Source: Verrucomicrobiota bacterium (GTDB lineage Bacteria > Verrucomicrobiota > Verrucomicrobiia > Chthoniobacterales > Chthoniobacteraceae). Taken from it: a DNA stretch of 64,000 bases. A program made the position numbers and the translations under genes. This document shows positions 1 to 64,000 of this stretch, in pieces (the first letter of the stretch is position 1; each line of letters opens with the position of its first letter). The notes under the pieces were generated by a model. It saw only the letters and a program-made list of their open reading frames with translations. It was not told where the DNA came from and did no database searches. The stretch is from NCBI GenBank assembly GCA_037142835.1, contig JBAWZW010000001.1, positions 4,592 to 68,591 of the forward strand, in the 5' to 3' direction.

Positions 1-1
1 C

Positions 2-340
2 TCCCCAATCCGCAATAACCGATCTACTCTCTATCTAATTGCTTTCATCATAGTTACTTATGCCATGATGTGTAATATCAAATATGGGATGAATCTTCGC
101 TACACCACCATCTGGGATATGCCTCTTCGTCTGCTTGCTTACACTCAATTAGCCCGACTCACCGCACACTTCGGACCCCGTCAGAAAGTAGTCCTCACGA
201 TCCTCATCATCGCCATTTGTGCCTACGAACTCCGCCAATACGAAATCTTTTTTCAAAAGGGCGCTCTCTACGAACTAGTCTCCGGTGGCCTCCTTCATTG
301 CCTAGACATTCTTAAATTCTCCACCCCCGCTCCCCTCTAA
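2..340 (+). CDS. 3' part of a membrane protein, truncated by the window edge
   Basis: Frame 2 is open from the window start to TAA at 338-340. It has hydrophobic segments (TLYLIAFIIVTYAMM, VVLTILIIAICAY) and is AT-richer than the rest of the window. Confidence 0.55.
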   Translation, partial: SPIRNNRSTLYLIAFIIVTYAMMCNIKYGMNLRYTTIWDMPLRLLAYTQLARLTAHFGPRQKVVLTILIIAICAYELRQYEIFFQKGALYELVSGGLLHCLDILKFSTPAPL

Positions 341-350
341 TCCCCCAACT

Positions 351-380
351 CCATCAGTTCCATCAGTTCCATCAGTTCCA
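351..380. repeat. 9-bp tandem repeat (CCATCAGTT)x3.3
   Basis: ccatcagtt ccatcagtt ccatcagtt cca read directly in the intergenic region. Confidence 0.9.
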
Positions 381-442
381 CCAGCAAATCCTCACCGATT
401 TCCCATCGAATCAGTCGATTATCACTTACCCCCCAAATAAAC

Positions 443-523
443 TGCTCGGAGGGGGACTTGAACCCCCACGCCTTGCGGCATACGCCCCTCAAACGTACGT
501 GTCTGCCATTTCACCATCCGAGC
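443..523 (-). tRNA. tRNA-Leu(GAG)
   Basis: Reverse complement GCTCGGATGGTGAAATGGCAGACACG-TACGT-TTGAGGG-GCGTA-TGCCGCAAGGCG-TGGGGGTTCAAGTCCCCCTCCGAGCA has an acceptor stem, long variable arm and T loop. CCA is not encoded. Confidence 0.95.
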
Positions 524-634
524 TTTCTCCTGAAGAGGGTGAGATCATAACAAGGAAGAAAATCCTCGCAAGAAATTTTCGAAACTTCGCCAAGAAAAAT
601 TTCTGAACGAGCTCTTCCCCCGCTCCGCACTCAC

Positions 635-1933
635 TCAAATCGGTTCGATACACTTCGTCCCCATCGTCATCACCCAAGCGTCCGCCATCGACATTCGCTT
701 CAACTCATGCCCCGCCCCCCAACTATCTGAAAATAAAACCTCTTCGCTGGAGGCATTGTAACCGATGATCAAACGCATATGCCCCCCAGCATTTTGCGGA
801 ATGTTCGGCTCGGGAATCAGCCCCAACATTACCGTCCACAGTAGCGGAACCCCTTGATTGATCTCTGCCTCAATCCGCCTCCGAAACCGCTCGTAATCAG
901 ACCGATTTTTACTCCTAACCTCCTTCAAAATAGACACATCCATCGAGCCGTAAATGCCAGCAATATCAATGACTGGCCCCAGATTCGAAATTTCCCGGAC
1001 CTTGTTTTTCTTCGCAATTCGATTGTACTCCGCGATCAATTTCAATGCCTCGGCAGGCGTTTCCTCCGCCTGAGTATCCCGAAGGCGAAGCCTTAACCGC
1101 GAAACCAAATTCTTCAACGCCCCGTATAACGCCACCGGATTCGTCCCTCCACTCGCAGAACTATTCGCCAACTGCGCCAACTCATTGGCGTCCACAGATT
1201 TACCATAGTAACGCATCACTCGCTCAGCCGCAGCCACTACGCAGTAGCCCTTCGCCCCTTGGTCGACCATCGGAATATCCGCAATCCAAACATCTCCAGA
1301 ATCCCCGTTTTTCTTCAAATGGCTCTGACCAAAAAACTTCTTCGGTTGGGGTCGACTCGCCCCCTCCAAAAGCCCCAACTTCTCCGCCGGTGCCGTCACG
1401 GTCAGCCGAATAAATTCCGCCCGAAACGCCATTCCCCGAGCTTTGTCCGCCTTGGTTTTACTAAACTCCAACACATACTGACTCTGACTATTCACCCAAA
1501 TCAATCTCTCCGCCCTCACTAAATTCGTCGGGTCTTTTCCACGATTCAGAAAAGAGACCCCGCTCGCCTTAGAAATCGCCGCTACCGACTCGCGAACCAG
1601 GGCATCAAATTTCTCCTCAGTTAATTCCCCTGAATCCCCTCGCGCATAAAGGATTAAAGAAATTTGCTTCACCGTATTGCCATCAAAACGCACCACACTT
1701 TCAACTACCGGCCTCCCAAAAATCTCCCGATCAGATAAAGCCACCCGAGCCGAATCCCTCGATCCCGAGGTCCACCGATACCCAAGCCCCGAACCCAAGG
1801 TCATAAAATCATCCGCTTTCAATGACCACACATTCTCCATCGAAACCAATGGATCGAGTGGAATAGCCCAAGCACTCACTCCTCCCCCTGCCCACCAGAG
1901 GAGCATCACCGACGTCTGGAAAATTCGCTTCAC
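635..1933 (-). CDS. Secreted protein with C-terminal C39-like cysteine peptidase domain
   Basis: Signal-peptide-like N-terminus; papain-fold motifs DQGAKGYCVVAA, GGHMRLIIGY and FSDSWG. The GTG start overlaps the aguA stop. Confidence 0.7.
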   Translation of the reverse strand: MKRIFQTSVMLLWWAGGGVSAWAIPLDPLVSMENVWSLKADDFMTLGSGLGYRWTSGSRDSARVALSDREIFGRPVVESVVRFDGNTVKQISLILYARGDSGELTEEKFDALVRESVAAISKASGVSFLNRGKDPTNLVRAERLIWVNSQSQYVLEFSKTKADKARGMAFRAEFIRLTVTAPAEKLGLLEGASRPQPKKFFGQSHLKKNGDSGDVWIADIPMVDQGAKGYCVVAAAERVMRYYGKSVDANELAQLANSSASGGTNPVALYGALKNLVSRLRLRLRDTQAEETPAEALKLIAEYNRIAKKNKVREISNLGPVIDIAGIYGSMDVSILKEVRSKNRSDYERFRRRIEAEINQGVPLLWTVMLGLIPEPNIPQNAGGHMRLIIGYNASSEEVLFSDSWGAGHELKRMSMADAWVMTMGTKCIEPI

Positions 1934-2985
1934 TCAACCAAAGGTTGTTGCTGGGTCAAACAGTGAAAAGCTCCCAGCCCCCAAATGAGTTCCCGACAGT
2001 CGATCGGGACGACTTCTCGGTCGGGAAACGCTTTCTCCAAAATCGCCCGCGCCCACTTATCATGGGGATCAGCAAAAATCGGCAGCAACACCACCCGATT
2101 GCCAATATAAAAGTTCGCGTAACTAGCCGGCAACCGCTGCCCTTCACGAATGATCTTCCGCGGCATCGGAAGGGTGTGCACCTGCAGTGGCGATCCATCC
2201 TCAACCTGCATCCCCCTCAATGCCTCAAGGTTCACTTGCAACGCCGTATAATTACTGTCGTTCGTGTCCTCCTCCACCGCCGTCACCACCGCTGTGCGAC
2301 TGATAAACCGGGTCAAATCATCAATATGCCCGTCCGTATCGTCTCCCTCAATTCCATCACCCAACCACAAAATATTCGTCACCCCAAAAAAATCTTTCAG
2401 ACGTTGCTCAATCTGCTTCTGACTCAAATCAGGGTTGCGGTTCGGATTGAGCAAACAAGACCGCGTGGTCAGCAATGTACCCGATCCGTTGACCTCAATC
2501 GATCCACCTTCCAAGACCATTTTCGGGAAGTAAATCGGGAGCCCCTGAGCCTCCGCAATTCGCTTCGGCACATCATCGTCAAAGTCGAATGGTGGATATT
2601 TCCATCCCCAAGCATTGTAGTCCCAATCCACAATCACCACCCGCGGTGCTTCTCCCCGAGTCAGATAAATCGGCCCATGATCACGACACCACGGCTCGTT
2701 AATCGGAATCCGAAAAAAACTCACGTGGTCGATGGTAATTCCCGCGTCCAGAAGGTGTCCGCGCACCAGATTCTCATGCTCCGCATCGCAGACATTAATC
2801 CGAACCAACTCCGATCGGCCAAGTGCTTCAACCATCGCTACTAACGCTGGCACAATCCGATCGTACGCATCAGGAAAACTAATCCCCTCCCGACGAGGCC
2901 AAGACATCCACGTCGCTTCGTGGGGCTCCCACTCCGCGGGCATTCGATAGCCAAGTTGCGCAGGCGACTGCCCGCTGGACGGCAT
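1930..2985 (-). CDS. aguA: Agmatine deiminase (peptidylarginine deiminase family)
   Basis: RMPAEWEPH, WCRDHGP, LEGGSI, DDTDGHID and GAFHCLTQQ motifs. The start could be at 3006. Confidence 0.93.
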   Translation of the reverse strand: MPSSGQSPAQLGYRMPAEWEPHEATWMSWPRREGISFPDAYDRIVPALVAMVEALGRSELVRINVCDAEHENLVRGHLLDAGITIDHVSFFRIPINEPWCRDHGPIYLTRGEAPRVVIVDWDYNAWGWKYPPFDFDDDVPKRIAEAQGLPIYFPKMVLEGGSIEVNGSGTLLTTRSCLLNPNRNPDLSQKQIEQRLKDFFGVTNILWLGDGIEGDDTDGHIDDLTRFISRTAVVTAVEEDTNDSNYTALQVNLEALRGMQVEDGSPLQVHTLPMPRKIIREGQRLPASYANFYIGNRVVLLPIFADPHDKWARAILEKAFPDREVVPIDCRELIWGLGAFHCLTQQQPLVE

Positions 2986-3009
2986 GATGTGCATAGGCGG
3001 TACCATTGG

Positions 3010-3891
3010 TCAGTCGATATAACGTTTCTGCATCTCCCCGTAGGCATCAATCCGACGATCTCGGAAAAATGGCCAATGCGTCCTCTGGGTATTCAGGGCG
3101 GTAAGATCGGCATCAACAATCAAAATTTCCTCCTCATTCGCCGACGCTTTCGCAACGATCTGCCCCGAGGGATCCACCACAAAACTTTGCCCCCAAAACT
3201 CGATCCCCTCTCCCCCATCAGGTGCCTCGTGCCCCACCCGATTGGGCACCGCAACATAACAACCATTGGCGATCGCGTGCGATCGTTGAATGGTTTCCCA
3301 AGCGTCGTGCTGGCGACGACCATAGGCCGCTTTTTCGCTGGGATGCCACCCGATCGCCGTAGGAAAGAAAAGAATCTCCGCCCCCGCCATCGCGGTCAAT
3401 CGGGCGGACTCGGGAAACCATTGATCCCAACAAATACACACCCCGATCTTCGCAAATTTTGTCTGCCAAGCTCGAAAACCTAAGTCTCCAGGGGTGAAGT
3501 AAAACTTCTCATAAAAGAGCGGGTCATCGGGAATGTGCATCTTCCGATACTTCCCAAGATAGCTCCCATCGGCATCGATAATTGCCACCGTGTTGTGGTA
3601 AAGACCAGGACCCCGCCTTTCAAATAAAGAGGCAATGATGACAATCCCCCGCTCCTTAGCCAGAACTCCAAGGGCGTGGGTGCTCGGCCCGGGAATCTCT
3701 TCGGCAAGGTCAAAGTATTTATGATCTTCAACTTGGCAAAAGTATTCCGAAGTAAAAAGCTCCTGCAGGCAAACAATCTGCGCCCCAAGCTCGGCCGCCT
3801 CAATCGTCTTCGCCATTGCTTTGGCTAAGTTGATCTTCGGCTCCGCAGAGCAACGCATTTGCACGAGACCGAGACGGACTTGGTTTTGCAT
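3010..3891 (-). CDS. aguB: N-carbamoylputrescine amidohydrolase (CN-hydrolase)
   Basis: LQELF, YRKMHIPDDP and ICWDQWFPE (E-K-C triad); adjacent to aguA. Confidence 0.9.
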   Translation of the reverse strand: MQNQVRLGLVQMRCSAEPKINLAKAMAKTIEAAELGAQIVCLQELFTSEYFCQVEDHKYFDLAEEIPGPSTHALGVLAKERGIVIIASLFERRGPGLYHNTVAIIDADGSYLGKYRKMHIPDDPLFYEKFYFTPGDLGFRAWQTKFAKIGVCICWDQWFPESARLTAMAGAEILFFPTAIGWHPSEKAAYGRRQHDAWETIQRSHAIANGCYVAVPNRVGHEAPDGGEGIEFWGQSFVVDPSGQIVAKASANEEEILIVDADLTALNTQRTHWPFFRDRRIDAYGEMQKRYID

Positions 3892-4007
3892 AAAATAACT
3901 AGAAAAGAGACTGCCGTGAAAAAATCCGGGGCGCAAATCGTTGCGGGAGGATGACTTCGTCGCTAAAGTTGCCGGAAGTCTCTTCCCCCACTATTCCCTC
4001 GGAACGC

Positions 4008-4613
4008 TTATTTAATGGAAGCCGCGGGAACAATCTTAACCGTTTCCAAGCTGACTCGGCTCAGTGGCTTACTTGGCTCACCTCCTCCACTGGCTTTAAC
4101 CTCCGTCTGGCCAAGCTTCTGCAAAACGTCCACACCCTTAATCAAACGACCAAATGCCGTATACTTCTGATCGAGTTGAGGAGTCGGCCCGAGGCAGATG
4201 AAGAACTGGCAACTTGCGGAATCAGGACTCGACGAGCGAGCCATCGAAATCACCCCCAACTCGTGCTTGCTATCGTTAAACTCCGCTTTGATTTTTGCAT
4301 CCGCACTTCCCGTCCCCCAGCGCGCCTCTTGGCTGGGATCCTTCGAAAGTGGATCGCCTCCTTGAATCATAAATCCTTTGATGATGCGGTGAAATGCCGT
4401 CCCATCATAGAATCCGCTCTTCGCCAGCTTGATGAAATTAGCCACTGTATTAGGTGCCTTGTCTGGCCAAAATTCCACGACCATTTCGCCCGCAGAAGTC
4501 TTCAGCACAGCGACTTCCTTATCTGGATTTCCATCGGCGGAGAATCCCGTGGATGCAATAACCACCGCCAAAGTAATGCCAGTGAACCAAAAGGATCGGA
4601 GTAATTTTTTCAT
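4008..4613 (-). CDS. Periplasmic cyclophilin-type peptidyl-prolyl isomerase
   Basis: FYDGTAFHRIIKGFMIQGGDP and SMARSSSPDSASCQFFI motifs; signal peptide from MKKLL. Confidence 0.92.
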   Translation of the reverse strand: MKKLLRSFWFTGITLAVVIASTGFSADGNPDKEVAVLKTSAGEMVVEFWPDKAPNTVANFIKLAKSGFYDGTAFHRIIKGFMIQGGDPLSKDPSQEARWGTGSADAKIKAEFNDSKHELGVISMARSSSPDSASCQFFICLGPTPQLDQKYTAFGRLIKGVDVLQKLGQTEVKASGGGEPSKPLSRVSLETVKIVPAASIK

Positions 4614-4757
4614 AGAATCAACACCTTTGCCACGCCTCACCGAGTCTGTCACGCGGAGAAAATTTGCCAGACAAATCCGTCGCCCTCTCACCGATTCGCG
4701 TTCACATAGGAGGGTTGCAAGGCTGACCGAGACCGCTACTATACCCAAACGCTTTTC

Positions 4758-5642
4758 ATGAAATTTTACGCCCTACTTTTCCTGTCCGTCTTTGAAGTGT
4801 CTTCCATCTACGGCCAACAATCCCCTGCTCCAGAACAAAATCCGCAGGTCCTCCTCGCTCAATCTGCCCCACCAAAAGCACCCGCGGTGACCTCAATCGA
4901 AGGCTCTGGAACGAAAGACTCCGTTGCTCGCGGACGAACCACCACCACCACGCCGTCAACCACCACACCCCCATCAATCACCCTCCTCAAGCAAATCGAA
5001 AACGGAGGCTGGGCGATCATCGTCTTGGCCCTCCTCTCCGTTGTCATGGTCATGATGGTGATCGTTTACTTTTTTAGCCTGCGACGCGGGTCAATCGTTT
5101 CCCCTCAATACTTAAACACTGCGGAAGTTCTCCTCAAAAAACGCGACTACCTTGGCCTCCTCGCCATCTCCAATCGCCATACCGAAACGGTCGCACAAGT
5201 GATTCGCCTCACCTTGGATTTCGCCACAAAAAATCCCACCGCCAACTACGATGTCATCCGCGAAATCGCCGAGACCGCCGCAGGCGCTCACGCAGCCGCA
5301 CTCCAACACCGAACGGTGTACTTGGCAGATATCGGCATGCTCGCCCCCATGATTGGTCTCCTCGGTACGGTTTTCGGAATCATCAGTTCTTTTAGTGACC
5401 TCGCCACTGGAGATGCCCGTGACGCCGGCTTGGCTGGCGGAGTCTCCGCCGCACTCGTCGCCACCGCTGGAGGCTTAATCCTCGGGATTGTCTCGATGTT
5501 TTTCTACGCCCTCTTTCGAAACCGCGTGCAAACATTAATCTCCGACCTCGAAGTCGCTACCGCCCAAATTCTCGCCCTCGTCGCGATCAACTATGACAAA
5601 AAACGCGAGTCTTCGAAAACCGCCAAAGACGAGTCATTTTAA
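4758..5642 (+). CDS. MotA/TolQ/ExbB proton-channel family protein
   Basis: LAPMIGLLGTVFGII and ALVATAGGL TM motifs; extra N-terminal signal and Thr/Pro-rich linker. Confidence 0.9.
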   Translation: MKFYALLFLSVFEVSSIYGQQSPAPEQNPQVLLAQSAPPKAPAVTSIEGSGTKDSVARGRTTTTTPSTTTPPSITLLKQIENGGWAIIVLALLSVVMVMMVIVYFFSLRRGSIVSPQYLNTAEVLLKKRDYLGLLAISNRHTETVAQVIRLTLDFATKNPTANYDVIREIAETAAGAHAAALQHRTVYLADIGMLAPMIGLLGTVFGIISSFSDLATGDARDAGLAGGVSAALVATAGGLILGIVSMFFYALFRNRVQTLISDLEVATAQILALVAINYDKKRESSKTAKDESF

Positions 5643-5651
5643 TCGCGCACC

Positions 5652-6065
5652 ATGAATCTTCGTAAACGCGCCGCCCCCCAAGTCCTTGGCTTCCAAATCG
5701 CCCCGATGGTCGACATCCTCCTCGTTCTCCTCTGCTTCTTTATTGTCACTTGGAGTTTCGCAAAAAAAGAACTCGACCTCAAAGTCCGCATTCCTCTCGC
5801 CGAAAATGCCAAAGAATCACCATCAACCGTTAACCAAACCGTTCTCAATGTCCGGGCGGATGGCGAGGTGATCTGGAACAGTAAGCCGGTCCCCCAAGCC
5901 GAATTAGTCAGCCGACTAAAAGATCTCTCCGACATCTATCCCGACTACTCCATCATTGTCCGAGGTGACGAACACGCCGAATACCGCCACATCTCCGCGG
6001 TGCTCGATACCTGCCGCGAGGCGAACATTTGGAATGTGGCCTTCGCTACCCGCAAATCGAAATGA
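5652..6065 (+). CDS. ExbD/TolR biopolymer transport protein
   Basis: IAPMVDILLVLLCFF TM with the conserved Asp; IVRGDEHAEY; follows the ExbB-like gene. Confidence 0.9.
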   Translation: MNLRKRAAPQVLGFQIAPMVDILLVLLCFFIVTWSFAKKELDLKVRIPLAENAKESPSTVNQTVLNVRADGEVIWNSKPVPQAELVSRLKDLSDIYPDYSIIVRGDEHAEYRHISAVLDTCREANIWNVAFATRKSK

Positions 6066-8602
6066 AGCGAGAAATTTTTGCCAGTGTCAGTTTGCTCAGT
6101 TGTTTACTCAGTCACTCACGTGGAGTCGATGCCCCCCCAGCGTCGCTTTTAAAGCCGTTTCTTGATGATTCCAGTCAGCCAATTCCGCGCGCTGAGCCAG
6201 TGAATAAGCCGATTCCGCGCGCCGAAGCCGTGGAGAAACCCATCCCGCGTTCTGAACCAGTCACGACGACACCCAAGTCACCCAACCCACCGGGAACCGT
6301 GAAACCAGCCGAGATCAGTGACCCCAACACCATTCGAATCACCCCCAGTGGCACGCTCCGCTCGCCAGCCCAGCTGCAAGTGGATGTCGCCAACGCCTAC
6401 TACGCACAAAAGAAATTTGAACAGGCCGCTCCTGAATACGAAAAATTCCTTTCCCTTTATCCCAACGCCAGCGAACGCCCCGAAGCCCTCTTCCGTTTAG
6501 GAGAATGCTATCGACTCAGCGGAACAACCAACGCCGCCAAAAATACCTACGAAACGCTCCTTGCTCAGTTTCAAAATGGCGACTTTATCGGTCCCGCAGC
6601 TTACCAACTCGCACAACTCTACTTTGCGGACCGCCAATATCGCGACGCCTTAAGCCTCTATCGAAAGGCCGCCGTTCGCCTCAAAGACCCTCTCGCCGCC
6701 AACTCCGCAAAGTTCTTTAGCGGACGTTGCATGGAAGCCCTCGGGCAAAAACTCGAGGCCCGCGTCGCTTACGAAGAGCTCTTAACCCCATCCGAGAACA
6801 ACCCTTTTCAAGACGCCAGCCGACTCTCGGTTGCCCTCCTTCTCAAAGACAGCGGTCGCAATCCCGAAGCCCTTCGGCAAATCCAAATCCTCGCCGCTAA
6901 AACAGAAAACCCCGATATCAAACTCGAGTCCACAGTGCGAAGTGGCCTCTGGTCCCTCGAAGTCACTCCCCCACAAACCCCCTTGGCAGACGCCGCTTTT
7001 AAAAAAGCCATTACCCTACCCGGTTCCGCTCACTGGAAAGAAATTGCCCAACTCGGGATTTTGCGGATCGCTTTTGATGCGGGAAAATATCAGCAGGTTG
7101 TCGACGCCTATAATCGCCCAGGTTCCCCAACCCCCGTCAACCTCCGAGCAGAGTTTCTGATTATCGTGGGGAACTCTTTCCGCCAATTAAATAAGACCGA
7201 CGAAGCTCTCAAAATCTTCGATCAAGTAGCCAAGGAATTTCCAGACACAGCCTACGCCAAAGATGCCCAGTATGAGCGCCTTAAGATGCTCTACAGCAGC
7301 GGTGATGCCCAAGCACTCACGGCCATCGACCAGTATTTAACCGCCAATCCCGAAGGCGAAAAACACGATCAAATCTTGCTGATGAAGGCGGAGCTCTTTT
7401 TCAAAAAACAAGACTACGCCACCGCCGCCCCCATTTACTCCGCCCTCGAACTCTCCCGCCAACTCAGCGGAACCATGAAAGCGGAGGCTCTCTTTAAACT
7501 CGGGTGGTGTCAAAAAGCCTTGGGAGCGACTTCCCAAGCGACCAAAGCTTTCACCGCCTTTATCGATGGCTACCCAACCCACAAACTGGTTTCCGGGGCC
7601 ATGATTCAACGCGGAATCTGCTGGGAATCGCAGAAAAATTATGGCGCCGCCTTGGCCGACTACAGTGACATTATCCAAAAGTTTCCCCAATCGAAGGAGC
7701 GCGAACTCGCCCTCCAGCGAAAGGCACTCATTCTTGGGACCCAAAGCGACGACGCCAAAATGGCCGAAGTTTTCAAACTTCTGCTCAAAGACTATCCAAA
7801 GACCAAAGCCCGTGCCGAGGCTGATTACTGGATCGGTGATGTCGCCTTCAGAGCAAAGAATTATAAGGAAGCCGTAGAGTACCTGGAAGAGGCCCGTAAG
7901 CTTGAGCCAGATCAATACGGCGAAAAGACGAGCATTCGCTTACTTCAATCCCATTACTATTTAGAGGATAAGGTCGCCACCGCTAAAGAGATCGAATTCA
8001 ATGCCAAAGTAGGAAAATACGCCGTTCCACCAGAAATTCTTCGCTGGCTTGGTACCGAACTCCATTCTGGAAAGGCTTACGATTCCGCCGAAAAATATCT
8101 CCTCATGCTCACCAAGCGAGACGAGGTCATGCCAGAAGATTTCCGCTTGCTCGGGGATAGCCAATTTGAAATTCAAAAGTTCCGCGAGGCCACAGTCTCC
8201 TTCCGGACTTACGCCGAAAAAGTCAAGGGATCCGCCCAACGCGCCACCGCCTTGCTCACTTTAGCCAAAGCACAAATTGCCCTCCGAGACTTTGACTCCG
8301 CTCAAAAGTCTGTCGATGAAGCCGTTGCCCTCCAACCCGAAGGCGATATTAACGGAGAAGCTAAAGTCCGGGCGGGTGACATTCAGTTGGCTCGTGGCAA
8401 CCCCGCAGAAGCCGCGAAACTTTACGAAACGGTTTTTCTAGCAGGAATCGATCACCCAGAAATCACTCCCCGAGCTCTCTCTAAAGCGATCCAAGCAACC
8501 AAACTCGCCCAAGTGGCTGGGAGTGAAGAAAAAGTGAAAAAGTTAACCAACCTCCTGCAAAGCCGCTACCCCGAGTACGTCCAAGGGAACAAAATTCCTT
8601 AA
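6062..8602 (+). CDS. Large exported tetratricopeptide-repeat protein
   Basis: Signal peptide (MKREIFASVSLL), Pro-rich linker and many TPR-like units (EALFRLGECY, EALFKLGWCQ, EADYWIG). ATGA overlap with exbD. Confidence 0.85.
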   Translation: MKREIFASVSLLSCLLSHSRGVDAPPASLLKPFLDDSSQPIPRAEPVNKPIPRAEAVEKPIPRSEPVTTTPKSPNPPGTVKPAEISDPNTIRITPSGTLRSPAQLQVDVANAYYAQKKFEQAAPEYEKFLSLYPNASERPEALFRLGECYRLSGTTNAAKNTYETLLAQFQNGDFIGPAAYQLAQLYFADRQYRDALSLYRKAAVRLKDPLAANSAKFFSGRCMEALGQKLEARVAYEELLTPSENNPFQDASRLSVALLLKDSGRNPEALRQIQILAAKTENPDIKLESTVRSGLWSLEVTPPQTPLADAAFKKAITLPGSAHWKEIAQLGILRIAFDAGKYQQVVDAYNRPGSPTPVNLRAEFLIIVGNSFRQLNKTDEALKIFDQVAKEFPDTAYAKDAQYERLKMLYSSGDAQALTAIDQYLTANPEGEKHDQILLMKAELFFKKQDYATAAPIYSALELSRQLSGTMKAEALFKLGWCQKALGATSQATKAFTAFIDGYPTHKLVSGAMIQRGICWESQKNYGAALADYSDIIQKFPQSKERELALQRKALILGTQSDDAKMAEVFKLLLKDYPKTKARAEADYWIGDVAFRAKNYKEAVEYLEEARKLEPDQYGEKTSIRLLQSHYYLEDKVATAKEIEFNAKVGKYAVPPEILRWLGTELHSGKAYDSAEKYLLMLTKRDEVMPEDFRLLGDSQFEIQKFREATVSFRTYAEKVKGSAQRATALLTLAKAQIALRDFDSAQKSVDEAVALQPEGDINGEAKVRAGDIQLARGNPAEAAKLYETVFLAGIDHPEITPRALSKAIQATKLAQVAGSEEKVKKLTNLLQSRYPEYVQGNKIP
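6179..6268 (+). repeat. 30-bp coding tandem repeat x3 (PIPRAEPVNK / PIPRAEAVEK / PIPRSEPVTT)
   Basis: Read directly in the DNA and in the translation. Confidence 0.85.
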
Positions 8603-8699
8603 CCCCAAACTCCCCCCATTTCTCTCCTTAGACTTGGATGATTTCGCCCCTCAGCTACTCCCTTGATCGATCCGAGAAAAATCGCCAAACTCCCCAGCT

Positions 8700-11006
8700 A
8701 TGAGCATGTGGAATCCCCGTCCGCGGCAACCCTTGGTCGGTCTGGCCTTGGGGGCGGTGCTCGGCATTTTTGGGGCGGATTACTGGCACGTTAATCCGCT
8801 TTGGTCTGGCGCGATTCTCGTTTGCGGACTCCTTGGATTACTCTTTCGCCCATCCACCGCCGCTTGTTCGATTTTCTGCACGGGAGTCTTTTTTTTCCTC
8901 CATAGCCTAACCATCCAAGAGGTGCCAGGTCGCGCACTTGCCCAAGCCTTAGTCGACCGCCCCAGAGTGATCCAAGCGCAAGGAATCGTTTGGAATGAAC
9001 CCGAAGTGCCCACATTCTGGTCGCGCCATATCACCGCTCGATTTCGCCTTCGCCTCGAATCCATTCGACTCGACGACCACTCCTCCGCCTCATCAGGGTT
9101 GATCGACGTGGCTTGGGCAGGCCCTGTTCCCGCCTACGGTGACCGAGTGATCCTCACGGGCAGTGCTTCCAATCTCCCACCCGCACGAAACCCCGGACAA
9201 TTCAACGCCCAATCCTACGCCAACCGCCAAGGAGTCTGGTCAGAGGTTCAATCGTCCTTTGCCACCGACTGCCAAATTGTCAGCCACCACAACGGCAATC
9301 CCGCACAGGCCTTAGCTTACCGATCAGCCCACTGGATTCAATCCCAACTCGCTCTCGGCCTCGAAGATCAACCTGAAATCTCCGGATTAATTACCAGCAT
9401 GATCCTCGGTCTCCGCGGGGAGTCGCCACCCGAAATGAAAGCACTCTTCCAACGAACTGGAACCATGCACCTTTTCGCCGTCAGCGGTCTCAACGTAGCG
9501 ATGCTCGCCGCCATTACCCTTTTTCTCCTCCGACGACTCCGGATTGGTCGCGTTCCAAGCATTCTCATCACTCTTCCCCTCCTTGCATCCTACGCCTTGG
9601 TCACTGGCCTCACCGCAAGTTGCCTCAGGGCTACGGTCATGTGCTCCCTCGTTTTAGTCGCCTACCTCGTGGATCGTCGTCCCCTCGTTTTCAATAGTCT
9701 CGGCGCCGCCGCCCTCGCGATCCTCGTTTGGGATACGAACCAACTCTTTTCCCCAGGCTTCCAATTCTCGTTCGTTCTCGTCCTCACCATCGTCTGGCTT
9801 TCTGGCAAAATCTCTCGTCGCCTCGCTCCCATTGGCCAGCCAGATCCCTTTCTCCCTCGCTCACTCTGGAGCTGGCAAGAGCGAGCCGGATCCTTTCTTT
9901 CCGAAAGTCTCGCCAATACCCTCGGAGTCACTCTTTCCGCTTGGGCTGGCTCCTTCCTCTTTACCATTGGCTACTTCCACCTCTTCTCTCCTTCCGCTCT
10001 CCTCGCCAATTTACTCGCCGTACCCCTAGCCTTCGCCATCCTCGTTCTCGGAGTCGCCTCGCTCCTCACTGCCCCCCTCTGGAGCTTCGGCGCCGTCCTC
10101 TGCAATAATGCCAATTGGCTTTGTGCCAAAATTCTCCTCCTCATCTTGCAAATCTGTTCCCTGATTCCCGGTGGATGGATTTACCTCGAAACCCCCTCCC
10201 TCCACCCTTCCCCAATTTGCGAGTTCACGGTTTTCGATCTCGCCCAAGGAGGCGCCACCCATCTCCGAAGCGAAGGCGAAGATTGGCTTTTCGATTGCGG
10301 TTCCCTCCAAAACTACCAACACATTCTCCTCCCCTATCTTCGCACCCGAGGAGTCAACCAACTCGACGGCTTCCTCATCACCCACGGCGATGCCAAACAC
10401 CTCGGCGGAGCTCTGGCACTTCTCGCCGACTTTCAACCAAGGTCGATCGTCGACTCGGTTCTCCGAGATCGCTCCACCACCCGTCGGGAAATCCACGCCA
10501 CCCTCGCCAAAATCCCCCAGGGAAAAGGCCTCTATCGTCGGGGCGATACCATCTTCATCAGCCCTCAGTCCACCCTTCGTGTGCTCTATCCACCAGCAGG
10601 TATCCAGCGAGGGAGCGCCGACGACAAAGCCCTCGTGGTTCAACTATCCGTCAAAGGAACGCGGGTGCTTTTCCTCTCCGATAGTGGATTTAGGACCGAG
10701 CAGTGGTTGCTCGAAAATGAAGCGGATTTACGCTGCGACCTCTTAGTAAAAGGTCAGCACGCTAAGGATCTCTCGGGCACGCTCGACTTCATCGCACGCG
10801 CCCAACCGGCGGCGGTGATTTGTAGCCAAGCCAATTTTGGCGAACCTCCCGAGATCCTTGCCGCCTGGGAAGAAAGTGTCCGCAAACTTGGTATCGAAGT
10901 TTTCCGGCAAGACCGCGGTGGAGCCGTCGAAGTGAAAATAAATCAAGACGGATTCACCGTCGAAAGCTTCCTCGGCGATCAGCACTTTCGCAGCCGCGCC
11001 CGGTAA
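8700..11006 (+). CDS. comEC: ComEC/Rec2 competence protein (DUF4131 + Competence + MBL domain)
   Basis: RNPGQFN, GTMHLFAVSGLNV, RATVM, GFQFSF and ANLLAVP; C-terminal MBL fold (VFDLAQG, ITHGDAKHLGG). Confidence 0.9.
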   Translation: MSMWNPRPRQPLVGLALGAVLGIFGADYWHVNPLWSGAILVCGLLGLLFRPSTAACSIFCTGVFFFLHSLTIQEVPGRALAQALVDRPRVIQAQGIVWNEPEVPTFWSRHITARFRLRLESIRLDDHSSASSGLIDVAWAGPVPAYGDRVILTGSASNLPPARNPGQFNAQSYANRQGVWSEVQSSFATDCQIVSHHNGNPAQALAYRSAHWIQSQLALGLEDQPEISGLITSMILGLRGESPPEMKALFQRTGTMHLFAVSGLNVAMLAAITLFLLRRLRIGRVPSILITLPLLASYALVTGLTASCLRATVMCSLVLVAYLVDRRPLVFNSLGAAALAILVWDTNQLFSPGFQFSFVLVLTIVWLSGKISRRLAPIGQPDPFLPRSLWSWQERAGSFLSESLANTLGVTLSAWAGSFLFTIGYFHLFSPSALLANLLAVPLAFAILVLGVASLLTAPLWSFGAVLCNNANWLCAKILLLILQICSLIPGGWIYLETPSLHPSPICEFTVFDLAQGGATHLRSEGEDWLFDCGSLQNYQHILLPYLRTRGVNQLDGFLITHGDAKHLGGALALLADFQPRSIVDSVLRDRSTTRREIHATLAKIPQGKGLYRRGDTIFISPQSTLRVLYPPAGIQRGSADDKALVVQLSVKGTRVLFLSDSGFRTEQWLLENEADLRCDLLVKGQHAKDLSGTLDFIARAQPAAVICSQANFGEPPEILAAWEESVRKLGIEVFRQDRGGAVEVKINQDGFTVESFLGDQHFRSRAR

Positions 11007-11629
11007 ATTGGCAGGCCTTGCGCAAGAAATCGCCGCTCGAAATCCGTCAAGATTTCTCCCGGTTCTTCGGACCAATCTAATCGCTCGTAGCCCTTCGCTC
11101 GACTCAAGACTTTTTCAATCCATTGAAAATATGGCTCGTCGTCCGTCTTGATTCGGAGCTCACCCCCGTCCACAAGAATCCCGTGGAGCGCCTCCATAAA
11201 TCCATCTTGAATCAAGCGACGCGGCTGATGGTGTCTCTTCGGCCACGGATCAGGAAAGAGCACATGCGCACGAGCCACGCTAAGAGGCGGGAGCACATAT
11301 CGAAGCGCATTCGCCGTTTCAATGCGCAGAAGTCTCACATTGGTCAGCCCGCGCTCCTCCACTCCGTGGCAAACCTTGCGCACACGACCAAGGAGGCGTT
11401 CAATTCCCAGAAAGTTTTCCTCAGGGTACGCTTTGGCCATCGCCCAAAGAAATCCTCCCTCCCCAGATCCAATGTCGATCTGCAGCGGAGCTTCCCTTGG
11501 AAAGATTTCCTCGATCTTCGCTCGGGTGAAATAGTCCGCGGGAACGAACTCGATCTTTTCGGCGGGATCGACTGGGCCTGACTGTTTTTCGCTAAACGCT
11601 GCTCTCATCCGCAAAGCCGATACGCTCAC
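10979..11629 (-). CDS. trmB: tRNA (guanine-N7)-methyltransferase
   Basis: IDIGSGEGGF, FLGIE, FPDPWPKRHH and KTD motifs. The start may be ATG 11608. Confidence 0.92.
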   Translation of the reverse strand: MSVSALRMRAAFSEKQSGPVDPAEKIEFVPADYFTRAKIEEIFPREAPLQIDIGSGEGGFLWAMAKAYPEENFLGIERLLGRVRKVCHGVEERGLTNVRLLRIETANALRYVLPPLSVARAHVLFPDPWPKRHHQPRRLIQDGFMEALHGILVDGGELRIKTDDEPYFQWIEKVLSRAKGYERLDWSEEPGEILTDFERRFLAQGLPIYRARLRKC

Positions 11630-11765
11630 TAGCTCCTCCCCGCAAGCCCATTTCCTTCATCCTCACCCAAGTCTCATCCGCCTCCTTCATTTACCCCTTC
11701 AGAAAAAGACGGCTTTTTTCACTTCTAGAATTGCCCAACCACTCACTTTTAACCCCTATTCCCTC

Positions 11766-13346
11766 ATGTCCAACGGTCCAACCAACAAAGAAGTCTACCA
11801 TCGTCTGCGTGCCCTACCTTGGGAGAAACTCTGGACTGAGGAGGTCCAAAGATTCACCCAAGCATCTCCACGCGAACGCTTTGAAAACGTGTCGGTTATT
11901 CGTGCCGTAGGCGTAGTCTTTCCCCAGTCTGGCCCCACAGAATTACGGGCGGATGTCCAACTCTGGCTCCGCGAACTCCTCCTAGATCCCGAGGAAAAAA
12001 TTCGCCGCTATGCCATCGCCGCTCTACCCAAGGTCGGAGCGACGGGAACAGACGAAGCAGAATTACTCAAACTTCTCCGCACGACAAAAAATCCTCGCGA
12101 AGAAAAATTTCTCGGCCAAGCCCTCGATAAAATTGGAGGTTCCGCCACCCTAGAAACCCTTGCCGCATCGGGAAAAGGCTCGCCCCAAACCATCCAAAAA
12201 ATTCAAGCCAGCCTCGCCCGAAGAGAAACTCCCAGCACGGTTCGTCTCGATCATCTCCTTCCCGAATCCGAAGCCCAGCGCATCCACCTCCGATGCCGAG
12301 CAGGCCTCGAAGGAATCCTCCGCGCTGAATTAGAAGAACAAGGTAAATTCCGCATCCTCGGTGGAGCGCGGGGACTGGTCGCGATTACCCCCCTCGTGCC
12401 GATCACCCTCGCAGATATTTTCGCTCTTCGATGCTTTGGCACTCTCGGAATCGTCCTGGGCCTCGTCCGAACTCAGCAGGATACCCAGTCCATTGAGTCT
12501 CTCGCCCAGATCATCTCCTCGCCCGCCACCACACGACTTCTCCTCGCTTTAACCGAGGGTTCCCTCCGCTACCGCCTCGATTTTATCGGAAAGGGACACC
12601 AACGGAGCGCCGTCCGCTTAGTCGCCAATCGGGCCTATGCCCTCAGCCAAGCAATTCTCAACGACCCACAAGAAGCCCCTTGGGCGATTGATGTTCACCA
12701 AAATAAATCAGGCGATTCCGTGGAATTGCGCCCGCGCACTTCTCCAGATCCGCGTCACCCCTATCGGCTTGGTGATGTTCCCGCAGCCTCCCACCCTCCA
12801 CTCGCGGCAGCGATGGCTCGCCTCGCTGGGGCGCAAGCACAGGAAAGGATTTGGGACCCGTTTTGTGGCTCAGGATTAGAACTAATCGAACGATCACTGC
12901 AAGGTGGGGTTGAATCGGTCTTTGGAACCGATCGCAACGCCCAGGCTATTGCCATCGCCGAACGCAACTTTGCCGCCGCCACCCTTCCCCAAATCAACGC
13001 CCACTTCATCTGCTCAGACTTTCGTGATTGGGAGAAAATCGCCGGGCTTACCCATCAAAGCATCTCCCTCATCGTGACCAATCCCCCCCTTGGCCGCCGC
13101 GTGCGAGTTCCTCATCTTCGCAGCCTCTTTCATGACCTCTTTTGCGTGGCCGCAGATGTCCTTCGCCCAGGTGGTCGAATGGTCTTAACCAATCCATTTC
13201 AAATGGATAGTCCCACAGATCTACTCCGCCTCCAGTCACGCCAAGTCGTCGACCTCGGTGGTTTTGATTGTCAACTTGAAGTCTACGAAAAAGCTTACCC
13301 TCAAACACCCGATAGCCAGAAACAATCAAACGCTCACCCTCGCTAG
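11766..13346 (+). CDS. HEAT-repeat + THUMP-like + class I SAM RNA methyltransferase
   Basis: DPEEKIRRYAIAAL HEAT-like unit, LRCRAGLEGIL THUMP-like start, WDPFCGSG (motif I) and TNPPLG (motif IV). Confidence 0.75.
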   Translation: MSNGPTNKEVYHRLRALPWEKLWTEEVQRFTQASPRERFENVSVIRAVGVVFPQSGPTELRADVQLWLRELLLDPEEKIRRYAIAALPKVGATGTDEAELLKLLRTTKNPREEKFLGQALDKIGGSATLETLAASGKGSPQTIQKIQASLARRETPSTVRLDHLLPESEAQRIHLRCRAGLEGILRAELEEQGKFRILGGARGLVAITPLVPITLADIFALRCFGTLGIVLGLVRTQQDTQSIESLAQIISSPATTRLLLALTEGSLRYRLDFIGKGHQRSAVRLVANRAYALSQAILNDPQEAPWAIDVHQNKSGDSVELRPRTSPDPRHPYRLGDVPAASHPPLAAAMARLAGAQAQERIWDPFCGSGLELIERSLQGGVESVFGTDRNAQAIAIAERNFAAATLPQINAHFICSDFRDWEKIAGLTHQSISLIVTNPPLGRRVRVPHLRSLFHDLFCVAADVLRPGGRMVLTNPFQMDSPTDLLRLQSRQVVDLGGFDCQLEVYEKAYPQTPDSQKQSNAHPR

Positions 13347-16300
13347 CCACCGAAGGGTTTCGTAGAAAAAGCCTGTCCAACAATCGCCAAAAGTTTTGTG
13401 GGCGTGTACGGCTTCGGCAGATAGTTTGTGCCCTCACGAAGATCCAGACCTCGCCCAGACACCTCCCCAGGATAGCCACTCATAAAGATCACCCGAAGAG
13501 TAGGTTTGGTGGCGAGAAGCTGATCCGCTAACTGCCCACCAGAAACGCTTTCTGGCATCACGACGTCGGTCAAAAGCAAATCCACATTTGCCGCGTGTTC
13601 GGGCCAAAGGATCAGAGCTTCAGCCCCACTCCCCGCCTCGATCACTTGATAACCAAACATCCTCAGCGCCTGGGCAGTGAGCTTCCGCAACGCCAACTCA
13701 TCTTCCACGAGCAAGATGGTCTCCCCAAAACCCGAGCGCTTGTCATTAGCCGCCACTGATGCCGGAGCCACCGAAGCGTCTAATTTTTGGGGAAAATAAG
13801 CATGAAAGGTCGTGCCGACTCCTAGTTGGGTTTCAACCTCAATCCATCCGTGATGTTGCTCAACCACTCCGTAGACCGTTGCCAAGCCTAATCCCGTGCC
13901 TTTACCGATATCTTTCGTCGTAAAAAAAGGCTCAAAAATTCGCTTCACATGCTCTGGCGCGATTCCGCTTCCGTTATCTTGAACGCTCAATCGAATAAAA
14001 TCTCCCATACGGCTAGGGCTTTGCACCGCTTCCGTCTCCAAAATTTTCACCGCCTTTAATGTGAGGGTAATCTCTCCCCCATTCGTCATCGCGTCGCGCG
14101 CATTGACCGCCAAATTGAGAAGCACTTGTTCCACCATTCCTCGATCCGCTTGGATCAGCATACTCTCAGGCAACAACCGCGTCTGAATCGTGACCGCTTC
14201 CGGAATCAGTCGGCGAAGCATTTTCACCATTCCGACCACCACTTCATTCAGATCGATAGACTGAAACCGCAGAGGTTGTTGTCGGCTAAAAGTCAGTAAT
14301 TGCCGGGTCAAATTGCTCGCACGTTCACTCGCCTTGGCAATCTCCTCAAGGAGATGCTGTTGCTGGGGACTGACTTGCCCAAGCTGGAGTAACTCGGTAT
14401 TCCCAAGAATCACCGTGAGCATATTATTAAAATCATGCGCTACCCCGCCCGCTAATTGCCCAAACGCCTCCATCTTTTGCGATTGCCGGAACTTTTCCTC
14501 CAGTTGATGGCGTTCGGTAATGTCTTCCGCCGTTCCAACGACTCGCACCACCTCTCCACTGCTATTCCGAACGGGAAACGCTCGGTCGTGGATCCAACGG
14601 ATTCCCCCGTCTGGGCGGATGATCCGGTAGACAATGTCGTAGTTTCCTTCAGCCTGAGATACCGACGATTGCTTGACCGCTTCCAGGTCCTCGGGATGAA
14701 TCGCCTCCAACCAAGATTGCGGCGAAGCATAGAGACTGGCACAGGTTCGCCCCCAGATTATTTCAAAAGCAGGACTGACATATACCATCTGCTCCTTCGC
14801 CGAATCCGTCACCCAAAAGACTTCCCGAATGTTTTCTGCCAGTTCCCGGAAACGCTCCTCGCTCTCTCTTAAGACTTTCTCCGCAGCCTTGGACTCGGTG
14901 ATATCCCGCATGAATGCGCTAAAGAAAATTTCCCCTCCCGTCTGAACCGGAGTGATGGCCAACTCCACGGGAAACTCCTCCCCACTTTTTCGTAAAGCCG
15001 ATAACTCGAGGCGCTTATTCAAAACCGGTCCGATCCCCGTTGATAAGTAACGTTTCATCCCCTCCGCGTGCCCTCGCCGATACTGCTCTGGAATGATCAA
15101 GTCGGCGAGAGACCGCCCACAGGCCTCACTTTTTTTCCACCCAAAGATGGTCTCCGCTTGCAAATTCCAATTCGTAATCTGACCTCTAATATCCATCCCG
15201 ATCACCGCGTCCAAAGCAGTATCCACGACCGCTTGGTACCGCACGTCGCTCTCGCGCAAAGCACGCTCAGTCATCTTCCGATCGGTAATATCTCGGGTCA
15301 CTCCCACATAGAAAATAATCTGACCGTTTTCATCGTGGAGCAGCGACACACTCAGGTCATTCCAAAAACTTTGCCCGTTCTTTCGATAGTTCAGAATCTC
15401 TCCTGCAAATGGAACCCTAGTTCGAAAAGAATTCCGGAGCGCTTCAATCGTTTCTTGATCGGTCAACGGCCCCTGAAGGAACGCACAGTTGCGCCCCAAA
15501 ACTTCCGCCTCGTCGTAGCCGGTCATCGTGCAAAATGCCGGATTCACCGAGACGATCAGACGATCCGCATTGCAAACTAATACCCCTTGCGAAATCGATC
15601 GCAAAGCCAAGTCGTTCAAGCGCATCGCGGATTCATTTTTCCGCCGTTCGGTAAGATCCGTATTCGTCCCCACCACTCGCACCGCTCGCTTTTGATGATC
15701 CCGAACAATCCAACCCCGTGAGAAAATCGGCACATAGTGACCAGCCCGATGGCGGAGCCGATGCTCAAATTCGTAGCAATTAAGATCGCTAGCTAAAAAC
15801 CCCTTCATTAAGCGACTCACCCGCTCGCGATCATCGGGATGGGTCAGTTCTGACCAAAGATCGGCGGTAACTGTCAGTTGGCCAGGTGCATAGCCGAGCA
15901 TCGAAAACCAGAAGTCCGAATAAAAAACCTCATTTTTAATCAAATCACGATCCCAGACCCCATCCTGAGATGCTTGGATCACCAAATTCAAACGATCCTC
16001 AGACTTTTTTAAACTCATCTCCGCCAGATGCTTGAACTGAGCCATCTCAATGACCGTCTGAAGCTCGCGACCACTAAATGGCTTGAGAACATAGCCATAG
16101 GGCGTGGCTAGCTTGGCACGCGCCAAGGTGTCGGCCTCAGCAAAAGCCGTCAGAAAAACCACCGGCAAACCAAAGCGATTGCGGATTTCCGTAGCGGCCT
16201 CAATCCCATCCATGGATCCCGCTAATTGAATATCCATCAAAATCATGTCGGGTTGCAGTTCTTCCGCGAGAGCGATGGCTTGATCTCCCCGAGTGGCGTG

Positions 16301-16408
16301 ACCCACAGGTAAATATCCGAGCTCAATCAACTGCTGTTGAATATCTCGAGCGACAATCACTTCATCCTCAACGACGAGAATTTTCGGCTTGGAAAGCGAA
16401 GATGGCAT
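13343..16408 (-). CDS. Hybrid sensor kinase REC-PAS-PAS(LOV-like)-PAS(heme-like)-PAS-HisKA-HATPase-REC
   Basis: KILVVEDE...MDIQL (REC1), four PAS/PAC units, [10 protein letters not shown] (H-box), [24 protein letters not shown] and LLTDVVMP (REC2). Confidence 0.93.
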
Positions 16409-16480
16409 AGTCAGCAATTTAAAAAGCTGCGGGAGATTGGCAAGACGCTAAGCGATCGGCAGAAAAAGAAGTTGCCACGC

Positions 16481-19045
16481 TCAATTCTCAATCGGCAAGA
16501 GGGACGTCTCCACTGAAAAAGTCAGGCTAAAAGCAGCTCCCGGACCGGGCTCGATGACCGCCGTCCCACCGAGCTGAAGGGCGAGATCGGAGACCAGTTG
16601 ATGTCCCAATGAATGCCCGCGCTTTTCATCAAAGTCGGCGGGCAGCCCGATCCCGTTGTCCCTAACTCCAATCTGGAACTCTTGGGGATTCTTCCCTTTC
16701 TGCAGGGTGATCCGAACCTCACCTGGCCGATCATTGGGAAAGCCGTGCTTCAGGCAATTCGAGAGCAACTCGTTCATAAATAGCCCGCAGGAAATCGCCT
16801 GATCCATCGGGGCATCAACCGCACACACCTCAAGATGCAATGTCACTCTGCTGGACGAATCCACCAGGCTCCGAAAGGACTCGGTCGCAAGTTTTTTTAA
16901 ATAGTCACCCAAATCCACTTTGGCAAAAGTTCCAGAGCGATATAGCAATTCATGCAAAAGAGACATCGAACGAATCCTTCCCTGCATATCCTGCAAGGCA
17001 ACTTTGGTCTCCAAATTGACACAGCGTCCCGTTTCAAGCCGAAGCAAACTGTAGATGATCTGCAGGTTATTTTTTACCCGATGATGCACCTCTTTGAGAA
17101 GGGCGACCTTGTCCCGTACCGAAGCTTGAAGCTCAAGCTCAGCACGAAGACGACCAGCGAGTTCCTCAGTGAGCTGCTTGTTCGTCCCCGTCAAACTTTG
17201 TCGCGATTGATACAGTCCTTCCCTCGCTCCAGCGAGCCCCTCAGCCGCCCGACCAACCTCCGCTTGCAACCGGTTGAAATTGATCGCCATATCCCCAACT
17301 TCGTCCCTCGAATAAACCTTCACTGGCACGGTATCAAACTCTGCGTGCGCACCATCAAGATCACCCGCCGCCAAGGCCTGCATCGCTTTGGTAAAATCTT
17401 TCAAAGTGCCCGCAACCAGAAGATTCGCCGCCTTCGAAACCTCAACCGCGGAGTGAGCAATCATCCCCGGAAGAATTAACCCCACCGCAATCGTCAAAAG
17501 CGCAACAACCACAAAAATGTCCTGAAGGAGAGAAATCAACGCGCTGTTTTCGGTAGGAACATTGCCCACCGCGATCAGATAACCGCCAGCGTCGAGCACC
17601 AGAACCAAAAGCATCGCCCCCGTGAGCTTCAGGTGGAGGGTTCGGGCGATTCCCGGCAACCCCGCTTTCCTCCGATCCATAAACTTCCGCCAAGCGTAAA
17701 GCGCTGCCCCAGAGTACGCAAAAGAGATGCCAATCAGCACCGTCGTTAAACCAAACTGCTCGAAGCCGAGGATGGCCGTCAAACCCCACGCACCCGCCGC
17801 AAGCAGTCCCAGCCAGATCGTCCCCCGCGGCGCACGATAAGGGCGCGCAAGGGTGGGTTCGTTGCGGCGCAGGAGCCAGACCGCCACGCTCGGAAGGGCG
17901 ATCCCGATTAGGTAGGTCAGATTGGCTGCGGCGATCAGCCAGATGGGATTGCCAATCCACAAAAAGACGATTGCCATCACCCCAGTGGAGACGGTGGCGA
18001 CCCACGGGGCATCCGTCTTCGACCGCTTCGCCAGCGACTCGGGAAGTAACCCATCCTCAGCAAGCTGCGCAAGGGTTCTCGCCGCTCCAGCCAAGGGCGC
18101 CAAACAACCGTGGAGCATGTTAAAGATCATGAACCACGCCGCCGCCGCCTTCGCCGAAGCCCCAAAAAGCGGAGCGAAAGTGGGCCCAAGGACGTCGGCA
18201 AGATCTTTGCCAAGTTCCTCAGGTCCAAGTGCACCCAGCCAAATAATCGGCAGAATGATAAAATAGAGCGAAGCCAGACCAGCACTCGCAAAAACCGCGC
18301 GCGGAACATTCCGGTTGGGATCGATGGTTTCACCAACATGCGAAGTGGCCTGCTCAAAGGCGGGTGCCGCGAAGCCAATCAAATAGAGCCCAGCCATCAC
18401 GCTGGTGACTTGGCCAAACCAACCAGGAAAGGGCACGGTCAAATGAAAGCTAAAGGCCTGATGCCAATCCACCAAACCATTGGTCATCGGAAGAATCGCC
18501 GAGCAAAAAGCCAGCGCAGCCGCCGCCGTCGCCACGGGCATCGCAAGGCGCATCACCCATTTGACCCCGCATAAATTAACCGCCGCAAAAAGAATCACGA
18601 TCCCCGAAGCCAACACCTTCGGTGCGTAATCAGGCATGACTGGCAGGCACCAGTTAATCAACGCCGTCGAGGCCAGAGTCGCAGTCAACCCACACGTTGG
18701 CACCCATCCCCACCAATAACAAACCCCCGTCAGGTTCGCCAAAACTGGACTGTAAGGACGAAAAGCCTCCGCACATGTCGCGGCAATTCCCCCAACCCGG
18801 TTGGGATACATCAAAATCAGTTCCGTCCATCCTGGCGTCGCCGCCCAACTCAAAAGCAACCCAATCGCCAAGAGGACCACCGCAGCACTCCCTTGTCCCG
18901 GAATCGCCCCTTGCCCGATAAAAAGTGCCCCGATCAGAAAGAGACTTTGATTGATTCCCCCCATCGCCACCGCCGTGGTTCCAAACCACCCAATTGTTCG
19001 AGGATGAAGCAACGATGGGGCGGTGGAGGCGGAAGATGATTGCAT
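16481..19045 (-). CDS. APC-family amino-acid permease fused to HAMP + HisKA_2 + HATPase_c kinase
   Basis: About 450 aa of polytopic APC-like sequence (AFEQATSHVGETIDPNRNVPRA, RTLAQLAEDGLLP, RPYRAP), two more TMs, HAMP (DEVGDMAINFNRL), EVHHRVKNNLQII, NELLSNCLKHG, DNGIGLP and SLG. One uninterrupted ORF. Confidence 0.9.
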   Translation of the reverse strand: MQSSSASTAPSLLHPRTIGWFGTTAVAMGGINQSLFLIGALFIGQGAIPGQGSAAVVLLAIGLLLSWAATPGWTELILMYPNRVGGIAATCAEAFRPYSPVLANLTGVCYWWGWVPTCGLTATLASTALINWCLPVMPDYAPKVLASGIVILFAAVNLCGVKWVMRLAMPVATAAAALAFCSAILPMTNGLVDWHQAFSFHLTVPFPGWFGQVTSVMAGLYLIGFAAPAFEQATSHVGETIDPNRNVPRAVFASAGLASLYFIILPIIWLGALGPEELGKDLADVLGPTFAPLFGASAKAAAAWFMIFNMLHGCLAPLAGAARTLAQLAEDGLLPESLAKRSKTDAPWVATVSTGVMAIVFLWIGNPIWLIAAANLTYLIGIALPSVAVWLLRRNEPTLARPYRAPRGTIWLGLLAAGAWGLTAILGFEQFGLTTVLIGISFAYSGAALYAWRKFMDRRKAGLPGIARTLHLKLTGAMLLVLVLDAGGYLIAVGNVPTENSALISLLQDIFVVVALLTIAVGLILPGMIAHSAVEVSKAANLLVAGTLKDFTKAMQALAAGDLDGAHAEFDTVPVKVYSRDEVGDMAINFNRLQAEVGRAAEGLAGAREGLYQSRQSLTGTNKQLTEELAGRLRAELELQASVRDKVALLKEVHHRVKNNLQIIYSLLRLETGRCVNLETKVALQDMQGRIRSMSLLHELLYRSGTFAKVDLGDYLKKLATESFRSLVDSSSRVTLHLEVCAVDAPMDQAISCGLFMNELLSNCLKHGFPNDRPGEVRITLQKGKNPQEFQIGVRDNGIGLPADFDEKRGHSLGHQLVSDLALQLGGTAVIEPGPGAAFSLTFSVETSLLPIEN

Positions 19046-19207
19046 AATGATTAAAGGGGTCGATGAAAATGAACCGCCAACGATTAGCAGTCTTGAGGTC
19101 TCCAGAGCAAGATCAAGCCCAACCGCCCAAAAATCATTTCCCCCCTCCAGTTAAATGTCCCGATTTTTGTCTCCATAGCCCAAAAACACCGTCACCAGAA
19201 AAATCCG

Positions 19208-19236
19208 TTGACGCCAATCCACACCCATCCTATTTT
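19208..19236 (+). promoter_or_regulatory. Sigma70-like promoter of the riboswitch operon
   Basis: TTGACG-N17-TATTTT, 7 nt upstream of the aptamer. Confidence 0.6.
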
Positions 19237-19243
19237 CATATCA

Positions 19244-19369
19244 CTTTCATCAAGAGTGACCGAGGGACTGGCCCAGTGAAGTCACGGCAACCGCCTAATG
19301 CGTAAGCGTTAGGGACCAGGTGCCAAATCCAGCCGCAAACGCGCAAGCGCCCGCGGAAAAGATGAGAAG
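19244..19369 (+). promoter_or_regulatory. SAM-I (S-box) riboswitch aptamer
   Basis: ctttcATCAAGAGtgaccGAGGGACTGGCCCagtGAAgtcacGGCAACC...GGTGCCAAATCC...GAAAAGATGAgaag matches the SAM-I consensus, with P1 tttcatc/gatgaga. Confidence 0.93.
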
Positions 19370-19397
19370 AGATTTTCGAAAACCATCGAAAATCTTT
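19370..19397 (+). terminator. Expression-platform hairpin after the SAM-I aptamer
   Basis: AGATTTTCGA-aaacca-TCGAAAATCT followed by TT; the U-tract is weak. Confidence 0.5.
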
Positions 19398-19448
19398 GTC
19401 CTCGTCGCCATGCAATCGCTCAGATTCTTGATGAAAACATCACGACTT

Positions 19449-20708
19449 ATGGACAAAACATCGCCCTTCTTCATCAATCTCAAATGCCGCGAATGCGGCC
19501 GAACTTATCCAAAGCAAGCCATTCATGTCTGCGACTTCGACTTCGGCCCCCTCGAAGCCGCCTACGACTACGATGCCATTCGATCCGTACTCACTCGCGC
19601 AGTCATCGAAAGTCGCCCACAAACCATGTGGCGCTATCGCGAACTTCTCCCCATCGATGGCGAACCCACCGTCGGCACCCAAGTCGGCTTCACCCCCTTG
19701 GTCAAAGCAGATCGTTTAGCCAAAGCCCTCGGCATTCGCGAACTCTATGTCAAAAATGACACCGTAAACTACCCCACCCTTTCCTTTAAAGATCGGGTCG
19801 TTTCCGTCGCCCTCAGCCGAGCTTGCGAACTCGGATTCAAAGTAGTCGCCTGCGCCTCCACCGGAAACCTCGCCAACTCCGTCGCCGCCAACGCCGCCAG
19901 CGCAGGCTTAAAAAGCTATGTCCTCATCCCCGCCGATCTCGAACAAGGCAAAGTCCTCGGCTCGCTCGTCTACGGAACCAACGTCATCTCCATTCACGGT
20001 GCCTACGACCAAGTCAACCGCCTCTGCTCAGAAATCGCGGGAAAATATGGCTGGGGCTTCGTCAATATCAATCTCCGCCCTTATTATGCCGAAGGCTCAA
20101 AATCCATGGGCTACGAAATCTGTGAGCAACTCGGCTGGCGCATCCCCACCCACACCGTCGCCCCAATGGCCTCTGGCTCTTTACTCACCAAAATCCACAA
20201 AGCCTATGGCGAATTCGCGCGCCTCGGCTTAGTCGAAAATACCCCTTTCTCCGTCTATGGTGCCCAAGCAACCGGTTGCGCTCCCATCGCCCACGCCATG
20301 AAGCTCGGAACCGATATCGTCAAACCTGTGCCCAAACCCGAAACCATCGTAAAATCCCTCGCCATCGGCACGCCCGCCGACGGCTATTATGCGATCCACG
20401 CCATGCGCCAGACCTCAGGCACCGCAGAAGATTGCACCGACGAAGAGGTCGTCGAGGGCATCCGCCTGCTCGCCGAATGCGAAGGCATTTTCTCAGAAAC
20501 TGCCGGCGGTGTCACCGTCTCCTGCGCGAAAAAATTGATCGAAACTGGAAAAATTCCCCGCGATGGCAGCGCCGTTCTCTGCATCACAGGCCACGGACTA
20601 AAAACCCAAGAAGCGATTATCGGAAAGTGTGGAACGCCTCGCATCATCAAGCCCAGCCTCCGAGAATTTGAGGAGCAAGTTTATCATAAAGACTCCGTCC
20701 TCGCTTGA
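19449..20708 (+). CDS. Threonine-synthase-like PLP enzyme, probably MetM-type O-phosphohomoserine sulfhydrylase
   Basis: N-terminal CxxC (CRECG), PTLSFKDR PLP-lysine motif, ASTGN, EGSK and ETAGG. SAM riboswitch upstream and sulfur carrier downstream. Alternative start at 19431. Confidence 0.85.
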   Translation: MDKTSPFFINLKCRECGRTYPKQAIHVCDFDFGPLEAAYDYDAIRSVLTRAVIESRPQTMWRYRELLPIDGEPTVGTQVGFTPLVKADRLAKALGIRELYVKNDTVNYPTLSFKDRVVSVALSRACELGFKVVACASTGNLANSVAANAASAGLKSYVLIPADLEQGKVLGSLVYGTNVISIHGAYDQVNRLCSEIAGKYGWGFVNINLRPYYAEGSKSMGYEICEQLGWRIPTHTVAPMASGSLLTKIHKAYGEFARLGLVENTPFSVYGAQATGCAPIAHAMKLGTDIVKPVPKPETIVKSLAIGTPADGYYAIHAMRQTSGTAEDCTDEEVVEGIRLLAECEGIFSETAGGVTVSCAKKLIETGKIPRDGSAVLCITGHGLKTQEAIIGKCGTPRIIKPSLREFEEQVYHKDSVLA

Positions 20709-20761
20709 CCCTTTCCTCACACCCGAGTCAAATCCCTGCCCCTTCACTCTCCATCATCCCA

Positions 20762-21034
20762 ATGCCTACCGTCCTCATTCCTACTCCACTCCGCAGGCTA
20801 ACCAATGACCTCGAAGAGGTCAGCGCCGCGGGAGCCGATATCGGCACCTTAATCGATAACCTCGATAAAGCCTTCCCCGGATTAAAAGATCGCGTCTGCG
20901 ATGAATCGGGAAATGTTCGCCGCTTCGTTAATATCTACGTCAACGGGGAAGACATTCGCTTTTTGCAAGAGAAAGCCACCCCCGTCAACGAAAACGACGA
21001 AATCAGCATCGTTCCCGCCATCGCCGGAGGCTAA
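20762..21034 (+). CDS. ThiS/MoaD-family ubiquitin-like sulfur carrier
   Basis: VLIPTPLRRLT, RRFVNIYVNGEDIRF and C-terminal IVPAIAGG. Confidence 0.93.
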   Translation: MPTVLIPTPLRRLTNDLEEVSAAGADIGTLIDNLDKAFPGLKDRVCDESGNVRRFVNIYVNGEDIRFLQEKATPVNENDEISIVPAIAGG

Positions 21035-21093
21035 TCTGCCCATCTTCGCCCAACCCATCCCAGCCAAGTTTACTATTTCATCCTCAGCATTTT

Positions 21094-21339
21094 ATGAACG
21101 AAAAACAACGCCTCTGGCTGATGTTCCCAACTAAACTCGTCACCCGACCAGTCCTTTGGGAACTAGGTCAAAAATTTCCCGTGATCACCAACATTCGCCA
21201 AACCAGCGTGACCGATGAAATTGGCATCGTCTCCCTCTCCCTTGAAGGCGAACGAGAAGAAATCAAACGATCCATTGCTTGGCTGGAAGAACTCGGAATC
21301 AAGGTGGAACCAGTAGAAATGAACACCATCGAAGGCTAG
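21094..21339 (+). CDS. Stand-alone NIL-domain protein
   Basis: LWLMFPTKLVTRPVLWELGQKFPVITNIRQ...GIVSLSLEG...WLEELGIKVE follows the NIL/ACT-like pattern. Confidence 0.8.
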   Translation: MNEKQRLWLMFPTKLVTRPVLWELGQKFPVITNIRQTSVTDEIGIVSLSLEGEREEIKRSIAWLEELGIKVEPVEMNTIEG

Positions 21340-21470
21340 TTCGCTTCGACTGTTTCTCCATCCGCTCACTCCCTGTTCCAACTTCCAATCGTCTAGAAGA
21401 CTCCCGCCAGTCGCCGTCTTCAACCGCCCAATAACTGACCCGCTCCGCCGAACATCGCCCACTCCACATC

Positions 21471-21944
21471 GTGACCACGCCTCAGAAATATTCCCGCCTC
21501 TCTCTCCTCGGTCAGACTGCGAACTTCCCTGAAGAACCCAAGTCCACCACCCTCGAAACTTTCCAAAACGAAAGCGCCAAGCGCGACTACTGGATCACTT
21601 TCGACTGCGGGGAGTTCACTTCCATGTGCCCAGTCACAGGCCAACCAGACTTCGCAAAAATCCGCATCGAATATATTCCCGACAAGCTTTGTATCGAAAC
21701 CAAGTCTCTGAAATTTTACCTCGCCTCCTTCCGAAATACCCGAGCGTTCAACGAGTCGATCGTCAACCAAATCCTCGATGATCTCGTCACCGCTTGCCAA
21801 CCCCGCCACGCTTTCGTGCATGGCGAATTCGCCCCGCGTGGCGGAATCGGCGTAACTGTCGACGCTGAGTACCCCTCCCCAACCTCACCCTCCCCCACTT
21901 CCAAACGCCTCAAACCAAAATCCATCAAATCCTCCCGCCCATGA
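21471..21944 (+). CDS. queF: NADPH-dependent preQ0 reductase (short type)
   Basis: EFTSMCPVTGQPDF, ETKSLKFY and PRGG; GTG start. Confidence 0.93.
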   Translation: MTTPQKYSRLSLLGQTANFPEEPKSTTLETFQNESAKRDYWITFDCGEFTSMCPVTGQPDFAKIRIEYIPDKLCIETKSLKFYLASFRNTRAFNESIVNQILDDLVTACQPRHAFVHGEFAPRGGIGVTVDAEYPSPTSPSPTSKRLKPKSIKSSRP

Positions 21945-22639
21945 GCCGGGCGAAGGTCGTTGCTTTAGTAAGCGGGGGAATGGATTCCGTGGTCGCACTC
22001 TATCACGCACACCTCGAAAGTGATGTCGTCGCCGCCGTCAGCTTCGACTACGGCTCCAAACATAATTCCCTCGAAATTCCCTTCGCAAAACTCCACGCCG
22101 ATCGCCTGAGCATCCCCCACCAAGTCATCCATCTGCCCTTTATCAATCAACTTTTCTCCTCTGACCTCCTGCAAAAAGGCGGAGAAATTCCCGACGGCCA
22201 TTACGAAGAACTTTCCATGAAACAGACGGTCGTGCCCTTTCGCAACGGCATCCTTCTTTCCATCGCCGCTGGCTACGCCGAAAGCCTCGGAGCCACAGGT
22301 CTGATCATCGCCGCTCACTCCGGCGACCATGCAATCTACCCAGATTGCCGCGAGGACTTTATGCAAGCCATGGGCGATGCCCTCAGCCTCGGCACCTACG
22401 CCAAAATCGCCCTCCTCCGCCCCTTGATTCATCTCTCCAAAGCCCAAATCGCCACCCTTGGACAGACTCTCGGCGTCAACTTTTCTCAGACTTGGTCCTG
22501 CTATAAAGGACAGGAAATTCATTGTGGCACTTGCGGAACCTGTGTCGAGCGACGCGAAGCCTTCACCCTCGCCGGTCTAAATGATCCCACCGCCTACGCA
22601 AGCACCGCGCCCCTCCCCAGTAAACCACCCGAAACCTGA
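21941..22639 (+). CDS. queC: 7-cyano-7-deazaguanine synthase
   Basis: SGGMDS, VPFRN, YPDCR and WSCY...HCGTCGTC. Confidence 0.95.
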   Translation: MSRAKVVALVSGGMDSVVALYHAHLESDVVAAVSFDYGSKHNSLEIPFAKLHADRLSIPHQVIHLPFINQLFSSDLLQKGGEIPDGHYEELSMKQTVVPFRNGILLSIAAGYAESLGATGLIIAAHSGDHAIYPDCREDFMQAMGDALSLGTYAKIALLRPLIHLSKAQIATLGQTLGVNFSQTWSCYKGQEIHCGTCGTCVERREAFTLAGLNDPTAYASTAPLPSKPPET

Positions 22640-22642
22640 CCA

Positions 22643-23338
22643 ATGCTCATTTCGGAAATCTTCTACTCCATTCAAGGAGAAGGCGAATTGACCGGCGTTC
22701 CATCGGTGTTTATCCGAACTTCCGGATGCAATCTGCGGTGTCGATGGTGCGACACGCCCTACGCCTCTTGGCGCCCTGAGGGAACAGAGATGAGTGTCGA
22801 CAAAATCCTTGAGGAGGTTCTCCGCTTCCCGTCCTCTCACGTGGTTCTCACTGGTGGCGAACCGATGGTCGCCAAAGAGATCCACCTCCTCGCCAGTCGA
22901 CTCCGAGAAAACAAAAAACATCTCACCATCGAAACCGCAGGAACCATCGCCCCCCAAGGCATCGCCTGCGATCTCGCCTCACTTAGCCCGAAACTTCGCA
23001 ACTCCCAACCACAGGAAGGAGAAATCGAAAAGGGATGGCGAGATCGACACGAGATCAACCGACTCCAACCAGAAATTCTTCGCCAATGGATCGATAATTA
23101 CCATTTTCAGCTCAAATTTGTGGTTGAGCAAGCGGACGATTTGCCCGAACTGGAAGACCTCATTCGCAACATCGGCACCCCCATTCATCCCCATCAAGTT
23201 CAATTGATGCCTCAAGGCGTGGACCTAACCACCCTTCGATCACGCGACGCCTTCCTCATCGCTCTCTGTAAAGAAAAGGGCTACCGATATTGTCAACGTC
23301 TCCATGTCGAACTTTTCGGCAATACCCGGGGCACTTAA
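22643..23338 (+). CDS. queE: 7-carboxy-7-deazaguanine synthase (radical SAM)
   Basis: EIFYSIQGEG, GCNLRCRWCDT, TGGEP, IETAG and SPK. Confidence 0.95.
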   Translation: MLISEIFYSIQGEGELTGVPSVFIRTSGCNLRCRWCDTPYASWRPEGTEMSVDKILEEVLRFPSSHVVLTGGEPMVAKEIHLLASRLRENKKHLTIETAGTIAPQGIACDLASLSPKLRNSQPQEGEIEKGWRDRHEINRLQPEILRQWIDNYHFQLKFVVEQADDLPELEDLIRNIGTPIHPHQVQLMPQGVDLTTLRSRDAFLIALCKEKGYRYCQRLHVELFGNTRGT

Positions 23339-23354
23339 CCCTCACTCCTCTTCC

Positions 23355-23810
23355 GTGCCGTATCGCATCTGTAAAACCTTCGAAATTGAAAACGGGCACA
23401 TGCTATCCAAGCACCCCGATAAATGTCGCTTCCCCCATGGGCATTCTCGAAAAGTCGAGTTCACCCTCCAATCACCCGAACTCGACTCCCATCAAATGGT
23501 CTGCGACTTCAAAGTCATCAAGCTACTCATGGGCGAGTTTCTCGATCAATATGATCACGCCATGTGCATCAACACGGATGATCCGATTTATCCCACTTTG
23601 AAAGCGGCTTACGGTGATCGGGTCATTGGCTTTCATCAAGCCGACCCCACCACCGAACTCCTCGCGAAAACCATCTACGACTTTTTCAAAGTCCGCCTCG
23701 ACGAGTATCAAACTCATCCCTCCCCTCAATACCCCATTCAAAAAAATTTGGCAGTCATCAAGGTCCGCCTCTGGGAAACCAGTAGCTCTTGGGCAGAGTA
23801 TTCAGAATAA
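23355..23810 (+). CDS. queD: 6-carboxytetrahydropterin synthase
   Basis: GHML, CRFPHGHS, DHA, PTTE and LWET; GTG start inferred. Confidence 0.92.
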   Translation: MPYRICKTFEIENGHMLSKHPDKCRFPHGHSRKVEFTLQSPELDSHQMVCDFKVIKLLMGEFLDQYDHAMCINTDDPIYPTLKAAYGDRVIGFHQADPTTELLAKTIYDFFKVRLDEYQTHPSPQYPIQKNLAVIKVRLWETSSSWAEYSE

Positions 23811-23898
23811 ATCCATCCCCGCCCCCGAGATCAAAGCCAGCCTCCTCCTTTCTCCCCAAATCTACCCCAGCCGCCCGCCGGTGAACTGAGGCCATTAG

Positions 23899-24861
23899 TT
23901 AAATGTCCCCCGCAAACTCCCCAACTCGACGAAACTTCGCATAGCGCTCCGCGAGAAGTTGATCGAGCGGCATCTTCGTCAACTCGTCAAGTTGCGCACT
24001 CACCGCAGTTCTCAGGTTAGTGATCGCCGAAGAATGGTTCTGATGGGCTCCTCCCATCGGCTCTGGCACAACACCATCAATCAACCCCATCTCGAGGAGA
24101 TCGCTCGCCGTTAGTTTAAGCGCCGCCGCCGCCTCCGGCGCGTGCTTGCGGTGCTTCCACAAGATCGCCGCACAGCCCTCTGGCGAGATCACCGAGTAGT
24201 AAGAGTTTTCGAGCATCAAGACACGATCAGCCACCGCGATCCCCAATGCCCCACCGCTTCCCCCCTCCCCAATCACCACGGCAACGGTCGGCGTGCGCAG
24301 GATCATCATTTCGCGAAGATTCACCGCGATGGCTTCAGAGATATGTCGCTCTTCCGAACCTAATCCCGGATAGGCCCCGGGCGTATCGATTAAGGAGACA
24401 AATGGAAGGCGAAACTTTTCCGCAAGGCGCATCAGGCGGAGCGCCTTACGATATCCCTCAGGATTGGCACACCCAAAATTTCTTTTCAGATTTTCTTTTA
24501 ACTCGCGGCCTTTTTGATGCCCGATGACCACGCACTTGCGGCCACCCATTTGGGCGAAGCCACCTGGCATGGCGCGATCTTCGGCAAATAACCTGTCTCC
24601 GTGCACTTCCAGAAAATGCGTAAAAGAGAGTTGCAAGTAATCAAGGGTAAACGGGCGAGCGGGATGCCGAGCGATCTGCACACGCTGCCAAGCCGTAAGA
24701 TTTTCGTAAATAACCCGTTTCGTTTCTTGAATTTTCTCCTCCATCCGCAGGACCTCCGCATCAAAATTGATGTCATTGGCCCGAGTATGCTTTTTTAAAT
24801 CAGCAAGTTTTTCCTCCAATTCAATGATCGGTTTTTCAAATTCCAAAGGAAGCAGTTTCAT
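23899..24861 (-). CDS. accA: Acetyl-CoA carboxylase carboxyltransferase alpha
   Basis: LEFEKPI, IARHPARP, IDTPGAYPG, GEGGSGGAL and YSVISPEGCA. Confidence 0.97.
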   Translation of the reverse strand: MKLLPLEFEKPIIELEEKLADLKKHTRANDINFDAEVLRMEEKIQETKRVIYENLTAWQRVQIARHPARPFTLDYLQLSFTHFLEVHGDRLFAEDRAMPGGFAQMGGRKCVVIGHQKGRELKENLKRNFGCANPEGYRKALRLMRLAEKFRLPFVSLIDTPGAYPGLGSEERHISEAIAVNLREMMILRTPTVAVVIGEGGSGGALGIAVADRVLMLENSYYSVISPEGCAAILWKHRKHAPEAAAALKLTASDLLEMGLIDGVVPEPMGGAHQNHSSAITNLRTAVSAQLDELTKMPLDQLLAERYAKFRRVGEFAGDI

Positions 24862-24867
24862 AGCAGT

Positions 24868-25725
24868 TTAATCAAGGGTGACGGGATCGTCCTTACTGAG
24901 CAAGGCACCAAGTTCAGTCAAATCCGCAGGAGCGAGAGAAATCCCCCCGTTGGTTGGCTTGGCATTGGGAGCGTCCTTGGCATTCTCGTCTGGATCAGGA
25001 TAGAGGGTACACCCTGTCAGCGTAGTTTCGATCCAAAATTTCGCATCCCAGTATGACTTATCCGTAAAAGTAACCCGATGACCGGCGACCAAAGCAACTT
25101 TGTCCCGGACCTTCCCAACTTGCTTTTGGTGCGGAATAGCGGGGTGACCTCCCTTGTTCATGGAGTTCGTCCAAGCGTGAATCGGGTACTGCTTAAAAAA
25201 CCGACCTTGGTTATAAAGAGTCACGAGTTCCTTTTTCCGATTAATCTTCACGGAAAAATCCGCCGGAGAAATCGCCAGTCTTTGTCCCGTTCTCAGCATA
25301 ATCTGATGCAAATTGTTTGCCCTCATCAGCAACTCGGGGGTCACCTTAAGTTTGGCCGCAACTCGGGTCAGGACATCACCAGGACGAACCACATAAACCG
25401 CTTTTTCCGGCGCCGAACGACTAGAGAGAAATATCTCAATATTAATTTTGCCTAATTGTTCTTTCGCGTCATCGACTTTACTGGAATCAGGATACCTCCC
25501 GACAAAGTCGGCCAACGCAATTCGTGACTCTAAAAAATTGCCTAACTGCAGGACCGATTGCACCCTCGCGTATTCGATCAGGGTCGGATCGGGTGGAGGT
25601 GGGGGAGGCAGTTGTGACTTCTCATGTTGCAACGCGAGTTTCGGGCGAACAAACATCTCATAAGTGAAATAGCTTCCCGTACCAAGAATCGCCAGCGCGA
25701 GCACAATAAGAAAAAGAACTTTCAC
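24868..25725 (-). CDS. Membrane-anchored TPR-like + LysM + YkuD-like protein lacking catalytic His/Cys
   Basis: N-terminal TM, poly-Pro linker, LysM (YVVRPGDVLTRVA...NNL) and YkuD-like VKINRKKELVTLY...NGGISL. Confidence 0.75.
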   Translation of the reverse strand: MKVLFLIVLALAILGTGSYFTYEMFVRPKLALQHEKSQLPPPPPPDPTLIEYARVQSVLQLGNFLESRIALADFVGRYPDSSKVDDAKEQLGKINIEIFLSSRSAPEKAVYVVRPGDVLTRVAAKLKVTPELLMRANNLHQIMLRTGQRLAISPADFSVKINRKKELVTLYNQGRFFKQYPIHAWTNSMNKGGHPAIPHQKQVGKVRDKVALVAGHRVTFTDKSYWDAKFWIETTLTGCTLYPDPDENAKDAPNAKPTNGGISLAPADLTELGALLSKDDPVTLD

Positions 25726-25806
25726 TGCTCCACAAGATTGCTGGTCAATGAGATGCGAAAATGTACCAGGGGTGGATTCATCAAAGATGCTGAATTTTCA
25801 ATGGAT

Positions 25807-26331
25807 TCAAAGCAGTCCGCGACTTTTAAAATCTCCAAAATTCCCTCCCGAGGAGTCCTCGATCAGATCTGCGGCAAATTTTAAAAGACAGATCTCCCAA
25901 CCCTCATCAACTCCTTGAATAATCGCACTGAGAGGATCCTCTTCGCGATCGACCTCCTCACGCAATCGTCCAAGAACCGAGGTAATCGATCCTTGATGCA
26001 CTTGGTCTGAAATGTCGGTCTTCGAAAACCGAAATCCATACTTCAGCGCCACCAGTTGAGGAGCATACAGTTTTATCCAATCAGCAAACCCCCCTGCAGA
26101 TTCGCTAAACCCTTCCAAAAGAAGTTTCTGAAGATGACCAGGCGTGATCAATTGCGGCCGAACTGCATGCATATGACCCGTGCGAACTCGCACTTGATCC
26201 ACCCGATCCATCAACTCAGATACTAGATAGAATCGAAATCGCGTGTCTCCAAAAGTCGCAATCTTCCCCCGAGGCGCTACAACCACTTCAGTGCTGTCGA
26301 TCGCATATTGGATCGTGTCCTCGTTAAACAT
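25807..26331 (-). CDS. Hypothetical protein
   Basis: 174-aa ORF fills the gap between tsf and the LysM gene with protein-like composition; no motif recognised. Confidence 0.75.
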   Translation of the reverse strand: MFNEDTIQYAIDSTEVVVAPRGKIATFGDTRFRFYLVSELMDRVDQVRVRTGHMHAVRPQLITPGHLQKLLLEGFSESAGGFADWIKLYAPQLVALKYGFRFSKTDISDQVHQGSITSVLGRLREEVDREEDPLSAIIQGVDEGWEICLLKFAADLIEDSSGGNFGDFKSRGLL

Positions 26332-26469
26332 CTGTCGGGAAACTTAACCGTAGATCAGACCTAATCAATGAAACTTTTGTCACGACTCTCCACTCCCCAA
26401 GCCAAATCGACTAATGTGATCTGGCAAAAACCCTTGAGACTAACCCCATTGAATTTTGAGGAAGAAAAA

Positions 26470-27321
26470 TCAGTCGACAATTTCTTCTCCGACCATGTAA
26501 CGGATAAATCGTCGGACAACCAGCGTATCTCCCAGCTCTTTGCTTTTCGTGGCCACCAACTGGGCAATCGTCTGATCGGGGTTCTTGATAAATGCTTGGT
26601 CAATCAGACAAGCCCCGCTGTAAAACTTATTCATTTTTCCCTCGATGATCGCCTCAACCATTTGCTCGGTCTTTCCCGGAGGAACCTGGTCGCGGTAGAT
26701 AGCCCGCTCACGCGCCGCCAGCGCGGAAGGAACTTGAGTTCGATCCACACACACAGGATTTGCCGCCGCAATTTGAAGGGTAATGTCCCGAAGCAACTGC
26801 TTGAACTCTTCGCTTGTGGCTGTCGCATCTTTTTCCGCGCCAACTTCTACTAAAACCCCCACCTTTCCTCCCGTGTGGATATAAGCCGCCAAGGATCCGT
26901 TTCCCGTCACCTCAATCCTTGCACTTCGACGAATTCGCACATTCTCCCCGATTTTCTGGACGGCCGCCACGCGGTCGCTTTCAAATTCAGCGCCAGGCTC
27001 TTCAGCAATTTTTTTGGCAATCTCGTCAGTGAAACTTTTAAAGAGGTCATTCTTTGCCACAAAATCCGTTTCGCAATTGACTTCCACAATGACTCCGACC
27101 TTTGAACCAGAAAGGATTGCTTGGGCGATTACGCCATCCTTCGCCTCGCGGTCCGCTTTTTTCGCGGCACTCGCCACGCCCTTTTTCCGGAGAACATCCA
27201 CCGCGGCCTCAAGGTCTCCATTCGTTTCGATAAGGGCACGTTTACATTCCATTAAACCAGCATTGGTTTTTTCGCGAAGGGTTTTGACAGTTTGGGCGTC
27301 GATCAGATTTGCAGAGCTCAT
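26470..27321 (-). CDS. tsf: Elongation factor Ts
   Basis: VKTLREKTNAGLMECK, EVNCETDFVA, YIH and RRFIRY. Confidence 0.97.
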   Translation of the reverse strand: MSSANLIDAQTVKTLREKTNAGLMECKRALIETNGDLEAAVDVLRKKGVASAAKKADREAKDGVIAQAILSGSKVGVIVEVNCETDFVAKNDLFKSFTDEIAKKIAEEPGAEFESDRVAAVQKIGENVRIRRSARIEVTGNGSLAAYIHTGGKVGVLVEVGAEKDATATSEEFKQLLRDITLQIAAANPVCVDRTQVPSALAARERAIYRDQVPPGKTEQMVEAIIEGKMNKFYSGACLIDQAFIKNPDQTIAQLVATKSKELGDTLVVRRFIRYMVGEEIVD

Positions 27322-27355
27322 AGTTAGTTAAAAGAGGGTTGTTTAGAAAAACGAA

Positions 27356-27382
27356 GAGACGAGAGCTCTTGGCCCTCGTCTC
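27356..27382 (-). terminator. Hairpin between rpsB and tsf (terminator/attenuator-like)
   Basis: GAGACGAG...CTCGTCTC inverted repeat followed on the - strand by TTCGTTTTT. Confidence 0.6.
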
Positions 27383-27408
27383 TCCGGAAAGGATTTTTCG
27401 AGGTTAAA

Positions 27409-28134
27409 TTATTCAGAGACAGCCGCAAGGGCTTCTTGATCTTTTTTGCTTCGGCCCGTGTTGGTCTTCACGATAGCGTCCACAAGTTTTTGCAGAACAA
27501 TCCGGATGGCACGAATAGCGTCATCGTTACCCGCGATCGGGTACTTGATCAGATCGGGATTAGCGTTGGTATCCACAATCGCGACCACTGGAATGTTGAG
27601 ACGATTGGCCTCAGCGACCGCGATCCCTTCGCGCATTGTATCGATGATCACAATGGCGTCTGGATATTTTTCCATGTCGCGAATGCCTTCGAGGTTGCGC
27701 TTAAGCTTTTCACCCTCGCGCTTCACCGCCGAAATTTCTTGTTTGCCCATTTTTGAGTACTCGGGCTTTTTTTCCAAGTCCTCGATGTACTTCATCCGAG
27801 CAATGCTTTTACGAATCGTTGCCAGATTGGTCAAAGTTCCTCCCAACCAACGCTGGTTCACATAAAACTGCCCGCAAGCGAGGGCCGCTTCCTTGATCGC
27901 TTCTTGGGCCTGCTTTTTACATCCCACAAAAAGCACTTTCCCCCGACGACTCGCCACATCGCTAAGAAACTTTTCTGCTTCCTCGAGTTGCTCGACAGTC
28001 TTGCCGAGGTTAATGATGTAAATGGCGTTGCGCTCCTCGAAAATGAAGGGTTTCATTTTGGGGTTCCATCGCTTGGTTTGGTGACCAAAGTGGACCCCAG
28101 CCTCAAGAAGTTCCGTCATCAGTTCAGTAGACAT
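27409..28134 (-). CDS. rpsB: 30S ribosomal protein S2
   Basis: LLEAGVHFGHQTKRWNPKM, RWLGGTLTN and IAGNDDAIR. Confidence 0.98.
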   Translation of the reverse strand: MSTELMTELLEAGVHFGHQTKRWNPKMKPFIFEERNAIYIINLGKTVEQLEEAEKFLSDVASRRGKVLFVGCKKQAQEAIKEAALACGQFYVNQRWLGGTLTNLATIRKSIARMKYIEDLEKKPEYSKMGKQEISAVKREGEKLKRNLEGIRDMEKYPDAIVIIDTMREGIAVAEANRLNIPVVAIVDTNANPDLIKYPIAGNDDAIRAIRIVLQKLVDAIVKTNTGRSKKDQEALAAVSE

Positions 28135-28285
28135 AAATTAAGTGCTAAATTTTAGGTGCGTAAGTGTTGCTGTCGAAAATGGGCAGAAGGTGTAATCGAA
28201 TTCACTGGAGAACACAAAGGGAATCTTTAAAAAAATTCCCAAACCAGGATTGGCAAAGCAGATCGACGCCGGGCGCGCAGCGATT

Positions 28286-28753
28286 TCAAAGGCGGAGATT
28301 GGCGAGGTCAGGATCGTGCAAAGCAAGTCCGCGCAACTTCTTATCGATAGAAATGCCCCGCTCAAGGTGCAGTCGAGCGACTTCAGTATGGCCAAGAACG
28401 CACTCGTAACAGGCGAGGTTATAGTGGAAAGAGGATTCCGTGTGGAGCGACTCGGGCCCATGGATCAAGGTGTCTCGAGCTTCTTCAGTTCGCTGAAGTT
28501 CATGCAGACAGAAGGCGGCGTGAATAAACCCCACGGGCTTCTGAGGAAAGGCACCAGAAATCTCTTGACTCAACTGGAGCGCAACCTCCCAGCGCTTCGC
28601 TTGAATGAGGATCATCACTCGCATTTCCAGAGCCGCGAGGCTTCCGCGAGGCTCTGTTGGAAGATTATCAAATTCAGCAAGCGCGTCGTCATACATCCCA
28701 AGCTCAGAATACCCTTGGATGGTCGTAAAAATTCGCCCGTAGCTTTCGATCAT
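28286..28753 (-). CDS. Small TPR protein
   Basis: GYSELGMYDDAL, IHAAFCLHEL and YNLACYEC TPR-like helices; 4-nt overlap with the pepF stop. Confidence 0.8.
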   Translation of the reverse strand: MIESYGRIFTTIQGYSELGMYDDALAEFDNLPTEPRGSLAALEMRVMILIQAKRWEVALQLSQEISGAFPQKPVGFIHAAFCLHELQRTEEARDTLIHGPESLHTESSFHYNLACYECVLGHTEVARLHLERGISIDKKLRGLALHDPDLANLRL

Positions 28754-30579
28754 TCGCTGAGCAGTTCTTCCAACTCGCTCACGCGCTGACTGAAAAGATC
28801 TAGGGCGGAAGCAATTGGATCCGAAGTTGACATATCTACCCCAGCGGCCACGAGGGTTGGCAGCGGCATCTCAACGCCACCAGAGCGAAGGAAGTTCAAA
28901 TAGCGATCGACGCTTCCTCCAGCCAAAACCTTCTGCGATAACGCGACAGCCGCACTAATTCCCGTGGCATACTTATAGACGTAAAATCCTCGATAAAAAT
29001 GCGGGATCCGAAGGCACTCCAACTCGAGTTCCCGATCGATGACAAACTCGGGACCGAAGTACGCATCAAGCAATCCACGGTAGGTGGACCGAAAGCTTTC
29101 TAAAGTAAGAGGCTCCCCAGCCTCCTCCATCGCATGGACGATTTTTTCAAACTCCGCGAACATCGTCTGGCGGTAGAGCGTCCCGCGAAGATCGTCGATT
29201 TGACGATTCACCAAATAAGCGCGCATCCGCCGGTCGGTTGTCGCCTCAAGAAGATGATGGGTTAAGAGCTCTTCATTGAATGTGCTCGCCACCTCCGCAA
29301 GAAAAATCGGGTAGTGATGATCTTGGTAAGACTGCGTGCGCTGAGCATACCAAGTGTGCATCGAATGTCCCGCCTCGTGGGCCAGCGTGTAGACATCAGA
29401 GAAAACATCCCGCTGATAGTTCATTAAAATGAAGGGAGGATTGCCATAGCTTGAGGAACTAAATGCCCCACTCCGCTTCCCCTTGTTTTCGTAGCGATCA
29501 CACCAACGTCCGCGGAGACCACCCTCCAAGGTCGACACATATTCTTCACCCAGTGGCTGCAGGGCCGCAAGCACTTGGTCACAAGCGGCATCCCAAGAAA
29601 GATCGGTCGCCACCTTATCCACAATCGGGACATAAGTGTCGAACTGATGAATCTCATTTAGTCCAAGCAGACGACGGCGCAACCCGTAGTAGCGGTGGAG
29701 GGCCGGGAGATGTTCACGAACAGTTTTTATGAGATTATCGTAAACGCAAACTGGGATATCATCGGCAAAAAGAGCGGCCTCGCGAGCACTGGAATAGTTC
29801 CGAGCACGAGCATAAAAAACATCCGCCTTGACTGAGTTTGCCAAGGTCGATGCGAGCGTAAATTTATGAGCATCGAACTCCGCATAGAATGTTTGAAATG
29901 CGCGCTCCCGAACGGTCGGATCACGCCTCACCAGAAAAGACGAATAACTGCTTTGGCTAAGCTCTCGCACCTCTCCGTTTTCATCCGTGAGCTTGCCAAA
30001 GACCAAGTCGACATCGGTGAGCTGCGAAAAAGTTTCCCCATGCCCGCGGAGAGCACTTGATCCGAGGGCGAGCAACCTCTCCTCGTTTGCCGTCAAAGTA
30101 TGCGACCGAAAGCGCCGTTGCTTTCGCAAGGTGACCCACCACTCCGCAAGATGCACATCCTGGAGAAGTGCCGCGAAAGTCAGGTCGTCGATCGCTTGAA
30201 TTTCAGGCCCCACAAAAGCGGTCGCCTCACCAATGCGAGTCAGAAGATTTTCCAACTGGGCCTCGCGGGCGAGGTGCTCGGCGTTCGCACTATCACCGGA
30301 GGTGAGCAGGCTGGCATAATGCCCGAGTCGCTCAATTCGCAAACTCAGATCCCGATCCAATTCCAAAACCGCCCGCAAAGTGGCCGCCGATTCGCCAACC
30401 CTCCCCCTCCACTGAGAGATAGATAAGTAATCAACCTGAACTTTTTCATAGCTAACCAGCCAATCATTTGGAGTAAGAAAGAGCTGGGTAAGATCCCATG
30501 TATCGCTGGTCTGAACTTGATCGCGACTCGGAATCACCCCCGATCCCCCTTCATCTTTGTCAAAAAATTTTGCCTTCAT
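28750..30579 (-). CDS. pepF: Oligoendopeptidase F (M3B)
   Basis: WDLTQLF, GKRSGAFS, LAHEAGHSMH, AEVAS and YVYKYATG. Start set at MKAKF. Confidence 0.93.
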   Translation of the reverse strand: MKAKFFDKDEGGSGVIPSRDQVQTSDTWDLTQLFLTPNDWLVSYEKVQVDYLSISQWRGRVGESAATLRAVLELDRDLSLRIERLGHYASLLTSGDSANAEHLAREAQLENLLTRIGEATAFVGPEIQAIDDLTFAALLQDVHLAEWWVTLRKQRRFRSHTLTANEERLLALGSSALRGHGETFSQLTDVDLVFGKLTDENGEVRELSQSSYSSFLVRRDPTVRERAFQTFYAEFDAHKFTLASTLANSVKADVFYARARNYSSAREAALFADDIPVCVYDNLIKTVREHLPALHRYYGLRRRLLGLNEIHQFDTYVPIVDKVATDLSWDAACDQVLAALQPLGEEYVSTLEGGLRGRWCDRYENKGKRSGAFSSSSYGNPPFILMNYQRDVFSDVYTLAHEAGHSMHTWYAQRTQSYQDHHYPIFLAEVASTFNEELLTHHLLEATTDRRMRAYLVNRQIDDLRGTLYRQTMFAEFEKIVHAMEEAGEPLTLESFRSTYRGLLDAYFGPEFVIDRELELECLRIPHFYRGFYVYKYATGISAAVALSQKVLAGGSVDRYLNFLRSGGVEMPLPTLVAAGVDMSTSDPIASALDLFSQRVSELEELLSE

Positions 30580-30580
30580 T

Positions 30581-31021
30581 TTAGTGAGAATGGCCATCCG
30601 AATCCACCGATCCATCCTCAACATCAACCGTTCGGACCCGCTTTGCCATCCGCGTTTCCTCCACTTGCGTCCGAAGTAAATCACCCAACTTGAGACTTTT
30701 CGGAACGCTTTCAATGATCACCGAAGGCGTCACGCTATCCGTGGTAATGAGATGAATATTTTCCAACCCAAACAATCGGAGGCTCACCGGCTGAGTGACT
30801 TGCAAGTCTCTCACTCGGTAGAGCTCAAGTGAGTCCTTTGTTTTACTCAAAATACCCCGCTCCGTAATCAGCCGCTCAGTCGTCAGCTCAAACACCGTCG
30901 ATTTTACCTCTAACCACCGGTAAACCGCCCAAGGAATCGGCACGACAAGGATGCACGAAACAAATGGCCATAAATTTTTAAACTGCGATGAAGTACCGCG
31001 CCAGAGGGTTTGTTCAGACAT
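30581..31021 (-). CDS. bPH_2 (bacterial PH) domain membrane protein
   Basis: Short TM hairpin followed by FELTTERLITERGILSK...LELYRVRDL. Confidence 0.8.
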   Translation of the reverse strand: MSEQTLWRGTSSQFKNLWPFVSCILVVPIPWAVYRWLEVKSTVFELTTERLITERGILSKTKDSLELYRVRDLQVTQPVSLRLFGLENIHLITTDSVTPSVIIESVPKSLKLGDLLRTQVEETRMAKRVRTVDVEDGSVDSDGHSH

Positions 31022-31177
31022 AAACAAACACATAGTCAGGCTCTGGCCTCGGTGCAAGAGGTAGAGACAGCAACGCGGAACTTTTCAATGCAATGCCCAT
31101 AGCAAATCTCTTCGGAGATTTCGAGTCGGCGAAAAAAGCAAACTCACCCAAACAACCTTACTCACTAAATCTCAGCA

Positions 31178-32278
31178 CTAGTCTTGATGCCCTTTATCGT
31201 AAACCTTTAAAGCGACCATACAATCGAGTGCTCGCTGCAGAGCAACGTCCCTCAAGGGAGCTTTTGGTCTTTCCCGCTTCGTTTTCTGGGCAAGCTGGAG
31301 TGCGTCAAGTTCTGGATTGGTTCCCGCAACCAGCGACGCTTCATTCATTCGCGGCCGCTCAATATCGACAACCCACTCACTGACCCCATTTCCCATTTCC
31401 TTCTCGAGCAACTCCATCGTTAATTCCCGCGAAACATCCACCAGAATATCTGGCTTAATCCCCTGAGGAAAGATCCACAACTTTTCGGACAAGCAGACTT
31501 CCGCAACAGCCAAACGGAGAAATTTACCGCCGATCAACGGGAGATCATTAAACTCAGCGATTTGGCCTTGCGTTAAACTTCCAATGATCATCGCCTTCGC
31601 ATGAGTCCGAAGAACAGAGGCGATGATCTCGGAACTCCCGGCGTTGCTACCATCAACCAGAAGCGCGAGAATTCCTCGGTAACTTGGGTCGGCGATTGTG
31701 GAAAATATCTGGTCTTTTTGATTCAATCTTTTAATCGAAAAAAGGTCTAAGCCCTTCGGGCAGAAACGCTGACAAATATTGGCTACAGACGCGAAGTCCA
31801 TTCCTGGTGGAGTTGCCCGAAGATCCAGAACCAAGGACTCAATCTTCTTTGCCTGAAAATCAACTAAGGCAAGATCGAGTGAACCGAGATTCGTCGGATT
31901 GATCGAACCCAGTCGCACATAGCCAATGCGATTAGTGAGCACTTCGGCACGAAATGGCCTCAAGTCCCCAGCGGGGGTTGGCAATTCCTTGATAATCTCA
32001 GCCCCAGAAGCCAGCCGATGAACGATCCCCTGTATCAAGGCCCGCTTCAATTCAATGTCCGAGAGCGCTGCTGGCTTTTGGTAGTTTTCTTTCAGCAAAC
32101 GAAGCATCTGATCTAGCTCAGCCTCGGAAAGCGAATCCACCGAATCTCGTCCGCTCCCCGGCGCTGAAACTTTAGCACCAATCGGCAAGTCTGCCCGTAA
32201 AGCCGCAACCTCGGCGAAGGCTCCATCAAAGCCCGTCAACAAGAGAACGCCCCACGCCAAAACCACCAAAAATTTCAT
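31178..32278 (-). CDS. Exported S41 (CtpA/Prc)-like protein with degenerate active site
   Basis: Signal peptide, IGYVRL, LVLDLR, LLVDGSNAGSSEII, GIKPDI and DVALQRA. Confidence 0.8.
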   Translation of the reverse strand: MKFLVVLAWGVLLLTGFDGAFAEVAALRADLPIGAKVSAPGSGRDSVDSLSEAELDQMLRLLKENYQKPAALSDIELKRALIQGIVHRLASGAEIIKELPTPAGDLRPFRAEVLTNRIGYVRLGSINPTNLGSLDLALVDFQAKKIESLVLDLRATPPGMDFASVANICQRFCPKGLDLFSIKRLNQKDQIFSTIADPSYRGILALLVDGSNAGSSEIIASVLRTHAKAMIIGSLTQGQIAEFNDLPLIGGKFLRLAVAEVCLSEKLWIFPQGIKPDILVDVSRELTMELLEKEMGNGVSEWVVDIERPRMNEASLVAGTNPELDALQLAQKTKRERPKAPLRDVALQRALDCMVALKVYDKGHQD

Positions 32279-33561
32279 AAAGTGGAACGAGCATAGTCTC
32301 TCCCATCAGTCGCCGCAATGTCTCGCCGACAATGCCGACCTTCAAATTCAATCAAATCGACAGCCTCGTAAGCCTTACTCCTCGCCTCGAAGAGATCGGG
32401 GGCCGTTGCCATTACCCCTAGAACCCGGCCCCCAGCGGTGACAATTTGATCGCCGTCTCGGCGCGTACCTGCATGAAAAACCGTGGCGCCGACAGGCACT
32501 TCGTTAAGTCCAGTAATGACCAGGCCAGAGGTATACTTTTCCGGATAACCGCCAGAAGCAAGAATCACACAGACCGCGACATCCGGCTTCCATTGAGGCC
32601 GAGTATCCGCGAGCCGCCGATCAATCGTTGCCTCAAGCAATTCCAGAAGATCCCCATCTAATCGAGCGAGGAGAACTTGGGTTTCTGGATCACCAAAACG
32701 ACAATTAAATTCCAGTACTTTAGGCCCGTCAGCGGTGACCATCAGCCCAGGAAAAAGCATCCCCCGATAATCAATGTTGTCTTTTGCAAGACCGTCAATG
32801 AAGGGCTGAAGAATTTCCCGATGAATTCGTGACTCCATCGCTGGGGTAACGAGACCGGAGACTGGACTAAACGTGCCCATTCCCCCGGTATTCAGACCTA
32901 GGTTGCCATCCAGCGCCCGCTTGTGATCTTGGGCACTCGGCCAAAGTTGATAGTTTTTCCCATCGACGAGAGCGTGAATGGAGCACTCTTCTCCACTGAG
33001 AAATTCCTCAATGAGCAGTCTCTTCCCAGCCTCACCAAACTTGCGGGCATCCATTATTTCGTGGATGGCCAAAGCCGCCTCCCAAGGATTTTGAGCGATG
33101 ATCACACCCTTCCCTAAGGCAAGTCCGTCAGCCTTAATGACCAACGGATAAGTTTTTCCACGACAAAAGCTTTGGGCCTCAATACTTTCAGAAAAGCTTC
33201 CTGAATGAGCCGTAGGAATTCCATGCCTTTCCATGAACTCTTTGGCAAAAATCTTCGATGATTCGAGGCGAGCCGCACTTTGGGTGGGGCCAAAAATCTT
33301 CTGCCCATCTGCCTGAAAAAGATCGACGATGCCAGCCGCGAGCGCCTCATCGGGACCAACAATGGTCAGATCAATTTGCTCCTCTTGAACAAATTGCAGA
33401 AGAGCCGCGTGGTCGCTGACGAGAAGAGGAACGATCGTCGCTAAATCAGCGATCCCCGCATTGCCAGGAGCACAAAAAATACTTTGAACGCGGGGCGACT
33501 GCCTGAGCTTCCAGACAATGGCATGCTCACGACCACCGCTACCAAGAACGAGAATTTTCAT
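32275..33561 (-). CDS. purD: Phosphoribosylamine-glycine ligase
   Basis: MKILVLGSGGREHA, KADGLALGKGV, NTGGMG and EFNCRFGDPETQ. Confidence 0.97.
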   Translation of the reverse strand: MKILVLGSGGREHAIVWKLRQSPRVQSIFCAPGNAGIADLATIVPLLVSDHAALLQFVQEEQIDLTIVGPDEALAAGIVDLFQADGQKIFGPTQSAARLESSKIFAKEFMERHGIPTAHSGSFSESIEAQSFCRGKTYPLVIKADGLALGKGVIIAQNPWEAALAIHEIMDARKFGEAGKRLLIEEFLSGEECSIHALVDGKNYQLWPSAQDHKRALDGNLGLNTGGMGTFSPVSGLVTPAMESRIHREILQPFIDGLAKDNIDYRGMLFPGLMVTADGPKVLEFNCRFGDPETQVLLARLDGDLLELLEATIDRRLADTRPQWKPDVAVCVILASGGYPEKYTSGLVITGLNEVPVGATVFHAGTRRDGDQIVTAGGRVLGVMATAPDLFEARSKAYEAVDLIEFEGRHCRRDIAATDGRDYARSTL

Positions 33562-33623
33562 CGATTAACAATAGGAAAGAACTAGAGGAGAAAGCAAACG
33601 CAAGTCGCTAGACACGAGAAGGA

Positions 33624-34379
33624 TTACTGAATTTGAAGGGTGATCGGGCAGTGGTCCGATCCAGTGATCAGCGGGAGAATCCCCGCACTGACGATCCGCG
33701 GACGAAGTGCCGATGAGCACAGAAAATAATCGATCCGCCACCCAATATTGCGGGCCCTCGCTCCCCCCATATGGCTCCACCAACTGTAATGCCCTCCACC
33801 ACTTTCAAACTCCCGGAAAGAGTCGATCAGGCCAATCTGGAGGAACGCATCAAACCCCGCTCGCTCCTCGAGAGTAAATCCGTGCGTTTTGGCATTTTCT
33901 TTGGGACGCGCTAGATCCAAGGCGGTGTGCGCCACATTCAAATCTCCGCAACAAATCACCGGCTTAATCGTGCCGAGTCGCTGAATGTATGCACAAAAAT
34001 CGATGTCCCACTGTTGCCGATAAGGGAGACGAGCGAGTTCACGCTGAGAGTTGGGCACATAGACATTAATCAGGAAAAAGTCCTCATATTCGGCGGTAAT
34101 AACCCGTCCTTCTCGGTCGTGTTGCACAACACCGATTCCGAGAGTCACCGAGAGAGGTTGAGTTCGGCTGAAGATGGCCGTTCCTGCATAACCTTTTTTC
34201 TCCGCGGAGTTCCAGAAGGCAAAGTAATCGGCAAGTTCCGGAGGAATTGCCACGTCCTCCGCCGTAGCTTTCGTTTCTTGAAAACAAACGATGTCCGGAG
34301 CCTCGGTGATGATGAATTCAGGAAGTCCCTTTTTCAAAGCCGCACGGATACCATTGACATTCCAAGAGATCAGTTTCAT
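33624..34379 (-). CDS. xth: Exodeoxyribonuclease III / AP endonuclease
   Basis: SWNVNGIRA, QETK, YVPN, GDLNVAH, GWRIDY and SDHCP. Confidence 0.96.
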   Translation of the reverse strand: MKLISWNVNGIRAALKKGLPEFIITEAPDIVCFQETKATAEDVAIPPELADYFAFWNSAEKKGYAGTAIFSRTQPLSVTLGIGVVQHDREGRVITAEYEDFFLINVYVPNSQRELARLPYRQQWDIDFCAYIQRLGTIKPVICCGDLNVAHTALDLARPKENAKTHGFTLEERAGFDAFLQIGLIDSFREFESGGGHYSWWSHMGGARARNIGWRIDYFLCSSALRPRIVSAGILPLITGSDHCPITLQIQ

Positions 34380-34445
34380 ACGACTTAAACAAAGCCCAAA
34401 AGTCCGCTCGAATGCAAGGCCCGAGACCCGCCGGCAAGCAAATGC

Positions 34446-34709
34446 TTACCGCGCCTGACTATCGCCGTCCGCCACGATCGAAAGATAACAAAACTCCAAG
34501 TGAAGGCGCCGCTGAAGCTGCACGATCTGAGCTTCCAAAAGTGGAATGTTTGTTTCTTCATCAGCCGATTGAACCTCCATCCCTTTGCTTTCAATTGCCC
34601 TGATCAGAAAATCGATAGTGGAGTAAAAAAGTTCGCGGGCCATTTTTCTATTTGGGAGCAGGTTGTGTTCCCTTTCTTCGGCTTGATTTGTCTTTGCCGA
34701 CTTGGGCAA
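34446..34709 (-). CDS. Possible small hypothetical protein
   Basis: 87-aa ORF fills an otherwise empty gap and has amphipathic-helix-like sequence; no motif recognised. Confidence 0.4.
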   Translation of the reverse strand: MPKSAKTNQAEEREHNLLPNRKMARELFYSTIDFLIRAIESKGMEVQSADEETNIPLLEAQIVQLQRRLHLEFCYLSIVADGDSQAR

Positions 34710-34791
34710 CGACTATCCGCACAACCTCTCCCAAAACCCAACGAACCCAACCCGTAAACAGCCTAATTCGTCAGCCAATCCCGCTGGGACG

Positions 34792-34819
34792 TTGACATCC
34801 CCCGCCCGCCTCTTAGGTT
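34792..34819 (+). promoter_or_regulatory. Sigma70-like promoter
   Basis: TTGACA-N16-TAGGTT shortly upstream of ATG 34830. Confidence 0.45.
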
Positions 34820-34829
34820 CGCACGCCTT

Positions 34830-35999
34830 ATGGCAGGATTAGTTATTAAACCACGCTCGCGGATTCTTCATGGGCATGACTGGGTCTACTCGAGCGAAGT
34901 TCTCAAGGCCTTTGGTGCTCCTCAGGACGGTGACGTCGTGGCATTAAAAGATAGCCAAGATCGACTCCTTGGCTCGGCGATTTACAACAGTCGATCGCAG
35001 ATCATTGCCCGACGCTTTTCCCGCCAACGGCAGGACTTAGATTTAGAATTTTTCACTCGAAGAATCGGTCTCGCTTTGGAGTACCGGTTGCGGCGCGGAC
35101 TCGATGCCCGGCTGTGTCGACTGGTTTGGAGTGAGAGCGATGGGCTGCCAGGGTTAATCGTCGATCGCTATGGAGATCATCTCGTCCTTCAGACTCTGAC
35201 CTTGGCCATGGATCAACGGAAAAATTTAATCGTTGAAGCCCTCCGCACCCTAGTGAAACCATCATCGATTTTAGAGCGAAATGACGCCCCAGTACGCAAA
35301 GCCGAAGGACTAGAGTTGGCTACTGGAATGCTCTTCGGTGAAGCTCCAGATCCATTTTTTGTGACGATCGAAGGACTGGAATTCGAGCTTGATCTAAGTC
35401 ACGGACAGAAGACGGGGTTTTACCTTGATCAACGGCCAAACTATGCGGCGGTGGCGGCATTGGCAAAAGGCCGAAAAGTCCTCGATTGCTTTGCCAATCA
35501 GGGAGCCTTTGCCTTGGCATGCGCGAAAGCTGGGGCCACCAGTGTCGAGGCCATCGAGATTAGTAGCGAATGTGTCGAATTAATCCGCAAAAACTCCCTG
35601 AAAAACTGCCTTGAAGTCAAAGCGGAGGTCGGAAATGTCTTCGACGTACTCCATGACCTTGAGCGGCAGAGTGCTCGATATGATCTGATCATTTTAGACC
35701 CTCCTTCATTCACGAAATCTAAAGGAAAGCTCAGCGACGCATTACGGGGCTATAAGGAAATCCATTTGCGAGCCTTGAAACTACTCAATCCTGACGGATT
35801 ACTCGCCACTTTTTGTTGCTCACATCATGTTCCCCGGGAGACTTTTCTCTCGGTAATTAATGAAGCAGTTGTCGACGCTAAAAAGACGCTCCGCCAGATC
35901 TCAGAGTTTTCCCAAGGGGCGGATCATCCGATCGTCACCACCCTCCCAGAGACGGAATACTTAAAGGGATTTTTATTCGAATTGATGCCAGGGCGCTAA
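34830..35999 (+). CDS. rlmI: RlmI-family PUA-domain SAM methyltransferase (23S m5C1962-like)
   Basis: GHDWVYS, SESDGLPGLIVDRY, GQKTGFYLDQR, LDPPSF and ETEYLK. Confidence 0.85.
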   Translation: MAGLVIKPRSRILHGHDWVYSSEVLKAFGAPQDGDVVALKDSQDRLLGSAIYNSRSQIIARRFSRQRQDLDLEFFTRRIGLALEYRLRRGLDARLCRLVWSESDGLPGLIVDRYGDHLVLQTLTLAMDQRKNLIVEALRTLVKPSSILERNDAPVRKAEGLELATGMLFGEAPDPFFVTIEGLEFELDLSHGQKTGFYLDQRPNYAAVAALAKGRKVLDCFANQGAFALACAKAGATSVEAIEISSECVELIRKNSLKNCLEVKAEVGNVFDVLHDLERQSARYDLIILDPPSFTKSKGKLSDALRGYKEIHLRALKLLNPDGLLATFCCSHHVPRETFLSVINEAVVDAKKTLRQISEFSQGADHPIVTTLPETEYLKGFLFELMPGR

Positions 36000-36180
36000 G
36001 TCGAAAAAATCTGGGTTGGCGCTTCAAAAAGGCTGGAAAACTCAGCGCGGAAATTTATCCTTCGGCGATGCCCATCAGCGACCACTCCCTTGAATTTTTT
36101 CTCAATGTTTTTCTGGAGACTCCCTCCTCAGAAATGCTTGCAAATCCTCCGACAAAAGAAGGAAAAAAAGAAGGGACGAA

Positions 36181-36465
36181 ATGAGTGCGAAACGAGAAAA
36201 GAACGATGCGAATGAATTGGAGCTGGGCCTCGAAAAGTCGAAAAACGGGAGGTCTAGAGCAAAAAAAAGCGGAGGCCAAACTTGGGAGAGCGGTTCGCGG
36301 GCATTGCCCGACCGTTGGCGTACCTATGATGCAAATGCGATGGGAAGTTCCTCAGGCAGACCTCGACGAGCAGATCAACGCAGAGGAGTCTGGGGATTTT
36401 TAGTCCTTTTCCCGACCTTCCTTTTAGTGGTTTATTGGCTCTATTGGACGATCACCCAGCGTTAG
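36181..36465 (+). CDS. Small protein with C-terminal TM helix
   Basis: Basic N-terminus and a hydrophobic tail GVWGFLVLFPTFLLVVYWLYW; purine-rich sequence upstream. Confidence 0.5.
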   Translation: MSAKREKNDANELELGLEKSKNGRSRAKKSGGQTWESGSRALPDRWRTYDANAMGSSSGRPRRADQRRGVWGFLVLFPTFLLVVYWLYWTITQR

Positions 36466-36485
36466 ACTCTGGGAGCTGGAATTCG

Positions 36486-37538
36486 TTAAGTGAAGGGCTT
36501 TTTGCGGTATTGATCTGGGCAGAGCGAGCGAAGAGCCACGTTAGAAAATGCCACCGGGACTGCCAAGGCAAGAGCACGATGGACGGTTGAACGGGGAACT
36601 TTCAACTTCTCATTCAAAGTCAACGGAGAGGTTTTCGCCATCAGCTTGAGGGTTTGCACACCGAGATACCAAGGGAGAAAGCATCCCGCTCGGATGCGGG
36701 GGGAGCGAAGCGCAGAGATATAGCGAAAACCATCTTCCAAATAAAGACTGGCCCGAGCATGCCAAAGGTCGAACACAGGCTGGGCCTTTGTCGGATCGTG
36801 AAGCAAAGGCGCAGGAGAAGTTCCTCCGGCCCGGAGCTCGTTCTCGGGAAGATAGCAACGACCCGCGTGCAGGTCCGCAGGGATATCCCGGAGAATGTTC
36901 ACAAGCTGCAGGCCTTTGCCAAAATTCACCCCTAATCGGCGTAAATCCGCTAACCCTAGCTCAGAACAATTTGGTAAGTGATGCAAACAGAGTCGCGTCC
37001 AAAATTCACCGACCGATCCCGCCACAAGATAAGCATACTCTTCGACTTCCGCGGCACTTTGCAGCGCGATGATCGGCCCATCCTCACCAAATCGGGTCAG
37101 ATCCAGAGTCTGGCCTCGAATGATTTTTTCCATCACCCCAAGGATTTCCCCACGATCCTTCTGGCCCACGCTGGCCAACCAACTTAAGCAATCGCCAAGA
37201 CAGGCGATCAGCGTGCACTCGCCATCGTGCGGCGAACTAATTTCTTGCCGTAATTCCTCTAAACCGGCCACGTCGCCAGTGCGAATCATTTGCCAGAGCG
37301 CACCAAGATGGCGCAGTCGGGTCGCCACAGGAATGGTGGTACTATCCGCGATCGTATCACTCGCCCGCGCAAGCAGATAAGCGAGTCCGATCGGACTCCT
37401 CAGAGGCGCAGGAAGGATGCGGATGCTCAGATAAAAAGAGCGAGAAACACTCGCCAATAAAGGCCCTCCGAGGTCTGTAGTATTGATTCGCACTGAATCC
37501 ATGGGGATCCATATTGACCACCCTGAGGAGAAAATCAA
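36486..37538 (-). CDS. Squalene/phytoene synthase family protein
   Basis: VSRSF, YLLARASDTIAD, YLVAGSVGEF and GKGLQLVNILRD. The start may be ATG 37502. Confidence 0.88.
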   Translation of the reverse strand: MIFSSGWSIWIPMDSVRINTTDLGGPLLASVSRSFYLSIRILPAPLRSPIGLAYLLARASDTIADSTTIPVATRLRHLGALWQMIRTGDVAGLEELRQEISSPHDGECTLIACLGDCLSWLASVGQKDRGEILGVMEKIIRGQTLDLTRFGEDGPIIALQSAAEVEEYAYLVAGSVGEFWTRLCLHHLPNCSELGLADLRRLGVNFGKGLQLVNILRDIPADLHAGRCYLPENELRAGGTSPAPLLHDPTKAQPVFDLWHARASLYLEDGFRYISALRSPRIRAGCFLPWYLGVQTLKLMAKTSPLTLNEKLKVPRSTVHRALALAVPVAFSNVALRSLCPDQYRKKPFT

Positions 37539-37605
37539 CTTAGCTCCGAGGTCGGCACGAAGATCGTCAAACCATTACCAACTTCTCACCACAAAAGCTC
37601 GCTGG

Positions 37606-38676
37606 TTATTCTTTCCCAACTGGCCGAACGAAGATTTTTTCTTTGGCAAAATTTCCCAGACCCGCCTCGGTCGCTCCTTCGAGCCAATCGGCACGCTTAC
37701 CGATCGGCGGAAGCTTCGCCTCTTTGCGCCAATCCTCAATCAAACGCACGGCCACAGAATCGAGAGCCACGGGATCAGTGCTCCCGTAAATCGCCCCCCA
37801 AGAAAAAGCATAGTTCGGATCAAAATTTGGGCCCCCAGCATACTGAGGTCGAAGAGCATCCATGATTGTCAAAACGACTTTGGGACCAATGCTCGGATTC
37901 GCGTAGAGGTCGGGAATCGCTTCGGCGCCTCCCTCAACTTGGGTAAAACGTCGCCAATTATCTAAGTTAGCAATCGTCATATTGTAGAGAGCTCCCGCCA
38001 CCCCACAAAACGCATCATTGGAAAGAACTGGCACATTAATCACTTTGGTGACCTCTTGACTAAGAACCTTGGCGATGTGACTAGCTGAGCTAAGTTGTTC
38101 GGCATCAGAAATGCGCTTTCCTCCGCGGCTCCGAGAATCTTGAAAAAGTACATCGCCCCAAATGAGTTTTCCGATGGTCGGCACGATACAGACGGCTTTG
38201 GGGTCGTACCCCACAACCGGAGGAATACTGCGAACCTGATAGCTCCCTCGTCGCTGAAGAAACCCCGCTGCTTGAAGTTTATCAGGATCACGATCCCAAA
38301 CGATGATCCGATTTGGCGGAATGCCCGCATCAGTAAGGCCGGCAACGACCGCCTCGACGATCCCCAAATGAGAAGCAAAATATCGCCCACCTGCCGCGCA
38401 GACCTTGATTCCAACTAAATCCGTGGGAGACACCAGCGACCTCCACGCCTGCCTCACATCCGGTTGCTTGGTGACGGCAAGAACGATTTGGTCGACCATT
38501 CGCCGCGTCACTGCAGGGTTCTCTTCAAGTTGAGTTAAGGCAAAAGAATCCTGTGCACAAAACACCGTCGAGACCGACGGAACTACTGGCAAAGGAGTCA
38601 CATCCGCGGCGAAGAGCGAGCGCAAACAAGTAAACAAAACCACCAAAAAACGCGTCGCCATCATTGGACTCATCAA
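37606..38676 (-). CDS. Exported DUF362-like protein
   Basis: Signal peptide; VGIKV, IIVWD, KVINVPVL, IMDAL and STDPVALD follow the DUF362 pattern. Confidence 0.7.
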   Translation of the reverse strand: MMSPMMATRFLVVLFTCLRSLFAADVTPLPVVPSVSTVFCAQDSFALTQLEENPAVTRRMVDQIVLAVTKQPDVRQAWRSLVSPTDLVGIKVCAAGGRYFASHLGIVEAVVAGLTDAGIPPNRIIVWDRDPDKLQAAGFLQRRGSYQVRSIPPVVGYDPKAVCIVPTIGKLIWGDVLFQDSRSRGGKRISDAEQLSSASHIAKVLSQEVTKVINVPVLSNDAFCGVAGALYNMTIANLDNWRRFTQVEGGAEAIPDLYANPSIGPKVVLTIMDALRPQYAGGPNFDPNYAFSWGAIYGSTDPVALDSVAVRLIEDWRKEAKLPPIGKRADWLEGATEAGLGNFAKEKIFVRPVGKE

Positions 38677-38774
38677 AACATTGGCCGGCGGTCAATCGGA
38701 GGAAGACAAATAACTTTCATGATAAGACTTAGACTCGGCAAATACGTGGACTTTGTCTGGGACATCAGTTCGGA

Positions 38775-39215
38775 TTATTCGCCAACTTGAGAAGGCGAAG
38801 TCTCCGAAATTCTCATGACCTCAGCGTACTCTTCCAGGGTGAGAGGCAACACTGAAAGACGAGACTGCTTGACCAATTTAATTTCGCGAAGAGCAGGATT
38901 AGATTTAATTTCCGCTAGCGTGACGGGACGCTGAAGCGGGCGAAGGGGAACGACGTCGACGCAAGACCAATCCCCATCCACAGCCGTAAAATCTGCATAG
39001 GCTGGAGCACTGACTTGGGCTAACCCGACGACCTCTTTTCCAACGACGCTATGATAAAAAAGGACCAAGTCCCCTTTTCTCATCGCCTGAAGATTGGCCC
39101 GCGCTTGAAAATTTCGAACCCCTGTCCAAGCGGTCACCCCATCGCGCACGAAGTCAGACCACGAATAAGCGGTTGGTTCCTGTTTCACGAGCCAGTAGTG
39201 CACATTCTTCGTCAT
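38775..39215 (-). CDS. EVE-domain protein
   Basis: YWLVKQEP, WTGVRNFQAR, GDLVLFYHS and SRLSV. Confidence 0.93.
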   Translation of the reverse strand: MTKNVHYWLVKQEPTAYSWSDFVRDGVTAWTGVRNFQARANLQAMRKGDLVLFYHSVVGKEVVGLAQVSAPAYADFTAVDGDWSCVDVVPLRPLQRPVTLAEIKSNPALREIKLVKQSRLSVLPLTLEEYAEVMRISETSPSQVGE

Positions 39216-39264
39216 AGATGGAGTCAGCCCAAGTTTGCACAAGGTGCAAGTGAAAAACATCAGT

Positions 39265-39294
39265 GAAGGCGCCCCCCTTGCGGAGAGCGCCTTC
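39265..39294 (-). terminator. Strong hairpin just 3' of rnpB
   Basis: On the - strand, GAAGGCGCTCTCC-GCAA-GGGGGGCGCCTTC followed by ACTGATGTTTTT. Confidence 0.6.
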
Positions 39295-39299
39295 CTTGG

Positions 39300-39718
39300 T
39301 GGCTGGCGATAAGCCGAATTCTGTCTCGGTTCGGTCACCCAAACCGCGTGATGATCATTTCTCTCAGTCTGCCGAAGCAGACCGCCGCGCTCCTCTCGAA
39401 ACGCTGGTGCGACTAATACCCAGAAGGTGCCACGCTTTCGCGTGGCGGGCAGGCGACCCACACTTCCTGTTTTGTCTTGCACCGCATGGGGTTTTTCGTG
39501 CCCCGACGCTTGCGCATCGGGCGGTGGGCTCTTACCCCGCCTTTTCACCCTAACCTCCGACTTTCACCAGAGGCGGTTTATTTTCTGTGACACTTTCCGT
39601 TGCACACGGCTTGGGCCGTGTACCCCCGCGCATTCTACGCGGCATGCTGCCTTGTGGTGTTCGGACTTTCCTCAAGGAAAAAGCTTACGCATTCCCCCAG
39701 CGATCATCTGCCAGCCAG
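39300..39718 (-). ncRNA. rnpB: RNase P RNA (type A)
   Basis: The - strand carries GAGGAAAGTCCGAACACC, AGTGTCACAGAAA, GGTGAAAAGGCGGGGTAAGAGCCCACC, GGTGCAAGAC and GACAGAATTCGGCTTAT. The termini CTGGCTGGC/GCCAGCCA pair. Confidence 0.96.
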
Positions 39719-40028
39719 TATCATTCTGATTGAATCGCCAAAAAAGACGAGCGTTGATTTGATTTCAAAAATCAACCGGGTTGTTTCCTAGAAGCCGACC
39801 CTGCAAAATACTTGGAACGGTCAAGTAACCTGCGGGGCTTTTCTCACGCCGATTTTTCAACCGGCGGGAGTGAAGGATGATGTCCAGTCTTGAGCACAGC
39901 ATCCAATAATCCTCAGGCCATAGACAGAGATCAATGTCCGCCCGGGATAATGCTCGGGCCACTCATTTACTGCTATGCGACAAGTACTTCCAGCATCGGG
40001 TGCACCAAAACACTAAGGCCGACCCCAT

Positions 40029-41237
40029 CTATCGGGTGGCCTCAGGAAGCAGAATCGATGCAGCTTGGGCAACATCCTTATCGCCCCGCCCTGAAAGATT
40101 CACCACAATGGTTTGATCGGAACTCATTGTCGGGGCGACTTTTAAGAGGTGCGCCACCGCGTGCGCCGTTTCAAGCGCTGGAATAATTCCCTCCGTTCTG
40201 GAAAGCCGCTGGAAAGCTTCAAGTGCCTCGTCATCCGTAGCAAAGTCGTAAGTGATCCTTCCTTGATCGCGCAGGAAAGCGTGTTCTGGCCCGATAGCCG
40301 CATAGTCCAGCCCGGCACTGACGCTGTGAGTCAACTGAATCTGCCCGTCGTCATCCGCAAGCAGATAGGTTTTTGTCCCTTGAAGCACCCCGAGCTTTCC
40401 CCCTTGAAAACGAGCGGCGTGATCCCCGTTGTGAATTCCTCGACCACCCGCTTCCACTCCAACCATTTGGACCCCAAGATCTTTTAAAAACGGATAAAAA
40501 AGACCGATCGCATTGCTCCCCCCACCGACACAGGCAATCAGTAAATCCGGCAGGCGTCCTTCACGCTCCAAAATCTGTCGCCGGGCCTCGTCTCCAATCA
40601 CCCGATGAAAATCTCGAACCATCATCGGATAGGGATGCGACCCAAGGGCACTGCCGAGAATATAGTGCGTCGAGCGCACATTGGTCACCCAATCCCTCAT
40701 CGCCTCGTTAATTGCTTCCTTTAGAGTTGCTTGGCCAGCCGTCACGGCCACCACCGAAGCACCGAGAAAACGCATTCGCGCCACATTGAGCGCCTGCCTT
40801 TCCATATCAACCGCCCCCATGTAAATAACACACTCCAGACCAGCTCGCGCGCAGACCGTGGCAGTGGCTACCCCATGTTGACCAGCCCCCGTTTCGGCGA
40901 TGATCCGCTTTTTCCCCATCCGCTGAGCCACCAGAATTTGACCAAGTGCGTTGTTAATTTTGTGGGCTCCCGTATGCAGTAAATCCTCACGCTTCAGGTA
41001 AATCTTCGCTCCACCCAATTGCCCCGTAAGACGTTCCGCAAAGTAGAGAGGAGTCGGTCTCCCAGCGTATTCACGAAGTAGCCAAGCAAGTTCCCGCTGA
41101 AATTCCTCATCAAGCCGGGCCACTTGGTACTCCGCACTCAACTCAGACAAGGCGGTCATCAAGGTCTCAGGAACGAACATCCCTCCGTAAGGTCCAAAGT
41201 GTCCGTGGATGTCAGGAAGCGAATGAAGATCGAGCAT
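40029..41237 (-). CDS. trpB: Tryptophan synthase beta chain
   Basis: [37 protein letters not shown] and NLSGRGDKD. Confidence 0.97.
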
Positions 41238-41295
41238 AAAGTAGTAAAATAAACCCCAGCGAAGAACGGGGCGAAAGTTTAAAATCGGCGTCCCA

Positions 41296-42168
41296 TTACT
41301 CCACAAATTCCAACTCTACGGGAGCAGGAATCAGGTTGGCGGCGTGCGCTTGAGCCAAAAATTCGCGGATCGCCGCCCGCCCAATGTCCCCGTAATCCAG
41401 AGTCATCTGATTCACATACATACCAATAAATTGATCAGCCAGTGCCGTATCGAGTCCACGAGCGAGGGGCATCGCGTGGGCTACCCCAGCACTTCGATGG
41501 TCTAACCCGTAGCGAATGCTCTCGAATAAGACGCGATTAATCGCACTCCGATCGGCGGGAGCAATGTCTTTTCGAATCACGTTTGCCCCCAGCGGAAGAG
41601 GCAACCCCGTTTTGATCTTCCACCAGACCCCGAGATCAAGAATAAGTTCCAACTGCTCCGCTTGATAAGTAAGCTGCCCCTCATGGATGATCAAACCGAC
41701 ATCCGCCAACCCACTTTTAACCGCACTAAAAATTTCGTCAAAAGGAACCACGACAACCTCCGCTTCACCAATCGCCAGTTGCAGGGCTAAATAGGCACTA
41801 GTCATTTTTCCAGGAATCGCAATCCGCTTTCCCCGCAACCAATCCCGCACCTCCCCAAAACGAGGATTTTCGCTTAATCCAACCCGGTTGTTCGCAACAA
41901 GCATCGGCCCATAACCATCTCCCATACTCGCTCCGCAAGGCAGCAGCGCGTATTTATCTAAAACGTAAGCGTAAGCATGAATGGAGATCGCCGAAATGTG
42001 CAACTCCCCTCGCGTGGCCCTCTCGTTGAGCGTCTGAATGTCTTGTAAAATGTGCTGGAACTGCCACCCACCAGTGGCAATTTTACCCTCAGCCAACGCA
42101 TAAAACATGAATGCATCGTCGGGATCGGGGGAGTGACCAAGAGTTAAAACTTGTGGCGGTGAGATCAT
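41296..42168 (-). CDS. mqnD: 1,4-dihydroxy-6-naphthoate synthase (futalosine menaquinone pathway)
   Basis: [26 protein letters not shown] and MYVN. Confidence 0.9.
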
Positions 42169-42187
42169 CTGTTTTCGGAACTGTTAA

Positions 42188-42847
42188 TTACGCTGAAATT
42201 GAGCTTTTTGACGCAGTAACTTTCATCCCGAGAAAGTAAAGAATCCCAACCAGAAAGACCACACCGATCACCAAAGGAGACTCGGCCTTGACGGCGTCGA
42301 CCAATCGGACGGCATCCAGAGGCTCACCTTTCGGCAACCCTTCCCCGATTTTTGCCCCTAACTTTGCCAAAATGGAACACCAGATCGCTGCCCCGAACAC
42401 GGTGAGGATGCTGAATTTTAAAAAACCCATCCGAATGATTCCCGCAGGGATAGAAATGAGGTGGCGAATCACCGGAAGGAGCCGAGCAAAGAAAACCCCT
42501 CCCGCCTCATAACGACGGATAAAACGCTCCGCCCGCTCTAACTTTTCAGCAGGGATGAAAAAAAACTTTCCATAGCGCTCCACCAACGGACGACCGACCG
42601 CTAAACTCACGTAGTAAGTAATCGCTGAGCCCAGCCAAGACCCAAAAGTTCCCGCCAAAATCACCCCAGTAACGGACATTTTTCCACTTGAAATGGCCAA
42701 GATAGCCGCCGGCGGAATGACAACCTCACTCGGAACTGGAAAAATCGAACTCTCCATCGCCATCAGAACAATCACGCCCCAATAACCCCCATTTTCGACC
42801 CAGCCAAGCCAACAAATAATCCAGTGATGGAGAAGTTCATGCAACAT
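42188..42847 (-). CDS. DedA family membrane protein
   Basis: MESSIFPVPSEVVIPPA, ARLLPVIRHLISIPAG. Confidence 0.92.
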   Translation of the reverse strand: MLHELLHHWIICWLGWVENGGYWGVIVLMAMESSIFPVPSEVVIPPAAILAISSGKMSVTGVILAGTFGSWLGSAITYYVSLAVGRPLVERYGKFFFIPAEKLERAERFIRRYEAGGVFFARLLPVIRHLISIPAGIIRMGFLKFSILTVFGAAIWCSILAKLGAKIGEGLPKGEPLDAVRLVDAVKAESPLVIGVVFLVGILYFLGMKVTASKSSISA

Positions 42848-42971
42848 CCGTACAGTTTTTAAAGCGGATGCAAGTTTAGGGCAAACGCAAAGAACCACTC
42901 TCCTAGAAAATCCGGCGCCAGTCCCCAATTCCTCGCTGATACACTCACCAATTCACGCCCTTCGCCACCAC

Positions 42972-43097
42972 CTAGAGCTGCATCCAGCGAATCAGAAAAA
43001 GTAAAAATAATCCCCCAACAATCAGTTCCACACTGACCTGCCAGTTCGCTAGGCATCTCCCTTTCGCTAAAATGAGAAACCGAGGAAATTCGCGCAT
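42972..43097 (-). CDS. Possible 41-aa membrane peptide (not in the ORF track)
   Basis: Hand translation gives MREFPRFLILAKGRCLANWQVSVELIVGGLFLLFLIRWMQL*. Confidence 0.3.
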   Translation of the reverse strand: MREFPRFLILAKGRCLANWQVSVELIVGGLFLLFLIRWMQL

Positions 43098-43143
43098 AGT
43101 GCAATGCTTTAAGCATCTCTTATGCCCTCCATTCCACGGGAAA

Positions 43144-43455
43144 CTAAATAATCTCCGCTTCGTCCGGAAACCCAGAGTCCTGCCGAATGGAGTCCAATCG
43201 ACGCCTCATTCCCCGCTCGGATTCAGGGCGGTTCATCGCTCGGGTCACCATCCCAACCAACGCCGGCAATGCCAGCAAAGCCCCCACTGAAATCATCGTC
43301 GTAGCGGTCGTTTTCTGAGCTGGCCGACCTAGTTTCCCCGCAATTAATAGACCAATTCCACAACCAACGGCCGTTTGGGTGATCGCGAGCAGACTGGTTT
43401 GAAGTGCGGTAGAGGGCTTCGGCATAGATCCAAAACTACGCAGGGATAATGCCAA
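43144..43455 (-). CDS. Hypothetical two-helix membrane protein
   Basis: AVGCGIGLLIAG and ISVGALLALPALVG hydrophobic segments with a charged tail; start uncertain (43455 or 43427). Confidence 0.7.
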   Translation of the reverse strand: MALSLRSFGSMPKPSTALQTSLLAITQTAVGCGIGLLIAGKLGRPAQKTTATTMISVGALLALPALVGMVTRAMNRPESERGMRRRLDSIRQDSGFPDEAEII

Positions 43456-43504
43456 ATTGAAACTGGAATTTAGTCTTCATTACGTGAATTCCCCGTCTGC
43501 CCAT

Positions 43505-43972
43505 CTAAATCAACTGACAGGGAAGAGAAAATTTCAAACACCCCGCTCCAGCACAGAAATCTTCTAACTCAATGAGGATCAATGACCCTTTACGAATATG
43601 GATCGCATCGGAATCTGCAAAGCCTAATAAGTAAGCCACGAGTTCGCTAAAGTCAGGTTCGTGACCAACAAGGAAAATGGCCGACTCTTGCGCGTAGGCC
43701 AGCAACTCCTTCAGCGCCTCCTCAGGACGCATTCCACAAGCTAACCACGGCACAATCACCAGTCTCGAGCGTAGACGCTTCGCCAACGCCCGAGCAGTTT
43801 GATCCGCCCGGAGAATTGGACTGCTCAAAATAAATGACGCTTCCAACCCCTTCTCTTGGCAAAAGCGGGCCACCCTCTCCGCCTGCGCTAAGCCCTTCTC
43901 AGACAACGGCCGATCATCATCTTTCGCCGCGATCGTATCCGCGTTGGCATGGCGAAGAAGGTAAAGTTGCAT
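43505..43972 (-). CDS. sixA: Phosphohistidine phosphatase
   Basis: LYLLRHA, RPLSEKG, SSPILRADQTA and LVGHEP. Confidence 0.92.
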   Translation of the reverse strand: MQLYLLRHANADTIAAKDDDRPLSEKGLAQAERVARFCQEKGLEASFILSSPILRADQTARALAKRLRSRLVIVPWLACGMRPEEALKELLAYAQESAIFLVGHEPDFSELVAYLLGFADSDAIHIRKGSLILIELEDFCAGAGCLKFSLPCQLI

Positions 43973-44023
43973 CGGTCAAAAATTGCAGAACTTCCTAAAA
44001 TCGATTTCCTTCCAGCCCCCTGA

Positions 44024-44767
44024 CTACATCACCATGCCACCATCAACCTGCAAAACTTGACCAGTGATATACTTCGCCTCCGCGCTCGCTAAAAAAGCGA
44101 CAGCAGCCGCAACATCCGCAGGTTCCCCAAATTTTCCCAAGGGAATCGCCCGCATCACCCCTGCTTTGATCTCCTCAGAAAGCACATTCGTCATGTCTGT
44201 CCCGATAAAACCTGGGGCCACGGCGTTGCAAGTAATCCCTCGGCTAGCCAACTCCCGAGCGATCACTTTCGTCAACCCAATCAGCCCCGCCTTGCTCGCC
44301 GCATAGTTCGCTTGACCCGCATTCCCCATAATTCCCGAGACGCTGGCAATATTGATAATCCGCCCACTGCGCTGCTTAAGCATCGGTCGTTCAACCGCTT
44401 GAATGAGGTTAAACGCCCCTTTCAAATTGGTATCAATGACCACATCCCAATCCTCCTCACTCATCCTCATCGATAACCCATCGCGAGTAAGCCCCGCGTT
44501 ATTCACGAGAATATCAACGCGAGAAAAATCCGCTAAAACTTCCTCCACCAACGCTTTACATGCCTTTGTATCCGCCACATCTACCGCATAAGCCTTCGCC
44601 GAACCAAGAGATCTTCCGTTGATTTCTTCAGCGGTACGGTTGGCATTGACCTCCGTTCGACTAACCACCGCAACTTTGGCGCCTTCGCTCGCCAACTGGC
44701 AAGCAATCGCCTGACCAAGTCCTCTTCCCGCACCTGTAACTATCGCTACTTGATTCGCAAATCTCAT
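44024..44767 (-). CDS. fabG: 3-oxoacyl-ACP reductase
   Basis: TGAGRGLG, NNAGLTRD, GNAGQANYAASKAG and VAPGFI. Confidence 0.95.
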   Translation of the reverse strand: MRFANQVAIVTGAGRGLGQAIACQLASEGAKVAVVSRTEVNANRTAEEINGRSLGSAKAYAVDVADTKACKALVEEVLADFSRVDILVNNAGLTRDGLSMRMSEEDWDVVIDTNLKGAFNLIQAVERPMLKQRSGRIINIASVSGIMGNAGQANYAASKAGLIGLTKVIARELASRGITCNAVAPGFIGTDMTNVLSEEIKAGVMRAIPLGKFGEPADVAAAVAFLASAEAKYITGQVLQVDGGMVM

Positions 44768-44937
44768 AAAATATTCCTTACTTTCGACACTCCGAACGGA
44801 CCCTGTCGAGAACCATATGCGAGAGAATCGATCGCCACCCCTTTCCTCAATATCCACATTCGCAATCGCATATCCGTCTCGTCATTCCGCTAAAACGATG
44901 GTTGATTCCCCGCAAAACTTCATCGCAAATTACCCTT

Positions 44938-45447
44938 ATGACCTCCCTCAAATCCAACACCGCAAAGGAACCCAAGCGCCTTCCCGTGCTTCTACGCCGA
45001 GCGTGGTATGGGCTAAATCAAACCTTCCGCCAACGGATCGCCCATCTTGGAATCACTCCTGATCAATTCAGTATCCTTCGCTGGGTCCATGAATCTGGAA
45101 CTGCAGGCCTCACCCAACGCGCTTTAACCGATCTGATGGCTAGCGATTCCAGCACGATCGCTGGCACTCTCTCCCGCATGGAAAAGACGGATCTCGTCAA
45201 GCGACAACCTCACGAAAGCGATCGACGCGCTCGCCGAATTCAACTCCAACCCAACGGCATTAAAGCCCTCAGCGCTGGCCATACAATCGCCCAAGATCTT
45301 CAGGATCATATTCTTGAAGCGTTGCCGCTCATCCAGCGCGAGCTATTTCTCGCTAATCTCGAAGTCATTGCCGAGGCCTGCTCCGTCTCCCACACCCACA
45401 GTCTTCATCAAGAATCCTCCGCAATCCCCAAAGGGAGTCGCCCTTAA
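44938..45447 (+). CDS. MarR-family transcriptional regulator
   Basis: GITPDQFSIL, TQRALTDLM, LSRMEKTDLVKR and DRRARRIQL; divergent from fabG. Confidence 0.9.
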   Translation: MTSLKSNTAKEPKRLPVLLRRAWYGLNQTFRQRIAHLGITPDQFSILRWVHESGTAGLTQRALTDLMASDSSTIAGTLSRMEKTDLVKRQPHESDRRARRIQLQPNGIKALSAGHTIAQDLQDHILEALPLIQRELFLANLEVIAEACSVSHTHSLHQESSAIPKGSRP

Positions 45448-46370
45448 AACAGCTCACCCTGGGTCGACTCCACCACCACCGACGAAGTTATTCCCGCTTC
45501 CTCCGCCCGAACTTCCGCAATTAGGGATTTAAAGTCGCACTTTTCTAACTCCGCGATGAGCTCTCGCCAACGCGGCAGGATCTTTAACTCGTCAATCGGG
45601 GTGGGCAAAGGAAGATCTAGATCAAGTCGAATCATCTCTCGATTTTGCTCGATCTGCTCAAGAGCCGTCTGAACTTTATCCCGCAAACGATCATTCTCAA
45701 TCGCGTTAGGATTCGCCAAAATCGCGTCGAGCGGTCCGTAATTCGCCAACAATGCCACCGCCCCTTTAACCCCGAGACCAAAGACGCCAGGAATGTTATC
45801 GGCTTGATCTCCAGTCAGCGCCAACATCTCCGCAATTTGCCAAGGAGGAATCCCCCACTTCTTTGACACCGCTTCCACGCCAAGGAGGGCAAACGTGTCC
45901 TTCGGAGAAGAAAAATCCGCTTTAATCGTGGAGTAGATTTTCACCCGATCGTTCACCAACTGAAAGAGATCCTTGTCCCTCGTCGCCACAAAAACTTCGT
46001 GCCCCTCTGCCGTCGCCGCTACCGCGTAGGATGCGATCAAATCGTCGGCCTCTGTTTCAGGCAAAGAAAGACCAGCGAATCCCAGCAATGGCAGAAGATT
46101 CTGCAGGAAAACAAGTTGCGACCGCATATTTTCGGGCATCTCGGCTCGCTGTTGCTTATAAGCTGGCTGTAAGGCCGCCCGACGAAGCGGGATGCCTCTG
46201 TCCCAAACCACCGCCCCGTAGTCCGGAGATAGATCCCTGACCATCTTCCGAACCGCCTTCACAAAACCATAAATCGCACTGACTGGTTCACCCCGAGAGT
46301 TCTTCAAGTCTCGGATCGCAAAAAAAGACCGGTAGGCGTAGTAATGACCATCGATAAGCAAAAGTTTCAT
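45444..46370 (-). CDS. Stand-alone 5'-3' exonuclease (PolI N-terminal/FEN-like)
   Basis: LIDG, EADDLI, TRDKDLFQL and ALTGDQADNIPGVFGLG; C-terminus QGELF. Confidence 0.93.
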   Translation of the reverse strand: MKLLLIDGHYYAYRSFFAIRDLKNSRGEPVSAIYGFVKAVRKMVRDLSPDYGAVVWDRGIPLRRAALQPAYKQQRAEMPENMRSQLVFLQNLLPLLGFAGLSLPETEADDLIASYAVAATAEGHEVFVATRDKDLFQLVNDRVKIYSTIKADFSSPKDTFALLGVEAVSKKWGIPPWQIAEMLALTGDQADNIPGVFGLGVKGAVALLANYGPLDAILANPNAIENDRLRDKVQTALEQIEQNREMIRLDLDLPLPTPIDELKILPRWRELIAELEKCDFKSLIAEVRAEEAGITSSVVVESTQGELF

Positions 46371-46482
46371 AAGTAGATCGAAGAGTACGGGCGGACCAAG
46401 AATAGTGCCCAAGGCCAAGTTCTGCCAAACCTCTTCAAACGATCAGCCAGACAAATTTACGCCTCACCTAAACTGCCCAGAA

Positions 46483-46614
46483 CTAGTCGTCGAGATCGAA
46501 TCGCATCTGCGCAGGAGGAACGCGACGATCACGCTCCCGGGCGCGAACCTGACGCCGATGAAGCCAAATAAATAAAAGCGAAACCAAAGTGAGCTCCACA
46601 ATGAGGTCGTACAT
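46483..46614 (-). CDS. Putative 43-aa single-TM peptide downstream of lexA (not in the ORF track)
   Basis: Hand translation gives MYDLIVELTLVSLLFIWLHRRQVRARERDRRVPPAQMRFDLDD*. It starts 21 nt after the lexA stop and has positive-inside topology. Confidence 0.55.
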   Translation of the reverse strand: MYDLIVELTLVSLLFIWLHRRQVRARERDRRVPPAQMRFDLDD

Positions 46615-46635
46615 AATATTCAAAATGGGTTCCAA

Positions 46636-47244
46636 TCAAAACTTCCGAATCAATCCGACCAACACCCCTTGAATGATTAACTCCGCAATCGGAATTAGAT
46701 CAGGAAACAACGGGTTTTCAGCGTGAAGAAATGGGCGTTCCCGCTCCACGAGATAGCGCTTCAGGGTGGTCTCCCCATCAATCAATGCCGCCACAACCGC
46801 CCCAGATACCGGCGGACGATTCTCCAAAACAACCAAGTCCCCATGATAAATCCCTGCCCCAATCATCGAGTCTCCGCGGACTTTCAAAGCAAAGACCCTT
46901 TGCCCCCTTCGTAGCCCGATACTCGCCGCGTCGATCGATACCAATCCTTGATTATCCTGTTCCGTTGTCTCCGAGTAACCCGCGGCAATCTGCCCATAAA
47001 GAGGAACATCAATAATCGTCCGCCTCTCCAGTTGACTCATCGGCACCGCCGCTCGAGCTCGGCCATCTGCCTTCTGAATCACTCCCTTTCGCTCCAAAGC
47101 GCGCAGGTGGTTGATTGCCGCTGTCTGGCTACTAAACCCAAAGTGCTTTTGAATTTCCCGACTCGATGGAATTAATCCCGACTGCGCCTGCGAGTCGGCA
47201 ATAAAATCCAAAACTTCCTGCTGACGTTGCGTGAGCTTGTTCAT
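46636..47244 (-). CDS. lexA: SOS repressor LexA
   Basis: LTQRQQEVL, PSSREI, HLRALERKG, GQIAAG (Ala-Gly cleavage site), VRGDSMI (Ser) and TLKR (Lys). Confidence 0.96.
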   Translation of the reverse strand: MNKLTQRQQEVLDFIADSQAQSGLIPSSREIQKHFGFSSQTAAINHLRALERKGVIQKADGRARAAVPMSQLERRTIIDVPLYGQIAAGYSETTEQDNQGLVSIDAASIGLRRGQRVFALKVRGDSMIGAGIYHGDLVVLENRPPVSGAVVAALIDGETTLKRYLVERERPFLHAENPLFPDLIPIAELIIQGVLVGLIRKF

Positions 47245-47257
47245 GTTCTTGCGAACA
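47244..47257. promoter_or_regulatory. Verrucomicrobia-type LexA box TGTTC-N4-GAACA
   Basis: Perfect TGTTC-TTGC-GAACA overlapping the lexA start. A degenerate second site TGCCA-TAAT-GAACA lies at 47259-47272. Confidence 0.85.
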
Positions 47258-47354
47258 CTGCCATAATGAACACCCTTTGCAATCAAAAAATTACTGCCCA
47301 TTAGATTGATTTGATCTTTTCCTTCTGAAGGTTGCTCGGCAATAAGGCAGGCGT

Positions 47355-48113
47355 ATGAACATTCTCATCTTAGCCGCAGGTTACGCTACTCGACTCTATC
47401 CCCTTACCCTCAACCTCCCAAAACCACTCCTCCCCGTCGCCGGTAAACCCATGATGGAGTGGGTCATCGATAACCTCGCACCCATCCAAGGCATCGAAAA
47501 AGTCTATGTCGTCACCAACCACAAATTCGCAGAGGCCTTTCAAAATTGGGCCAGTGAGTATAACCAAACCCACGCCAAAATTTCCTTTGAAATCATCGAC
47601 GACGGTTCCACCAGCGACCTCGATAAATTAGGGGCAATCGGAGATATGTCCCACGTCATCCAGCGCTGTGGCATCGATCAAAGTGACCTCATTGTCGTCG
47701 CAGGAGACAACCTATTTAGCCAAAGTCTGGAAGACTTTGGCACTTTCTGCCTCGGAAAAAATCAGCCGGTTCTCGGCATCTACGATGTCCAATCTCTCGA
47801 GCAGGCCAAGAAATATGGGGTCGTCGACCTTGACGAAACTGGCACCATTTCTCAGTTCATCGAAAAGCCCGAGAACCCACCCAGTACCCTGATCGGGATC
47901 GCCCTCTACTTCTATCCCGCAACCACCGTCCAGCGCGTCGCCCAATATCTCGAAGAAGGAAATAATCCCGATCAACCAGGCCGATTCATCCAGTGGCTCT
48001 ATCCTCGAACTCCCGTTCAAACTTGGTGCGTTCCGGGAACTTGGTTCGATGTCGGTAGCAAAGAAACCCTCGAAGAAGCCAATCAGGTATTCGCCGAATT
48101 CGCGGGGAAGTAG
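47355..48113 (+). CDS. Sugar-phosphate nucleotidyltransferase
   Basis: ILAAGYATRLYPLT, PKPLL, IAGDN-like VAGDNL, FIEKP and WFDVG. Confidence 0.92.
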   Translation: MNILILAAGYATRLYPLTLNLPKPLLPVAGKPMMEWVIDNLAPIQGIEKVYVVTNHKFAEAFQNWASEYNQTHAKISFEIIDDGSTSDLDKLGAIGDMSHVIQRCGIDQSDLIVVAGDNLFSQSLEDFGTFCLGKNQPVLGIYDVQSLEQAKKYGVVDLDETGTISQFIEKPENPPSTLIGIALYFYPATTVQRVAQYLEEGNNPDQPGRFIQWLYPRTPVQTWCVPGTWFDVGSKETLEEANQVFAEFAGK

Positions 48114-48120
48114 CGCCCGA

Positions 48121-49281
48121 TTGAAAATCACCCTCATTCATTATACCTACGCCCCAATCGTCGGGGGCGTAGAAATCGTCCTCGCCGAACACGCCCGACT
48201 TTTCGCCGACCACGGCCACGAAGTCACCGTGCTTTGTCAACGCGGCGCCAGCCTCGATCCCCGCATCCAAATTCGCCAGATTCCCTCATCCGATCACCCC
48301 GAGACCCTCACGGCTTTTCTTTCCGCTACTTTAGAAAATCAATCGGTGGTTTTTCTCCACAATCTCGCCACCATGCCCTTCCACTTGCCCCTCACAAAGG
48401 CACTCTGGGAAGTAGCTACCCAGCTTCTCCACACCCGCTTTATCGCCTGGATTCACGATATCGCTCACTGCCATCCCGACTATGCTTCCACCACCATCCC
48501 CAACGCGTCGGGAAGGATCCTCAATCAAGCTCACCCACGCTACGAGTTCATCGCCATCTCCGAACTCCGACGCCGACAATGGACCGAGCTCACCGGTGCC
48601 CCATGCGAGATCATTCCCAACGGATTAAATCCCTCTCGATGCCTCGGACTATCCCCATCCATCGCCCATCTCGCCAGCCAACATCAACTCTTCGACCGCG
48701 AAATCCTCCTGCTCCACCCTACCCGCTTACTCCGTCGCAAAAATCTCGAACTCGGTCTCCATGTCGTGTCCGCACTCCAATCCAGCGGACGATCTGTAGC
48801 CTACTTGATCACCGGTCCACCCGACGAACACAACCCGCGCTCTCGGGAGTATGTCGCCGAACTCCTCCAACTTCGGACCCAACTCCACCTCACCAATGAG
48901 GCGATTTTTCTTCACGAAGAAACCCCCGTCGGCGACCACGATTTAGCTAGCCTTTTTACCCTCGCCGACGCCCTTTTCTTCCCCAGTCGCCAAGAAGGTT
49001 TCGGCCTTCCCATCCTCGAGGCCGCCCTCCACCGTCTCCCCATTTTTACCGCCGACATCGAGCCCCTCAACACCATTCTCCAACACGGAATCCACCATTT
49101 TCATCTCGACGATCCACCCCAAAAAATCGCCACCCAAATCATTGACAAACTTGCCTCGACCGCCTCCTGGCAAGCGAATACTCAAGTCCGTCACCAATAC
49201 GCTTGGTCCGCTATCTATAAAAAATACCTCGCGCCACTTCTCGCACGAAAACACTCCAGATCACTCTTGCTATCCTCATGA
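48121..49281 (+). CDS. GT4-family glycosyltransferase
   Basis: TTG start MKITLIHY, GGVE, TRLLRRKN and FPSRQEGFGLPILEA. Confidence 0.88.
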   Translation: MKITLIHYTYAPIVGGVEIVLAEHARLFADHGHEVTVLCQRGASLDPRIQIRQIPSSDHPETLTAFLSATLENQSVVFLHNLATMPFHLPLTKALWEVATQLLHTRFIAWIHDIAHCHPDYASTTIPNASGRILNQAHPRYEFIAISELRRRQWTELTGAPCEIIPNGLNPSRCLGLSPSIAHLASQHQLFDREILLLHPTRLLRRKNLELGLHVVSALQSSGRSVAYLITGPPDEHNPRSREYVAELLQLRTQLHLTNEAIFLHEETPVGDHDLASLFTLADALFFPSRQEGFGLPILEAALHRLPIFTADIEPLNTILQHGIHHFHLDDPPQKIATQIIDKLASTASWQANTQVRHQYAWSAIYKKYLAPLLARKHSRSLLLSS

Positions 49282-51539
49282 AAAATTCGGCGCAAATTCC
49301 CACGATCGACCATCATTCCCTCGCCACCATTCTCTCCGCAGAAAACCCTGATCCTTTTGCCTGCCTTGGGATGCACGAAGTCAGCAACCAGATTGTCGTT
49401 CGTGTTTTCCGCCCAGATGCCGCCACCGTAACCATCAGGGCGACTGACTCTTCCAACTCCACCTACCCTGCTCTTCAAGTTCACCCCGATGGATTTTTTG
49501 AAGCCGTACTTCCCCCCACTCTCACCCGTTTCCCCTACGTCCTCGATTGTACGACCGCAGACGGACACGCGTGGACTGAACAGGATCCTTACGCCTTCGG
49601 TGCACTACTCGACTCCTCTGACCTCGACCAAATGAACCGCGGCGAACACTGGGAACTTTACCGAAAACTCGGCGCCCATCTCACCGCAATCGAAGGCGTC
49701 GCAGGCGTCACTTTTCGCGTCTGGGCTCCCAACGCTCAACGCGTCAGCGTCGTCGGCGACTTCAATGCCTGGGACGGACGCCGCCACCCCATGAGAAAAT
49801 ATGGCAACGGTGTCTGGGAGATTTTTCTGCCATCGATCACCGAAGGCGCACACTACAAATTTGAGGTCCGGCAAAGCCACGGGGCCGTTGTCAAAAAAAG
49901 CGATCCTTGGGCCTTTTTTGGCCAACACGGACCATCCACTGCCTCTCTCGTTTTTGACCTTAACCGCTTCACCTGGAGCGACACAGATCTCGCTTGGATG
50001 AAAGCGCGCCGCCCCAAATCCCCGCATCTCGAACCCATGAGTATCTACGAGGTCCATCTCGGGTCATGGAAACGACACGTCGAAGAAAATCGCCCCCTCA
50101 GCTACCGCGAACTCGCCGAAACGCTCCTCCCCTATGTCGTCGAAATGGGCTACACCCATCTCGAATTATTACCCGTCGCCGAACATCCTTGCGACGAATC
50201 TTGGGGTTACCAAATTACTGGTTACTTCGCCCCCACCTCTCGCTTTGGAGACCCCGACGAATTTCGCTATTTCATCGATCGTTGCCACGCCGCAGGCATC
50301 GGCGTCATCCTCGACTGGGTCCCCGGTCACTTCATTACCGATGAACACGGCCTCGCAAATTTCGATGGAACTCACCTCTACGAACATGCTGACCCACGCC
50401 AAGGCCAACAAATGGACTGGGGAACTCTCAACTTTAATTTCGGCCGCCACGAAGTGCGCAACTTCCTCATCGCCAATGCTCTCTTCTGGTTCGATCAGTT
50501 TCATATCGATGGCCTCCGCGTCGATGGCGTCGCCTCCATGCTTTATCTCGACTACTCCCGCAAGCCAGGCCAGTGGGTCCCCAATCAATACGGTGGCAAC
50601 GAAAATCTCGAAGCCATCGCCTTTCTAAAGTCCTTCAACGAAGTCAGTTACTCCCGCTTCCCCGGAATTTTTACCATCGCTGAAGAAAGCACCGCCTGGC
50701 CAGGCGTTTCCCAACCCACTTATCTCGGCGGTCTTGGCTTTGGTCTGAAATGGAATCTCGGCTGGATGCACGACTTTCTCGACTTCATGCACCGCGATCC
50801 CAGTCACCGTAAATTTCACCAAGGCGACATCACCTTCTCCCTCCTTTACGCCTTTAAAGAACACTTCGTGCTCGTTCTGAGCCACGACGAAGTCGTCCAC
50901 GGAAAAAAATCACTCCTTTCCAAAATGCCCGGCGATCGCTGGCAGCAGTTTGCCAATCTCCGCCTCCTCTACGCTTGGATGTTTGCTCATCCTGGGAAAA
51001 AACTCCTCTTTATGGGAGGTGAATTCGGACAACTTCACGAGTGGAATCACCGACAGTCCCTCGACTGGCATCTCTGCGACCAACCAGATCATGCGGGGCT
51101 TCAGCGCCTCGTCAAAGACCTCAACCACCTCTACAAAAATCAACCCGCGCTTTTTGACCAAGACGACACTTACGATAGTTTCCAGTGGATCGACTTTCAG
51201 GATAACGACCACTCCGTCTTCTCCTTCCTCCGCAAGTCTCGCGAGGGCGAAACCATCGCCTTCATCATCAACGCCACCCCAGTCCCACGAGAGGGATACA
51301 GAATCGGCGTCCCCAGCGAGGGGTGGTGGAAGGAAATCATCAACACCGACTCCTCAACCTACGGTGGATCAAACATCGGCAACCTTGGTGGTCAAAATAG
51401 CCTCTCAGAACCTTGGCAAGGATTGCCCAACTCTCTTCTCCTCACCCTCCCTCCGCTCGCCGTCATCGGGCTAAAATATCAACCCATCCCTACTCCCCCA
51501 CCAGTTCTCCAAAAAATCTCCGTAGCACCCTCGAAATAA
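49278..51539 (+). CDS. glgB: 1,4-alpha-glucan branching enzyme
   Basis: WAPNA, YEVHLGSW, WGYQ, ILDWVPGHF, GLRVDGVASM, AEESTAWP and LSHDEVVHGK. Confidence 0.97.
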   Translation: MKNSAQIPTIDHHSLATILSAENPDPFACLGMHEVSNQIVVRVFRPDAATVTIRATDSSNSTYPALQVHPDGFFEAVLPPTLTRFPYVLDCTTADGHAWTEQDPYAFGALLDSSDLDQMNRGEHWELYRKLGAHLTAIEGVAGVTFRVWAPNAQRVSVVGDFNAWDGRRHPMRKYGNGVWEIFLPSITEGAHYKFEVRQSHGAVVKKSDPWAFFGQHGPSTASLVFDLNRFTWSDTDLAWMKARRPKSPHLEPMSIYEVHLGSWKRHVEENRPLSYRELAETLLPYVVEMGYTHLELLPVAEHPCDESWGYQITGYFAPTSRFGDPDEFRYFIDRCHAAGIGVILDWVPGHFITDEHGLANFDGTHLYEHADPRQGQQMDWGTLNFNFGRHEVRNFLIANALFWFDQFHIDGLRVDGVASMLYLDYSRKPGQWVPNQYGGNENLEAIAFLKSFNEVSYSRFPGIFTIAEESTAWPGVSQPTYLGGLGFGLKWNLGWMHDFLDFMHRDPSHRKFHQGDITFSLLYAFKEHFVLVLSHDEVVHGKKSLLSKMPGDRWQQFANLRLLYAWMFAHPGKKLLFMGGEFGQLHEWNHRQSLDWHLCDQPDHAGLQRLVKDLNHLYKNQPALFDQDDTYDSFQWIDFQDNDHSVFSFLRKSREGETIAFIINATPVPREGYRIGVPSEGWWKEIINTDSSTYGGSNIGNLGGQNSLSEPWQGLPNSLLLTLPPLAVIGLKYQPIPTPPPVLQKISVAPSK

Positions 51540-51712
51540 AAGATTTACGCCAATCCATTTCATCCTCACTTTCCCTCATTTTTCCTCAACCAACTCGCCC
51601 AAATTAGCTCAGCCAAGCCGTCTTCCACCTTCTTCAGAATTCCCTTAAAAAAAAGTTGCCAGCCCAATTTCAACTGATAGATTCAAGTAAATAACCAATA
51701 ATAATTAAAATT

Positions 51713-52438
51713 ATGCGTCTGAAACCAACTCAACAAAGCGCCTTCACCCTGATCGAACTCCTCGTCGTCATCTCGATCATCGCCATCCTCGCGGGCATCT
51801 CCCTTCCCGTTTTTAGCCAAGTCAAAATTCGGGGCGAGCAAACCAAGGCTCTCGCCCACGCCAAACAAATCGGTCTTGCCTGCAAGCTGTATGCACAAGA
51901 TTACAGCGGATCCTTTCCAATCTACACCGACCTCGCAGCTAAAACGCCCGCGACCTCCTCATCCACCGCAAACCAAATCCTCCAAACCCTTATCCCTGAT
52001 TACGTCCCAGACAAATCTCTTTTTATCGTTAACAAATCTAAGTACTGTAAAAACGCTGGAACGGCCGCCGCCAATAGTGCCGAAGGTATTAACAAACTCG
52101 GTCCCGCTGAAAGCGAGTGGGCTTATGTGGCCGGTTTGAACGACACCTCTTTCGGCCGATGGCCCATCCTAGCCGACGGATTTTACCAAAACACTACCTA
52201 CTCGCCCATCGAAACCGAATACGGTGGAGTTTGGCAGGCAAAAAAAGCCATCGTCATTCGCTGTGATATGAGTGGAGCCGTAGAAACCCTCAAAAAATCC
52301 GACAAAACCGTAAAGCGAAACGCCGAGGAAGCTGACGCCACCGCTAAAGACGCCTTCGCCGATGGTGCAGGTGATACCCCCCCTTGGTTCGCTTTTTCTG
52401 ATACCCTCTTTCTTGCCCAGGCCCAAAAAGCCCAGTAA
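51713..52438 (+). CDS. Prepilin-type N-terminal cleavage/methylation domain protein
   Basis: SAFTLIELLVVISIIAILAGISLP and AKQIGLACKLYAQD. Confidence 0.9.
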   Translation: MRLKPTQQSAFTLIELLVVISIIAILAGISLPVFSQVKIRGEQTKALAHAKQIGLACKLYAQDYSGSFPIYTDLAAKTPATSSSTANQILQTLIPDYVPDKSLFIVNKSKYCKNAGTAAANSAEGINKLGPAESEWAYVAGLNDTSFGRWPILADGFYQNTTYSPIETEYGGVWQAKKAIVIRCDMSGAVETLKKSDKTVKRNAEEADATAKDAFADGAGDTPPWFAFSDTLFLAQAQKAQ

Positions 52439-52464
52439 TCAGTATCGTTTGTTGTTGTTCGTTG

Positions 52465-52499
52465 AAAACAGGCTCCAGTTCGCTGGAGCCTGTTTTTTT
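52465..52499. terminator. Bidirectional intrinsic terminator
   Basis: AAAACAGGCTCCAG-TTCG-CTGGAGCCTGTTTTTTT between convergent genes. Confidence 0.9.
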
Positions 52500-52523
52500 G
52501 CGAAAATCGCCCGCTATATTTCT

Positions 52524-53927
52524 CTAGCCACCCTCCTGACCCAAATATTTAACCTCCACCCGCGACTCCACTCTCCCATCCCTGAACTGCGTCGTTAGCG
52601 TCATTCCCTCCTTCACATCCCCCACCGATCCCACCATCTTCCCACCCTCACCCATCGTCATCGTGTATCCCCTCGCCAAGATCGCCTGCGGAGCAAGTAA
52701 ACCCAGCATCTCCTCCAACCGCCTCAATTGATCCGCCCTCGCTTTCCTCGCATCCTTACTTTTCCGCAGAAACCGCTCTTCCAGCGCATCAAAAGCCTGC
52801 CGCCGCAATGCCAAAAGCTGGTCCGGCCGATACTCCCGTAACCGAGATTGTAACCCCATCACCTGGTGGCGCCCTCGTTCCATCCCCCGCCCCAGCGCTC
52901 TCTCCAACGATTCCTGCGCCAAATCCGTTCTCTGCGACGCCTCAGCCAATCGCTTTTCCGGCTCCCGAAATAATCCACTCCTCGCCAGCACCTCCACCCC
53001 TCGGCGCTTTTCCGCCAGGCCACTCACCAAGCTTCGCCCCAATCGCATCGCCAGTTCCCCAATCCGACGGATCAGCTCCCCACCATCCGGTGCGATCAAC
53101 TCCGCCGCCGCACTCGGGGTCGGCGCCCGCAAGTCCGCCACAAAATCGGCAATCGTAAAATCAATCTCATGACCCACCGCTGAAACCACCGGAAGAGCAG
53201 AGCCCGCAATCGCCCGTGCCAGCACATCTTCATTAAAAGCCCAAAGATCCTCCACGCTCCCCCCTCCCCTCGTCACCACAATTAAATCCAATTCCCGCTC
53301 CCCAGACTTTGCTAAACGATTCAAAGCCTCAATCCCAGAAGCCACCTCTTCCGCTGCGCCTCCACCTTGCACCCGGGCCGGAAACAAAACCACCCGCAAC
53401 CACGGCGCACGACGCCCCAACACACTCAACATATCTCGCAAAGCCGCCCCAGTCGCCGAGGTCACAATCCCCATCGCTTTCGGGAATCTTGGAAGGGCTC
53501 GCTTTCTCGAAGCCTCAAATAATCCCTCCGCCTGCAACTGCCTTTTCAACGCCTCAAACTTTGCCTGCAAAAGCCCTGCTCCACCCGCCTGCACGATCTG
53601 CACATTCATCTGATACTGCCCACGCGCCTCATAGACCGTCAAAACTCCCCGCACCTGAATCTGCATGCCCTCCGCCAATGCCACCGACTTCAACCTCGTT
53701 CCCCCACGAGCAAACCGCACGCAAGAGAGTTGCGCCGAGGCATCCTTCAAAACAAAATACTCATGCCCGCTCGCCTGTTTCCGATAATTACTAACCTCAC
53801 CCTCCACCCAAATAGTTCCAATTTCATCCTCCAAAACACCTCGCACCGTCTTGGTAATTTCACTGACAGAAAAGACCCTCGGTTCCTCTCTTTTCCCCTT
53901 AACCTCCCCAAAAAAATCATCATTCAT
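52524..53927 (-). CDS. xseA: Exodeoxyribonuclease VII large subunit
   Basis: WVEGEVSN, GIVTSATGAALRD, RGGGSVEDL, SAVGHEIDF and APTPSAAAE. Confidence 0.96.
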   Translation of the reverse strand: MNDDFFGEVKGKREEPRVFSVSEITKTVRGVLEDEIGTIWVEGEVSNYRKQASGHEYFVLKDASAQLSCVRFARGGTRLKSVALAEGMQIQVRGVLTVYEARGQYQMNVQIVQAGGAGLLQAKFEALKRQLQAEGLFEASRKRALPRFPKAMGIVTSATGAALRDMLSVLGRRAPWLRVVLFPARVQGGGAAEEVASGIEALNRLAKSGERELDLIVVTRGGGSVEDLWAFNEDVLARAIAGSALPVVSAVGHEIDFTIADFVADLRAPTPSAAAELIAPDGGELIRRIGELAMRLGRSLVSGLAEKRRGVEVLARSGLFREPEKRLAEASQRTDLAQESLERALGRGMERGRHQVMGLQSRLREYRPDQLLALRRQAFDALEERFLRKSKDARKARADQLRRLEEMLGLLAPQAILARGYTMTMGEGGKMVGSVGDVKEGMTLTTQFRDGRVESRVEVKYLGQEGG

Positions 53928-53962
53928 CTCATTCTCCTCCAATATTTTAGCATATATTAATG

Positions 53963-54622
53963 TCAATACTTTTCATAAAAACGCAACGCCTCGATCTGAC
54001 TCCCAAGCTCGCGCAACGGATACATTCCCCGATCCGCCCCAATCCCAGGGTCACGGGTCAAATAATCAAACCCATCCTTCCCTGCCACCACCACAAAGTG
54101 CGTCACGCCCGATTTCATCCGCAAGCGCACAATCACGGGATTTCCCCGAGCTAAATTACCATCAATCAACTCATAAGAAGGCAAATCCTCGTAGACATGC
54201 CGAACTCGATCTCCCCCCAACTCCGCCGCTTTCTCCCAGTAAATCCACCCTTCGGGCGTGTATCCTTGGTTCTTTTGTAAATAGGCGTTCAAGCGATGGG
54301 GATCCGTGTCCACCCCATAACTAGCCAAAACCATCGCCGCAGATGTCACCGCGCATCCTTCTGCACCTAAAGTATTTACAGTATTTCCAAGCAAATCATG
54401 AGCCCATCGATCATCCGCCTGCCGAAACAAGGGCACCGCTAGCTCCACCCGCCAAAAAAAATATCGCCCCCCGCTGGCCTCGATCTTCTCCTTTCGAGAC
54501 CATCCCTTCGCCCATTCAGCGTAACCGATCCACCCCACCACCACCCCCACGACTAACCCCAGCAGCATCCACTGCCTAAAACGCCCCAAAATATTCCCGC
54601 TCCCCTTCTCCCTTCCACTCAT
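53963..54622 (-). CDS. Membrane-anchored C39-like peptidase
   Basis: N-terminal TM, PLFRQADDRW, GCAVTSAAM, HFVVVAG and DP. Confidence 0.8.
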   Translation of the reverse strand: MSGREKGSGNILGRFRQWMLLGLVVGVVVGWIGYAEWAKGWSRKEKIEASGGRYFFWRVELAVPLFRQADDRWAHDLLGNTVNTLGAEGCAVTSAAMVLASYGVDTDPHRLNAYLQKNQGYTPEGWIYWEKAAELGGDRVRHVYEDLPSYELIDGNLARGNPVIVRLRMKSGVTHFVVVAGKDGFDYLTRDPGIGADRGMYPLRELGSQIEALRFYEKY

Positions 54623-55620
54623 CACCCCTTCCCTCCGCCAAACAAAATCTTCCCCGAACGCTCCCCGCACGCCGCTCGCTCCAAAGCCAATTTGACGTCC
54701 GCCAATGCATACACCCCCTCCACTGGTACCGCGATCACCCCACCGATCGACAGCCTAAAAATCTCCGCCAGCATTTCCCCAATCTCCCCTCGGCTGGCCT
54801 CTCCATACCACTTGGAAATCCAAAATCCCCGCCACCGAATATCCTTAAAAATCAGCAACCCATTGGGAATCCTCAACGGCTTCCTCCCCATCGCCCCATA
54901 GGTCACCACCGTCCCACTAGTCGCCAAAGCCGAAGCCATTCGCAACGCACTCTCCCCACCCACCGCGTTCAACGCCAGCCGCGCCGGCGCATCCCCCGTC
55001 GCCGCCACAATCTCCGCCGGGAGATTCTCCCCCTCCACTAAAACCACATCCGCCCCCAGCGCCTTTAACTCATCAATCAACTCCGCCCTTCGCACCACAT
55101 TGACCGTTCGTAAACCCGCCACCCGAGCCATCCCGATCACCGCCCGCCCCACCCCTGAATTTGCGGCATTCTGAATCACCCAATCGCCCGCCTTCAAATC
55201 CACAAAATCACGGAGCATCCGCAACGCCGTCGGCGGATTAATCCCTAACATCGACGCCTGCTCAGCCCCAATCCCCGCAGGTACCACCCAAAGCAAGTCA
55301 GCACTCACCACCCCAACCTCTCGCCACGTTCCATAGCCGAGTGGCAATAACACCATATCCCCAACCGCTATTCCCTCCACGTCCTCGGAAATCGCCTCCA
55401 CCCGCCCAACCCCTTCCACCCCAACCACCGCTGGCAATTTTGGCAATTTTCCATACTTGCCCTCGAGCACATTCAAATCCGCTGGGTTAATCGGCGCCGC
55501 CAACAATCGTACCAACACCTCGCCTTTTCCCATCTCCCGTTCTTCAATCTCTTCGCAGAAAGCCACTTCTGCAGGATTCCCATATTCACGAAAAATAATC
55601 GCCCTGCCTTTCATTTTCAT
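54622..55620 (-). CDS. MECR-like trans-2-enoyl thioester reductase (MDR superfamily)
   Basis: AAPINPADLN, GVEGVG, INPPTALRML, QNAANSGVG, TYGAMG and GFW. Start at 55620 or 55614. Confidence 0.85.
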   Translation of the reverse strand: MKMKGRAIIFREYGNPAEVAFCEEIEEREMGKGEVLVRLLAAPINPADLNVLEGKYGKLPKLPAVVGVEGVGRVEAISEDVEGIAVGDMVLLPLGYGTWREVGVVSADLLWVVPAGIGAEQASMLGINPPTALRMLRDFVDLKAGDWVIQNAANSGVGRAVIGMARVAGLRTVNVVRRAELIDELKALGADVVLVEGENLPAEIVAATGDAPARLALNAVGGESALRMASALATSGTVVTYGAMGRKPLRIPNGLLIFKDIRWRGFWISKWYGEASRGEIGEMLAEIFRLSIGGVIAVPVEGVYALADVKLALERAACGERSGKILFGGGKG

Positions 55621-55639
55621 CACATCATCGTCTCTCACC

Positions 55640-56605
55640 GTGACCGATCTCTCCAAGCCAATTATCCAACTCGACTCTCTCTCCACCCGACGCTCCCAAG
55701 CCTTTGGAATCGGATCCCGCCTCGCGCTCATTGGCGTCTCCGTCAACTTGCTCCTCGCCATCATCAAAATTGCCACCGGCATCCTCGGCCACTGCTACGC
55801 CCTCATCGCCGATGGCATCGAATCCACCCTAGATATTTTTAGCTCCCTCGCTATTTGGTTCGGACTAAAAGTCGCCGCCGAACCACCCGACGAAAGCCAC
55901 CCCTACGGCCACGGAAAAGCCGAACCCCTCGCCTCAGTCGCCGTGGCCCTCGCCATCATCGGTGCCTCCATCGCCCTCGCCTTCAAAAGTATCCAAGAAA
56001 TCAATACCCCCAGTCACCCACCAGCACTCTTCACCCTCGGCGTCCTCATCGTTGTCATCCTCGTCAAAGAAACCCTCTTCCACAAAGTCGCCCGCGCCGC
56101 CCAACAACTCGGCAGCGGCGCCGTCAAAACCGAGGCCTGGCATCACCGCTCCGACGCCATCACTTCCGCAGGCGCTTTCATCGGCATTTCCATCGCCATC
56201 TTTGCAGGTCCCGGCTGGGAAGCCGCAGACAAATGGTCCGCCCTTTTTACCTGCGCGATCATCGCCTTCAACGGATGGGGAGTCCTCGTTCCTGCCATCC
56301 AAGAAATCATGGATACCGCCCCACCCAAGGAAGTCATGGAAAGTGTTCGCCTCGTCGCCCTCCGCGTCCATGGCGTCATCAATGTCGAAAAATGCCGGCT
56401 ACGCAAAATGGGTGCCGATTTCTATGCGGATATTCACATCGGCGTCGACGCCGAACTCTCTGTCCGCGAAGGACATCGCATCAGCCACGATGTCAAAGAC
56501 GCCATCCGCCATGCCAATCCCGCAATGGCAGACGTCCTCGTTCACATCGAACCCATCGAGCCTTTCACCGAACCGAGTCATCCCCAGCCGCCCGAAGCCG
56601 ATTGA
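55640..56605 (+). CDS. Cation diffusion facilitator (FieF-like)
   Basis: ALIADGIES, HPYGHGKAE, AWHHRSDA and DVLVHIEP. Start uncertain. Confidence 0.92.
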   Translation: MTDLSKPIIQLDSLSTRRSQAFGIGSRLALIGVSVNLLLAIIKIATGILGHCYALIADGIESTLDIFSSLAIWFGLKVAAEPPDESHPYGHGKAEPLASVAVALAIIGASIALAFKSIQEINTPSHPPALFTLGVLIVVILVKETLFHKVARAAQQLGSGAVKTEAWHHRSDAITSAGAFIGISIAIFAGPGWEAADKWSALFTCAIIAFNGWGVLVPAIQEIMDTAPPKEVMESVRLVALRVHGVINVEKCRLRKMGADFYADIHIGVDAELSVREGHRISHDVKDAIRHANPAMADVLVHIEPIEPFTEPSHPQPPEAD

Positions 56606-57035
56606 TCAAAACCTTCGAGGCACTCTTCATCCGCGTCAGAATGTAATAGACCGTTTGAGAACGAATCCGCACCAACTGCCCCCCGACAATCTTCGGCACA
56701 AAATCCGCAGGCAAATCCATGACTTCGGCAAGTCGGATCCCCTCTAATCCCTTGCACAAAATCGAGGTCATCGCCTTCGTCAAAGTCTGAACCTGTGGCC
56801 CAAGGGTGACCCGAAAATGCACCCGACTCTCCTCATCCAGTCGCAAAAATACCCCAACGGTATCCGTGCACTCCTCGTCCTTCCGAACATCCTCAACCGT
56901 AAAAGTTTCCCCCTCCTTTGGCTCGTGCTTCTTCGATTGCTCAGAATAAGCAACCAAATTTTCCCGCTTCTCTTCCTCAGAAAGCGACTCAAAAAGGGCA
57001 ATGATCGCCGCAAGTTTTGGTGGATACTCAGACAT
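56565..57035 (-). CDS. SufE-family sulfur acceptor
   Basis: VRKDEECTDTV (Cys), TKAMTSIL and VRIRSQT; directly after the rhodanese gene. Confidence 0.75.
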   Translation of the reverse strand: MSEYPPKLAAIIALFESLSEEEKRENLVAYSEQSKKHEPKEGETFTVEDVRKDEECTDTVGVFLRLDEESRVHFRVTLGPQVQTLTKAMTSILCKGLEGIRLAEVMDLPADFVPKIVGGQLVRIRSQTVYYILTRMKSASKVLINRLRAAGDDSVR

Positions 57036-57063
57036 AGGGACCCTCAAAAAACTTCGCCCCTGA

Positions 57064-57927
57064 CTAACTCCGCTCAATCGGCGCCCTCACCTTGTTGCCC
57101 CATTCCGTCCACGATCCATCATAATTCCGCACTTTTTCATAGCCGAGCAGATAGGTGAGCACAAACCACGTATGACTGGATCGCTCTCCAATCCGACAGT
57201 AAGCGATGATCTCCTCGTCAGGTCGGAGCGCGCAACCCACCACGTAAATTTCCCGCAATTCCCCCGCCGTTTTAAAAGTTCCGTCTTCTTTTACCGCAGT
57301 TTTCCACGGGACACTCTTCGCCCGAGGAATGTGGCCCCCACGCAAAACACCCTCCTGCGGATACTCCGGCATGTGCGTGATCTCCCCGCTAAATTCACCA
57401 GGCGACCGGACGTCAATCAATGGGCGACTTTCCGCACTCTGCTTTAACGCATCCTCATAAAATGCCCGAATGTCATCGTCATAACGCTTCGCTGGCACCG
57501 GATAGTTCACCGCAGAAAAGGCGGGTTTTTCCTTCGTCAATCCTCGGCCTTCTTTGACCCACTTATCTCGCCCTCCATCAAGAATCTTCACCTTCCCATG
57601 CCCAAAAAGACGGAACGCCCAAAGTGCGTAACACGCCCACCAGTTCGACTTATCCCCGTAAAAAATCACCGTGGTCTCAGGGCCAATACCGTGCCGAGCA
57701 CAAAGCGCCGCAAATCCTTCTGGCGCAATGTAATCCCGCACCAATTCATCCTGCAAATCTTCCCGCCAATCAATCTGCACAGCGCCAGAAATATGCCCAC
57801 TGTCGTAGAGCAAAATATCTTCATTGCTCTCCACAATTCGCATATTCGGTTCATCCAAATGTTCCGCAAGCCACTCCGTACTCACTAAGGCGTCGGGGTG
57901 GGCGTAGGCAGCAGTTTGTTCGGTCAT
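57064..57927 (-). CDS. Tandem-domain thiosulfate sulfurtransferase (SseA/CysA type)
   Basis: [32 protein letters not shown] and [10 protein letters not shown]. Confidence 0.93.
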
Positions 57928-57978
57928 AAATGTAATCTTAGGGCAGCACGCATCGAGTCTCAAGTGGCGATTCTAACC

Positions 57979-58464
57979 TCACCCCTTCAGCGGCTTGATG
58001 GTTTTTTGCCCCGCCCAAATCGAAGAAAAAAGAAAACAGCCCGTCGCCATAAAAATCGCACTATCCGCCACATTAAACGCTGGCCACGGATCCGCAAAAC
58101 GCACGTGCAAATCCACCAAGAGGAAGTCCACCACATGGTGAAATCGCAACCGATCCGTTAGATTGCCCATAATCCCCGCCACTAAAAGTCCCACCCCAAT
58201 TCGCGAAAGTAGATCGCTGAAATAGCCACAAAAATACCCCACAAGCAGCCCAACCAGCGTGACCGCAGAAAGCCCCACAAAAAACCAATTATTCCCCGAT
58301 CCAATACTAAAAGCCGCACCCGTATTCTCCCAATGACACAGGGAAAAAAAACCGTCAATGATTGACCATGGTTCACCGTATGGAGGGAGGTGATTCACCA
58401 CCCACTGCTTGCTCCATTGATCGAGTACGAAAAGCGGAACGGCGATCGCCAAAAGAAGTTTCAT
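57979..58464 (-). CDS. lspA: Lipoprotein signal peptidase II
   Basis: LDQWSK, NTGAAFS, GNLTDR, VVDF and FNVADS. Confidence 0.95.
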   Translation of the reverse strand: MKLLLAIAVPLFVLDQWSKQWVVNHLPPYGEPWSIIDGFFSLCHWENTGAAFSIGSGNNWFFVGLSAVTLVGLLVGYFCGYFSDLLSRIGVGLLVAGIMGNLTDRLRFHHVVDFLLVDLHVRFADPWPAFNVADSAIFMATGCFLFSSIWAGQKTIKPLKG

Positions 58465-58490
58465 CGCGCTTTTAAAATCCCAGTCCCCAC

Positions 58491-61229
58491 TCAATTACCA
58501 ATCACCGCGTCCACCACCTCAGCACACCGACCACACAGATCGGCGTGCGACACACTCACCCCCACATTCGCCCGATGCCGCCAACAACGCGCACACTTGC
58601 GATGTGCAGAAGGCACAATCTCCGCCTTCACTTCCGGCCCTGCCACCAAACGGAGCTCGCTAAGAATAAAGAACTCTTCCAACTCCGCCTCTTGCCCACG
58701 CAAGCTACTCAACAACTCCTCGTCCGATAACCCCAGAGTAACCGCCCCCTCCAGAGCGTTGCCAATCTGCTTCGCCTGTCGCCCCGCCTCCACCGCCTGC
58801 GCAATCACCGCACGCAAACTAAGTAACTTCTCCACTCGCGCTTCCAAATCCTCATCCAATAATCCCGGATCAGCCTCCGGAAAAATTTCCAGATGCACAG
58901 AACCCTGACCCCGGAAAAACTCCCAAGCCTCATCCGCAGTGTAAACCAAGATCGGTGCCAGTAAGCGCGTCAATCCATCCAAAACTCGCGCCATTACCGC
59001 CTGCGTCGCCCTCCGCCGAGGCGATGCCGCCCCATCGCAATACATCCGGTCCTTCGTCATATCCACATAAAGAGCACTAATCTCCACCGCCACAAACTGG
59101 TTCAATGTCTGGAAAACTCGGCGGAAATCGTACCCCGCATAAGCCTCCCGACAAGTCGTCGTCACCGTTTGCAACCGCGAAAGCACCCACCGATCAACCA
59201 TCGTCGCCCCCTCAAAGGAACTTTTCGCCAAATCGAAATCGGCCAAATTCGCCAAAAGAATCCTCAAAATATTCCGAAAACTTCGGTACGACTCCGCGAG
59301 GCCTTTAAAGCTCTCCTCAGAAAACGGCACCTCATTCTGGTAATCCACGCTCGCCGCCCACAAACGCACAATGTCCGCACCATAAGTCCCCACAAAATGC
59401 TCGGCGTTCATCGGCTTCGCATAGGTCCCCTGCTCCGATTTCGATACTTTTTTCCGCGTATCCTTATCCACAACAAATCCATGGGTGATCACCGACCGAT
59501 AGGGTGCCCGCCCCCACATCGCGATGCTGGTCATCATCGAGGACTGAAACCAACCACGATGCTGATCCGTCGCCTCTAGATAAAGATCCGCCGGACGATC
59601 TGCCCCGCCTAACTCTGGCCGCTTCCCGACCACCGCTGTATGCGATACTCCAGAGTCAATCCACACATCCAAGGTGTCGTTTCTCCGTGTCGTCCCCTTC
59701 GGCAAGTCGAGCATCTCTGCCCACTCCTCATCGCTCTTTTCAAACCACAAATTGGTCCCGTGTAACTCCACCAAGTCCGCCACCCGACGCGCGATCATCG
59801 CGTCAAGCAAGACCTTGCCCTCGGCGTCGTAAAATACCGGCAAGGGCACCCCCCAAGTCCGTTGTCGCGAAATACACCAATCAGGGCGGGACTCCACCGT
59901 TCCATAAATCCGATTCCGTCCCCAGTGCGGCAACCACGTCACCCCGTCAATCGCCGCCAACGCCTCCTCGCGGATCGCTTCAATTTTAATAAAAAACTGT
60001 TCCACCGAACGAAAAACAATCGGCGTCTTCGACCTCCAACAGTGCGGATAATCGTGCCGATATTCCGCATTCAACCCCAGCAAGACGCCTCGCGTCCGGA
60101 GCATCTCCACAATCAGTGGGTTCGCCTTAAATATATACTGCCCAGTTAGTTCTGGAACCCCAGCGTCCTCCGTTAAACACCCACGATCATCAACAGGAGA
60201 CAAAATCGGCAACCCATTCTGACGCCCAGCGAGGTAATCGTCCGCTCCGTGCCCCGGCGCAATATGCACCTGTCCAGTCCCCGTATCCATGGTGACAAAT
60301 TCCGCCGTAATCACTTTCGATCGCCGGTCTAAAAATGGATGCTCCGCTTCCATCCCCGCCAACGCATCGCCTTTCAATCCCTGAACCTCCGCAATCAGTT
60401 CCAACCCCGTCTCCGCAATAAAAGACTCCACCAATGCACGCGCCACAATCACGTCCTCCTCCACCCCATTCCGCCGCACTTTCAAAATCAAATAATCCTC
60501 TCGCGGATGAACAGCCACCGCCACATTCGCCGGGAGGGTCCATGGAGTCGTCGTCCAAATCACCAAACTCGCTTGCCCAGCGAGCGATCCAGTCACCAAC
60601 GGAAATTTGACGTAAATCGCCGAATCAACCCGCTCCGCGTATTCCACCTCCGCTTCAGCCAAAGCCGTCTGCGCACCGGTACTCCAGGAAACTGGCTTCA
60701 TCGATTGGTAAACTAATCCCTTCTCCACAAAGGTCGCAAATGCCCGCAACACTTCCGCCTCGTAGCTAGGGTCTAAGGTCAAATAAGGATTTTGCCAGTC
60801 GCCCAAAACGCCTAACCGCTGGAATTGCTCCCGCTGGATTCCGACAAATTTTCGCGCATACTCCTCACTCTTCCGACGAATCTCCACCGGCGAAAGTCCT
60901 CGGGACTCTTTAACCACTTTAAATTCAATCGGTAATCCGTGGCAGTCCCACCCAGGAATAAACGGTGCCCGAAACCCCGCCATGGTTTTCGATTTTACGA
61001 CTAAATCCTTGAGCACCTTATTCAAAGCCGTCCCCATGTGGACATCTCCATTGGCAAAGGGTGGCCCGTCATGAACGACAAAAAGTTCCGCATCCTTTCT
61101 CGCCACTTGGATCTGCTCATAAAGCCCATCGGCCCTCCACTTCGCCAACCGCTCAGGCTCACGCTTCACCAAGTCTGCTTTCATCGGAAATTCCGTCTTC
61201 GGCAGGAGGAGTGTATCTTTGTAGTTCAT
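58491..61229 (-). CDS. ileS: Isoleucyl-tRNA synthetase (type 1)
   Basis: DGPPFANG, GWDCHGLPIE, WTTTPWT, DWCISRQR, EATDQHRGWF, KVSKS and C-terminal CARC...CGRC zinc finger. Confidence 0.97.
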   Translation of the reverse strand: MNYKDTLLLPKTEFPMKADLVKREPERLAKWRADGLYEQIQVARKDAELFVVHDGPPFANGDVHMGTALNKVLKDLVVKSKTMAGFRAPFIPGWDCHGLPIEFKVVKESRGLSPVEIRRKSEEYARKFVGIQREQFQRLGVLGDWQNPYLTLDPSYEAEVLRAFATFVEKGLVYQSMKPVSWSTGAQTALAEAEVEYAERVDSAIYVKFPLVTGSLAGQASLVIWTTTPWTLPANVAVAVHPREDYLILKVRRNGVEEDVIVARALVESFIAETGLELIAEVQGLKGDALAGMEAEHPFLDRRSKVITAEFVTMDTGTGQVHIAPGHGADDYLAGRQNGLPILSPVDDRGCLTEDAGVPELTGQYIFKANPLIVEMLRTRGVLLGLNAEYRHDYPHCWRSKTPIVFRSVEQFFIKIEAIREEALAAIDGVTWLPHWGRNRIYGTVESRPDWCISRQRTWGVPLPVFYDAEGKVLLDAMIARRVADLVELHGTNLWFEKSDEEWAEMLDLPKGTTRRNDTLDVWIDSGVSHTAVVGKRPELGGADRPADLYLEATDQHRGWFQSSMMTSIAMWGRAPYRSVITHGFVVDKDTRKKVSKSEQGTYAKPMNAEHFVGTYGADIVRLWAASVDYQNEVPFSEESFKGLAESYRSFRNILRILLANLADFDLAKSSFEGATMVDRWVLSRLQTVTTTCREAYAGYDFRRVFQTLNQFVAVEISALYVDMTKDRMYCDGAASPRRRATQAVMARVLDGLTRLLAPILVYTADEAWEFFRGQGSVHLEIFPEADPGLLDEDLEARVEKLLSLRAVIAQAVEAGRQAKQIGNALEGAVTLGLSDEELLSSLRGQEAELEEFFILSELRLVAGPEVKAEIVPSAHRKCARCWRHRANVGVSVSHADLCGRCAEVVDAVIGN

Positions 61230-61368
61230 CGAGTTCGTTTATAAAGAACGGCCACGCTAACCACTCAGCAACCGCTGGTCAAACTTCCCAGAAATCCCCC
61301 CGATCCTTCCCGCCGAAATCCTTGCCGTCTGCCCATGTTCTCTTTTAGTCTAATCACTTCACTTCATC

Positions 61369-61442
61369 GCACTCGTAGCTCAATTGGATAGAGCATCGGT
61401 CTTCGAAACCGAGGGTTGTGGGTTCAAGCCCCGCCGAGTGCA
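61369..61442 (+). tRNA. tRNA-Arg(TCG)
   Basis: GCACTCG TAGCTCAATTGGATAGAGC A TCGGT CTTCGAA ACCGA GGGTT GTGGG TTCAAGC CCCGC CGAGTGC A. Confidence 0.95.
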
Positions 61443-61525
61443 CCCCCCTAAAATCCCCCCTCGGCCCCACGCCGTTCCAACATGTCCAGTTGATCCTTCC
61501 TCTGAACGCTCTAATCTCTCCACTC

Positions 61526-62650
61526 ATGAATGTCCTCTCCCGTGACCTCACCCGCATCGTTCTCGCCATCCTTGCGCTCGGCGCAATGCTCTTCTTTTCA
61601 TCTTGGATTGTTCGCCCATTCGTTCCCGCAACTATCTGGGCCGCAACGATCGCTTCCGCCACTTGGCCCGCCTTGCGCCTCATCCAAAAACGCTCCTGGG
61701 GCAAACGATGGATCGCTGTCCTCATCATGAGTTCTGCCCTCTTCCTGCTTTTTCTCATCCCTCTGTCCGTGATCATCCGCACAATCGTCCACCACGAGCA
61801 CGATATCTCAGGATGGGCAAAAACCGCCACCAGCTACCGCTTAGCCCCGCCGCCAGATTGGGTGAAAAGCCTTCCCCTCGTTGGAGACACCGCCGCTCGC
61901 CAATGGATCCGCTTTGCTCACGAAGACTCCGCTGATCTTCAGGCCATGCTCACTTCCCACTCCAGTACCTTAGTCACTTGGTTCGTCAGCGAAGTCGGCG
62001 CTCTCAGCGTCGTCACCTCCCAGCTTTTACTCACTCTCGGCATCACCGTGATCTTTTACGCCACAGGCGAAAGAGCCGCCCTCGGTACCCGCCTCTTTCT
62101 CACTCGCCTCGCCGGCGAACGGGGAAACGATGTCATCAGCCTGATGGCGCGCGCCATTCGGGGAGTCATTCTCGGAACCATCGTCGCTGGCCTGATCGTC
62201 GCCATCGTCAGCGGCGTCGGCCTTTTCCTCACCGGTGTTCCACAGGCGCTCCTCCTCACCGCTGTCATGTTCCTCCTCTACCTCATTCAAATCGGCACCA
62301 CTCCAGTCCTCGGTATCGCCACGATCTGGCTCTATGCCAGCGGACACACCACCGCTGGAACGATTCTCCTCATCTGGACGGTCTTCATCGTGGCCTTTGA
62401 TCAAGTCCTCCGCGCCATCCTCATGAAAATGGGCGCCGATCTCCCCATCGCCCTCATCTTCATCGGTGTCGTCGGCGGAATGGCCGCCTTTGGCCTCGTC
62501 GGAATTTTCGTCGGCCCAGTCATTCTCGCCGTAAGTTACACCCTCCTCGAAGCTTGGGTTCGCGAAGGATTACTCGAACCCCCAAAAATCTCCGCCACCA
62601 TCGATCCCGCCCCTCCCGCGATTGAGGAAAATCCCCACACCCCAATCTAG
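61526..62650 (+). CDS. AI-2E family transporter (YdiK-like)
   Basis: RPFVPATIWAATIASATWP, IRGVILG, FDQVLR and FIGVVGGMAAFGLVGIFVGPV. Confidence 0.9.
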   Translation: MNVLSRDLTRIVLAILALGAMLFFSSWIVRPFVPATIWAATIASATWPALRLIQKRSWGKRWIAVLIMSSALFLLFLIPLSVIIRTIVHHEHDISGWAKTATSYRLAPPPDWVKSLPLVGDTAARQWIRFAHEDSADLQAMLTSHSSTLVTWFVSEVGALSVVTSQLLLTLGITVIFYATGERAALGTRLFLTRLAGERGNDVISLMARAIRGVILGTIVAGLIVAIVSGVGLFLTGVPQALLLTAVMFLLYLIQIGTTPVLGIATIWLYASGHTTAGTILLIWTVFIVAFDQVLRAILMKMGADLPIALIFIGVVGGMAAFGLVGIFVGPVILAVSYTLLEAWVREGLLEPPKISATIDPAPPAIEENPHTPI

Positions 62651-62686
62651 CCCTCACTCATCCCATCACCCAGCCCACAAAAATCC

Positions 62687-63850
62687 TCATCCGCTCGTCT
62701 TCAATATCGACCCCAGAATCGTCAAGCCCTCCACCAACTCCGCCTCACTGACCTTCGCACAGTTTAAACGAAGAAACGTTTTCCCCGGCGACTTCACAAA
62801 AAACACCTCTCCCCCACCAAAAACAACCCGCGCTTGCGCCGCCTTGATTCGCAACCACTCAAGGTCTACCACTCGAGGAAGTTCCACCCAAAGCATGTAA
62901 CCTCCACGCGGGGGAGTTACCCGAATCCCCGCAGGAAAAGTGGCCGCCATCACCGCCAACGCCAATCCCCGGCGAGCCATATACCCCGCCCGCAATCGTT
63001 CCAGATGAGGATCAAATCCCCCCGCCTCCAAAAACTCCCGCAAGATCACCTCCGTGGGCACCGCACTATGCAAATCCTGCTGACACTTCCTCGCCGCATA
63101 CTCCTCATGCAACGTTCCAGGCACACAAAATCCCACCCGTAAACCAGGCGCAACCGTCTTCGAAAAACTCGTCACATAACTGACCACCGATCCGTCATCC
63201 CACGACAGAAAACTCCGTGGCACGACCCCATCCACGAGCTCCCCATAAATATCGTCCTCGATTAATCTCACCCCATGTTCCCGACAAATCCCCACCAATC
63301 GCTCTCGATCCCCATTCTCAATCGTCGCTCCCGACGGATTAGAAAGTGCCCCACAAACAATCAAACAGCGCGGCTTCCACTCAGCCAATAACTCCGCCGC
63401 CGCATCCAAATCTATCCCCTCCGCCGATCTCACCTCCAATGGCAAAACCCGAACACCAGCCACACTCAGAAGCTCCAACAAACCATAATAAGCGGGCGAT
63501 TCCACCGCCACGACATCCCCCGGCTGCACCAATATCGAGAGCAAAATCTGCAGCCCTTGCGTGCACCCAGTGACCGTGACAATCCCCGAACCACTCACGC
63601 CAGCTCCACGCGCCTGGATTCGCGATGCCAATAAATCCCGAAGCCGCGGATCTCCCTCAGGGTGATGGTAGCCATACATCCGTGCCCCGTCGCGCTCCCA
63701 CCCACGCTCCATGGCCGCCCGCAGTCCCTCGACTGGCAACCCATCGAGACTCGGCACCCCCGCCGCCAGATTGATTAACCCTCCTTGATCCGCTTGCCGC
63801 ATAAAGTCGATCAACCGACCCTTTGCCTGAAATAATTGGGGCTCAATCAT
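62687..63850 (-). CDS. Class I PLP aminotransferase (MocR/ARO8-like, no HTH)
   Basis: INLAAGVP, VESPAY, SNPSG, IEDDIYGEL and SFSKTVAPGLRVG. Confidence 0.9.
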   Translation of the reverse strand: MIEPQLFQAKGRLIDFMRQADQGGLINLAAGVPSLDGLPVEGLRAAMERGWERDGARMYGYHHPEGDPRLRDLLASRIQARGAGVSGSGIVTVTGCTQGLQILLSILVQPGDVVAVESPAYYGLLELLSVAGVRVLPLEVRSAEGIDLDAAAELLAEWKPRCLIVCGALSNPSGATIENGDRERLVGICREHGVRLIEDDIYGELVDGVVPRSFLSWDDGSVVSYVTSFSKTVAPGLRVGFCVPGTLHEEYAARKCQQDLHSAVPTEVILREFLEAGGFDPHLERLRAGYMARRGLALAVMAATFPAGIRVTPPRGGYMLWVELPRVVDLEWLRIKAAQARVVFGGGEVFFVKSPGKTFLRLNCAKVSEAELVEGLTILGSILKTSG

Positions 63851-64000
63851 TAAAAAATTCGCACAAATTCACGAAGAAATTGCACCCAAAGAAAAAACAA
63901 TCCTCGCCAAGAATAGCGAACCTCTCCCGCGAGATTCTTGCGGAGAATCCCGGTGGTTAAATTGAAATTCACCTGATCACGCAAATCACCCTCAATGGCT

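Follow-up and report, generated by a model that had tools for sequence, protein, structure and literature searches.

A lexA-coupled, predicted membrane microprotein with a candidate beta-clamp-binding tail, and a solo flap nuclease, in Verrucomicrobiota

Outside the model groups, little is known of how bacteria halt the cell cycle after DNA damage, and to our knowledge Verrucomicrobiota have no described SOS checkpoint effector. Clients of the beta sliding clamp carry short motifs of the form QL[SD]LF or QLxLxL, such as QLVLGL in Pol IV, QLSLPL in Hda, QLNLF in UmuC and the motif at the C-terminus of MutS, a known clamp client. Checkpoints and toxins directed at the clamp include UmuD2C, which binds beta, and Caulobacter SocB. 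We know of no clamp binder that is anchored in a membrane.

Small membrane proteins form a second group of relevant systems. SOS division inhibitors are small membrane proteins of 29-165 aa that occur in narrow taxa and are encoded beside the SOS repressor gene, and more members are expected to be discovered (PMC13689564). TisB and DinQ, small peptides with a single helix, sit in the inner membrane and are under LexA control (PMC12648545, PMC3567139). Among flap nucleases, FEN1 of eukaryotes and archaea is bound to PCNA via a C-terminal PIP box (PMC1636371). A recent survey reports loss of Pol I in Verrucomicrobia (and Tenericutes), where a solo FEN-like 5'-3' exonuclease is found, and also covers small accessory subunits of PolY complexes (PMC12926913).

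The locus described here lies in a 64,000-nt stretch of DNA (the window) from a freshwater Verrucomicrobium of the lineage Chthoniobacterales, Chthoniobacteraceae. On the minus strand, lexA is followed after 21 nt by an ORF of 43 codons (the sORF) and, after a further 112 nt, by an exonuclease gene (Table 1). The original prediction had grouped these three genes as one SOS unit, and recomputation reproduced all of its coordinates and distances.

Table 1 Features of the lexA locus (positions within the window, except for the source DNA, whose positions are those of the contig)
Feature	Position	Strand	Description or basis
Source DNA, 64,000 nt, Verrucomicrobiota bacterium, GCA_037142835.1, JBAWZW010000001.1	4,592-68,591	forward	
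LexA operator, palindrome TGTTC-N4-GAACA	47244-47257	.	overlaps lexA start codon
lexA, 202 aa, wHTH + S24 peptidase	46636-47244	minus	Pfam and NCBIfam TIGR00498 above cut-offs
43-aa microprotein gene (P0001)	46483-46614	minus	21 nt past lexA stop
Hydrophobic helix, residues 2-19, probable single transmembrane segment	46558-46611	minus	hydropathy, AF2, alignment
Arg-rich linker RRQxRxRxRxxR, residues 20-33	46516-46557	minus	alignment and charge count
QMRFDL, residues 36-41, candidate beta-clamp-binding hexapeptide	46492-46509	minus	34-member family motif
112-nt spacer, microprotein gene to exonuclease gene	46371-46482	minus	signal scan, Rfam
Solo 5'-3' exonuclease / flap endonuclease, 308 aa	45444-46370	minus	PF02739 and PF01367
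QGELF, exonuclease C-terminus, candidate beta-clamp-binding pentapeptide	45447-45461	minus	end of disordered tail

The first gene encodes a complete LexA. Its product matches PF01726 (LexA_DNA_bind, 74 bits) and PF00717 (Peptidase_S24, 71 bits), and aligns over its full length with TIGR00498 (1-202/203; 152 bits, cut-off 111). Read off the translation, the Ala-Gly cleavage site lies in QIAAGY, and the Ser/Lys catalytic dyad has its Ser in GDSM (VRGDSMIGAG) and its Lys in TLKRY (ETTLKRY).

The palindrome TGTTCgcaaGAACA overlaps the lexA ATG, and the final A of TGTTCGCAAGAACA (47244-47257) is the A of that start codon. The perfect form TGTTC-N4-GAACA occurs once in the window and twice in the whole 3.68-Mb genome, a count that by itself is at chance level. 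We identify it as the LexA operator because a palindrome with invariant arms and a free spacer is kept upstream of lexA in 100/100 Verrucomicrobiota loci, from which the operator motif was derived; in the Chthoniobacter group it sits at position -13 relative to lexA. Thus the perfect LexA box claimed over the lexA start is borne out. A 2016 study by Erill and colleagues is reported to give TGTTC-N4-GAACA as the LexA-binding motif of Verrucomicrobia; the lexA promoter here carries exactly this 14-bp palindrome. The promoter of lexA itself bears the operator of its lineage, a placement that predicts autoregulation. In the same genome, a PolY-DnaE2 fusion and a LexA-CTD paralogue are preceded by sites with one mismatch.

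The sORF, MYDLIVELTLVSLLFIWLHRRQVRARERDRRVPPAQMRFDLDD, begins 21 nt beyond the lexA stop. Searches of relatives for the peptide downstream of lexA recovered it with open frames in 23/28 same-genus genomes (E<=1e-3), and it adjoins lexA, at 5-22 nt downstream, in every same-genus locus examined. Amino-acid identity across the genus is 44-63%, change is biased to third codon positions, and pN/pS is 0.44 in frame as against 1.19 and 1.90 out of frame. The tail of the closest relative is identical at the protein level, with synonymous differences only. The sORF is retained even where the downstream gene changes or is convergent, and in two relatives it stands between lexA and a Y-family polymerase gene. 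Judged by this conservation, the sORF is a genuine coding gene, welded to lexA.

When 300 genomes of the order were searched with a profile, no more than four weak matches (E ~1e-3) emerged, none beside lexA and none with the tail motif, and an HMM search of 1.84 billion representative proteins returned 14 clusters, all of the microprotein's own family. Small ORFs combining a transmembrane segment with QLxLxL were not found behind lexA in other Verrucomicrobiota, where the genes after lexA encode Y-family polymerases or anti-sigma-like or zinc-ribbon proteins. Thus the family appears restricted to the genus, with no homologue found outside it, and has not been described before. It had been presented as hidden and unannotated; it is indeed nameless and matches neither Pfam nor NCBIfam, but gene callers do call it in public metagenome assemblies.

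Three parts can be distinguished in the microprotein. The hydrophobic helix has a mean Kyte-Doolittle hydropathy of 1.6 here and 1.9 for the family, and in the AF2 model a helix extends over residues 2-31 with pLDDT 93-96. Within the helix columns of the family alignment, Glu7 and Phe15 are invariant and Trp17 is near-invariant. The linker carries a net charge of about +5.6 and, by the positive-inside rule, this Arg-rich segment would therefore place the tail in the cytoplasm. The tail, RVPPAQMRFDLDD, is predicted to be unstructured (residues 32-43 coil, pLDDT 52-58).

Within the tail, the pattern is strictest in the family motif Q-[LM]-x-[LF]-x-[LF], which is followed by acidic residues. Among 34 distinct members, Q is found in 34/34, L or M at position 2 in 33/34, and L or F at positions 4 and 6 in 34/34 each, while positions 3 and 5 are free. 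The motif fits the hexapeptide beta-clamp-binding pattern QLxLxL and makes the tail a candidate clamp-binding site. As in established clamp clients, Q comes first, position 4 and either position 5 or position 6 are hydrophobic, and the motif lies in a disordered terminal tail, where it is kept although the residues around it change. In some family members it is QLPLPL or QLRLPL, variants nearly identical to the Hda motif. The microprotein differs from these clients in its carrier, a predicted membrane protein of 43 aa with no enzymatic or DNA-binding part.

The data establish the operator, show that the sORF is a real gene under purifying selection and always found with lexA, and show that both tail motifs are conserved; from there we infer the remaining mechanism as follows. 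The explanation that we favor overall, with confidence a little short of even, is an SOS-linked membrane microprotein with a clamp-docking tail, accompanied by a clamp-tethered flap endonuclease (FEN) encoded behind lexA. As part of that explanation, and sharing its just-under-even standing, the locus would be a LexA-autorepressed operon of lexA and the sORF, with the flap-nuclease gene often its third member. The microprotein would span the membrane once, with its N-terminus out and its C-terminus in. LexA cleavage would raise lexA transcription and with it synthesis of the microprotein, which would then serve as effector of a DNA-damage checkpoint. The flexible tail, with Q-[LM]-x-[LF]-x-[LF] plus acidic residues, would most likely dock into the hydrophobic cleft of the beta clamp (DnaN), and there either compete with other clamp clients or keep clamps at the membrane together with the DNA inside them. 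A second, intramembrane partner is suggested by the invariant Glu of the helix. On this proposal a damage-linked factor would slow or remodel replication by occupying the clamp cleft, as UmuD2C and SocB do, but those proteins are soluble, unrelated in sequence, and neither membrane-anchored nor co-transcribed with lexA.

The fixed Q and hydrophobic positions with free x positions, which together make up the QLxLxL clamp pattern, argue for clamp docking. Against it, the motif is short; basal co-expression with lexA would place a clamp competitor in undamaged cells; and the invariant Glu7 and Phe15 and near-invariant Trp17 show that the membrane segment does more than hold the protein in place, which a divisome-targeting inhibitor fits at least equally well. 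Should the tail bind the clamp, the microprotein would be the first clamp ligand known to be membrane-anchored, and inhibitors of the clamp cleft could be modelled on it. A conserved microprotein welded to lexA, with a specific motif that can be mutated, makes the checkpoint question directly testable and offers a new lead on possible links between damage signalling, the membrane and the replisome.

A bolder form of the clamp-docking proposal, which we put forward as a doubtful but possible extension, makes the 43-aa protein the founder of a new class of SOS-coupled, membrane-anchored sliding-clamp traps that link replication status to division. After damage, DnaN and clamp-loaded DNA would be captured at the inner membrane by the Hda/Pol IV-like hexapeptide, and the Glu-bearing helix would contact a membrane partner, for example the divisome. 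In lineages that dropped Pol I, the solo nuclease would have convergently gained a clamp tether like that of FEN1.

The rival that survives best, itself tentative and on the unlikely side, is an SOS cell-division inhibitor of the SidA, YneA, SosA, DivS, ChiZ or DdrR kind, whose helix would bind a late divisome protein, for instance FtsW or FtsN, and block septation until repair ends; the tail motif would then serve turnover or another partner instead of the clamp. The original prediction missed this alternative, which position and size fit equally well (class of PMC13689564). The microprotein shares four traits with the class, being 43 aa long, built around a hydrophobic helix (predicted single-pass), genus-restricted and encoded directly after the gene of the SOS repressor that presumably controls it. 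Moreover, the invariant Glu7 and Phe15 and near-invariant Trp17 point to a specific intramembrane contact, and division in this genome is FtsZ-based. The sequence is not similar to any of the known inhibitors, however, and their genes are divergent from lexA, whereas this one lies downstream of lexA, is co-directional with it and nearly translationally coupled to it, so that repression would come by way of the lexA promoter. YneA and SosA work via extracellular parts, whereas the conserved extramembrane part here is predicted to be cytoplasmic, is Arg-rich and ends in a clamp-type motif absent from the known inhibitors. The division-inhibitor reading leaves the hexapeptide form of that motif, kept across 34 members, unexplained. 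The tail is also unlike the FtsZ C-terminal peptide of the genome, and mimicry of that peptide was rejected on this dissimilarity.

It is rather improbable that the tail motif instead directs docking to, or degradation by, a different component of the SOS system (a protease adaptor, RecA, LexA itself or the PolY-DnaE2 mutasome), with the peptide acting at the membrane to tune the response. In its favour, the peptide accompanies lexA in every genome and lies between lexA and the PolY gene in two relatives, and small accessory subunits of PolY complexes are known (PMC12926913). Yet those subunits (UmuD, YolD/YqjX) are soluble proteins with no relation to the peptide, the tail matches no known degron, and the local PolY carries a motif (..SLPLTRGH) that is RecA-NT-like and unlike the peptide tail. 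That conserved polymerase tail had been considered as an in-lineage reference for clamp motifs and was set aside for its resemblance to the RecA-NT motif.

A membrane toxin like TisB or DinQ, which would oligomerise via its helix charge, collapse the proton gradient and impose dormancy on damaged cells, is very improbable. The conserved acidic residue of the helix does resemble the charged, pore-lining residues of such toxins. But the sORF has no antisense RNA or antisense promoter signal, no promoter or LexA box of its own and no long structured leader, and the Rfam search was empty. Co-translation with a constitutively expressed lexA would be dangerous for the cell, and a tail of 24 residues that is highly charged and strictly conserved is atypical of these toxins.

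The reading in which the sORF is a chance frame, or serves only translational coupling or mRNA structure, is effectively refuted: it is very short, without a Shine-Dalgarno sequence and without an annotation name, but its amino-acid identity across the genus, its third-position bias, a pN/pS below 1 solely in this frame and its persistence next to different or convergent downstream genes all speak for a protein.

The third gene encodes the exonuclease, with scores of 151 bits for PF02739 and 81 bits for PF01367, above the curated cut-offs. Its best NCBIfam match is to Pol I residues 2-286 and its best PDB match by sequence is to Taq Pol I 13-285; by homology it is an orthologue of the N-terminal 5'-nuclease domain of Pol I. 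It is the single PF02739 hit of the genome, which has no hit to PF00476 (Pol I polymerase). Across the order, PF00476 is absent in 58/61 genomes and there is one 5'-nuclease domain per genome. The absence of Pol I rests mainly on this clade-wide pattern because the MAG is 95.7% complete. The pattern agrees with PMC12926913, in which the same protein class occurs in the same situation, a stand-alone 5'-nuclease with no PolA1 polymerase; the searchable text of that paper reports neither a clamp-binding motif on the solo nuclease nor a linkage to lexA.

The claim that a stand-alone exonuclease ending in QGELF follows the small ORF by 112 nt is upheld, but the enzyme is most likely no special SOS nuclease: its lineage has lost the Pol I polymerase and has no other 5'-nuclease, and its link to lexA is family-limited. 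Outside this family the two genes are unlinked, and the linkage is missing in about one third of the peptide-bearing genomes, which also weighs against the FEN part of our preferred explanation. Arrangements seen in relatives are lexA-PolY-FEN and lexA-sORF-PolY-FEN. In the spacer, which is less conserved than the sORF relative to the closest relative, there is a weak sigma-70-like match (46428-46399), no LexA box and no convincing terminator; the sole terminator-like match of the scan is weak and lies inside the sORF, and an Rfam search of the spacer region found nothing. A sigma-54-like TGGCAG..TTGGC in the spacer was rejected on its spacing. The promoter-like site and the missing LexA box imply that FEN may be expressed independently of lexA, which likewise counts against the preferred explanation.

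As the sole 5'-nuclease of a lineage without Pol I polymerase, the exonuclease is most likely a clamp-tethered housekeeping flap nuclease of Okazaki processing and repair, not a dedicated SOS enzyme. It would be tethered to the clamp via its C-terminal QxxLF, as FEN1 is to PCNA, and remove primers and flaps; the position of its gene behind lexA would add damage-inducible expression to a basal level. The protein ends VVESTQGELF, with residues 297-308 at pLDDT <50 in the AF model. Q-x-[ED]-L-F is retained in the genus behind a linker of varying length, and a Q-x-x-L-F terminus is found in 120/120 close FEN homologues. Among all ORFs of 150 aa or more in the genome, a Q..[LM]F ending occurs in just three, FEN, MutS (QMRLF) and NrdR, 3 observed against about 2.6 expected, which is no enrichment, and this near-chance frequency tempers the clamp-docking explanation; the identity of the three proteins is no more than suggestive. 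An MBL-fold, nuclease-like protein of the genome ends in QLELPF.

The likeness to FEN1-PCNA lies in a flap nuclease with a clamp-docking peptide on a flexible C-terminal tail, and in a parallel logic of Okazaki processing. Beta is a dimer and PCNA a trimer, the motifs are different, and the tails have separate evolutionary origins, so the tails are convergent and not homologous. The clamp motif on the solo FEN suggests how Okazaki fragments may mature without Pol I, the nuclease riding the clamp as in eukaryotes and archaea. A clamp-riding FEN would fill a gap in the survey that reported Pol I loss for the phylum (PMC12926913). Most solo FENs sampled across the phylum carry canonical clamp-motif variants (QLSLF, QLNLF, QPELF, QMELL, QLTLGL, QLEFQF and QLEFNF). 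Their tails alternate between a pentapeptide (QGELF, QLSLF, QLNLF) and a hexapeptide (QLTLGL, QLEFQF, QLEFNF), the latter being the form present on the microprotein.

Coordinates and translations bear out throughout the distances, sequences and end motifs of the original prediction, which placed a 43-aa open reading frame (sORF) and a solo 5'-3' exonuclease (FEN) downstream of lexA. A MarR-family regulator gene (window 44902-45447, plus strand) is convergent with the exonuclease gene, the two overlapping by 4 nt at the exonuclease stop codon, a pairing retained in the closest relatives.

Features of the lexA locus (positions in the window)
Feature	Position	Strand	Details
LexA operator TGTTCGCAAGAACA	47244-47257		palindrome TGTTC-N4-GAACA; last base shared with the lexA ATG
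lexA, 202 aa	47244-46636	minus	Pfam and NCBIfam: wHTH and S24; TIGR00498 full length
sORF, 43 aa	46614-46483	minus	start 21 nt past lexA stop
5'-3' exonuclease, 308 aa	46370-45444	minus	PF02739 and PF01367; start 112 nt past sORF stop

The peptide predicted downstream of lexA is conserved: in a six-frame search, 23 of 28 same-genus genomes had it (E<=1e-3, open frames of 48-56 codons), always right after lexA, as against 0 of 32 genomes from other genera. Its start lies 5-22 nt past the lexA stop in every locus retrieved. Among 19 distinct orthologues, third codon positions hold 50% of the differences and pN/pS is 0.44 in the sORF frame versus 1.19 and 1.90 in the alternative frames, a selection pattern that excludes a non-coding explanation. 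The tail differs from that of the closest population (91% identical protein) by synonymous changes only. The product has zero matches in Pfam and NCBIfam. Among 1.84 billion representative proteins, a profile search retrieved only 14 clusters, all clearly of this family, and a profile search of 300 genomes of the order gave nothing credible outside the genus. Based on search, position and selection results, the sequence data indicate that the sORF is a genuine gene for a young, genus-restricted microprotein. It had been described as hidden and unannotated; gene callers do predict it, but the protein has been given no name.

The family consensus is M-L-G-L-x-I-E-F-S-L-V-V-A-L-F-x-W-L-[HY]-R-R-Q-[LV]-R-D-R-[DE]-R-A-x-R-V-[RP]-P-x-Q-[LM]-x-[LF]-x-[LF]-[DE]. 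Residues 2-19 are hydrophobic (mean hydropathy 1.6-1.9), with Glu7 and Phe15 invariant and Trp17 nearly so, and the net charge over residues 20-35 is about +5.6. AlphaFold2 models a single helix at high confidence (2-31) and an unstructured tail (32-43), which by the positive-inside rule would be cytoplasmic. Q-[LM]-x-[LF]-x-[LF] is present in each of the 34 distinct members, with the Q invariant and positions 3 and 5 free (variants QLHLDL, QLPLPL, QLRLPF, QMRLGF, QLDFDF and QLSFEF). In its residues the motif follows the hexapeptide beta-clamp-binding pattern QLxLxL/F, classical examples of which are QLVLGL in Pol IV and QLSLPL in Hda.

We tentatively adopt the reading that the tail would be a true ligand of the sliding clamp (DnaN), combined with a checkpoint role. 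We do so because the exact motif pattern occurs in all members, the tail is predicted to be flexible and cytoplasmic, the context is DNA damage, FEN orthologues in the phylum use the same hexapeptide form, and MutS, the FEN and an MBL-fold nuclease-like protein of this genome have such motifs at their C-termini. SOS membrane division inhibitors are encoded beside the repressor gene (PMC13689564), and the microprotein resembles them in being small, probably membrane-bound, narrowly distributed and encoded at that position; the invariant helix residues also support such a role. An inhibitor acting without clamp binding seems somewhat unlikely, and the two readings could both hold. Less likely is a toxin of the TisB/DinQ kind, as the sORF has no antisense control and would be co-expressed with lexA. 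In the literature searched, the microprotein family, its coupling to lexA and its clamp-type tail are undescribed.

By best match, the exonuclease belongs with the 5'-nuclease at the N-terminus of Pol I (NCBIfam PRK05755 positions 2-286; Taq Pol I 13-285) rather than with Xni or FenA. It is the one 5'-nuclease domain in its 3.68-Mb genome, in which no family-A polymerase domain was found. In a comparison covering 61 + 201 related genomes, PF00476 is absent from 58 of 61 genomes of the order and from about half of the phylum, with one 5'-nuclease domain per genome, solo or within Pol I. This agrees with a 2026 survey (PMC12926913), which already reports solo FEN with Pol I loss in Verrucomicrobia and in which no mention of a clamp motif on solo FEN was found. 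The solo FEN itself is known.

The exonucleases of the genus have Q-[GA]-[ED]-L-F after a linker that is rich in Ala and Pro and differs in length, and the motif forms the C-terminal end in 120/120 close homologues. Elsewhere in the phylum, solo FENs of other families and classes mostly terminate in QLSLF, QLNLF, QPELF, QRELF, QMELL, QLMLF, QLTLGL, QLEFQF or QLEFNF; read as sequence, these endings match textbook pentapeptide and hexapeptide clamp-motif variants. Residues 297-308 are disordered in the structure model. The FEN is most likely tethered to the clamp, as a convergent analogue of FEN1-PCNA (PMC1636371). The literature searched yielded no report of clamp tethering of a bacterial FEN, nor any description of a clamp-type tail in solo FENs from bacteria lacking Pol I. 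Elsewhere in the genome, C-terminal clamp-type motifs occur on MutS (QMRLF, contig C14:26279-28849, plus strand), where one is expected, on a Lactamase_B_2 (MBL-fold, nuclease-like) protein (QLELPF, C115:7214-8191, minus) and on the ribonucleotide-reductase repressor NrdR (QPELFP, C16:29476-29964, plus), where it would be new and may be due to chance.

The locus had been proposed as one SOS unit. This holds with certainty for lexA and the sORF, which are adjacent in every sORF locus retrieved, but not always for the FEN. It directly follows the sORF in 12 of 19 related loci, several contigs ending before its position could be judged; in one more (L010) it follows a polymerase gene, and outside this family it lies away from lexA. 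The gene after the sORF is unrelated or convergent in several genomes. Other family members have the order lexA-PolY-FEN (PolY, Y-family polymerase) and two have lexA-sORF-PolY-FEN, which points to an ancestral operon that was probably lexA-PolY-FEN, with the sORF inserted later. This old linkage is suggestive as to which polymerase fills Okazaki and repair gaps without a family-A polymerase. In the window, the sORF-FEN spacer has a weak promoter-like site, no LexA box and no convincing terminator. Since the FEN is the cell's only 5'-nuclease, constitutive expression is required, and damage-inducible read-through from lexA is plausible as an addition.

The gene behind lexA in Verrucomicrobiales and Akkermansiaceae is of one of two other types (about 3100-3700 in loci L052, L060, L061, L064, L066 and L075; also L047, L068, L077, L085 and L095). 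Products of the first type are 130-170 aa long and combine the motif DPVWDLLRQSP...FADRVM with a membrane helix at the C-terminus (anti-sigma-like); those of the second are 420-510 aa long and have an N-terminal zinc-ribbon, ISFxCPxCG..LTVP..GPCPxC. Both are candidate lineage-specific SOS effectors.

The perfect LexA box predicted over the lexA start was confirmed. The palindrome, at -13 in the Chthoniobacter group, lies just 5' of lexA in 100/100 loci across Verrucomicrobiota; its arms are invariant and its 4-nt spacer varies freely. This comparison is the decisive evidence for an operator; perfect boxes number one in the window (the operator) and two in the genome, which taken alone is about the chance expectation. 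Erill et al. 2016 reportedly gave the same motif for Verrucomicrobia LexA, and the operator is not new. A second TGTTC half-site (window 47263-47272, minus strand; GGTGTTCATTATGGCAGTGTTC) is found 14 bp further upstream than the first arm, and the lexA promoter may have an extra half-operator or direct repeat. The other perfect box (C41:12754) may have arisen by chance; it lies 11 nt before a 133-aa function-unknown ORF upstream of the ATP synthase operon.

One-mismatch boxes precede a PolY-DnaE2 fusion gene and a LexA-C-terminal-domain paralogue, and the regulon is therefore small yet recognisable. The former is a single 1388-aa open frame outside the window (C76 about 5870-10036, minus strand), with variant TGTTCAAATAAACA about 82-95 nt upstream. 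Its Y-family half (IMS and IMS_C, DADAFF and SIDEGY motifs intact) looks active, and the DnaE2-like half has PHP, DNA_pol3_alpha, fingers and HhH. Relatives have the Y-family gene on its own, encoding about 385 aa, within the lexA operon; the single frame could be a genuine PolY-DnaE2B fusion or an artefact of assembly or of a frameshift. The paralogue (C30 near 4029, minus strand; 162 aa), with variant TGATCAAATGAACA 3 nt ahead, has only the C-terminal S24 domain and no DNA-binding domain; it may serve as an accessory protein of the UmuD kind or as a decoy for LexA.
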